From: a virus
Taxonomy: Duplodnaviria; Heunggongvirae; Uroviricota; Caudoviricetes
IMG/VR virus record: IMGVR_UViG_3300038548_000082
Span: 1 to 30,888 of that record
Direction: 5' to 3' (one strand)
Length of the DNA stretch: 30,888 nucleotides
Made by a program: the position numbers and the translations under genes. Under the pieces are notes generated by a model that was not told where the DNA came from, did no database searches, and saw only the letters and a list, made by a program, of their open reading frames with translations. Positions 1 through 30,888 of the stretch are shown here, piece after piece; within the stretch, counting starts at the first letter, position 1, and each line of letters begins with the position of its first letter.

Positions 1-2
1 AG

Positions 3-296
3 GTCTCATCTTCTTGTTGTGCTCAAGTAAGTTACCGAGTTCTTGACGAAAGTTTGGAGAAGGCTTTAAAGATCTATGATCAACTTGTAACTATGACTCC
101 AGTACATGCTAGTCCTTTTGAGCATCAGGCAACACCTATGTACCAGAAGTGTGTTGACGAAGCGTGTGACGCAGACTTTGAGTGCTGGCAAGATGGGGTT
201 ACCCATATGGATAGGAAGGGTAACTTCTGGTCAGGTAACTTCCAAGGTTGGATTCAACATCGCCAGCTAATTGATGGTCATGTAGTAGAAGGTTAA
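3..296 (+). CDS. thyX: Flavin-dependent thymidylate synthase (ThyX/Thy1), C-terminal part; gene begins upstream of the window
   Basis: Frame is open from nt 3: VSSSCCAQVSYR...HASPFEHQATP...GNFQGWIQHRQ, matching the phage ThyX SxARCARVSY / HxSPxEH / GNFxGWxQxR pattern; next to thioredoxin and RNR. Confidence 0.8.
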   Translation, partial: VSSSCCAQVSYRVLDESLEKALKIYDQLVTMTPVHASPFEHQATPMYQKCVDEACDADFECWQDGVTHMDRKGNFWSGNFQGWIQHRQLIDGHVVEG

Positions 297-320
297 ACCT
301 AAATTAAAAGAGGAGAGAAT

Positions 321-566
321 ATGAGAGTAGTTGTATACACTGCTGATTGGTGTGGACCCTGCAAGAAAGTAAAAGGACTTTTCACTAGAGCTGGGTTTAA
401 ACCTACATATGTAGACGTGGATGAAGAACCAAACGAAGCAGCTAAGATGGGAGTAAGGGGTATCCCAGTAACGATAGTTTATGATGGCGAAAGAGAGGTT
501 CAGCGTTTTGTAGGTGCTATCTCTACTTTGGTAGATAAGCTTAAGGGACTAGGGGTTGAAATTTAA
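321..566 (+). CDS. Thioredoxin/glutaredoxin-like redoxin
   Basis: WCGPC active site, GIP cis-Pro motif, GGAG RBS, stop overlaps the RNR start (TAATG). Confidence 0.9.
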   Translation: MRVVVYTADWCGPCKKVKGLFTRAGFKPTYVDVDEEPNEAAKMGVRGIPVTIVYDGEREVQRFVGAISTLVDKLKGLGVEI

Positions 567-1408
567 TGCAAGAGTTAACAAAGAGTGAAGAGGTAAAACG
601 AGTGGTAGAAGTTAAAGAATATGGACCGAAGTTAAGAATCAGTAAAGAAATTCACGCAATGAAGTATCGAACAGAAGGAGAATCTTTTAAGGAAGGTGTC
701 TCTAGGTTTGCAAGTGCGTTAAAAGATGATGAGGTGCATTATTACAAGATTCGTGACATTCTGTTAGAACAAGCATTCATGGGTGGAGGTAGAACTCAGG
801 CAGCTATTGGAGCACCACGACAGGTAACACCTTTCAATTGTTTCGTTAGTGAGGATATTGAAGATTCTATGGACTCCATTATGGATAGGGCTAAAGACTC
901 TGCACAAACTATGCGAGTTGGTGGTGGGATCGGTTATTGCTTCTCAGCCTTAAGACCAAAAGATGACAGAATCGTATCACTAGATTCCAAGTCCAGTGGT
1001 CCTATTAGCTTTATGAATATCTTTAATGCTGTTTGCCACACTATTTCTAGTGCTGGTCACAGACGTGGTGCTCAGATGGGAGTGTTGCGAATTGATCATC
1101 CAGACATTGAAGAGTTTATTCACGCTAAGCAGAATGAAACAAACCTTAAAGCGTTTAACTTGTCTATTGCCATTACCGATGAGTTTATGGAGAAGGTAAT
1201 TCGAGTTACTGATTCTGGTAAGGATGAATTGTTCAATCTAACTTTTGAAGGAAGAGTTTACAAGCAGGTTAGTGTTAGAAACTTGTGGGAAGAAGTGATG
1301 CGTTCTACTTGGGATTGGGCTGAACCCGGAGTACTGTTCATTGACCGTATGAACCAATTAAACAACTTACAGTACTGTGAGGTCATTAAGGCTACAAACC
1401 CGTGTGGT
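566..1408 (+). CDS. nrdJ: Ribonucleotide reductase (class II, NrdJ-like), exon 1
   Basis: FNCF, GGGIG, RRGAQMG, HPDI, EPGVLFIDR and TNPCG motifs; the reading frame is interrupted right after the Gly codon 1406-1408. Confidence 0.9.
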
Positions 1409-2093
1409 TGACTCAACCTGTTGAGCCTCACGTTAAAAACTCCGTGAATTCAGGGGAAGTCCAGAACGGACAATCCTGAGCCTAGCTTAACCTGCGAAGG
1501 TTTTGAAGGTGCAACGACTAGGATATACCAGCTCTATGAGTTGATGAAATCCGTAGGGATCAAGTGGTCTCGAAGCGCGGAGAACTTCGTAAGAAGTTAT
1601 GATATAGTCTGGACTGCATAGGAATATGTAGAAGTGCAAAGTACATTTCATAGGGAAAATTTATGAGACAATGTACTGACTGTAAACTTCATCTACCTAG
1701 TAAAGATTTTGCTTGGAGAGGTGGAGCGAGAAAAGGATTGCAAGCAACATGTAAACCTTGTTCTCTAGAACGATTAAGAAAACACAGAGCCTACACAAGA
1801 AAATTAGTAGGTAGATGGAAAATGTGGAAAGGTTGTAATGCTTGTGGGTTTAAAGCTAGGCATTCGTGTCAATTAGATTTAGATCACAGGGATACCTCAA
1901 CCAAATCAAGTAAAGCTAATGGTAGGGCTTTTGAACCTTCTTGGAGTCTGAAAAGAATCAAAGAGGAGCTTTCAAAGTGTGATGTTCTTTGTAAGAATTG
2001 TCATGCTTTAAAAACCTACATAAATAAAGATTATTTGAAAACTTAAACGTACTTTGCACTGGCAATGAGTAACGACCATTGTTGAACATAACG
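1409..2093 (+). mobile_element. Group I intron (subgroup IA2), 685 nt, with HNH ORF in the P9.1 loop
   Basis: Exon 1 ends in U1408 and the intron ends in G2093 (GAACATAACG); removal restores NPCG-EQPL. P1: exon GTGTGGT with IGS GCCTCAC 1425-1431 (U.G at splice site). P3 CTCCGTG/CGCGGAG; P/Q AATTCAGGGG/AATCCTGAG; P7 GACTA 1516-1520 / TAGTC 1605-1609; P7.1 and P7.2 present; P8 AACTTC-GTAA-GAAGTT; P9 CTGCATA-GGAA-TATGTAG; perfect 12-bp stem 1633-1644/2049-2060 enclosing the ORF. Confidence 0.93.
1663..2046 (+). CDS. Intron-encoded HNH homing endonuclease
   Basis: N-terminal CxxC...CxxC zinc ribbon; C-terminal CxxC...LDLDHRD...CDVLCKNCH His-Me finger. Confidence 0.85.
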   Translation: MRQCTDCKLHLPSKDFAWRGGARKGLQATCKPCSLERLRKHRAYTRKLVGRWKMWKGCNACGFKARHSCQLDLDHRDTSTKSSKANGRAFEPSWSLKRIKEELSKCDVLCKNCHALKTYINKDYLKT

Positions 2094-3020
2094 GAACAGC
2101 CCTTGCCCGCTGGTGGTGCTTGTTTGTTAGGCAGCTGGAACTTGGTCAAGTATATCTTCACTGATTCTGATGGAAACCGTTTCTTCGGTATGGAGCAGTT
2201 TAAGGCAGACATCCCTCATATTGTAAGGGCTATGGATAACATTCATGATATGGCTATTTTCCCCCTACCAATTCAAGCGGAAGAAAGCCGTTTAAAGCGT
2301 AGAATGGGTTTAGGCTTGACAGGTGTTGCTAACGCTGGGGAATCCTTAGGGTTTACCTACGGTTCTCCTGAGTTCCTTGAATGGTATGAAGAGGTGTTGC
2401 AAATCTATACCAATGAGACGTATAGTGCTTCCTCCGACCTAGCATTGGAAAAGGGTTCTTTCCCTCTCTTTGATGCTGATAAGTATTGTGAGAGTGTTTT
2501 TATTAAGACTCTTCCTACTTGGTTGCAAGAGAAGATTAGAACTCAAGGTATTCGTAATAGCCACTTGCTAAGTATGGCACCAACTGGTACAATCAGTCTA
2601 ACAGCTGATAACATTAGTGGTGGAATTGAGCCAGTGTTTAGTCATTACTATGATCGAACAATCAAAACCTATGAAGGGGAGAAAGTTGAACGGGTAACTG
2701 ACTACGCTTATGGTACTTGGGGAGTTAAAGGTAAGACTGCTAATGAGTGTACTGCTAAAGAACACCTTGATGTACTTGCTCTTTCTACCCATTACGTAGA
2801 CTCAGCAGTCTCTAAGACTATCAACGTATCACCAGATATGCCTTGGGATGAATTTAAAAGTATCTACATCGATGCATTTAAACTTGGTTGTAAAGGATGT
2901 ACCACCTTTAACCTTGGTGGTAAACGTTTTGGAATCATGAATGAAGTTAAGGAAGACGAACCGGAAGAAGCTAAGGCTTGTTACATTGATTTGCAGACTG
3001 GTCAAAAAGAATGTAGTTAA
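2094..3020 (+). CDS. nrdJ: Ribonucleotide reductase (class II, NrdJ-like), exon 2; spliced product 589 aa
   Basis: EQPL, GACLLGS, RRMGLG, APTGTISL, SGGIEPVF, VDSAVSKT; KGCTTF instead of the class I KTLYY tyrosine pair; C-terminal Cys pair (CY...ECS); no nrdB downstream. Confidence 0.88.
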   Translation, partial: EQPLPAGGACLLGSWNLVKYIFTDSDGNRFFGMEQFKADIPHIVRAMDNIHDMAIFPLPIQAEESRLKRRMGLGLTGVANAGESLGFTYGSPEFLEWYEEVLQIYTNETYSASSDLALEKGSFPLFDADKYCESVFIKTLPTWLQEKIRTQGIRNSHLLSMAPTGTISLTADNISGGIEPVFSHYYDRTIKTYEGEKVERVTDYAYGTWGVKGKTANECTAKEHLDVLALSTHYVDSAVSKTINVSPDMPWDEFKSIYIDAFKLGCKGCTTFNLGGKRFGIMNEVKEDEPEEAKACYIDLQTGQKECS

Positions 3021-3023
3021 GCG

Positions 3024-3052
3024 TTGACAAGGGGACTGTACTTCGGTATAGT
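3024..3052 (+). promoter_or_regulatory. Sigma70-type promoter overlapping the nrdJ terminator hairpin
   Basis: TTGACA-17 nt-TATAGT. Confidence 0.75.
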
Positions 3053-3066
3053 CCCTTTAACTTTTT
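3030..3066 (+). terminator. Rho-independent terminator-like hairpin after nrdJ
   Basis: GGGACTGTAC-TTCG-GTATAGTCCC stem with cUUCGg loop followed by a T-rich tract. Confidence 0.7.
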
Positions 3067-3082
3067 AGACAGGAGATTAATT

Positions 3083-3757
3083 ATGTTAGATCCAACAATG
3101 TTAGTACCAGCAGCATTCGGTTTTGTGGGTGTGTTGTTATGTGGTGTTATGGACCGTTTGCGTGGTGATAAGAAGACTATCATTAGCCGATTATTTGAGA
3201 AGGTCTTCCTAGGGGTATTAGTCGGAGCGTTAGCAGGCTTATCTTGGTGGGGTATAGCAACCTTTGTACCTTTCTTTGCAATCGCTATGTCAATCTCTTG
3301 GAGCGTCATGGGCAGCTACCTATCAGGAAGTCAACTTCAATGGGGACGATTAGAATGGTGGCAGGGTAATCCTGAGAAATTGAATGCTAAGATTCCATTC
3401 TTAAAAATTAACGAATACAATCCGTGGAGTATGTATTTGATACTAGCTGGCCCTTGGACTTCAGTATTAATTAGGGCAGGTCTGTCTTTCTTAGCTATCA
3501 TCCCTGTGGCGTTTTGTCCAACAGTGGGTGCAGTTGCAGGAGTAGGTTTAGCAGGAGTAGTGTCAGGTTCTTTCTTACTCTCCCTTTGGGTAGTTAAGAA
3601 GTACTTCAAAGCTGATAGTAAGTTTTGGTTACTAGTTAACACGCTTAACTTCGGAGAGCGTCAAGAGGTACGTGCTTGGGGTACTACAGAGATAGTCCGA
3701 GGTATGATGATGGGTGCTGGTGCAATCTTGATTTATTTATTCTTAAAAAGTTATTGA
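3083..3757 (+). CDS. Hypothetical multi-pass membrane protein
   Basis: 224 aa, several hydrophobic segments, AGGAG RBS. Confidence 0.75.
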   Translation: MLDPTMLVPAAFGFVGVLLCGVMDRLRGDKKTIISRLFEKVFLGVLVGALAGLSWWGIATFVPFFAIAMSISWSVMGSYLSGSQLQWGRLEWWQGNPEKLNAKIPFLKINEYNPWSMYLILAGPWTSVLIRAGLSFLAIIPVAFCPTVGAVAGVGLAGVVSGSFLLSLWVVKKYFKADSKFWLLVNTLNFGERQEVRAWGTTEIVRGMMMGAGAILIYLFLKSY

Positions 3758-3782
3758 CACACTCTAGGGGCTATGTAATAAT
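3754..3782 (+). promoter_or_regulatory. Probable sigma70-type promoter (upstream of ORF 3815 and the RNA genes)
   Basis: TTGACA-17 nt-AATAAT (imperfect -10), followed at the conserved offset by AAGTTAAAC. Confidence 0.55.
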
Positions 3783-3814
3783 AGCCCCAAGTTAAACAAA
3801 GAGGGAGATCAATT

Positions 3815-4126
3815 ATGTTGGAATCAGATTTTGAAGAGGTACAATTCTTACTGAAGTTGAAGAAGAAGTTAACCGCGCAAGCAAAGAAATGCAGAGAGCT
3901 TAAAACTGTTTATGACAACCATGTTGATTCTGGTGGTTACGAGAACTTCAACAAAGGTTGTTCAAACTACATCCACACCAATTATGATGGTAGTGGTAGT
4001 GGTGTAGATCTATCAGGTTGTTACCTTGGTGAACAAGTAGCATCAGCTGTTGAACAGATTATCTACCTTCAGTTGGAAGACGTAAGCACACGATTAAAAG
4101 CTTTGAAAGTTACTGAAGAAGAATAG
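3815..4126 (+). CDS. Hypothetical protein
   Basis: 103 aa ORF with GAGGGAG RBS. Confidence 0.7.
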   Translation: MLESDFEEVQFLLKLKKKLTAQAKKCRELKTVYDNHVDSGGYENFNKGCSNYIHTNYDGSGSGVDLSGCYLGEQVASAVEQIIYLQLEDVSTRLKALKVTEEE

Positions 4127-4137
4127 AATTTGTGTTG

Positions 4138-4408
4138 TGTACATGAGGCCAGATAAGAAGCACTGGCAGGAAGCTCCTTGCATGAAGCGCAAGTGTGGAG
4201 TGGCGAACAAAGGCTAGGGAAGTCACGACTCCTGCACAAACGTGACTGAAATAGGTGTCCACCGGGCTACTCTACCCGGCTGTAAGGGCCTACTCAGTGA
4301 CCCCCGTGGAGTAAGGGGACGATTGTTGGATATCAGGGTTGATTAGTGTAGGGAGGTAGGTCGATGCCCTTGACACGTGGCCCAGAACTCTGGTATCCTC
4401 ATTAGACA
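4138..4408 (+). ncRNA. Candidate structured non-coding RNA (~270 nt), family unassigned
   Basis: No listed ORF; ends pair (ATGAGG 4143-48/CCTCAT 4397-4402; CCAGA 4149-53/TCTGG 4389-93); internal hairpins CTTGC/GCAAG, AGTCACG/CGTGACT, CCGGG/CCCGG, TACTC/GAGTA, GGGCC/GGCCC; ends 2 nt before tRNA-Arg. Confidence 0.6.
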
Positions 4409-4410
4409 TT

Positions 4411-4487
4411 GCCCTCATAGCTCAGTGGACTAGAGCATCGGCCTTCTAAGCCGTGTGTCGTAGGTTCGAATCCTACTGGGGGTGCCA
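4411..4487 (+). tRNA. tRNA-Arg (anticodon TCT)
   Basis: Cloverleaf: GCCCTCA/TGGGGGT acceptor, TAGCTCAGTGG D arm, loop CT-TCT-AA, GTAGG-TTCGAAT-CCTAC T arm, encoded CCA. Confidence 0.95.
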
Positions 4488-4493
4488 AATTAA

Positions 4494-4570
4494 GCAGGTG
4501 TGGCAGAGTTGGTTATGCAGTTGACTGCAAATCTTCATAGATATGGGTTCGAGTCCCGTCACCTGCTCCA
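4494..4570 (+). tRNA. tRNA-Cys (anticodon GCA), weak anticodon stem
   Basis: GCAGGTG/CACCTGC acceptor, U73 discriminator, loop CT-GCA-AA, T loop TTCGAGT, encoded CCA. Confidence 0.88.
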
Positions 4571-4591
4571 AATTAGTTTAACGGAGGATTT

Positions 4592-4993
4592 ATGGAACTG
4601 TTAGAAAGAATCAAAGAAGATCGAACAGCAGCACGGAAAGGTACTAGTGCTGTAGATAAAATACGTGCCACACTCCTAACTACGTTAGTTGGTGAAGCTG
4701 AGACAGCCCTTAAAGGTAAACAGGCTAAGAAATTTGATATGTTGGCTCTTGTTAAAAAGTTCCAGAGTAATTGTCATGAAACTCTTGCCATTAAATTTGA
4801 TGAAAAGATTCATATAGAGATTTGTCTTCTTCAAGAATATATTCCAGAACAGTTGACAGAGATAGAACTTTGTGAGAAACTAGTTGAATCGGGTGCAAGC
4901 AACATAGGTCAGTTCATGGGATACCTTAATAAGAGTTATAAAGGTTTGTTCGATGGGAAGCTTGCAGCTAAAGTTGCTAAAACTAACTTGTAA
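4592..4993 (+). CDS. GatB/YqeY-domain protein
   Basis: LLERIKEDRTAARK...IRATLLTTL...LQEYIPEQL...IGQFMGYL pattern typical of YqeY; follows tRNAs. Confidence 0.7.
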   Translation: MELLERIKEDRTAARKGTSAVDKIRATLLTTLVGEAETALKGKQAKKFDMLALVKKFQSNCHETLAIKFDEKIHIEICLLQEYIPEQLTEIELCEKLVESGASNIGQFMGYLNKSYKGLFDGKLAAKVAKTNL

Positions 4994-5004
4994 GGAGATA
5001 CTAG

Positions 5005-5994
5005 ATGGAATTCAAAAAGTATAATAGTCTTGAGAACGTTAAACAGAAGTTGGTAACCGTTATTGAAAACCACGGTTATGCCAACGAGCTTTATGTTGTT
5101 ACTGAGAAGGTCCACGGAGCTAACTTCGGTATCCACTTTGATGTCGATAACAACGACCTTAAGTTTAGTCGCCGGAAAGACTTCCTTGGGGAGACTGAAA
5201 ACTTTTATGGCTACACAGCTATGCTTACTGAGTTCCGAGAAGCTATGGCTTGGATCAGCTCCACAGTAGAGGTAAAAGAAATCCGAATCTTCGGTGAACT
5301 CTTCGGAGGTTCTTTAAACGGACAACAAGGTGATCACGCTAAGTGCGTACAAAGTGAAGTTCAATACAGCCCTAACAACGAGTTCATGGCTTTTGAGCTA
5401 CATTTGGATGGTATCCCTCAACCTTTCAACGTTATGGCTAGCATCTTAAGGGATGCAGGTTTAAAAGTTGTTCCTGTCTTAGGTATGGCTGACAATATCT
5501 ATGACGCATTGAAGTTTGTTAATGACGATAACTCTGTTGTACCTCAGATACTAGGTTACGAAAGCCCTGAAGTAAATATTAAGGAGGGTAATGTAATTGT
5601 ACCAGCTGGTAAGGTTCTTTACTTTGGAAATGGTAAACGTGTTGCTATCAAAGATAAGAACCGTAAGTTCAAAGAAAGCGATAACGAGAAGGTTATCACT
5701 AAGCCTGTGGACTTATCTGAGCAGGGTGAGGTAGTGTTGGCAGCTGTTAACGCTAACTTAACAACTAACCGTTTGTCTAATGTCTTGTCAAAAGAATCTG
5801 TAGAGGGCTTGACAGGTAAAGACTTCGGGCGTATTATGGGTCTTCTTATGCAAGATGCGCTAGCTGAGTACTCTGATGAGTTCACACTAAGTGCCAAGGA
5901 AGTAGCGGGTGAAGAATGGCCTCTGGTGAGTAAAGCACTCATCCGTGAAGCTACAACTTTAACTCGTACTTATTTTATTGAGAATATATTTTAG
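5005..5994 (+). CDS. rnl2: RNA ligase 2 (Rnl2 family)
   Basis: Motif I EKVHGANF, III FGELFGG, IIIa FMAFEL, IV EGNVI, V AIKDKNRKFKE, plus helical C-terminal domain. Confidence 0.9.
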   Translation: MEFKKYNSLENVKQKLVTVIENHGYANELYVVTEKVHGANFGIHFDVDNNDLKFSRRKDFLGETENFYGYTAMLTEFREAMAWISSTVEVKEIRIFGELFGGSLNGQQGDHAKCVQSEVQYSPNNEFMAFELHLDGIPQPFNVMASILRDAGLKVVPVLGMADNIYDALKFVNDDNSVVPQILGYESPEVNIKEGNVIVPAGKVLYFGNGKRVAIKDKNRKFKESDNEKVITKPVDLSEQGEVVLAAVNANLTTNRLSNVLSKESVEGLTGKDFGRIMGLLMQDALAEYSDEFTLSAKEVAGEEWPLVSKALIREATTLTRTYFIENIF

Positions 5995-6003
5995 GAGGTT
6001 ATT

Positions 6004-6348
6004 ATGGATTTTAGAGGTATTATAGCAAACGCAGTGATCGCAAGTAATGGTCGTTGTCAAGGTACTTTGGTCTCACCTGACAATAATGCGGGAGAGGAAG
6101 GTCGCCACACGTTAACACAAGGTGGACCTATTGATACGTCACCTGTAATTACCATCGACGTTATTGAGGGTCAGTTAGTTTTAAAAACTATGAACTCTCA
6201 GTATTTGATTGAAGGTTCTGTGCGGTTGTCCAGTACGTTGCGGTTTGAAGGTTACACCACAGAGAGTTACAATGCAGAGCAGGATACCGCCCAGCAAGAA
6301 GCTTCTGTAAGTAATTCTGTTGATGGTGGGATTGCTGATTATGAGTAA
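6004..6348 (+). CDS. Hypothetical protein
   Basis: 114 aa ORF with AGGAGG RBS. Confidence 0.7.
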   Translation: MDFRGIIANAVIASNGRCQGTLVSPDNNAGEEGRHTLTQGGPIDTSPVITIDVIEGQLVLKTMNSQYLIEGSVRLSSTLRFEGYTTESYNAEQDTAQQEASVSNSVDGGIADYE

Positions 6349-6985
6349 AATTATTCTTATGAATGGGCCTATCGAATGTGGTAAGAATACAGCGGTAGAT
6401 CGAATTAAAGAACTTTCTACGCACCCTATTGTAGATCGTCGATGTAAAGATCATTTGTTTACATTAACTCAGCAACTCTTTTGTATGACAGAAGAAGAGT
6501 TTTATAGCCACTATGATGATCGGGAAACTAAAGAAACTCCTAAGGAAGAGTTTGCTGTGTCTGCTAGGGCGTATAATGCTTTGGCCCCTATCATTGGTGC
6601 GCATACCATTCACCATACACTCCTTGACGGTGAGGTTAACTTATCAGTCCGTGAAGCATTGATCTACACTTCAGAAGTTATCTGTAAGCCTACCTTTGAT
6701 AGCGACTATTTTGGGGTAGCTCGTGCTAAAACTATTGGTAGTAACGAACGGGCTATTGATGACTCTTGTGGGTTCGATGATGAGATCGCACCTACTATCG
6801 AAAAGTTAGGTATGGATAACGTTATGCTTATCCGTATTCATGGGCGTGGTACTTTTGATGGCGATAGTCGTAAATTTATTTCTGATGGTGTTGTAACAAA
6901 CACAGTAGATATTAACAACGATAGTACCGAGGAATCTTTCTTACAACAAGTAGGAGAAGTAGCAATGAATTTTTATAAGGGGTAG
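6341..6985 (+). CDS. P-loop kinase, probable deoxynucleoside monophosphate kinase
   Basis: N-terminal NGPIECGKN P-loop variant, IDDS.GF.DE, LIRIHGR; ATG 6341 overlaps the upstream stop. Confidence 0.6.
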   Translation: MSKIILMNGPIECGKNTAVDRIKELSTHPIVDRRCKDHLFTLTQQLFCMTEEEFYSHYDDRETKETPKEEFAVSARAYNALAPIIGAHTIHHTLLDGEVNLSVREALIYTSEVICKPTFDSDYFGVARAKTIGSNERAIDDSCGFDDEIAPTIEKLGMDNVMLIRIHGRGTFDGDSRKFISDGVVTNTVDINNDSTEESFLQQVGEVAMNFYKG

Positions 6986-6990
6986 ACTTA

Positions 6991-8904
6991 ATGGCTAGAA
7001 AGAAGTTTAAAGAAAAAGAAAGAGGTATTTTCCAAGGACACTGTGCTTGTGTTTTAAAGGAGTGTTTATCCACAGATGCGGGATCATTTTATCTCCATCA
7101 GGATGGAAGTTATTCGTACTACTGCCATTCATGTCACGGGTCTGCGGTTGATTTCGACCCTGAAACAGCAGAAATTATAGATTTTTCAAAGAGACGTGAA
7201 ATCAATTGGGAAGAAGAACAGGAGAAGCTAGAATATGTCAGAGACGACCTCATCCCGGTGGACAACCCCGATAGACGACTCAGGGCTGATGTCTATGAAT
7301 ACTATGGTTGCAGGATGGAAACGGCTAGCGATGGAACTAAAATCGAAGCTATATACTATCCCTCATATCGAGGAGGCGATCACAAGGGCTATCGCAATAG
7401 AAAGAGATTCCAAGGTTGGCATAAGCAAGTAAAGAAGAAGCCAGAACTGTTAGGTGTGCTTAAAGACTTCACAGGAGGTATTGGTGATACCCAAAAAGGT
7501 ATTGACATGTTTGGACAGTGGCTCTTTCCAGCAGGAGGTAAGAGAATCATCATCAACTGTGGTGAAGAGGATGCCTTGACTGTTTGGAAGCTCACAGAGA
7601 TGAAGACAAAGTTTGAAGGTGGTTATCCATCTATCTCTTGTCCATCTGGTGAAAACATAGCATGGGTTAAACCCCATATTAAATATCTTGGTAGTTTCAG
7701 TGAGATTTATATCATTGCAGATCAAGATAAAGCTGGTGCTAAATTCGAAGAAGATCTTTGTAAGATCCTTCCAGTAGGTAAAGTACGAGTCGTGAAGCTT
7801 CCTAGGGGTTATAAAGATCCTTCTAAGATGGTTCAGACCATAGGAATGAAGAAAGCTGCTGATATTCTCTGGAAAGCTATCTGGGACGCTGAGAAGTACT
7901 CTCCTGCGGGGATTATGAGTTTATCTGAAGGATGGGGTCAGTATCGACAACGTGGTCAGGACACGCTTATACGCTTCCCTGAGAGCTTTGGGGATTTAAA
8001 CCATAAAACACATGGTGGCTATGCGTTAGGAGAGATTGTAAATATCATTGCTCCCTCTTCTGTTGGTAAGTCATCCTTTGTTAAGGAAATGATCTACTCA
8101 GCACTAGAGTCTACTAATTATAAGATCGGGGTAATCTCATTAGAAGAGACTATCGATGAGTTTATTGAAGGTATCTTGTCAGTGCATATGAGTACTCAGC
8201 TTAACGAGATCTCTTATGATATGCGTGATTGGGATACTGAAGAAAAAGCTTTCAAAGACTTAGTAAGCCTTAAACCAACAGGGATCAAAGAAGAAGATTT
8301 AGAGCTTGACGAAGATGATAGTGAGCGTGTACAATTCTTAGACCATCAAGGTTCTGTTACTGGGGATGAACTCCTTGAGAAGATAGACTTCTTGGTTAAA
8401 GGTTTGGACTGTAAGATTATTATCGTTGATCCTGTAACGTTAGCGTTCTGTGGTCACGATACTGATGAAGATGATATGGCTTCTGAGATTGTCAAGAGAG
8501 TTAAACGGCATAAACTGGGTTGGATCAATGTACACCATGTTCGTAAGAATGGTAATGGTGGTACAGCTAACTCTGAAGGTGCTGACTTGGCAGAAGAAGA
8601 CATTAAAGGTACAGGTGCTTGGTTCCAAACTGGAATGATCAATCTAATCTTTACTCGTAACAAGGTTCATGACAATACTATCGTGCGTAACACCACTAAG
8701 ATTAAGATGTCTAAGTGTCGTAGGCATGGTAAGAACACTGGTACAGCTGGTTACATCTATTACAATGGTGATAACGGTAGGTTGGAACAGGGTATTAGTC
8801 CTGAGGAAGTCTTGAGTGCGCTGGATGAGGATGGGGAATCTGATAAAGATGTTCCTCTAAATTCTTTCGGAGCTGATGAGAAAGGTAAAGTAGAAACTTG
8901 GTAA
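6991..8904 (+). CDS. DNA primase-helicase (T7 gp4-like)
   Basis: Cys zinc-binding N-terminus, TOPRIM GEEDA and DQDKAG, Walker A APSSVGKS, Walker B IIIVDP, HHVRK, KCRR arginine finger. Confidence 0.92.
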   Translation: MARKKFKEKERGIFQGHCACVLKECLSTDAGSFYLHQDGSYSYYCHSCHGSAVDFDPETAEIIDFSKRREINWEEEQEKLEYVRDDLIPVDNPDRRLRADVYEYYGCRMETASDGTKIEAIYYPSYRGGDHKGYRNRKRFQGWHKQVKKKPELLGVLKDFTGGIGDTQKGIDMFGQWLFPAGGKRIIINCGEEDALTVWKLTEMKTKFEGGYPSISCPSGENIAWVKPHIKYLGSFSEIYIIADQDKAGAKFEEDLCKILPVGKVRVVKLPRGYKDPSKMVQTIGMKKAADILWKAIWDAEKYSPAGIMSLSEGWGQYRQRGQDTLIRFPESFGDLNHKTHGGYALGEIVNIIAPSSVGKSSFVKEMIYSALESTNYKIGVISLEETIDEFIEGILSVHMSTQLNEISYDMRDWDTEEKAFKDLVSLKPTGIKEEDLELDEDDSERVQFLDHQGSVTGDELLEKIDFLVKGLDCKIIIVDPVTLAFCGHDTDEDDMASEIVKRVKRHKLGWINVHHVRKNGNGGTANSEGADLAEEDIKGTGAWFQTGMINLIFTRNKVHDNTIVRNTTKIKMSKCRRHGKNTGTAGYIYYNGDNGRLEQGISPEEVLSALDEDGESDKDVPLNSFGADEKGKVETW

Positions 8905-8910
8905 AAGTAG

Positions 8911-8939
8911 TTGACAGGGGTGTGGAGTTAGGGTAATCT
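8911..8939 (+). promoter_or_regulatory. Sigma70-type promoter
   Basis: TTGACA-17 nt-TAATCT. Confidence 0.7.
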
Positions 8940-8974
8940 AGCTTCACTAACTTGAAACAACACAGGGGATGAGC

Positions 8975-9214
8975 ATGGGTAGAGCACTAAAACACGAATA
9001 TCAAGGTGGTGAGTACTCTTCAAAAGAGTTAGCTAACATTGCAGGTGTTAGCACAAGACTGTTTACCCATCGAGTGAGTACGTGTGGTTGGTCTGTTGAA
9101 GATGCTATCGCAGGTACAAAGACGGAGATCACAGTGGCTAAATCAAAACGTGCAGCAAGGGGTCGTAAACTAACATGTTTTGCTACAACCTTTGGAGTGT
9201 GTAACGCGAAATAA
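8975..9214 (+). CDS. Small putative helix-turn-helix DNA-binding protein
   Basis: SKELANIAGVSTRLFTHRVSTCGWSVEDAI resembles HTH modules found at homing-endonuclease termini; AGGGG RBS. Confidence 0.55.
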   Translation: MGRALKHEYQGGEYSSKELANIAGVSTRLFTHRVSTCGWSVEDAIAGTKTEITVAKSKRAARGRKLTCFATTFGVCNAK

Positions 9215-9217
9215 CTG

Positions 9218-9246
9218 TTGACAGGGTATCCGAAATTAAGTAAGAT
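9218..9246 (+). promoter_or_regulatory. Sigma70-type promoter
   Basis: TTGACA-17 nt-TAAGAT, AACTTAAAC at 9253. Confidence 0.75.
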
Positions 9247-9278
9247 ACTCTCAACTTAAACGGAAAGGGGTTATTATT

Positions 9279-9467
9279 ATGGTTACAGTTGCTTTTGTTG
9301 TAAGTCTTACTTGTTTATTGTGGAGTGTTGCTTCGTTCTTCGCATCACGGAAGATCCCCTTACCAATTTTTCATATGGTAAGTTGTAATGCTACTAACAT
9401 TTATGTTATGTATGGGTCTCTTGGTTATCAAGTTTACTTTTGGGGTAAGTATTTTAATCTTATTTAA
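9279..9467 (+). CDS. Small hydrophobic hypothetical protein
   Basis: 62 aa, two hydrophobic segments, RBS and dedicated promoter. Confidence 0.6.
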   Translation: MVTVAFVVSLTCLLWSVASFFASRKIPLPIFHMVSCNATNIYVMYGSLGYQVYFWGKYFNLI

Positions 9468-9476
9468 AGAAAGTTG

Positions 9477-9505
9477 TTGACAGTTAGTAGGAACCTCTAT
9501 ATACT
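9477..9505 (+). promoter_or_regulatory. Sigma70-type promoter driving the long non-coding region
   Basis: TTGACA-17 nt-TATACT, near consensus; no + strand ORF follows. Confidence 0.8.
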
Positions 9506-9511
9506 GTCATT

Positions 9512-10169
9512 TCGAGTTGAGAGGAAGCACTAACGCTTCTGGCTCAAAAGTCAAGTTTAACAAACCTCTGGCGATGAAAAGGCAGGGAGAGGTAAGGCAA
9601 CCACACCCTCTTCTTGTAGACGAGGCTCCCCGATGCTTTCGAGGCATATAAAGGGCGTCTGAGGGTGATGAAGTACCTCTTAAATAACCATCAGGAGTGA
9701 GAGTCTCAAGACAAGCCAAGCGCACCCTTGAGGTAACCGTTCAAAGCGGCTAGAAGCTGTGGGGTAACCACCCCCATAAGCTATCTAGGGTAGATTGGAG
9801 GCATTCAATCAGACCTACGGTTCAGAGCCGACACTTAACATAGAAGGGCGCTATTCAATCAAATGTCCACAACACAGATTGATTGTTACGTTAGTGGTTA
9901 AACTCCCCGCCGAAACGGGGAACGTTGGTTCGACTCCAACACATACTTGAGGGGAGCTTAGCGGCAAACCTCAGACAATCTGAAAGTCCAAGGGAAGTAC
10001 ACCCCTTGGCAATTGAGTTCCCCTACACTCACTTAGCAAGTAGGGGTCTGCTGTAAGAGGACTCCTTACAAGTGACTTGGGAGGAACGTTAAGAATCCTA
10101 TGAAAGAGTCACATTATACCCTTGTTAAGACCGTGATAATTAAGCGGAGCACTGGCAAGGGCCTTTTTT
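9512..10169 (+). ncRNA. Candidate large structured ncRNA (~660 nt) with an internal tRNA-like module
   Basis: Promoter upstream, hairpin plus T6 at 10119-10169, no + strand ORF in the track, more than 12 hand-identified stems, D/anticodon/T-arm-like element at 9889-9940. Confidence 0.7.
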
Positions 10170-10220
10170 CAAAGTATTTTAACAAAGCTGAAAGGGAAAT
10201 ACCTTAGAAAAAGGAAGTTA

Positions 10221-10229
10221 TGATATACT
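10221..10229 (+). promoter_or_regulatory. Extended -10 promoter-like element upstream of the HNH gene
   Basis: TGATATACT (TGn-TATACT); no good -35. Confidence 0.5.
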
Positions 10230-10261
10230 ACGGGCTTTACTGATTAAAAGAGAGTTACATA

Positions 10262-10948
10262 ATGAGAAAGTGTTTAAGATGTGAGGCCCAGATTCCAGAC
10301 AGCGCACATGGTTTGCGTAAGTTCTGTGGGAAAGTTTGCCAAATTGCAGACGGGACAAGAACCCAACGTAGTAAGTTAACGAATGAAAGCGAGAAGGGTT
10401 GTAATTACTGTAAAGCAATTATCCCACCCCACGCACATGGGCAACGTCAGTTCTGTGATGATAACTGTAAGGATAAGTTCAATAAAGAGAAAATCTACAA
10501 AGGACGGGAAGCAAGAACCTGCAAGCAGTGCGAGAAACCTATCCCTGTAGAAGCACACCACAACGTAAAACATTGTAGCAAGACTTGTAGGTTGCAATTC
10601 TTTTACCATAAAAAGAGAGACAACAGACCAGAAAAGATAATGCTTGATGCTGCCAGAAGTAGGGCTAAAAAAGGGGGTTACCCCTGTACAATTAATGAGG
10701 AGGACATAATCATACCCTCCCATTGTTGCGTACTAGGGCTTAAACTTGAGAGCCAAAGAGATGTACAATGTAGGGCGGCACATAACAGTCCTTCCTTGGA
10801 TAAAATCGTACCCAGTGAAGGGTATGTTAAGGGTAACATAAGGGTGATATCACAAAGAGCTAACGCACTTAAAAGCGATGCTACTTTTGAAGAAATGGAG
10901 GCATTATATAATGATTTTAGACAGCTCAGAGAGGACTCTTGTATTTGA
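10262..10948 (+). CDS. Free-standing His-Me finger (HNH-like) endonuclease with three tandem zinc-finger repeats
   Basis: Three copies of CxxC-x3-IP-xx-AH-x4-C-x3-C; C-terminal SPSLDKIVPSEGYVKGNIRVISQRANALK. Confidence 0.8.
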   Translation: MRKCLRCEAQIPDSAHGLRKFCGKVCQIADGTRTQRSKLTNESEKGCNYCKAIIPPHAHGQRQFCDDNCKDKFNKEKIYKGREARTCKQCEKPIPVEAHHNVKHCSKTCRLQFFYHKKRDNRPEKIMLDAARSRAKKGGYPCTINEEDIIIPSHCCVLGLKLESQRDVQCRAAHNSPSLDKIVPSEGYVKGNIRVISQRANALKSDATFEEMEALYNDFRQLREDSCI

Positions 10949-13301
10949 TTGTGAAGCGAACGGGTTGCTCCACAACGTAACAAGGATGTGGTGTGTAGTT
11001 TGTGAGGACTACGACACAGGGGAATTGTTTTTATTTCACGATTTTCCTCAGTATGATAACTACACTGGGTTAGATGATGAAGGAAAGGAGTTTACTTTAC
11101 CCGTGAGAAACGGCACTCTTAAAGACGGGGTATTGTTCCTTCATCGAGCACAAAGTTTAGTGGCACATAACTGCATTGGCTATGACCTTTTCTTACTTAA
11201 AATGTTCTACCCCAAGTTTAGAATCAGATATAGCTATCCTGAAATCAGAGACACATTACTTGAAAGTCAAGTGCTTTGGTATGATAGGAAACCTGTTAAA
11301 GGTTACAAAGGTATTCACGGCTTAGCAGTATGGGGAGCAAGGTTAGGTATTCGCAAGCCAGAGATTGAAGATTGGTCTTTTATGGATGCACAGAAGCTTC
11401 ACCGTTGTTTGGAAGATGTCAAGATTAACACTGCGGTTGCAAAACAACTTGACACCGAGAAACAATGGCTGTATGATAACTGCAACGGTATTGAATTTGA
11501 TGAAGCTCTGGAGACAGAGAATGAGTATCGATACTGGTCAACCATACAAGAACTTAACGGAGCCTTAGTAGATGCACCCCACATGAGAGAGTGTTGTGTG
11601 GAGCTTGATGTGCTTCTCGAAGCGTTGAGAGTTGAAATCGAGCCTATGCTTCCACCATCGATTAATGTGAAGTCTGTTAGAGCGTCTTCTCATGAGGTTG
11701 CTACCTTAGTTGGCTCTAGGGTTATACCTAAAGAGAGAGCAGTGTGGAAGACAAAGAAAGGGGAAAGCTACCAAAGCATTGTTAAAACAATGTACAAACC
11801 AACCATGAGAGTCTTTAAAGTTTCTAAACAGAAAATGTATGCAGTTGTCATTGATGGAGAGGAGGTTAAAGGGCATGAGTTCCCGAAAGTTAAAGAAGCG
11901 CGTGAGTGGACAAAGGAGAACTATCCTGCGGTTAAAGGGATTAAGTACCCTTGGGTTGAAGTCGAATCAACAGAGTATGACAGACACACAAAAAACCACT
12001 TCGGAGACGAGCTTGACGGAAATACAGAAGTTGTAGGACCGTACACGAAGATTGAATTTGAAAAGTCCCGTATGTCTCAACACGAGAAAGTTAAACTACT
12101 CTTAGTTACGCTCGGTTGGCAGACAGACGAATGGACTTTCAGAAAGGATTCAGAAGGTCAGTTCATACGAGCTGAAGAAAGTGGTATCGTTTATTGGCCT
12201 GAGAAGCCCATACAAGGTAAACAGTTGAGTGAGAAGTATAAAAAGGGGGATAGGCTACCAGCCACTCCAAAAGTTACTAAAGATTCTTTTCACTGGTTAC
12301 CTGAAGGGTTTGGACAGAAAATAAAAGAGTACAATACGTACTCACATCGGCGTAAATTCATCGAGAACCCTGCCAAGGATGACAAAGGGTTGCTCAATAA
12401 TATACGCGATGATGGTCGTGTAAGCTGTGGCTTAATGACCTTTGGCACCACTGCTGGTCGTGCTGCCCAATATGGTTGGGTAAACGCTCCGAGTGTGCAA
12501 GCCTTGTATGGTGAGAACATCAGGAAGATTATTATAGCTCCTGAAGGTTCGAAGCTGATTGGTATTGATATGCCTAGTGCTCACCCACGGTTGCTAGCAG
12601 ACTTTACGCAGAATGAAATGTTCATAGCAGCAGTTGATGGAAAGGAGGAGGATGAGGATGGAAACTATGTCGGAGAAGATTTCCACACAGTCAACAGTGT
12701 GTTGTTCCGACTTAACACTAATGAAGATGTTGTCTATTGTAGAGAGTCACAGGCTCACGATGACAGAAGATCAGGTGTTGATGCAGGGCGTAAGAAAGGT
12801 AAGGGAGGCTCTTATTGCACACTCTATGGAGGTTCCGATAAGAAGCTTGCACTCACCTTGGGAATCGCTGAGAAGCTTGGGGCTGAGCTTAAAAAGTCCT
12901 TCCTCAGCGGCCTTGGCCTTGACTTGTTGTTAGAAGAGGTAAGTAGCACTTGGAAGAAACAGAAGCGTGATAAAGGTTCTTATATCTCGGTTCTTGGTGG
13001 CTACCACGCTTGGAGTAATTCTAAGCATAAAATTATTAACTTTAAAGCTTTGGGTTCTGAAGCAGTAGTACAGAAAAGAGCAGTCATCTTGTTATGCAGG
13101 AAGTTTAGAGATATGAATCTCAAATCAAAATTAATCCTGAACATTCATGATGAAGTTCTTTTGGAAGTACCTGATGAAGAAGTCGAAATTGTAAAACCTA
13201 TTGCTGCTCGTATGTATGTCGAAGCAGCACTTGAACTTGGCTTGACGCTTGATTGGATCTCTACCGCTAAGGTTGGAATCGATTATGCTAAGTGCCACTA
13301 G
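10911..13301 (+). CDS. DNA polymerase, family A (T7-like) with 3'-5' exonuclease
   Basis: ExoI FDCEANGL, ExoII HNCIGYDL, motif A GIDMPSAHPR, motif B RKKGKGGSYCTLYG, motif C IHDE; start at ATG 10911 (GGAGG RBS). Confidence 0.93.
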   Translation: MILDSSERTLVFDCEANGLLHNVTRMWCVVCEDYDTGELFLFHDFPQYDNYTGLDDEGKEFTLPVRNGTLKDGVLFLHRAQSLVAHNCIGYDLFLLKMFYPKFRIRYSYPEIRDTLLESQVLWYDRKPVKGYKGIHGLAVWGARLGIRKPEIEDWSFMDAQKLHRCLEDVKINTAVAKQLDTEKQWLYDNCNGIEFDEALETENEYRYWSTIQELNGALVDAPHMRECCVELDVLLEALRVEIEPMLPPSINVKSVRASSHEVATLVGSRVIPKERAVWKTKKGESYQSIVKTMYKPTMRVFKVSKQKMYAVVIDGEEVKGHEFPKVKEAREWTKENYPAVKGIKYPWVEVESTEYDRHTKNHFGDELDGNTEVVGPYTKIEFEKSRMSQHEKVKLLLVTLGWQTDEWTFRKDSEGQFIRAEESGIVYWPEKPIQGKQLSEKYKKGDRLPATPKVTKDSFHWLPEGFGQKIKEYNTYSHRRKFIENPAKDDKGLLNNIRDDGRVSCGLMTFGTTAGRAAQYGWVNAPSVQALYGENIRKIIIAPEGSKLIGIDMPSAHPRLLADFTQNEMFIAAVDGKEEDEDGNYVGEDFHTVNSVLFRLNTNEDVVYCRESQAHDDRRSGVDAGRKKGKGGSYCTLYGGSDKKLALTLGIAEKLGAELKKSFLSGLGLDLLLEEVSSTWKKQKRDKGSYISVLGGYHAWSNSKHKIINFKALGSEAVVQKRAVILLCRKFRDMNLKSKLILNIHDEVLLEVPDEEVEIVKPIAARMYVEAALELGLTLDWISTAKVGIDYAKCH

Positions 13302-13331
13302 AATTTATTAACCACAAGAGGAAAAGAAACT

Positions 13332-14006
13332 ATGTCAGTAATTAATAACGTTGTATTCAACTACGTGAAGATCAAGAAAGCAGCACCAAAGTTCGGTAAG
13401 AAGCCCGGTTGTCCTATCAACGACTGTGAGTATTCAGTTGATGTGTGCATCCCAGCAGCTACTGTGAAGGCGCTGAAGAAGAAGTACAAAACCATCAAAG
13501 GTGTCAAGAACATGGCTACCTACGATGCAGAAGACTACAAGAAAACCTTTAAGGTTGAAGCTCCAGATGCAGATATCTACGCTAACGCTGATGATGAGTA
13601 CTCTGTAATGAAGCTAACAGCTTTCGCAGGTTACGCTGATGGCGGTGAAGTACCTGAGGAAAAGATCCCTCGTGTTGTTGGTACTAAGTCTCCAACCACT
13701 TCCAGTGATGGTAAGAAAATTGGTCGTGATATCGAAGTTGGCAACGGTTCAACTGGTCGTGTCTCTTTCGTAGAGCGTACTTGGGAGTTTGAGAAGGTTC
13801 CCGGTTTGTCTCTGGATCTTACAGGTATCCAAGTGGCAACACTGGTAGAGTATGTTGCTAAGAGTTCTGGTAACGAAAATGAGTTCGACTTCGAGGAAGA
13901 GGATGAAGACGAATTCGGCTATGATACTCCAGACGATACAGCTGACAGTACTGACATGGCTTCTACTGGTGATGGCAACACCCCTTCTGATGATGAACAG
14001 TGGTAA
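13332..14006 (+). CDS. Probable single-stranded DNA-binding protein (T7 gp2.5-like)
   Basis: Follows the polymerase; VGNGSTG motif, LxGIQVxxLVEY, acidic C-terminal tail ending in an aromatic residue (W). Confidence 0.7.
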   Translation: MSVINNVVFNYVKIKKAAPKFGKKPGCPINDCEYSVDVCIPAATVKALKKKYKTIKGVKNMATYDAEDYKKTFKVEAPDADIYANADDEYSVMKLTAFAGYADGGEVPEEKIPRVVGTKSPTTSSDGKKIGRDIEVGNGSTGRVSFVERTWEFEKVPGLSLDLTGIQVATLVEYVAKSSGNENEFDFEEEDEDEFGYDTPDDTADSTDMASTGDGNTPSDDEQW

Positions 14007-14020
14007 GTAGTAAGTAGTTA

Positions 14021-14052
14021 CTCCCCTCTTGCGAAAGCTTGAGGGGTTTTTT
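14021..14052 (+). terminator. Rho-independent terminator after ssb
   Basis: CCCCTC...GCGAAAGC...GAGGGG stem followed by T6. Confidence 0.75.
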
Positions 14053-14073
14053 CACATTAAAGAGGGGAGTTGA

Positions 14074-14487
14074 ATGGTTACGTGGAAGCCAGTAAAATTC
14101 AATGATACAGACCTGACTGGATTTTATGAAGTGTCTGATCTCGGAGAGGTTAGAAGCGTAGATAGGATTACTATTAGAACCAATAGATGGAATACTCCAT
14201 ATAAACAAAGATGGAAAGGTAAGGTCTTAAAACCTAGAGTAACCCATGATGGTTACCTAAGGCTCAAACTTTGTAAGCTAGGTGAAGAGATTCATATGAC
14301 GGTACATAGGATGGTTGCTTTCGCTTTCCTAGGAGTACCTGCTAGGAATCTTCAGGTTAACCATAAAGATGGATGTAAAACTAATAACCAAGTAAGTAAC
14401 CTTGAGTGGGTAACTGCTTCTGAGAATGTCAGTCACGCTTTCAAAGAACTTGGTAGAGTACCTCATAACAAAAGGAGAAATCAATGA
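14074..14487 (+). CDS. NUMOD4-HNH homing endonuclease
   Basis: WKPV..GFYEVSDLGEVRS NUMOD4; VHRMVAFAF..QVNHKDGCKTNNQVSNLEWVTASENVSH HNH. Confidence 0.92.
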   Translation: MVTWKPVKFNDTDLTGFYEVSDLGEVRSVDRITIRTNRWNTPYKQRWKGKVLKPRVTHDGYLRLKLCKLGEEIHMTVHRMVAFAFLGVPARNLQVNHKDGCKTNNQVSNLEWVTASENVSHAFKELGRVPHNKRRNQ

Positions 14488-15557
14488 CACAAAAGTACGC
14501 TTATCTTGACCTAGATGGGGTAGCCTATATAGGTAGTTGTATTGCTGAGAAGGTTGCTTACATTTGGAAAACTAAGGAAGGGGTTGAACCTATACAGGAG
14601 TCACAGGAGTTTCCGAAAGCTAAGGAAGCTAAACAGTGGTATGAAGATCGTGTAGGGTTCGAAGAAATTAAACCTGACGAATGGGAACGACACACTATTC
14701 CCAAGATCCAAGATCTTTCTGTAGCATTAAAAGGTGTTGACCTTGAGTTAAATAAATGGAAAAAGTCTTGCCATGACCTCTTTGGTGATGATATAATCTT
14801 CAAAGGTTATCTGACTTGTAGTGGGATTAAGAATAAGGATATCCATGATCTACAAAATCGTTATCAACACACTCGCTTTGCCAATTTCAAAGAGGCTGAA
14901 GGTAAAGACTACGAGCACTGGGAAGATAAACCTAAACCAATGTATCTTGCAGAGTGTCGAAATCACTTGCTAAATACTTATGATTGGATTATAATGTCTC
15001 CACCGAAGCTTGAAGCTGATGCTATTGTGGTTGGTATGGCTGAACGTAAGGGTCAAAATGCTGTAGTAGGTTTGAAGGATAAGGACTTGATGCAAGTCAT
15101 GGATTCAAACTACATCAATATGAATGATCAGCCTGCTAAACGGAAGTTGGTGACAACTACAGAAGTTGGTGAACTTTGGATTAAAAAGAGTGCTAAAGAT
15201 GTTAAGTCTCTTGAGGGTAATGGGTTTAAGTTAATAGCTGCTCAGACGCCACAAGGGGATAGCTCTGATGGTTACAAAGGGATCTACCGATTTGGTCCTG
15301 TTGATGCTTACGAGTTGCTTAATGATGCTGAAACTGTTGATGAGTGCTGTAAAAGATTGGTAGAACTCTATCAGGGTACATTCCCAGATGGTATAGAGTA
15401 TCCAGCTTGGCAGGACAAAGATAAAGTAATCAAAAGAACTTGGAAAGAACTCTTGATTCAACACATGAACTTAGCGTATCATGAACGTGGCAGTAAAGAC
15501 ACGCTAACCCCTATCGAAAGATACTTCAACGGGGAGAACCCTACCTACAAAAATTAA
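14484..15557 (+). CDS. 5'-3' exonuclease (T7 gp6/RNase H-like)
   Basis: YLDLDGVAY, LEADAIV, DKDLMQ, GDSSDGYKGI motifs. Confidence 0.85.
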   Translation: MTQKYAYLDLDGVAYIGSCIAEKVAYIWKTKEGVEPIQESQEFPKAKEAKQWYEDRVGFEEIKPDEWERHTIPKIQDLSVALKGVDLELNKWKKSCHDLFGDDIIFKGYLTCSGIKNKDIHDLQNRYQHTRFANFKEAEGKDYEHWEDKPKPMYLAECRNHLLNTYDWIIMSPPKLEADAIVVGMAERKGQNAVVGLKDKDLMQVMDSNYINMNDQPAKRKLVTTTEVGELWIKKSAKDVKSLEGNGFKLIAAQTPQGDSSDGYKGIYRFGPVDAYELLNDAETVDECCKRLVELYQGTFPDGIEYPAWQDKDKVIKRTWKELLIQHMNLAYHERGSKDTLTPIERYFNGENPTYKN

Positions 15558-15569
15558 GGAGAAGACTAT

Positions 15570-15818
15570 ATGATTTCTAAAATGCTTAAGAGAACTATCC
15601 CAACGACTAAATCTGTGACTGATCGTTTCACAGCAGAGTATCAACGGGTAGCAGATGCACAACAAACAGAAGCTGATGCAGCTGAGACTGCGATCAATGC
15701 ACTCCAAACTAAGATCAACAAAGAGGTTGATCGTAAACTGGCAGCGGCTAACGAAGTCACTATCGCTAAACGTGCTATCACAGGAATTCAGGAGTTACTT
15801 GGAGTTGAAACCGACTAA
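15570..15818 (+). CDS. Hypothetical coiled-coil protein
   Basis: 82 aa, Ala/Glu/Lys-rich, AGGAG RBS. Confidence 0.7.
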   Translation: MISKMLKRTIPTTKSVTDRFTAEYQRVADAQQTEADAAETAINALQTKINKEVDRKLAAANEVTIAKRAITGIQELLGVETD

Positions 15819-16227
15819 AGTTACAGAGTTAAAAGTAATAGCCCCCTTCGCAGTTTTTCTACCTAGGAAGACTACGAAGGATAAGAGGATTCCTGTTAAC
15901 CTTAATTGGTACAGGAACTCTCAACACTTCGAAAGTAATGCTGTTAAGAAGCAATACCTAGAAGTTGTTAGAAGTCAACTAGAAGGGGTAGAATTAGAAG
16001 TTCCCTTCAAGGTTAAATATAAAGTCTACAAACCAACCAGAAGAAGACTTGACAAAATGAATGTTGTCTCTATAACATCTAAGTTTTTACTGGATGCTAT
16101 GAGCACTTTGGGTGTAATTCCCGATGACAATGATGATTTTGTCAAAGATGAACTTATCTTACCAACGGTACATGATAAGGGAAATGAAAAAGTTGAAGTC
16201 TGGTTCAAAACAATTAAGGAGACATGA
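15805..16227 (+). CDS. RusA-like Holliday junction resolvase
   Basis: RLDKMNVV..K..LDA...GVIPDDND pattern of RusA-family nucleases; TTG start is uncertain. Confidence 0.65.
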   Translation: MKPTKVTELKVIAPFAVFLPRKTTKDKRIPVNLNWYRNSQHFESNAVKKQYLEVVRSQLEGVELEVPFKVKYKVYKPTRRRLDKMNVVSITSKFLLDAMSTLGVIPDDNDDFVKDELILPTVHDKGNEKVEVWFKTIKET

Positions 16228-16422
16228 ATGAAAGTACGAGATCTAAAAGCAGCTCTTGACTTATTTGATGAAGATGCAGATGTAATCACACGAGGAGGTG
16301 ATGGTACTTTTGCTAAAAACGTAGGTTTACGAGTTAGTAACCATAAGCTCCACAAGGATTGTGTAGTGGTCGAAGGTGTTTGGAATAAAGATAACGTAGA
16401 TGTACCCAAAGGAGGTGAATAA
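16228..16422 (+). CDS. Hypothetical protein
   Basis: 64 aa, AGGAG RBS, coupled to neighbours. Confidence 0.65.
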   Translation: MKVRDLKAALDLFDEDADVITRGGDGTFAKNVGLRVSNHKLHKDCVVVEGVWNKDNVDVPKGGE

Positions 16423-16733
16423 TGGAGTGGGTAGTATCACATTCAGATGTAGAAAAACACCCCCGCTATAACAAGAAAGACCCTAAAGCAGGATTAGATA
16501 ACATCCTACACGACTACGGTATGGATGTATCAACTGGGTATTACACTGATGAGCGGGATAATACAGACGTACCTGAAGATTGGCCTGAAGATGAACCACA
16601 CTTTGGTTATACTCACAGGTCTCCTTTTACAGGGGAAATTTCTACGGGACCACGTTACATTGGTGCTGCTAGAACTGACGGAAAATGGAGAAGGTTCGTA
16701 AGTGACTTTCTTGAACTTGGAGGAGAAGCATGA
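16422..16733 (+). CDS. Hypothetical protein
   Basis: 103 aa, GGAGG RBS. Confidence 0.7.
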   Translation: MEWVVSHSDVEKHPRYNKKDPKAGLDNILHDYGMDVSTGYYTDERDNTDVPEDWPEDEPHFGYTHRSPFTGEISTGPRYIGAARTDGKWRRFVSDFLELGGEA

Positions 16734-17923
16734 AGTTAAGTGAAAGTGATAAGCAGCTGATAATCAAAAAGGATAAGGAAGGTAAAACCAGTCGATACAT
16801 CGCTAAGATGCTGGGTATTGGTAAGTCTACTGTAGGTGACTTCCTACGTAAGGAAACCTATATGAGTTGGTGGAGTGGTCATGACGGTATCATGGTAGAT
16901 TGCCGTAAAGGGCCTATAACTGTCCACCTACCCGGAGCAATTCGAGAGGTAGAGATAGAAGGGACGTTCCATTTTAATGACCTTGACAACGCAGAGAAGG
17001 TTCAAAGTAAACGGACTCGTCATGATCTAGTCAACTTCTCTGTTGAGGATCTTTTAACAAATGATAAAGCTTTTAAGGAAGCGTTTCCTAACCTACAGCA
17101 ATACAAAGAAGTATTTAAAATCGTTACTTCCGATAAAGTTCCAGAAGGTTGTACACACTTTGTAATCCCAGATACACAGGTTAAGCCTAATGTTGATCTG
17201 TCTTATTGTGATTGGGTTGGTGAGTATATGGCTGACAAGATGCCTGCTGTTATTATCCACATTGGTGATCATGCTGATATGGAATCCCTTTCTTCCTATG
17301 ATATGGGAACTAAGAAAGCAGAAGGTAAACGTATTCACGAGGACTTTAAAGTAGCAATTGAAGGTATGCGTAGGCTGTTACGACCTATCTATGACTTGCA
17401 GCAAAAGCAGCTTAGAGAAGACGGTAAGATCAGCTACAAGCCTAAAATGATTCTAACATTGGGTAACCATGAAGAACGCATAATGCGTCATGTTAATGCT
17501 AACCCTGAACTTGCAGGTTTTGTTAGCTATGACAACCTTAAGTATAAGGAATTTGGTTGGGAAGTCATAGACTACTTAGTACCTTACAACATTCATGGCG
17601 TTAACTATGTTCATTACATGGCTAACCCAATGTCTGGTCGTCCTTTTGGTGGTCAAGCTTTGAATGTTCTTAAGCAAGTCGGTGAGACGTTCGTTCAAGG
17701 ACATAAGCAGTGCTTAGAAGTCGCTACACGCTTCCTGCCAGCTTCTGGTAGACAGCAGTGGGCTATCATAGCAGGTGCCTGTTATAGCCATGACGAGGCT
17801 TACAAAGGCCCTCAAGGCAATAAGCATTGGAGAGGTGTTGTAATGCTTCATAATGTTAAGGACGGTAACTTCAATTTGATGACTACTGACCTAACCTATT
17901 TGGAGGGCAGATATGGGAAATAA
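16730..17923 (+). CDS. Calcineurin-like metallophosphoesterase with N-terminal HTH
   Basis: PDTQ, GDHAD, GNHE, HY, QGH metal ligands; N-terminal SRYIAKMLGIGKSTVGDFLR HTH. Confidence 0.85.
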   Translation: MKLSESDKQLIIKKDKEGKTSRYIAKMLGIGKSTVGDFLRKETYMSWWSGHDGIMVDCRKGPITVHLPGAIREVEIEGTFHFNDLDNAEKVQSKRTRHDLVNFSVEDLLTNDKAFKEAFPNLQQYKEVFKIVTSDKVPEGCTHFVIPDTQVKPNVDLSYCDWVGEYMADKMPAVIIHIGDHADMESLSSYDMGTKKAEGKRIHEDFKVAIEGMRRLLRPIYDLQQKQLREDGKISYKPKMILTLGNHEERIMRHVNANPELAGFVSYDNLKYKEFGWEVIDYLVPYNIHGVNYVHYMANPMSGRPFGGQALNVLKQVGETFVQGHKQCLEVATRFLPASGRQQWAIIAGACYSHDEAYKGPQGNKHWRGVVMLHNVKDGNFNLMTTDLTYLEGRYGK

Positions 17924-18251
17924 GGAACCTGATATTAAGTTAGAAACGCATAACTTGACTATCCCTTATGGCTTCGTATTGTTTGGTAAGATGTTTGAAA
18001 TGCCCCTTGAATGTGTCTTCGGATACTCAGGGGATCTCAAATCTAACCACGTACTTGAGATTAAGTCTCTGTCAGGCACTGATGATGATGGTCTACTTTA
18101 TGATATGTTATATTTAGTAGAAGATGAGGAAGACTTCTTGACACGTCATATCATTTCGTCTATATTGAACAACTATTCAGTATGGGACGTTGAGACGGAG
18201 GTAGGGTCATGGTGGGACAATCACAACAGAGGTATAAAGTCGCCCAGTTAG
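17913..18251 (+). CDS. Hypothetical protein
   Basis: 112 aa, acidic, GGAGG RBS. Confidence 0.6.
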   Translation: MGNKEPDIKLETHNLTIPYGFVLFGKMFEMPLECVFGYSGDLKSNHVLEIKSLSGTDDDGLLYDMLYLVEDEEDFLTRHIISSILNNYSVWDVETEVGSWWDNHNRGIKSPS

Positions 18252-18781
18252 CTATGGGTGTTTTTCTTTTAGGGTTATTAACAACCCTTTTAGTACTCAC
18301 ACAGATGAAGTATGAAGGGAGGGTAGTAGAGAAGGTAACCAGTGTGGAAACACCTTACACATTACCCCAACACCCTCTCGAATACTCTGTGGAAGATGTA
18401 TTCTACCTCGCTCAAGCAATTTACTTCGAAGCAAGATCAGAACCTGAAGAGTGTCAGTTCCAAGTGGCTCACGTTATAGACACTAGACGATACTCTTACG
18501 GGTTCCCTAACACGATTAAAGAAGTGATATGGCAAGGGAAACAATTTAGCTATACGGAAGATGGTAAGCATGAGAGAGTATCAGACACTACTGCATGGGA
18601 TGAATCGGTACGTATAGCTAAATTAGTTTTAGGTGGATATTCGCTTGACACGACAGAAGGAAGTCTATACTATTACAACCCTGACTTAGCCAACCCTACT
18701 TGGAAAGATGGTTACCAAGTGGTTAACAAATGTGGCAAGCACTTATTTCTTAAAGATAAAGACAAAGGAGATTGGTCATGA
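18209..18781 (+). CDS. SleB-family cell wall hydrolase (Hydrolase_2) with N-terminal membrane anchor
   Basis: LAQAIYFEARSE, FPNTIKEVIWQGKQFSY, SLYYYNP, GKHLF. Confidence 0.88.
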   Translation: MVGQSQQRYKVAQLAMGVFLLGLLTTLLVLTQMKYEGRVVEKVTSVETPYTLPQHPLEYSVEDVFYLAQAIYFEARSEPEECQFQVAHVIDTRRYSYGFPNTIKEVIWQGKQFSYTEDGKHERVSDTTAWDESVRIAKLVLGGYSLDTTEGSLYYYNPDLANPTWKDGYQVVNKCGKHLFLKDKDKGDWS

Positions 18782-19062
18782 GAGTAACCGAAGATGCAAT
18801 GCACACTATGGTCTATTGTAATGACGCTGGTGTTGAGTTTAACTCAGAGACACTTAACGCATTTATCCATGTAGCCGTTGTTGATCATAAACTCGAAGTC
18901 TGTACTGAGAGGTACGATAATAAGGGGGACGTTACCTCTAAAGTGATAGAGGTGTATCATAGCTTTAGAAACGGGGACATTGATTACCCTGACTTAGAGC
19001 AGTACCACCCTTTATGGTGCGCTATGGTAAATGTAGAAGACTGCGAGGTGAGCTTAGCATGA
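18778..19062 (+). CDS. Hypothetical protein
   Basis: AGGAG RBS, ATG 18778 overlapping the upstream stop. Confidence 0.65.
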   Translation: MRVTEDAMHTMVYCNDAGVEFNSETLNAFIHVAVVDHKLEVCTERYDNKGDVTSKVIEVYHSFRNGDIDYPDLEQYHPLWCAMVNVEDCEVSLA

Positions 19063-19202
19063 GTAGTTTTATTATGAGTATGTTGGTTTTTACTGTAGCT
19101 AAGGCAGCAGGACTAGAGTTTGAAGTAGTACAAATTCTGCCACCTATAATTTTGGCGATAGGCTATGATCTACTTATCCTTAATACTAGGGAGGGGAAAT
19201 AG
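19059..19202 (+). CDS. Small hydrophobic hypothetical protein
   Basis: 47 aa, GAGG RBS, ATGA coupling. Confidence 0.5.
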   Translation: MSSFIMSMLVFTVAKAAGLEFEVVQILPPIILAIGYDLLILNTREGK

Positions 19203-19204
19203 TT

Positions 19205-19777
19205 ATGCATGATGATCGTAAAGACGAGTATGAAGAACGTTGCAGGCAGCAATATGATCGTAAACAATCTGCGGGGAACTCTTACCGTATACTGTACGGT
19301 GGTTACAAAAAGGATGAGCTAGTAACTATTACTTCAGCTGATACAGATCACTTCCCAGCCCATTCAGTTTGTAGAGATCACTTCCCGAACGTAGGAACCG
19401 TTGGGCATATTGATCACAGCATACCAACTGTAGCAACACTATTAGGCAGTACTTCTGGTAAGTCAACTTTAATGGCAGACCTACTGGTATCGCTTTGTAG
19501 AGAGTCACAAACTGATAGTCGTGCGGTTACAATTGCGAAAAGTCGAGCGCCTAGTGTTGGGAGAACTGGGTGGTTCTTTGACCTAGAAGCTGGTGGACTT
19601 ACCGAGGACTTTATATTATACTCACGTAGATCAGCACAAATGGCTGTGAAAATTGATCCATTAACCAAACGTTCAAAGAGTAAGAAGAAATGTAAATGGG
19701 ATGAGAAACCTTTTGGCTCTCCTCCTAAGAAAAAGATACCAACTTTAAAGTCATTTCTTAAAAAGGAGAAGAACTAA
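19205..19777 (+). CDS. Hypothetical protein, basic C-terminus
   Basis: 190 aa ORF with GGAGG RBS. Confidence 0.65.
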   Translation: MHDDRKDEYEERCRQQYDRKQSAGNSYRILYGGYKKDELVTITSADTDHFPAHSVCRDHFPNVGTVGHIDHSIPTVATLLGSTSGKSTLMADLLVSLCRESQTDSRAVTIAKSRAPSVGRTGWFFDLEAGGLTEDFILYSRRSAQMAVKIDPLTKRSKSKKKCKWDEKPFGSPPKKKIPTLKSFLKKEKN

Positions 19778-20241
19778 TGACAATGACAAGATTCCCATAT
19801 GTTAAGCAAGCGTTATACGTAGGCTGTTTAGAGTACCTCTGTGAGGAAGGGTTAACACCTTACCTAGAAGTATCAACAGCTCACCCTGAGTATATTGGAC
19901 CTCGTGATACTGAGTCTAAGCGGGGGTTCACAGTGTTCAACATAAGTGCCAATGCTTTAGTTTCATATCTTGCTGATGAGAATGGCTTAGCTTTCGGAGC
20001 TAAGTTTCAAGGACTTCACCGTGACGTGTTTATTCCGTGGGCAGCAATCGCACGTATCTATGCTAAAGAGGACGTTAAGATTATTCAGAACTTTGTGTTT
20101 GACATGGTTCCAACTTCTGATGTAGACTCTGTGGTAGCACCACTTGAAGAGGAGCCAAAGATTAAGTTGGTTCACTCTACTGATAAACCTAAGCCGAGTG
20201 GTAAAGCTCGTAGGTCATTCAGACCAAAACTAGTTGAATAG
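19777..20241 (+). CDS. sspB: SspB-like ClpXP protease specificity-enhancing factor
   Basis: LTPYLEV...VFNIS.NA...F.AKFQG...VFIPWAAIARIYAKE parallels E. coli SspB LTPHLVV...VLNIAPRA...FNARFGG...VSVPLAAVLAIYARE; flexible tail ending RPKLVE. Confidence 0.8.
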   Translation: MTMTRFPYVKQALYVGCLEYLCEEGLTPYLEVSTAHPEYIGPRDTESKRGFTVFNISANALVSYLADENGLAFGAKFQGLHRDVFIPWAAIARIYAKEDVKIIQNFVFDMVPTSDVDSVVAPLEEEPKIKLVHSTDKPKPSGKARRSFRPKLVE

Positions 20242-20250
20242 GAGAAGATA

Positions 20251-20487
20251 ATGAATTGGAAAAAAGCTTTTATAACCTTAACCTCGCGTTTTGCAAGTGG
20301 TAATTCTGTACCTGTTGACCGTGCTACGATCACTCGAACAGAGTTTGATTTGTTAATGGGGGAAGTTAACAGGCTACAAGTTTTATGCCACATCCAATTC
20401 GAAGAACTTGGTCGTTATCACCAACAGTTACATGAGAGACCGAAACGGTGCAACCACAATGTAGAGGTTCGTCATCACCCTGTTTAA
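20251..20487 (+). CDS. Hypothetical protein
   Basis: 78 aa, AGGAG RBS. Confidence 0.65.
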   Translation: MNWKKAFITLTSRFASGNSVPVDRATITRTEFDLLMGEVNRLQVLCHIQFEELGRYHQQLHERPKRCNHNVEVRHHPV

Positions 20488-20510
20488 CCCTAAGTAAACT
20501 AAAGTTAGAC

Positions 20511-20539
20511 TTGACACGAGAAGACTTCATAGGTAAGAT
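20511..20539 (+). promoter_or_regulatory. Sigma70-type promoter
   Basis: TTGACA-17 nt-TAAGAT. Confidence 0.75.
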
Positions 20540-20574
20540 GAAACACATAATTAAACATACAGGAGAATAAACAT

Positions 20575-21069
20575 ATGCCAATCGTATCAGAAGTTAAAGG
20601 TGACATCGTTAAACTAGCTTTGGCTGGGAAGTATAAAGCTATCGTGCAGGGTTGTAATTGTCTCTGTGTGATGGGTTCTGGCTTAGCCCCTCAGATTAAA
20701 AAGGCTTGGCCTGAAGTTTACGAAGCTGATTGCAAGACAGAACGAGGTGATCGTAGTAAGTTAGGTAAGTTCACTAGCCATCACGATACTGAAGTAGACG
20801 TTCGGATCTTTAACCTATACACACAGTTTGCTTTTGATCGTATCAAAGGTAAGCATGATGTTGACTACGAAGCTGTGGCAATGGTATTTAAGCGCCTGAA
20901 CACAGTAATCCCCAGTATTGAGCGAAATGCTTGGCGTTGTGATGACCGTAAAGTCGGTATTCCTATGATCGGATCTGATCTTGCTGGTGGACATTGGCAG
21001 GCCATTAAGGTTATAATTGACCTTGTTACTCCTAACTTAGATATTGAGTTAGTAATCTACCAACCATAG
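20575..21069 (+). CDS. Macrodomain (ADP-ribose-binding/hydrolase, T4 Tk.4-like)
   Basis: GDIV, IVQGCNC, GSGLA, NLYTQF, GIPMIGSDLAGG. Confidence 0.88.
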   Translation: MPIVSEVKGDIVKLALAGKYKAIVQGCNCLCVMGSGLAPQIKKAWPEVYEADCKTERGDRSKLGKFTSHHDTEVDVRIFNLYTQFAFDRIKGKHDVDYEAVAMVFKRLNTVIPSIERNAWRCDDRKVGIPMIGSDLAGGHWQAIKVIIDLVTPNLDIELVIYQP

Positions 21070-21078
21070 GAGCACCTA

Positions 21079-21420
21079 ATGCACGACATAAAGGTTATAC
21101 GCAAGCGAGTACCCTGCCAAGGTAAGCCTGTTTGTGAGTCTAAAGAATTCTACTCAATAAATGGTGGAGATACTTGGATGACTTACTCTCAGTACTTCCA
21201 CTGGGGTGAAGCTGTCTTTGGTAAGGTTTGGAAGCAATACTCTGCTCACGATATTAAGAAACACGTTGAAGCTTGCTTAGTAGCATATAACGTGAAACTG
21301 CGTGAAGATCTCCTTGGTGGAGAGCTTTTACCTTGTATACAGGAGTTGTTGAAGGAGGATAAACTACTTCCTTGTGACATTTCTTTTAATATTATAAATA
21401 ATTGTACAGATAACGCTTGA
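21079..21420 (+). CDS. Hypothetical protein
   Basis: 113 aa, AGGAG RBS. Confidence 0.65.
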   Translation: MHDIKVIRKRVPCQGKPVCESKEFYSINGGDTWMTYSQYFHWGEAVFGKVWKQYSAHDIKKHVEACLVAYNVKLREDLLGGELLPCIQELLKEDKLLPCDISFNIINNCTDNA

Positions 21421-21444
21421 CTTCATAACTGGATCAAGTATACT
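21417..21444 (+). promoter_or_regulatory. Sigma70-type promoter
   Basis: TTGACT-16 nt-TATACT, AACTTAAAC at 21451. Confidence 0.7.
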
Positions 21445-21476
21445 CCTCACAACTTAAACGAAACGGAGAAATAAAT

Positions 21477-23489
21477 ATGACATCAATCACTACACTTCGG
21501 AACGAATTACAAAGCCAACTACAATTGATGGAAGCCTCTGGTCTTTATGTTGTAGACGTTCCTAAAGATATCCTGTGGAATACCTATCTTGATAGCTTCC
21601 CAGAAGGCACAAATGAAATTTATAAAGAGCGCCGTGAGTACGACTGTAACTGTTGCAAGCAGTTTATTAAAGTTGTAGGTGGTCTGGTAACCATCAAGAA
21701 TAACAAGTTGGTGTCTGTTTGGGACATCTCTGTTGGAGGTCATTTCCAAGCAGTTGCTGACGCTATGGCTGAGATGGTTAAGGCTAGTACAATCCGAGAT
21801 ACTTTCTTCCACTATGAGCGGAAGGTAGGTACAGAGTTCAACCACCAACAGTTAGAAGATGGTGGAGTTCAGAAGTGGGATCACTTAGCTGCGGTACTTG
21901 ATGGCGGCTACGTTTTACATAAGGACAGCATCGCCTCGAAGCTCTCAGAAGTCCGTAGTAACAAACAAGTATTCAAGCGTAGCCTAGATGAGATTACTCT
22001 GGATTCCGCTGAGACAGTGCTAGAGTTGATCGCACAGAATTCTCTGTACCGTGGTGAAGAACACAAGAGCATCGTCACCTTGTTTGTTAAGCAGCTGAAG
22101 AAGTACACTAAGCTTAAAGGAGAAGCCAAAGATTTATTTTGCTGGGTAGAGTCTGCTAAGTTAGGTGGAGCTGCTAAGATCCGTAACACTATGATTGGCA
22201 AACTACTGCTTGACTTGTCCGAAGGTAAAGAACTTGATGCAGCTGTTGGTAGTTTTGAGCAGTTGGTTGCACCTACTAATTACAAGCGCCCTAAGGCGCT
22301 TGTGACTAAAGGTATGATCCAGAATGCACAGAAGAAAGTACAAGAGTTGGGTATTGAGTCTGCATTAGCTCGTCGTTATGCTACTCCACAGGACTTAACT
22401 ATCAACAACGTGATCTTCGCTAACCGAGACGCTAAGAAGCAGATGAACGCTTTTGACGAGCTTATGGAAGAGGTAAGTACCTCAACTAAGAACTTGGGTA
22501 AGGTTGATGAGATGAGTGTCCGAGACTTCATTGATAACATTGTATCTACGGCTACAAGTATTGAGGTGTTGGTTGAGAATAAACACTCTGGTAACTTCAT
22601 GAGTTTGATTGCACCTGTTAACGAAGATGCAAAGAACATTTTAAAGTGGAAAAATAACTTCTCTTGGTCTTATAATGGTGAAGTAACTGACTCGATGAAA
22701 GATCGTGTTAAGTCTGCTGGTGGTAATGTTGATGGTGTGTTACGATTCTCAATTCAGTGGAATGAGAAAGGTGAGAATGAGAACGACTTGGATGCTCACT
22801 GTGACGAGCCTACTGGTAATCATATTTATTACGGTAACAATGGACGTAAACATCAGTCGTCTGGTATGCTAGATGTGGATATCATGAATCCCAATGGTAA
22901 GGTAGCTGTAGAGAACATTATCTACACAGATACCCGAAAGATGCCAGAAGGGAACTATAAGTTCAAAGTACATAACTACTCTGAGCGTGGTGGTAAAGGT
23001 TTCACAGCAGAGATCGAATTTGATGGACAAATCTTCTCTTATGTGTATACTAAGAAGATGCGACGAGGGGAGTACGTAAACCTCGCTATTGTGAACTTTA
23101 CTAAGCAAGGTGGTTTTACTTTAAAGGAGTCTTTGCCTAACAGTGAGACAGTTAAAGAAGTTTGGGGTGTATCTACTCAGAACTTCCAGAAGGTTAACAT
23201 GATCATGCACTCCCCCAACCATTGGGATGGCAATGAGACAGGTAACAAGCACTGGTTCTTTATTGTGGAAGGTTGTAAGCAGGAAGGCTCCTCACGAGGA
23301 CTCTACAACGAGTTCCTAAGTCAAGAGCTTAACGAACACCGTAAGGTCTTTGAGGTATTAGGTTCAAAGATGAAAACAGAGGAATCTGATGAGCAGCTGA
23401 GTGGTTTAGGTTTCTCATCAACACAACGTAGTTCAGCTTACTTCAAAGTAACTGGTAAGTTTGAGCGCACTATTAAAGTTAATTTTTAA
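21477..23489 (+). CDS. Large hypothetical protein with DCNCC motif and a YfaP/TerD-like beta-sandwich region
   Basis: 670 aa; YDCNCCKQFI near the N-terminus; LRFSIQWN..NDLDAHC..GMLDVD..AVENIIY..GNYKFKVHNY resembles YfaP (DUF2135)/TerD-type domains. Confidence 0.75.
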   Translation: MTSITTLRNELQSQLQLMEASGLYVVDVPKDILWNTYLDSFPEGTNEIYKERREYDCNCCKQFIKVVGGLVTIKNNKLVSVWDISVGGHFQAVADAMAEMVKASTIRDTFFHYERKVGTEFNHQQLEDGGVQKWDHLAAVLDGGYVLHKDSIASKLSEVRSNKQVFKRSLDEITLDSAETVLELIAQNSLYRGEEHKSIVTLFVKQLKKYTKLKGEAKDLFCWVESAKLGGAAKIRNTMIGKLLLDLSEGKELDAAVGSFEQLVAPTNYKRPKALVTKGMIQNAQKKVQELGIESALARRYATPQDLTINNVIFANRDAKKQMNAFDELMEEVSTSTKNLGKVDEMSVRDFIDNIVSTATSIEVLVENKHSGNFMSLIAPVNEDAKNILKWKNNFSWSYNGEVTDSMKDRVKSAGGNVDGVLRFSIQWNEKGENENDLDAHCDEPTGNHIYYGNNGRKHQSSGMLDVDIMNPNGKVAVENIIYTDTRKMPEGNYKFKVHNYSERGGKGFTAEIEFDGQIFSYVYTKKMRRGEYVNLAIVNFTKQGGFTLKESLPNSETVKEVWGVSTQNFQKVNMIMHSPNHWDGNETGNKHWFFIVEGCKQEGSSRGLYNEFLSQELNEHRKVFEVLGSKMKTEESDEQLSGLGFSSTQRSSAYFKVTGKFERTIKVNF

Positions 23490-23502
23490 AGGAGAATATA
23501 TT

Positions 23503-23892
23503 ATGGATATTTTTGAGCAAGCAAGTAAAAGTAAACTACGTTTTGAGACTACTAAAGGCTCTATTACTACTGACGATCTTTGGGATTTACCATTGACCTC
23601 TGTACGAGGGGTCTCTCTAGATGGCATTGCTATCAAGCTGAATAAGGAAGTGGCTGAGAGTAGCGAAGAGAGCTTTGTAGCTACTGCTAAGAAAAGCAAC
23701 ACCGTTGCTAAGCTTAAGTTTGACATTGTTAAGCATATCATCGATGTCAAGATTGCAGAGAATGCAGAGAAGTTGGAAGCTTCTACTAAGAAGGCTCAGA
23801 AGGAACGTATTCTTGGTCTGATTGCTGACAAGCAGGATGAAGAGTTGGCAGGTAAGAGCGTAGAAGAACTGCAAGCTTTGATCGACGCTTAA
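23503..23892 (+). CDS. Hypothetical protein with C-terminal coiled coil
   Basis: MDIFEQAS..LRF.T.KG....DLWDLPL; AGGAG RBS, ATG 23503. Confidence 0.75.
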   Translation: MDIFEQASKSKLRFETTKGSITTDDLWDLPLTSVRGVSLDGIAIKLNKEVAESSEESFVATAKKSNTVAKLKFDIVKHIIDVKIAENAEKLEASTKKAQKERILGLIADKQDEELAGKSVEELQALIDA

Positions 23893-23899
23893 TGGGGGT

Positions 23900-23934
23900 T
23901 GAGGAGTCTACTGAAAGGTAGCTCCTCTTTTTAT
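23900..23934 (+). terminator. Rho-independent terminator
   Basis: GAGGAG-TCTAC-TGAAAG-GTAG-CTCCTC followed by a T tract. Confidence 0.8.
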
Positions 23935-23946
23935 TTGAGAAAGGAC

Positions 23947-23974
23947 TTGACCCACTATCTGGTTCATGTATAAT
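23947..23974 (+). promoter_or_regulatory. Sigma70-type promoter for rIIA-rIIB
   Basis: TTGACC-16 nt-TATAAT, AACTTAAAC at 23981. Confidence 0.75.
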
Positions 23975-24005
23975 AGCTACAACTTAAACAGAACGGAGAA
24001 ATTAA

Positions 24006-26129
24006 ATGAAGCCTAACGTAGACTACGGACAGACGATTAGCTCAGGTAACATGATGACAGGTGAAGCTACAATTGAAATGACCCCTGCCATGTTCCAGAT
24101 CCTTTCATCACAGATATATACCGACAAAGTTCTAGCTGTTCTTCGAGAGGCATTGTGTAATGCAAGAGATGCACAACAGGATGTTGGTGAAGCTCGTCCT
24201 ATCGAAGTCCACTTACCAAGCCGTTTAGAACCATTCTTCCACATTAGAGATTTTGGTCCCGGCTTGTCAGAGAAACAAGTGATTGGTTATAACCGTGAAG
24301 TTACACAGTTCAACCCTGAGTCAGGTGAGAAAGAAGATGTACTTATTTTTGAACCGGGTCTGTACCTACGTTATGGCGCGTCTACTAAGACTGACTCTAA
24401 CGAATTCATTGGTGGTCTTGGTATTGGTTGTAAGTCTCCATTGGCTTACTCTGACAGTTTCATCGTAGAAGCTTATCAGGAAGGCGTCTGTAAGACCTAC
24501 AGCGTGTACAAGGAGAATGGTAAGCCTCAGGTATCCAAGTTGACAGAGACTATGACTACGGAGCCTAATGGCCTTATGGTTAAGCTGGCTGTTAAATATG
24601 GTGATAACAATGAGTTTGCTGACAAGACTGCAAAGTTCTTAAAGTTCTTCGGTTATCCTGTTGAAGTCAAGGGTGCTCGTAACGGTAATTCTTTTGAAAC
24701 ACCTACACCGATCTTGGAAACAAAGCTGTATAGTACCTATAATGCTGACTGGTCACAACGGAGTGAAGTCTCTGTACTGATGGGTGGTGTTGTTTACGGA
24801 TTGACAGACCAGTACAAGCAAAAGTTATCGCAGATTGTTAACAAGGACTATATGTTGATGAACTTTGGTATTGGTGAGCTAACAGTAGCTGCCTCTCGTG
24901 AAGGTTTGTCAGAAGATCCACAAACTGTAGCTGCAATTGAAGCACGTATTAAGACAGTGACAGAAACTTTCTATGAAGATATTGTTACACAGGTTGATGT
25001 ATGTGATACCGAAGTTGCAGCTTTCCGATTACTTAAAAAGTACAATCTCATCGGATATAAATACTCATCTGGTGGTGGTACTAGTTTTAAGGTAAAGAAC
25101 GCAGCAGAAGCTTTAGTTATCCGTGGGGGTAAAACCATTGAAGATTTCCTAGATCAGTTTGAGGGGAAGTATCGCGCAATCCAAACTAATTACGATACTC
25201 GATATGACATCTTGGAGCTTGGTGGTGAGAAGGATCTTATCCTACTGGACGTTGATAAAAAGACTGGATATGTAAAAGTTGCACGTAAGCTTGCAGCTAG
25301 TGGTCACACTGTGGTACTGTTAGAACATACTCACGAGAAGCCAAAGTTAGAAGCTTTCTTTGGTAAACTGGAAGTTAAGAAAGTTAGTGTGGAATATCCT
25401 ATCATGTTTCCTAAAGGACAGCGTGATGCTAATACCGTTCGTGTAGCTTCTTCTGGCTTACGTACTCACCTTGGGACTGAGGTTAGCACGTTAGAGAAAG
25501 ATCAAGAGGGCTATTACATCCCGTATATTCGTAATACGTGTGAGCTACAGGGGCTTTCTAAGCTGGGCTTAAATGATGATGACTTTGCGGTACGTAAGCT
25601 TCTTGCCAACTTAGTTGAAGGTGGTGTATTCACTGATGATGAGGTTTATCTCTCACGTAGGGCAGGTATGCCAGCCATTAAGAAAACTAAGTTAAAACCG
25701 TTGACAGCTGACCTTATCATTGATAAGATTAAGGCTGAAGTTACTCAAGAGGACATGGACGTTGTTGTGCAATACCAAGGGGAAGCAAGTTCTAGAATTT
25801 TTGACCGTAAGTTTGATCGCTTATGGGATTCAATTAAAGCGCGTTACCCCTTGCATGAGAAAGTTGGTCGTGGTAACATAGAGTTTAAGGGGCGAGTTTT
25901 GCTTCGTAAGCTTCCTTACCGTATGGCTGAGAAAGTTATTCCAGAGTATGAAACGCTTATTAACGATGTAACCGAGGCTTATGCAACGGAGGGAGCCTTA
26001 ATCCGAAAGGAAAATAGCTTAGCTCTATCAATCTCAACGTGGAGTATTGACGAAGCTATGGTAGATGAAATGATCGCGTTCTCTCAGTTTAAGAGAGATC
26101 AATCTAAAAATGAAAAGAAAGGAGTTTAA
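24006..26129 (+). CDS. rIIA: rIIA-like protein (GHKL/HATPase N-terminus)
   Basis: LSSQIYTDK..LREALCNARDA, RDFGPGLS, STK...IGGLGIGCKSPLAYSDSF; adjacent to rIIB. Confidence 0.9.
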   Translation: MKPNVDYGQTISSGNMMTGEATIEMTPAMFQILSSQIYTDKVLAVLREALCNARDAQQDVGEARPIEVHLPSRLEPFFHIRDFGPGLSEKQVIGYNREVTQFNPESGEKEDVLIFEPGLYLRYGASTKTDSNEFIGGLGIGCKSPLAYSDSFIVEAYQEGVCKTYSVYKENGKPQVSKLTETMTTEPNGLMVKLAVKYGDNNEFADKTAKFLKFFGYPVEVKGARNGNSFETPTPILETKLYSTYNADWSQRSEVSVLMGGVVYGLTDQYKQKLSQIVNKDYMLMNFGIGELTVAASREGLSEDPQTVAAIEARIKTVTETFYEDIVTQVDVCDTEVAAFRLLKKYNLIGYKYSSGGGTSFKVKNAAEALVIRGGKTIEDFLDQFEGKYRAIQTNYDTRYDILELGGEKDLILLDVDKKTGYVKVARKLAASGHTVVLLEHTHEKPKLEAFFGKLEVKKVSVEYPIMFPKGQRDANTVRVASSGLRTHLGTEVSTLEKDQEGYYIPYIRNTCELQGLSKLGLNDDDFAVRKLLANLVEGGVFTDDEVYLSRRAGMPAIKKTKLKPLTADLIIDKIKAEVTQEDMDVVVQYQGEASSRIFDRKFDRLWDSIKARYPLHEKVGRGNIEFKGRVLLRKLPYRMAEKVIPEYETLINDVTEAYATEGALIRKENSLALSISTWSIDEAMVDEMIAFSQFKRDQSKNEKKGV

Positions 26130-26131
26130 CT

Positions 26132-27406
26132 ATGAGTTTTGAAATTAATGATACTGTTCGGGTAGTCAGTCTTGTAGAGTCTAAGTACTCGGTTATAGGC
26201 GTCCACCCTACGATGTTGATACTTGCAAACAGTCAAGCAGAAGGTGAGGTCATCGAAATAAGTTCTGGTCTCGGCGGTATTAACATTGACTTTGGATCTA
26301 TTACATTCTGGTTCCACATCGATGATGTAGAGTTGGTAGAGCTGGAAGATGTATCCTTGGATGACTTTGCAGCTGATCCTGTATTGCCAGTACCTTTGGA
26401 TTTTGAGGATATCGAAGAAGGGGATCAGGTTCAATTACTTGATCCAACATGTTACCCAGACACAGTGGAGAGTTGTACCCCGTTCTCACTCAGTGATGTG
26501 ACTGCAACAGATACTTTTGATATTGAAGACCTCGATGCCGGTGATGAGTCAGTTCAGGTAGAAGACGAGGAGGGTAACTCTTGCTGGGTTTATGCAAAGG
26601 ATTTGACCTCTGCTGAAATTAATATCTCAGAGACAGAAGTAGAGGGCAAAGAACCCTACGTTGAAGATCCTACTGAAGAACTTGATGATGTAACATTCAT
26701 TATCACTAACGATTCTGTTACCTTGTCAATTGATGGCAAAACAGATGTAGTTGCAATCGGTAGTCCTAACTTTGCAGAAATTCAACAAGCTGTAATGGCT
26801 GGTGATTACAAAACCGCGCACGGTCTGATGAACACCGCTATTGGTATTGAACGTTGGGGTAATGGTTCCTTACAGATTGATTCTGGTGTGGTAACTTATC
26901 ACAGTATGCCTCTGACAGGTAAACTTGTTGATCGAGTTATTGATATGATGGCACAGGGTGATGAGACCTTTAAACGTTTCGCTAACTTCCTGAACCTGAC
27001 TATGGAACAGGAATCATACACTACTCGTGCTCGTTTGATGGACTTTGCAGCTAATGGTAAGTTGGACCTAACCGAGGAAGGTTATGTAGTTGCGTTTAAA
27101 AATGTCAGTGACAACTTCTTTGACAGACGTTCAGGGTTATTTGATAATAACGTAGGTAACACTTTGTCTATGCGGCGATCAGATGTTGATGACGACCACG
27201 AGCACCAATGTTCAAATGGTTTGCATGTATGCTCACCTACGTACCTGAAGGAGTGTTGGGGTACAGCAGGTCGCACTATGCGGGTGGTAGTAGAACCAAG
27301 GGACTTTGTAGCCATTCCGTATGATTATGCGGATTCGAAAGCAAGGGTTTGCCGCTATACTGTTGTAGAGGACGTAACCGATCAACTGGAGAAGTATTTG
27401 AATTAA
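26132..27406 (+). CDS. rIIB: rIIB-like protein with acidic N-terminal extension
   Basis: C-terminal AFKNV...DNNVG...MRRSDVDDD..HQCSNGLHVCS..YL...VVVEPRDFVAIP.DY...KARVCRY. Confidence 0.88.
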   Translation: MSFEINDTVRVVSLVESKYSVIGVHPTMLILANSQAEGEVIEISSGLGGINIDFGSITFWFHIDDVELVELEDVSLDDFAADPVLPVPLDFEDIEEGDQVQLLDPTCYPDTVESCTPFSLSDVTATDTFDIEDLDAGDESVQVEDEEGNSCWVYAKDLTSAEINISETEVEGKEPYVEDPTEELDDVTFIITNDSVTLSIDGKTDVVAIGSPNFAEIQQAVMAGDYKTAHGLMNTAIGIERWGNGSLQIDSGVVTYHSMPLTGKLVDRVIDMMAQGDETFKRFANFLNLTMEQESYTTRARLMDFAANGKLDLTEEGYVVAFKNVSDNFFDRRSGLFDNNVGNTLSMRRSDVDDDHEHQCSNGLHVCSPTYLKECWGTAGRTMRVVVEPRDFVAIPYDYADSKARVCRYTVVEDVTDQLEKYLN

Positions 27407-27415
27407 AGTTTGATT

Positions 27416-27436
27416 TTGGTACTGTTACGTACCTTT
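27416..27436 (+). terminator. Possible weak terminator after rIIB
   Basis: GGTAC-TGTTAC-GTACC followed by TTTT. Confidence 0.45.
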
Positions 27437-27450
27437 TACCCCTTTGTGTA

Positions 27451-27459
27451 TGATATACT
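27451..27459 (+). promoter_or_regulatory. Extended -10 promoter-like element upstream of the HNH gene
   Basis: TGATATACT; same 12-mer context (TATGATATACTA) as at 10219-10230. Confidence 0.5.
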
Positions 27460-27493
27460 AGTAAAAAATTAGGTGAATACACAAAGGTGAATT

Positions 27494-28027
27494 ATGAAAG
27501 TTTGTAGTAGTTGTAAGCAAGAGAAAGATAGAGACGAGTTCCATAAGAACAAAAGCGGTACGCTTGGGTTAGCTAGTAGGTGTAAGGGTTGTACAAAAGT
27601 TTACGCTAAAGAAAATAAAGAACGTATAGCCGCTAAGAATAAGGCGTGGAATGAAGCCAACAAAGCGCACGTACTTAGGTATAAACGGGAGCAGTACGCT
27701 GACCCAAATAGTAGGGTAAGGCAGTACTCTGAGGGGTATAAGAATACCCCGGCTGGCAGGCTATCAACGTACAAGACCTCCGCTAAGGCTGCTGGACGAG
27801 TCTTTGAGTTAACTCTAGAGGATATTAACACCCTCTGGCAAAAGCCCTGCACATACTGTGGGGAGATCGTTGACACAGTTGGGGTAGATAGGGTAGACTC
27901 CACTAAAGGGTACACCCTTGATAACGTTACTTCATGTTGCACCACATGCAATTTGATGAAACGACACCATACCGTTGATGATTTTAAAAATCATATTATT
28001 AAACTTTATCAACATTTAACAAACTAA
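27494..28027 (+). CDS. Free-standing HNH-like endonuclease
   Basis: N-terminal CSSC...RCKGC zinc ribbon; C-terminal CTYCG...VDRVDSTKGYTLDNVTSCCTTCNLMK. Confidence 0.85.
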   Translation: MKVCSSCKQEKDRDEFHKNKSGTLGLASRCKGCTKVYAKENKERIAAKNKAWNEANKAHVLRYKREQYADPNSRVRQYSEGYKNTPAGRLSTYKTSAKAAGRVFELTLEDINTLWQKPCTYCGEIVDTVGVDRVDSTKGYTLDNVTSCCTTCNLMKRHHTVDDFKNHIIKLYQHLTN

Positions 28028-28039
28028 GGAGGAAAGAAA

Positions 28040-28273
28040 ATGAACGGTTTCTTTAATTTACTGTGCTTGTGTTTTTCAGGAGTTATTGCAAGTGCTCTGT
28101 CCATTCCCTTGCTAAAAGGGTTGTTTGGAGTGACACTAACCATAACAGGGACGGGTTTGATAGGTGGTATGTACTTATACATGCTAGCTAGTATACTTGT
28201 CCTCACTGGGCTTTGGCTTATCTACTGGGGTCTTATCCTGCTGATGTGTGCTATAGGAGCAAAGATAAAATAA
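28040..28273 (+). CDS. Hypothetical membrane protein
   Basis: 77 aa, almost entirely hydrophobic, AGGAGG RBS. Confidence 0.7.
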   Translation: MNGFFNLLCLCFSGVIASALSIPLLKGLFGVTLTITGTGLIGGMYLYMLASILVLTGLWLIYWGLILLMCAIGAKIK

Positions 28274-28287
28274 CTTAGACTTTTCCT

Positions 28288-28322
28288 AAAAAACCCCTTG
28301 CAATCGCTTGGGGTTTTTCTTT
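28288..28322. terminator. Possibly bidirectional terminator
   Basis: AAAAACCCC-loop-GGGGTTTTT. Confidence 0.7.
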
Positions 28323-28333
28323 GCATAAAAGGG

Positions 28334-28362
28334 TTGCAAAGTTCCCAACAAAGGCGTATCAT
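28334..28362 (+). promoter_or_regulatory. Sigma70-type promoter
   Basis: TTGCAA-17 nt-TATCAT. Confidence 0.65.
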
Positions 28363-28393
28363 TCCCTTAACGTTGACCTAGAGGAGAATACAA

Positions 28394-28555
28394 ATGGATG
28401 AGTTCGTGTATATTTGGTCTAATGGGGTCTACTGCTCTAAAGAACACTTAACTACTTTGGCAGGGCAGCATGGAGACTCGTATGAATCAGTACCAGCTGA
28501 TGAGTTCCATAATAAATCACTTGAACAATGGAAGAAGGAGTTATTCAATGTATAA
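28394..28555 (+). CDS. Small hypothetical protein (53 aa, not in the ORF track)
   Basis: GAGGAG RBS, MDEFVYIWSNG...ELFNV*, directly after the promoter. Confidence 0.65.
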   Translation: MDEFVYIWSNGVYCSKEHLTTLAGQHGDSYESVPADEFHNKSLEQWKKELFNV

Positions 28556-28892
28556 AGAAGCTATTAAACGTTATTTCAAAACTAATTGCAGCGATGAAGA
28601 GATTGCTCGTGCTCTGTTGGCGAGTTTCCCTGACGCTATGGTTGCTGTCCTAGACGAACTTGAAGGGGCCGATGAGGTTGCTAAAGTTACCAACTTATTC
28701 TCTCAGGATTTAGATCAGATAAAGCACTACGTTATCGTTGGTCAGATGGTAAACGCCATTAAGCTACACCGAGCTAATACGGGTCAAGGCTTGAAGGAAT
28801 CCAAAAATGATGTTGACAGACTTCGTTTATCTTTGTACAATGCAGGGGTATGCGTTATGAGTGGTAGTGGTACTTGGAAGCCAGTATCATGA
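28548..28892 (+). CDS. Protein with a C-terminal ribosomal L7/L12-CTD-like motif
   Basis: VNAIKLHRANTGQGLKESKNDVD vs L7/L12 [29 protein letters not shown] RBS, ATG 28548. Confidence 0.65.
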   Translation: MYKEAIKRYFKTNCSDEEIARALLASFPDAMVAVLDELEGADEVAKVTNLFSQDLDQIKHYVIVGQMVNAIKLHRANTGQGLKESKNDVDRLRLSLYNAGVCVMSGSGTWKPVS

Positions 28893-29116
28893 GTACTATG
28901 ACGCTTGAACAAGCGAAAGCTTTTATAAAAGAACGTCAAGCTAAACGCCGAGAGGAGTTAGGTGGTACTGACCTCAACGGTATAAACTCTGACATTGAAT
29001 GGTTGCGTAACAGGGGCTTCTATGTTACAGTTGACGGAACAAATCAGATCATCGGTAACGTGATGATGGATGGTAAAGGTAATCCAAACTTCAGCATAGT
29101 AGGGGAGGTAAAGTAA
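28889..29116 (+). CDS. Hypothetical protein
   Basis: Coupled ORF (ATGA overlap). Confidence 0.6.
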   Translation: MSTMTLEQAKAFIKERQAKRREELGGTDLNGINSDIEWLRNRGFYVTVDGTNQIIGNVMMDGKGNPNFSIVGEVK

Positions 29117-29613
29117 TGACACCAGTTTACACAGGACAACTTCATACCCAAGGTAGAATAGCAGCAGTGCTCATTGATATTGATGGTGTTCTGTGTAATG
29201 TTGATTGGGACTGTACCCCTGAAACATTCACTTGGCAAGAGTTCCAGAAACGTGATGTGGATCGTATTACCCTTTGGGAGGGAGTTATCTTGGCTAAGAT
29301 GTTTATCCAAGCCGGTCTACACCCTGTGTTCCTAACTGCTCGTAATGAAAACATGAGAGAGCAGACAGAGAAGTTTCTAGCTGATATCGGTATGCATGGT
29401 TGCTTGGTTATGACATCTTCTGGTGAGGGATCAGAAGTAGAAGGTTATGATTATCAGGAGGTACAAGCAGAATCAAAAGAAAAGGCATTGGAATCACTTG
29501 TAAATGAGTTCTGTTTCATATATGCTATTGATGATCAACAAGCGAACTGTGAAGTTTACCGCTCATTCGGTATTCCAGTTCTTAAAGCAATGTTTACGGA
29601 GGAAGCACCATAA
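29116..29613 (+). CDS. HAD-family phosphatase (PNKP 3'-phosphatase-like)
   Basis: IDIDGVL, FLTAR, K, AIDD HAD motifs. Confidence 0.8.
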   Translation: MTPVYTGQLHTQGRIAAVLIDIDGVLCNVDWDCTPETFTWQEFQKRDVDRITLWEGVILAKMFIQAGLHPVFLTARNENMREQTEKFLADIGMHGCLVMTSSGEGSEVEGYDYQEVQAESKEKALESLVNEFCFIYAIDDQQANCEVYRSFGIPVLKAMFTEEAP

Positions 29614-30515
29614 TGGATAAATTTAAACAGGTTATCACCCTAACCGTAGGTATCCCAGCATCAGGTAAGGATACTTGGGCGCGTGAAATGTGTGAAAAAT
29701 ACCCTGACAAGACTGTAGTCGTGAACCGTGACGTTATCCGAGCACGAGATTACACTAAAACAGGGTCAATTCACGATTACAAATATACACGTTCAAAAGA
29801 GCGTCAGATTACTGAGAAGCAACAACGCTATGCTTCCTTCGCGTTACAACAGGGTAAAAGTGTTATTGTGTCTGATACTAACCTTAATGCAGGAACTTGT
29901 GAGGGTTGGGCTGAGTTTGCCGCTAAGAATGATGTAGCTATCACTTACGAGGCATTCATCACACCTTTACACACTTGTATCAAGCGTAACGCTAAACGTG
30001 CTGATTATGTCCCTGAGAGCGTCCTAATCCGTATGGAGACAAAGATGCGGGGGCAATTGGGTAAGTATGTACACGATAAGAGTAACCCTAACAACCTTCC
30101 TGAGTGCGTTATCTTCGATATCGATGGTACGTTAGCTGATATGAAAGGTGTTCGTGGTCCTTTCGAGTGGGATAAGGTTGGTTCGGATAAGCCTCGTAGG
30201 TTTGTTTGCGAATACCTACAAGGTGTTTATGATGTAGGTGACAAGGTAATCATCTTCTCAGGAAGAGACTCTGTGTGCAGAGAGCAGACTGAATTGTGGC
30301 TTAAAGAGAGAGATCTTGGCTATGATGACCTGTTCATGCGCGCAGAAGGCTCAACAACTCCTGACACAATCGTTAAGGAAGAAATGTTTGACAAGCACAT
30401 CAAAGGCAAGTACCATGTATCTCATATTGTTGATGACCGTAAGGCTGTTTGCCAGATGTGGGAGTCAATGGGTTTCGACGTTATGAACGTTGGTGGTTTC
30501 TCAGCAGACTTTTAA
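29613..30515 (+). CDS. pseT: Polynucleotide 5'-kinase/3'-phosphatase
   Basis: GIPASGKDTW Walker A, NRDVIR, DTNLN, DIDGTLA, FSGR, VDDR. Confidence 0.93.
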   Translation: MDKFKQVITLTVGIPASGKDTWAREMCEKYPDKTVVVNRDVIRARDYTKTGSIHDYKYTRSKERQITEKQQRYASFALQQGKSVIVSDTNLNAGTCEGWAEFAAKNDVAITYEAFITPLHTCIKRNAKRADYVPESVLIRMETKMRGQLGKYVHDKSNPNNLPECVIFDIDGTLADMKGVRGPFEWDKVGSDKPRRFVCEYLQGVYDVGDKVIIFSGRDSVCREQTELWLKERDLGYDDLFMRAEGSTTPDTIVKEEMFDKHIKGKYHVSHIVDDRKAVCQMWESMGFDVMNVGGFSADF

Positions 30516-30525
30516 GGGGGAAGGT

Positions 30526-30798
30526 ATGTGTAAGGTAGTTAGTAACTCTAGAGTCACATTCTTTAATGGTCAGGTTAATGGGTATCAGGCAGGGGAATAC
30601 GTACAGATTCAGTACTGTTCTAACTGTGATTTTGGTGCAGACCCTTACTATTATATTAATAGGAGCCTTTGTCCTACTTGTGGGTCAAGTACACTAAGTA
30701 GAATTGCCAAGTGGGTTCCTAAAGAAGATACATCTCTTTGGAGAAAGTTAAGGGTTGGTGATCTAACCAGCGAAGATGGTAACTGGGTCTTAAAGTAA
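30526..30798 (+). CDS. Hypothetical zinc-ribbon protein
   Basis: CSNC...CPTCG; ATG 30526 after AAGGGGG. Confidence 0.65.
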   Translation: MCKVVSNSRVTFFNGQVNGYQAGEYVQIQYCSNCDFGADPYYYINRSLCPTCGSSTLSRIAKWVPKEDTSLWRKLRVGDLTSEDGNWVLK

Positions 30799-30816
30799 CC
30801 TTACAGGAGAATTAAT

Positions 30817-30888
30817 ATGATTAAGTGGATTGCTAAAAGATTGGTAGCGAAGGACATACGGGAACAATCTGACTTCCAAACTGCGATA
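30817..30888 (+). CDS. Hypothetical protein, 5' part (runs off the window)
   Basis: AGGAG RBS, MIKWIAKRLVAKDIREQ..., open to the window end. Confidence 0.55.
   Translation, partial: MIKWIAKRLVAKDIREQSDFQTAI

Follow-up and report, generated by a model that had tools for sequence, protein, structure and literature searches.

Does the DNA in front of a pair of phage tRNA genes encode an RNA of its own, and if so, how much of that DNA belongs to it? The stretch analyzed here (the window) covers the opening 30.9 kb of a virus record of 94,888 bp that carries direct terminal repeats. Only one public run contains the window sequence; it is a DNA run of a marine sediment metagenome, probably the source sample, and no RNA run with the sequence was listed. 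An earlier note had read positions 4138–4408 as a single RNA of ~270 nt, with its two ends paired, an H-type pseudoknot, crossing long-range pairs and perhaps ribozyme activity. Near this locus, all genes are carried on the + strand, and its features are as follows.

566–3020, + strand: ribonucleotide reductase large-subunit gene, interrupted by a group I intron bearing an HNH gene.
3083–3757, + strand: ORF without relatives.
3754–3782, + strand: putative sigma-70-like promoter, TTGACA-17-AATAAT with TG (a match of 11/12 in a consensus scan).
3815–4126, + strand: upstream ORF of 103 aa, whose sole match is itself and whose stop codon opens the gap.
4127–4325, + strand: 5′ portion of the gap, not conserved (a spacer, a 3′ UTR or an RNA particular to this lineage).
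4326–4400, + strand: conserved structured RNA module (77.6 bits, E 6e-18 with cmsearch and covariance model R1; own fold z −2.83).
4399–4410, + strand: 12-nt linker from module to tRNA, read from the sequence.
4411–4487, + strand: tRNA-Arg(UCU) (ARAGORN; Rfam 64.8 bits).
4494–4570, + strand: tRNA-Cys(GCA) (ARAGORN; Rfam 51.2 bits).

The gap (4127–4410, 284 nt) runs from the stop codon of ORF 3815–4126 to tRNA-Arg and contains no credible ORF, in agreement with the earlier note; it had been said to stop 2 nt before the tRNA, but it reaches 4410 and the tRNA adjoins it. Searches for relatives of both upstream ORFs (3083–3757 and 3815–4126) found none. The tRNA pair is followed on the + strand by a YqeY-like gene, an Rnl2-type RNA ligase, a dNMP kinase and a primase/helicase. 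The promoter match at 3754–3782 could drive ORF 3815–4126, the gap and the tRNAs as a single transcript. The interval 3700–4700 contained no terminator-like site, and together with the promoter match this suggests co-transcription. A further sigma-70-like match (TTGACA-18-TATCCT with TG, 4370–4399) lies inside the module of the window and would initiate transcription a few bases upstream of tRNA-Arg. Its TTGACA is missing from the other module copies, and it may be a chance match or a lineage-specific tRNA promoter; if it is the actual promoter of the tRNAs, they and the module could be transcribed separately.

Farther upstream, the halves of the ribonucleotide reductase gene occupy 566–1411 and 2079–3020. 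The group I intron between them was matched by Rfam with 66 bits at 1359–1631 and contains the HNH endonuclease ORF at 1663–2046; its core is ~77% identical to an intron core in the Vibrio phages 249E41-1 and 193E37-1.

We then compared the fold energy of the gap with that of dinucleotide shuffles. The minimum free energy of 4127–4410 was equal to that of the shuffles (z −0.11; minus strand z −0.62), and the first 199 nt (4127–4325) gave a z of −0.08 when folded alone. Meanwhile, 4326–4400 alone gave a z of −2.83, a fold reached by only 1 of 200 shuffles. Only 4326–4400 stands out within the gap as a real folded RNA. An Rfam scan had been proposed to recognize a known family; Rfam 15 showed no match inside the gap, either at the gathering threshold or at E ≤ 10. 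The 5′ part, 4127–4325, likewise had no Rfam match at E ≤ 10, and it showed no similarity to phage records or to any locus that we fetched.

When the gap was compared with phage records by blastn, only 4340–4386 was matched, in unannotated DNA of the E. coli Chaseviridae phages TH29 and 4HA13. The helices flanking this match differ in sequence among these phages while their complementarity is kept. Further copies were collected by pattern scans on the shared loop sequences, followed by more blastn. The module is carried by other Chaseviridae, by Kuravirus and Suseptimavirus (Gordonclarkvirinae; 50 records), by the N4-like Schitoviridae genera Gamaleyavirus, Kaypoctavirus and Efbeekayvirus, by Ackermannviridae infecting Salmonella, Klebsiella, Serratia and Dickeya (419 records matched a module-containing query), and by uncultured phages of 164–171 kb. 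Exact-loop scans of prokaryote genomes and metagenomes yielded one extra copy of the type found in locus L011, the remainder being chance matches in high-GC coding DNA, and no copy was found in 5,426 complete E. coli genomes or in plasmids. Pattern matches in L013, L016, L020 and L021 were discarded as they lie inside an 892-aa ORF. The phages nearest to that of the window by the YqeY-like gene lack the module and differ in synteny; the absence fits a mobile cassette. A literature search found no description of the module RNA. The family is missing from Rfam 15; a catalogue of ~10,000 (10,006) candidate structured RNAs of viruses, built from IMG/VR (PMC10690425), could contain the motif.

The window carries one member of this family, and it is the only copy in the 94.9-kb genome. 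It is a two-helix hairpin: a 13-bp closing helix, an asymmetric internal loop (GAUUA opposite GUGGCCCAG), an inner helix of ~8 bp and an apical loop of 13 nt. Its parts in the window are as follows.

4328–4340, + strand: 5′ strand of the closing helix, GGAUAUCAGGGUU, 13 bp, pairing with 4386–4398 (13/13 pairs covary in the family).
4341–4345, + strand: 5′ side of the internal loop, GAUUA, with AUUA invariant (alignments A1–A3).
4346–4353, + strand: 5′ strand of the inner helix, GUGU.GGG, pairing with 4367–4369 and 4373–4376 (8/8 family pairs covary).
4354–4366, + strand: apical loop AGGUAGGUCGAUG, 13 nt; family consensus RGGWWGGYCGAUR, with GG..GG.CGAU invariant in 31 distinct copies.
4367–4376, + strand: 3′ strand of the inner helix, consisting of CCC, a UUG bulge and ACAC.
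4377–4385, + strand: 3′ side of the internal loop, GUGGCCCAG, with GUGGCCC invariant in 31 distinct copies.
4386–4398, + strand: 3′ strand of the closing helix, AACUCUGGUAUCC.

Covariance model R1 was built from 16 copies, and the window copy was included in this training set. Copies recovered afterwards by a looser pattern, and thus independent of the training, scored 48–85 bits against R1. In alignment A2, 92.8% of the cells in the helices were paired, and changes on both sides were observed in 21/21 pairs; none of 500 column shuffles reached the observed values, and sliding the partners by 1–3 columns left 33–52% paired. RNAalifold (17 copies) and a structure drawn by hand (16 copies) gave the same fold. 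The proposed check of covariation among homologues was therefore positive for all 21 pairs of the module; for 4127–4325, no relatives were found. Across the 31 distinct copies, AUUA, GG..GG.CGAU and GUGGCCC do not vary, and the 27 loop nucleotides are near-invariant across unrelated phage families, whereas the stems differ wholly between lineages. Invariant loops on variable stems are typical of RNAs recognized in three dimensions. In the helices of the family, G-U pairs outnumber A-C oppositions 56 to 8, indicating that the module is a transcript read from the tRNA-bearing strand.

Several other identities were considered for the module and rejected. A tmRNA was not called by ARAGORN, and the only tag-like frame, GCG AAC AAA GGC UAG, has 4 codons and no hydrophobic end. 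RNase P RNA, which is marked by a conserved P4 core, had no Rfam match at E ≤ 10. The 3′ core of a group I intron, hinted at by the HNH gene at 4HA13, had no Rfam support, and other copies have no endonuclease neighbor. A small ORF with its own ribosome-binding site, GGAGGU-N6-AUG in the loop, was set aside: certain copies have AUA in place of the AUG, and the window and TH29 do not keep the same reading frame (alignment A1). A loop-to-tail pseudoknot, GGYCG with UGGCC, is compatible with the U/C variation, but only G4377 would be available to cross the 8-bp helix. A CsrA-type GGA loop was rejected because the window and many other copies have no GGA.

Nearly every copy of the module shares the strand of the tRNA genes and lies within or next to a tRNA array. 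In the window, its last paired base is 12 nt upstream of tRNA-Arg, with tRNA-Cys next; in Kuttervirus it lies 5–6 nt upstream of tRNA-Tyr (5 nt in L113). It is flanked by two tRNA-Leu genes in L011 and L025, and stands between tRNA-Asp and tRNA-Pro in L070 and cp20. It directly follows tRNA-Leu in KP8 and a tRNA 3′ end in L103 and G17, and comes after tRNA-Asn in L095, L098 and L111. Its distance from the tRNA varies from 3 to ~180 nt, and certain copies have no tRNA neighbor. Upstream of the module, other phages have tRNAs or unrelated sequence or modules. The neighboring proteins are unrelated among the three carriers that we compared (window, SR02 and 4HA13), and no shared neighbor protein that might be a partner was found in them. 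The order of the module relative to other non-tRNA modules varies among related phages. These order changes and the unrelated neighbor proteins suggest that the module behaves as an independent cassette, in the manner of a tRNA gene.

Other RNA elements were observed beside the module. In the E. coli phages TH29 and 4HA13 (Chaseviridae) and PhAPEC7 (N4-like), there is an RNA without annotation whose tag frame, GCA AAY GAU ... UAA, resembles that of tmRNA (L002 ~1560–1860, L001 ~727–1017 and L086 ~600–760). These RNAs encode ANDSEMRVAA* or ANEEAYLMVA* and have weak Rfam matches to permuted, alpha and beta tmRNA, whereas ARAGORN calls no tmRNA. At E ≤ 5, Rfam matched only tRNAs and these weak tmRNA-like elements beside the module in four homologous loci. 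TH29 and 4HA13 do not have the tag RNA and the module in the same order, in keeping with independent cassettes, and in 4HA13 an HNH endonuclease gene lies between the two. Another HNH-type endonuclease ORF (L009, 4321–4827) lies between tRNA-Leu and tRNA-Met of a phage related to that of the window through the YqeY-like gene.

Kuttervirus-type phages have more conserved non-tRNA segments, between tRNA-Asn and the module (L113, 107–283) or downstream of the module (L098), in an order that varies by genus. One of these segments opens with AAAUUGAAGUAG and closes on CUACUUCA, and L113 215–274 also matches T5-like Salmonella phages, beside tRNA-Lys. In the uncultured 164–171 kb phages (L018 ~630–400, minus strand; L011 1476–1740), tRNA-Leu(UAA) genes lie on both sides of the module, and in one such phage the anticodon loops of both hold group I intron-like insertions, one with an ORF. 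Kuravirus and Gamaleyavirus are members of different families; upstream of the module they have in common ~120–180 nt of non-coding sequence (L038 ~1000–1185; L086 ~380–500), including the hairpin GGGAGG-AUUCGUCC-CCUCCC. This stretch may be a second exchanged RNA module.

What might such an RNA do? On balance, we favor the reading, with somewhat better than even confidence, that 4326–4400 is a copy of a mobile small-RNA cassette that moves among phage tRNA genes and gives rise to a released, stable RNA whose loops act in trans. Its family membership, secondary structure, strand and association with tRNA arrays are shown by the results above, whereas we infer its co-transcription, processing, stability and trans action, and the type of its partner, as follows. 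The module is probably transcribed together with ORF 3815–4126 and the two tRNAs. RNase P cleaves tRNA 5′ ends; a cut at 4410/4411, the 5′ end of tRNA-Arg, together with upstream nucleases would free the module and leave the 12-nt linker as a short 3′ tail. The proposal that 5′ processing of the tRNA sets the 3′ side of the RNA would thus stand, but the product would be an RNA of ~75 nt and not a ~270-nt unit. The 13-bp closing helix, close in length to the 12-bp stack of acceptor and T arms in a tRNA, would protect both RNA ends, and the product would be a stable RNA of ~75–90 nt. The tRNA-like ACCA after this helix in Ackermannviridae copies speaks for this reading; the window copy has no CCA there, which speaks against it. 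The GAUUA/GUGGCCCAG internal loop and the RGGWWGGYCGAUR apical loop would form the working surface to which a conserved partner is bound in trans; this partner would most likely be a component of host translation or tRNA metabolism. The upstream stretch, 4127–4325, would be a non-conserved spacer or 3′ UTR.

The strongest competitor, which we still regard as unlikely, holds that the module is a cis element, a long irregular hairpin that forms or protects the 3′ ends of tRNA operons by intrinsic termination, by blocking exonucleases or by offering a site to RNase III/E, and has no function in trans. In Kuravirus and the N4-like phages, the closing helix is lengthened to ~20 bp and followed by UUUU, and in the N4-like phages a second small terminator hairpin comes after the UUUU; these ends could equally mean a cis-acting 3′-end element. 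The module is also always at the boundary between RNA cassettes, and its combined helices are near the length of an RNase III substrate. However, terminators and exonuclease blocks do not need 27 near-invariant loop nucleotides on freely changing stems. In addition, several copies have a tRNA gene on either side, a position in which termination would do harm. The window copy has neither CCA nor a U tract after the stem, which is followed by UCAUUAGACAUU, and no intrinsic terminator was called in 3700–4700; we therefore rejected a terminator for this copy.

A bolder and rather unlikely reading takes the module as a tRNA mimic without a cloverleaf, which would mature like a tRNA and whose loops would engage a conserved host factor of tRNA metabolism, translation or tRNA-directed defense, or else as a new catalytic or ligand-binding class. 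The mimic is suggested by the closing helix, whose 13 bp approximate the 12 bp of the stacked acceptor and T arms of a tRNA, and by the Ackermannviridae, where 9 of 10 distinct copies have ACCA after the 13-bp stem, as at a tRNA 3′ end. Such an RNA could be a decoy for a tRNA-cleaving or tRNA-modifying defense enzyme. If true, this would explain why unrelated virulent phages have repeatedly exchanged the module with their tRNA genes.

We consider it improbable that the module represents a new class of self-cleaving ribozyme, or of aptamer for a small molecule, that for example aids the cutting of tRNA arrays, as HDV-like theta ribozymes do beside phage tRNAs. Catalytic and ligand-binding RNAs are marked by invariant loops on freely covarying stems, and in several lineages the module lies a few nucleotides from tRNA ends. 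Nevertheless, neither the window (E ≤ 10) nor four homologous loci (E ≤ 5) matched an Rfam ribozyme or riboswitch. The variable tRNA distance, and the copies that lack a tRNA neighbor, also speak against it. The loop-to-tail pseudoknot is implausible geometrically, judging from G4377 as the lone nucleotide across the 8-bp helix. The ribozyme candidacy raised in the earlier note found no backing, as nothing indicates ribozyme activity and no Rfam ribozyme was matched.

We give little credence to the reading of the whole of 4138–4408 as one ~270-nt RNA. Its listed complements (ATGAGG/CCTCAT, CCAGA/TCTGG, TACTC/GAGTA, CCCC/GGGG, GTGTC/GACAC and GGGCC/GGCCC) are all present; the stretch has no ORF and no Rfam match. 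Its poor fit to tRNA, tmRNA and canonical RNase P was also borne out, as ARAGORN called no tmRNA, Rfam gave no tmRNA match at E ≤ 10 in 4000–4650, and the gap had no Rfam match to tRNA or RNase P. However, we estimate that chance alone would give ~35 complementary 5-mer pairs in a stretch of 270 nt. The unit folds no better than its shuffles, its first 199 nt have no relatives, and the module measures ~75 nt. Three of the pairings compete with the covarying helices: TCTGG (4389–4393) and CCT (4397–4399, of CCTCAT 4397–4402) of the terminal helix are used by these helices, AGGG (4335–4338) of the hairpin 4335–4370 belongs to the closing helix, and ACAC (4373–4376) of GTGTC/GACAC belongs to the inner helix. 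Since the covarying helices occupy the same bases, we rejected all three.

The remaining pairings of the ~270-nt unit found no support either. For GGGCC (4286–4290) with GGCCC (4379–4383), the GGCCC is part of the invariant internal loop and the GGGCC has no counterpart in other phages. The H-type pseudoknot of TACTC/GAGTA and CCCC/GGGG lies in the part without relatives, and a single nucleotide spanning its 5-bp stem would be sterically unlikely. The hairpins at 4177–4193, 4221–4247 and 4262–4279 fall within the non-conserved 4127–4325, which folds like its shuffles. Upstream pairing partners are not conserved, as the sequence upstream of the module differs in other phages. What survives is an unassigned structured non-coding RNA before the tRNA pair, but as a two-helix hairpin of ~75 nt that is neither paired end to end nor multiply pseudoknotted.

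Finally, it is very improbable that conservation acts at the DNA level, with the invariant blocks as a site for homing endonucleases or for recombination in cassette exchange: homing endonuclease genes are plentiful in the tRNA regions of these phages, with an HNH gene adjoining the 4HA13 module and another inside the L009 tRNA array, and the module moves among unrelated phages, but compensation in 21/21 pairs and the strand-specific G-U excess (56 to 8) point to RNA, and all copies with nearby tRNA genes lie on the tRNA strand.

A mobile cassette that yields a stable RNA with trans-acting loops is thus the reading that we prefer. The family has a compact fold proven by covariation, conserved loops and hundreds of sequenced, easily grown host phages; culturable carriers include coliphages and phages of Salmonella, Klebsiella and Dickeya, of the N4-like, phiEco32-like, Vi1-like and Chaseviridae groups. 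Deleting the RNA, or pulling it down, in laboratory strains can therefore put its function to a direct test. The window copy takes the family past the enterobacterial phages into a marine-sediment phage unrelated to those carriers, which argues for a partner broadly conserved among bacteria.

We compared the module with known RNAs of similar setting. A tag-frame RNA adjoins the module in TH29, 4HA13 and PhAPEC7, whereas the window has neither a tag frame nor a tRNA-like domain and, unlike tmRNA, the module has no T-arm. HDV-like theta ribozymes are structured non-tRNA RNAs directly beside the tRNA genes of tailed phages. The module resembles them as a structured RNA beside phage tRNA genes, but it has no nested double pseudoknot, no Rfam match to HDV-like ribozymes and no fixed junction with a tRNA end. 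The antisense RNAs C4 of P1/P7 and CI of P4 are small, have paired ends, are excised from a longer transcript by RNase P and act through exposed loops. The module shares with them a small size in a phage and paired ends, as well as release by RNase P and exposed loops, the last two only as proposed for the module. In contrast to C4, it had no Rfam C4 match and no complementary targets were found; it differs from both C4 and CI in that its carriers are virulent phages, and the searches of E. coli genomes and plasmids gave no copy.

The rnaC (species 1) and rnaD (species 2) of T4 are stable RNAs freed by the tRNA-processing machinery. According to the annotation, they are, like the module, non-tRNA RNAs arranged head to tail with phage tRNAs on the same strand. 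The discovery of such stable non-tRNA RNAs in the tRNA clusters of phages dates back to T4 species 1 and 2, and to our knowledge none has an assigned function. They are not homologous to the module: the best hit of R1 on the T4 tRNA region, with filters off, scored 9.6 bits (E 0.46). They are also longer (119–139 nt, compared with ~75 nt for the module family), and rnaC has a T-arm-like GGUUCGAAUCC hairpin at its 3′ end that the module does not have. T4 rnaC and rnaD are thus the closest known kind of RNA, sharing with the module a genomic logic without homology.

What the first reader, a model, noticed from the sequence alone, without database searches (positions are those of the whole stretch)
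9512..10169. Candidate large ornate non-coding RNA (~660 nt) with its own promoter and terminator
A near-consensus promoter (TTGACA-17-TATACT, 9477-9505) leads into about 660 nt with no + strand ORF, ending in CCCTTG 10119-24/CAAGGG 10156-61 plus T6. Almost the entire span folds into stems: TTGAG/CTCAA and GAAGC/GCTTC (9517-47); CCTCT/AGAGG with an alternative partner at 9607-11; AGACG/CGTCT; CTCAAG/CTTGAG (9705-32); CTAGA-AGCT-TGGGG/CCCCA-AGCT-TCTAG (9750-88); GATTGGA-GGCA-TTCAATC (GNRA loop, 9793-9810); CAATCAA/TTGATTG; TGAGG/CCTCA; CCAAGGG/CCCTTGG (9988-10009); CCCCTAC/GTAGGGG (10020-46); TGTAAG/CTTACA; GTGACT/AGTCAC. A compact lytic genome is unlikely to keep this much non-coding DNA without function. 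Size, phage location and the embedded tRNA-like unit recall the GOLLD and ROOL giant RNAs, but I cannot match it to either from sequence. This is the best candidate in the window for an undescribed RNA system.
Basis: partly seen in the sequence, partly recalled or inferred. Interest (0 to 1): 0.9.

Follow-up and report, generated by a model that had tools for sequence, protein, structure and literature searches.

The report
New modular structured RNA in marine phages
A ~650-base stretch between the primase and DNA polymerase genes of an uncultured marine phage encodes a highly folded non-coding RNA, built partly from tRNA-like pieces, that belongs to a small, previously undescribed RNA family whose function is still unknown.

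Summary
Window 9512-10169 (+) has no conserved ORF. It lies between an 11/12 sigma-70 promoter (9477-9505) and a composite hairpin followed by T6 (10119-10169). It folds much better than shuffles on the + strand only (z -4.7 against -1.2).

I found nine homologues in related uncultured phages, always between the primase-helicase and PolA genes. Closely related phages lack it, so it is accessory.

The family is modular:
- a conserved leader hairpin;
- real tRNAs (Pro, Gln) or decayed tRNA-like units;
- two conserved cores, 83-92% and 70-74% identical where pol third-codon positions are 39-52%;
- a ~160-nt 3' domain that includes the terminator and is present in every member.

Covariation supports the folds. 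In the 3' domain, 35 pairs are 88% paired against 67% in shuffles, and 25 pairs show compensatory changes. The core helices covary too.

No Rfam 15 family matches, including GOLLD and ROOL. The architecture nevertheless parallels GOLLD: a conserved 3' part, a variable 5' part and nested tRNAs.

Expression, processing and function are untested. My best guess is a stable trans-acting RNA matured by tRNA-processing enzymes. The main rival is a cis-acting leader or attenuator of the endonuclease-polymerase operon.

The parts
9477..9505 (+). Sigma-70-type promoter, TTGACA-17-TATACT; transcription start about 9512
   Evidence: 11/12 match. A TTGACA-17-TAnAnT promoter stands at the same place in L079, L084, L003, L004 and L008. 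The same promoter in L002 and L005 drives protein genes instead.
9512..10169 (+). Whole predicted primary transcript (~658 nt), non-coding
9517..9547 (+). Leader hairpin (type I): outer TTGAG/CTCAA, inner GAAGC/GCTTC
   Evidence: 11 pairs conserved in win, L079, L088 and L084, two of them with compensatory changes. The insert in the apical part varies in size.
9548..9623 (+). Variable segment. It occupies the position of tRNA-Pro (L003) and tRNA-Gln (L004), and part of it aligns weakly to their T-arm region (a decayed tRNA remnant, inferred).
   Evidence: nhmmer alignments; tRNAs called
9624..9695 (+). Core A. Helix 9624-9630/9653-9659 encloses hairpin 9633-9636/9644-9647. Helix TGATG 9666-9670/CATCA 9689-9693. 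Possible pseudoknot GAGG 9661-9664/CCTC 9676-9679 (invariant, so untestable).
   Evidence: 98.9% paired; 4 pairs with compensatory change. It is 83-92% identical to relatives whose pol third-codon positions are 39-52% identical.
9696..9735 (+). Variable hairpin (CTCAAG 9705-9710 / CTTGAG 9727-9732). A hairpin of unrelated sequence stands here in each relative.
   Evidence: read directly from the sequences
9736..9750 (+). T-arm-like hairpin 1: CCG-TTCAAAG-CGG
   Evidence: CCG/CGG, CTG/CAG, CAG/CTG and ACCG/CGGT with a 7-nt TTCAAAK loop in 5 sequences (read directly). 'T-loop' is my inference.
9750..9788 (+). Variable long hairpin CTAGA..TCTAG. In L004 this position carries another tRNA-like unit.
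9788..9851 (+). Core B: hairpin GATTGGA-GGCA-TTCAATC 9793-9810, and T-arm-like hairpin 2, CGG-TTCAGAG-CCG 9818-9830
   Evidence: 98% paired against 78% in shuffles; 6 of 10 pairs with compensatory change
9875..9982 (+). Junction helix CAGATTG/CAATCTG. It encloses a tRNA-derived unit (9880-9948, sub-threshold) plus an extra hairpin.
   Evidence: tRNA model RF00005 scores 24.6 bits against a cut-off of 29; ARAGORN calls nothing here. The helix recurs as CAGATCG/CGATCTG in L008, CAGAT/ATCTG in L088 and CAGG/CCTG in L084 (read directly).
9983..10019 (+). AAAGTCC - hairpin (CCAAGGG 9988-9994 / CCCTTGG 10003-10009) - GGCAAYTG linker module
   Evidence: Shared by win, L008, L088 and L084 (read directly); not counted formally
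10012..10169 (+). Universal 3' domain:
- Pa 10020-10026/10040-10046;
- UCUGCU linker;
- Pb 10053-10057/10065-10069 with a 7-nt AGGRYNN loop;
- Pd 10072-10078/10106-10112, enclosing Pc 10082-10085/10096-10099 (loop ACGTTAAGAA);
- terminator lower stem 10119-10127/10153-10161, internal loop AGA/AGCAC, upper stem 10131-10133/10145-10147, then T6 at 10164-10169.
   Evidence: Models R1 and R2; 35 pairs, 88.1% paired, 25 with compensatory change, 0/500 shuffles as good, slid controls 27-46%. Independent single-sequence MFE folds give the same helices.
10262..10948 (+). Context, not part of the RNA: a free-standing HNH/EndoVII-family endonuclease with three Cys-rich repeats, overlapping the start of polA
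   Evidence: PHROG 3322 'endonuclease', E = 6.6e-30. Homologues follow the RNA in L004 and stand in L006 without it.

Best explanation
The region is a discrete transcription unit for a structured non-coding RNA. It belongs to a previously undescribed, modular RNA family confined, as far as I could find, to one clade of uncultured marine phages of about 95 kb. In these phages it occupies an accessory slot between the primase-helicase and PolA genes.

Shown:
- a conserved sigma-70 promoter and an intrinsic terminator;
- no conserved ORF;
- purifying selection on the cores;
- covarying helices in the leader, core A, core B and the 3' domain;
- real tRNAs or tRNA-derived units spliced into variable positions;
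- a universal ~160-nt 3' domain whose last helix is the terminator.

Inferred:
- Host RNA polymerase makes the RNA early and abundantly, as a stable RNA.
- In relatives where a genuine tRNA sits 1-9 nt in front of core A, tRNA 5' and 3' processing (RNase P, RNase Z/E) frees the tRNA and sets the 5' end of the structured RNA.
- In the window, the decayed tRNA-like units and the two T-arm-like hairpins are retained as structural or recognition modules.
- The mature RNA acts in trans, as a tRNA-mimicking scaffold or decoy tied to the phage's own tRNA economy. That economy comprises 17 tRNA genes, an Rnl2 RNA ligase, a YqeY-like protein and a CCA-adding-enzyme-like gene.

The trans-acting decoy or scaffold role is the weakest step.
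For: - Promoter and terminator. Promoter conservation in the homologues.
- Strand-specific excess folding.
- Homologues in the same syntenic slot.
- 3' domain covariation: 35 pairs, 88.1% paired against 67.3% in shuffles, 25 pairs compensatory, slid controls at most 46%.
- Core A and core B covariation. Leader hairpins.
- Selection: core A is 83-92% and core B 70-74% identical where pol third positions are 39-52% identical.
- No conserved reading frame.
- Embedded tRNA-Pro and tRNA-Gln above the Rfam cut-off in L003 and L004. The tRNA-derived unit in the window scores 24.6 bits.
- Phage tRNA toolkit.
- No Rfam family.
Against: - There is no expression data of any kind, so transcript size, processing sites and stability are inferred.
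- The family is small (10 loci, some from one sample). Covariation counts on a model-fitted alignment lean towards the model.
- The RNA is dispensable. L002 (81% primase identity) and L005 lack it, as do L085, L109 and L082.
- The universal part is only the 3' domain. It always lies directly upstream of pol or the endonuclease-pol pair. In L079 the pol start codon is about 23 nt after a weak T-run. That fits a cis-acting leader at least as well as a trans-acting RNA.
- Nothing tested here links the RNA to tRNA metabolism beyond co-location and shared ancestry of modules.
Confidence: 0.55

Rival explanations
1. Cis-acting leader or attenuator. The 3' domain, with or without the upstream modules, is the 5' leader of the (endonuclease-)polA operon. 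Its conserved terminator hairpin is a regulated stop, and read-through sets polymerase expression, perhaps through a bound protein or metabolite.
For: - The 3' domain is always the last element before pol, or before the endonuclease that overlaps pol.
- The promoter that drives the RNA is the one that directly drives pol in L005 and the small-ORF/pol block in L002.
- In L079 the pol RBS follows a weak T-run (TTTTC) by about 15 nt, leaving no room for another promoter.
- The terminator stem carries a conserved internal loop (TTAAGA / AGCACTG), unusual for a plain terminator.
Against: - Size and content vary from 170 to 780 nt and include tRNA genes whose processing would sever the leader from the mRNA.
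- I saw no conserved alternative (antiterminator) pairing.
- In the window an extended -10-like TGATATACT precedes the endonuclease gene (read). L003 has a TTGTAT-16-TATAAT site after the terminator. So pol need not depend on read-through.
- Pol is expressed without the element in L005 and L085.
Confidence: 0.25
2. A very divergent member of GOLLD or ROOL that the Rfam models cannot recognise.
For: It shares GOLLD's general layout as described in PMC12286853 / bioRxiv 10.1101/2024.12.08.627333: phage-encoded, a universally conserved 3' region, a less conserved 5' region, and tRNAs sometimes inside the variable part. That paper describes a marine GOLLD downstream of tRNA-Met.
Against: - cmscan of all 4227 Rfam families at E <= 10 on the region gives only noise.
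- cmscan at E <= 1 on eight homologue loci gives the same.
- The GOLLD model RF02032 (416 positions) finds nothing at E <= 10 in the whole 94.9-kb genome, and the ROOL model RF03087 also finds nothing (its control genomes did not ring either).
- The conserved 3' domain here is about 160 nt, against a 416-position GOLLD core.
Confidence: 0.05
3. A decaying tRNA array or recombination scar with no function of its own; the stems are leftovers of tRNA genes or chance.
For: - Several modules are visibly tRNA-derived: 24.6 bits at 9880-9948 and T-arm-like hairpins.
- The locus is mosaic and is absent from close relatives.
- L089 looks like a degenerate copy.
Against: - Cores A and B are 70-92% identical while third-codon positions of the neighbouring pol gene are 39-52% identical.
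- Helices are kept by compensatory changes.
- Promoter and terminator are retained in all full copies.
Confidence: 0.05
4. An mRNA for one or more small peptides.
For: The + strand has short ORFs of 35-51 aa, and there are several purine-rich SD-like runs.
Against: - Three of the four ORFs start at TTG.
- The ATG at 10100 is not conserved: GTG, TTG or no start codon stands there in the relatives.
- Six-frame similarity between homologues is confined to 10-50 aa blocks in all frames on both strands. That is the signature of nucleotide conservation, not protein conservation.
- Indels are not in multiples of three.
Confidence: 0.03

Closest known systems
GOLLD RNA (Rfam RF02032)
   Same: It is phage-encoded, large and multi-helix. 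It has a conserved 3' part and a variable 5' part, tRNAs lie adjacent to or nested in the variable part, marine examples exist, and its function is unknown (for the GOLLD description; for this RNA).
   Different: There is no detectable sequence or structure match to the GOLLD covariance model. The conserved 3' domain is about 160 nt, not about 400. This RNA sits in the replication module next to polA, not in the phage's tRNA island at 51.6-55.7 kb. Its oligomeric state is unknown.
ROOL RNA (Rfam RF03087)
   Same: A large structured RNA of phages and prophages, often near tRNAs, with no known protein partner.
   Different: There is no match. ROOL is described from Bacillota-type hosts and rumen samples, whereas these are marine phages whose PolA is nearest to those of Aeromonas, Shewanella and Alteromonas phages.
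Stable RNAs co-transcribed with tRNAs in phage T4 (species 1 and 2 / RNA C and D); from my own knowledge, not checked here
   Same: These are phage stable RNAs of unknown function, made from the same transcripts as tRNAs and released by tRNA-processing enzymes.
   Different: The T4 RNAs are about 120-140 nt and lie inside the tRNA cluster. No homology could be tested because there is no model in Rfam. The RNA here is far larger and ends in its own terminator.
tRNA-like modules in non-tRNA transcripts (bacterial YrlA/Y RNAs, viral tRNA-like structures, mascRNA); from my own knowledge
   Same: They contain a T-arm and D-arm-like unit embedded in a larger RNA, and are candidates for recognition by tRNA enzymes.
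   Different: The genome has no Ro/TROVE protein and there is no Rfam match to YrlA or any tRNA-like structure family. Here the tRNA-like unit is only one optional module.
Intrinsic-terminator leaders (riboswitches, attenuators)
   Same: A structured element ends in a terminator directly upstream of a gene and is transcribed from that gene's promoter.
   Different: There is no conserved antiterminator alternative and no known aptamer fold. It is optional among close relatives, and it contains tRNA genes.

Membership tests
GOLLD (RF02032) | Match to the family covariance model at or near its gathering score (150 bits) | tested here: not met
   No match at E <= 10 in the whole phage genome. Nothing in the cmscan of the region at E <= 10 or of the homologue loci at E <= 1.
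GOLLD (RF02032) | Universally conserved 3' region with a less conserved 5' region that may hold tRNAs | tested here: met
   The 3' domain is present in all 10 loci, while the 5' modules vary and hold tRNA-Pro, tRNA-Gln or tRNA-like units. This is a resemblance of layout, not homology.
GOLLD / ROOL | Homo-oligomeric RNA-only nanocage | not testable with these tools
   This needs in vitro transcription followed by native gel, mass photometry or cryo-EM.
ROOL (RF03087) | Match to the family covariance model (gathering score 99 bits) | tested here: not met
   No match at E <= 10 (though that search's control genomes did not ring either). The independent cmscan of all Rfam families found nothing.
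tRNA (RF00005), for the unit at 9880-9948 | Score at or above the 29-bit gathering cut-off; cloverleaf with a 7-nt anticodon loop and an acceptor stem contiguous with the T arm | tested here: not met
   It scores 24.6 bits and ARAGORN makes no call. The anticodon-like loop is 6 nt, and an extra hairpin separates the T arm from the 3' strand of the enclosing helix. It is tRNA-derived but not a functional-looking tRNA.
Group I intron (RF00028) | Match to the intron model; insertion in a host gene | tested here: not met
   The model finds the intron at 1359-1631 but nothing at 9512-10169. The flanks are an independent promoter and an endonuclease gene, not exons.
Riboswitch / attenuator leader | Mutually exclusive terminator and antiterminator pairings conserved across members | tested here: inconclusive
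   Position and terminator fit. I found no conserved alternative pairing, but I did not search exhaustively.

The most novel reading that the evidence does not exclude
This is a third, independent class of phage 'ornate' RNA. Like GOLLD and ROOL, it would assemble into an RNA-only higher-order particle and carry covalently tethered tRNA or tRNA-like units. Its paired T-loop hairpins would dock tRNA elbows or tRNA-directed host enzymes, for example anticodon nucleases, so that the particle protects or manages the phage's tRNA pool during infection.
Probability: 0.1. Interest if true: 0.9.

Novelty: new variant of a known kind. Interest (0 to 1): 0.66.

Why it matters
Large, covariation-supported non-coding RNAs outside the ribosome, RNase P, introns and riboswitches are rare. 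The phage-borne ones, GOLLD and ROOL, recently proved to be RNA-only nanocages of unknown function.

An unrelated family with the same design logic (conserved 3' domain, variable 5' part, nested tRNAs) would suggest that phages have invented 'tRNA-linked ornate RNA' more than once. It would also offer a smaller system for asking what such RNAs do: the universal core is about 160 nt.

The natural series of variants helps here. It runs from the 3' domain alone, through versions with a tRNA, to versions with the cores. Closely related phages lack the element entirely. Together these amount to a ready-made deletion series.

If the cis-regulatory rival is right instead, this would be an unusual structured control element for a phage DNA polymerase.

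Tried and rejected
Searches that found nothing useful:
- Rfam 15 at gathering and at E-value thresholds, on the window and on eight homologue loci: only tRNAs, one group I intron elsewhere in the window, and noise.
- A first GOLLD look-up used an accession recalled wrongly: RF01998 is a group II intron model. I repeated it with RF02032.
- blastn (distant mode) of 9400-10260 against 50,697 phage records: no match.
- Viral-contig pattern scans recovered only L003, L004 and L008. The other hits, including L054 and L055, are chance matches in coding DNA.
- The single metagenome pattern scan returned 23 chance hits and no homologue.
- The genome-collection pattern was too degenerate.
- More distant PolA relatives (39% identity or less) have no match to model R1.
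- Sequencing runs: the one listed holder is a DNA run, a marine sediment metagenome that may be the source sample. No RNA holder was listed.
- TROVE/Ro protein (Y-RNA idea): none in the genome.

Pairings considered and dropped:
- AGACG/CGTCT is not conserved.
- A helix joining GGGTAG to the 3' flank of hairpin B1 is broken in L088 and L004.
- Long-range pairing of core A UCUUAA with the two UUAAGA motifs of the 3' domain: the motifs persist in members that lack core A.

RNase P-like reading of GAAAGUCC: there is no RNase P match, and the motif is absent from L003 and L004.

Three relatives with 600-720-nt gene-free gaps upstream of pol (contigs of P0006 and P0008) or other content (P0012) could not be read because no DNA was served.

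Full report
**Observation.** The window is the first 30.9 kb of a 94.9-kb IMG/VR phage genome with direct terminal repeats. The only sequencing run found to hold the DNA is a marine sediment metagenome. All genes run on the + strand.

Between a 62-aa ORF ending at 9467 and an endonuclease gene starting at 10262 lies a stretch with only 35-51 aa ORFs on the + strand, three of the four with TTG starts. TTGACA-17-TATACT at 9477-9505 is the best sigma-70-like site in 8800-11000, at 11 of 12 matches. The stretch ends with CCCTTG...CAAGGG plus T6. The 658 nt fold to -218 kcal/mol, z = -4.67 against dinucleotide shuffles. The reverse complement gives z = -1.22. GC rises to 0.47 and the otherwise constant GC skew vanishes there.

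**Known families.** cmscan against Rfam 15 finds a group I intron (1359-1631) and two tRNAs elsewhere in the window, but nothing in the region at gathering thresholds. At E <= 10 it finds only noise. The GOLLD model RF02032 and the ROOL model RF03087 find nothing at E <= 10 in the whole genome. ARAGORN finds no tRNA or tmRNA in the region. blastn against 50,697 phage records finds nothing.

**Homologues.** The flanking primase-helicase and PolA proteins served as anchors. nhmmer and two covariance models then located related RNAs:
- L003, L004 and L008 (one JGI sample);
- L079/L080/L081 (three SRA runs);
- L084 and L110 (ENA);
- L087 (SRA);
- L088 and the degenerate L089 (NCBI assemblies).

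All lie between the primase-helicase and PolA genes (and the gene tables).

The element is missing from L002, the closest IMG/VR relative. There the same promoter (80% identical over 51 nt) is followed by small ORFs. It is also missing from L005, where the promoter stands directly before pol, and from L085, L109, L082 and L006. More distant PolA relatives have no match. The RNA is therefore an accessory cassette of one phage clade, with PolA at least 62% identical to the window's.

**Architecture.** Every full copy starts at a TTGACA-17-TAnAnT promoter and ends in an intrinsic terminator. In between, the modules are:
1. A leader hairpin of one of two types.
2. A genuine tRNA in L003 (Pro, 38 bits) and L004 (Gln, 40 bits). 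Other members have unrelated or decayed sequence here.
3. Core A.
4. A variable hairpin.
5. A 3-4-bp hairpin with a TTCAAAK loop, like a T arm.
6. Another variable hairpin. In L004 it holds a further tRNA-like unit.
7. Core B, with a GGCA-loop hairpin and a second T-arm-like hairpin (TTCAGAG loop).
8. A junction helix that encloses a variable insert. In the window this is a tRNA-derived unit scoring 24.6 bits, below the 29-bit cut-off.
9. An AAAGTCC-hairpin-GGCAAYTG linker.
10. A ~160-nt 3' domain.

L008 has only the leader, a tRNA-like unit and the 3' domain. L087 has only the 3' domain. L084 lacks the cores. L110 has a tRNA-like unit and a tandem duplication of the first two 3'-domain hairpins. 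L079 is the longest, at about 780 nt.

**Is the structure selected?** For the 3' domain I built a model from 9 sequences with six helices taken from the window's fold. I realigned 10 true members plus one 9.7-bit stray. The counts:
- 88.1% of cells pair, against 67.3 +/- 1.8% in column shuffles.
- 25 of 35 pairs show compensatory changes.
- The covariation score is 0.486 against 0.178.
- 0 of 500 shuffles reach any of these measures.
- Sliding the partners by 1-3 columns drops pairing to 27-46%.

That alignment is fitted to the model, which favours it. However, independent MFE folds of each sequence give the same helices, and a plain MAFFT/RNAalifold pass had already recovered two of them with compensatory changes.

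Core A, on an unfitted MAFFT alignment of 5 sequences, is 98.9% paired with 4 compensatory pairs. Core B is 98% paired against 78% in shuffles, with 6 of 10 pairs compensatory.

On selection, core A is 83-92% and core B 70-74% identical to the window in phages whose pol genes are 62-75% identical overall and only 39-52% identical at third-codon positions. Translated similarity between homologues appears as 10-50 aa blocks in all six frames, and no ORF is shared. This is a constrained RNA. It is not a decaying tRNA array and not a peptide gene.

**What it probably does.** Nothing here measures function, so this part is inference.

The strong host-type promoter and the terminator define a stable-RNA-like unit. 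In L003 and L004 a bona fide tRNA ends 1-9 nt before the first helix of core A. Ordinary tRNA 3' processing would therefore create the 5' end of the structured RNA. This is the arrangement reported for some GOLLD RNAs and, from my own knowledge, for the T4 tRNA-cluster stable RNAs.

The phage invests heavily in tRNA biology:
- 17 tRNA genes;
- an Rnl2-type RNA ligase and a YqeY-like protein next to two of them;
- a PolyA_pol/CCA-adding-type nucleotidyltransferase.

I therefore favour a trans-acting, tRNA-mimicking scaffold or decoy matured by tRNA-processing enzymes.

The main rival is a cis-acting leader. The only universal module is the terminator-bearing 3' domain, and it always sits immediately upstream of pol or of the endonuclease that overlaps pol. 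It uses the promoter that drives pol in RNA-less relatives. In L079 it leaves no room for a separate pol promoter. The conserved internal loop in the terminator hairpin (TTAAGA/AGCACTG) and a second TTAAGAA loop could be protein-binding sites under either reading.

**Comparison and novelty.** The closest known things are GOLLD and ROOL: large phage RNAs linked to tRNAs, with GOLLD sharing the conserved-3'/variable-5' layout. Membership fails the defining model test. The conserved core is much smaller, and the genomic position differs: the replication module, not the tRNA island at 51.6-55.7 kb. I found no paper describing it. I class it as a new family of a known kind of element, with real but moderate interest. 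It is well supported as a structured RNA, rare, and of unknown function.

Noticed in passing
L006:3470-4170: In a relative with 79% primase identity, the slot upstream of the homologous endonuclease gene holds about six tandem copies of a ~120-bp unit instead of the RNA. Each unit has a (C/G)AGT-rich run followed by an inverted repeat (TAGAAC(C/T)TAGTTCTAA) and an SD-like TAGGAGG.
   Followed up: no
L084:4925-5000 and L082:4955-5000: Relatives without the endonuclease gene keep a short remnant of its C-terminal coding sequence (..EEME..LND..) directly upstream of pol. The endonuclease-pol overlap, which carries the pol RBS, therefore seems ancestral, and the endonuclease seems to have been lost repeatedly.
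   Followed up: partly
L110:1985-2110: Tandem duplication of the first two hairpins of the 3' domain (Pa-CUGC-Pb), preceded by a sub-threshold tRNA-like unit (26 bits).
   Followed up: partly
window 4138-4408: An ORF-free, GC-richer stretch of about 270 nt directly upstream of tRNA-Arg/tRNA-Cys (4411-4570). It has no Rfam match and no similarity to the RNA studied here. It may be another structured RNA co-transcribed with tRNAs.
   Followed up: no
window 4411-5994; G000:C1:32152-32508; G000:C1:51651-55696: A tRNA toolkit. It comprises two tRNAs, a YqeY-like protein (PHROG 'tRNA amidotransferase') and an Rnl2 RNA ligase in a row. A PolyA_pol/CCA-adding-type ORF of 412 aa lies just outside the window. 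An island of about 15-16 tRNAs sits at 51.6-55.7 kb, with one tRNA-Sec-like sub-threshold hit.
   Followed up: partly
window 1359-1631: A group I intron (Rfam 66 bits) lies between ORFs 566-1411 and 1663-2046, the latter probably intron-encoded. I did not examine it further.
   Followed up: no
L005:8112-8180, L003:3735-3800, L008:1380-1445 and 1605-1685: The promoter and the first ~30 transcribed bases (ATCAAnnAAGGAG..) form a repeated cassette. It drives pol in L005, a small ORF in L008, and the RNA in L003, L004 and L008. The 5' arm of the type II leader hairpin is thus homologous to an ordinary 5' UTR with its Shine-Dalgarno sequence.
   Followed up: partly
L082:4480-4630: A relative with 77% PolA identity has, in the same slot, an unrelated ORF-free stretch of about 150 nt with a G8 run and a terminator-like end. 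It does not match models R1 or R2.
   Followed up: no
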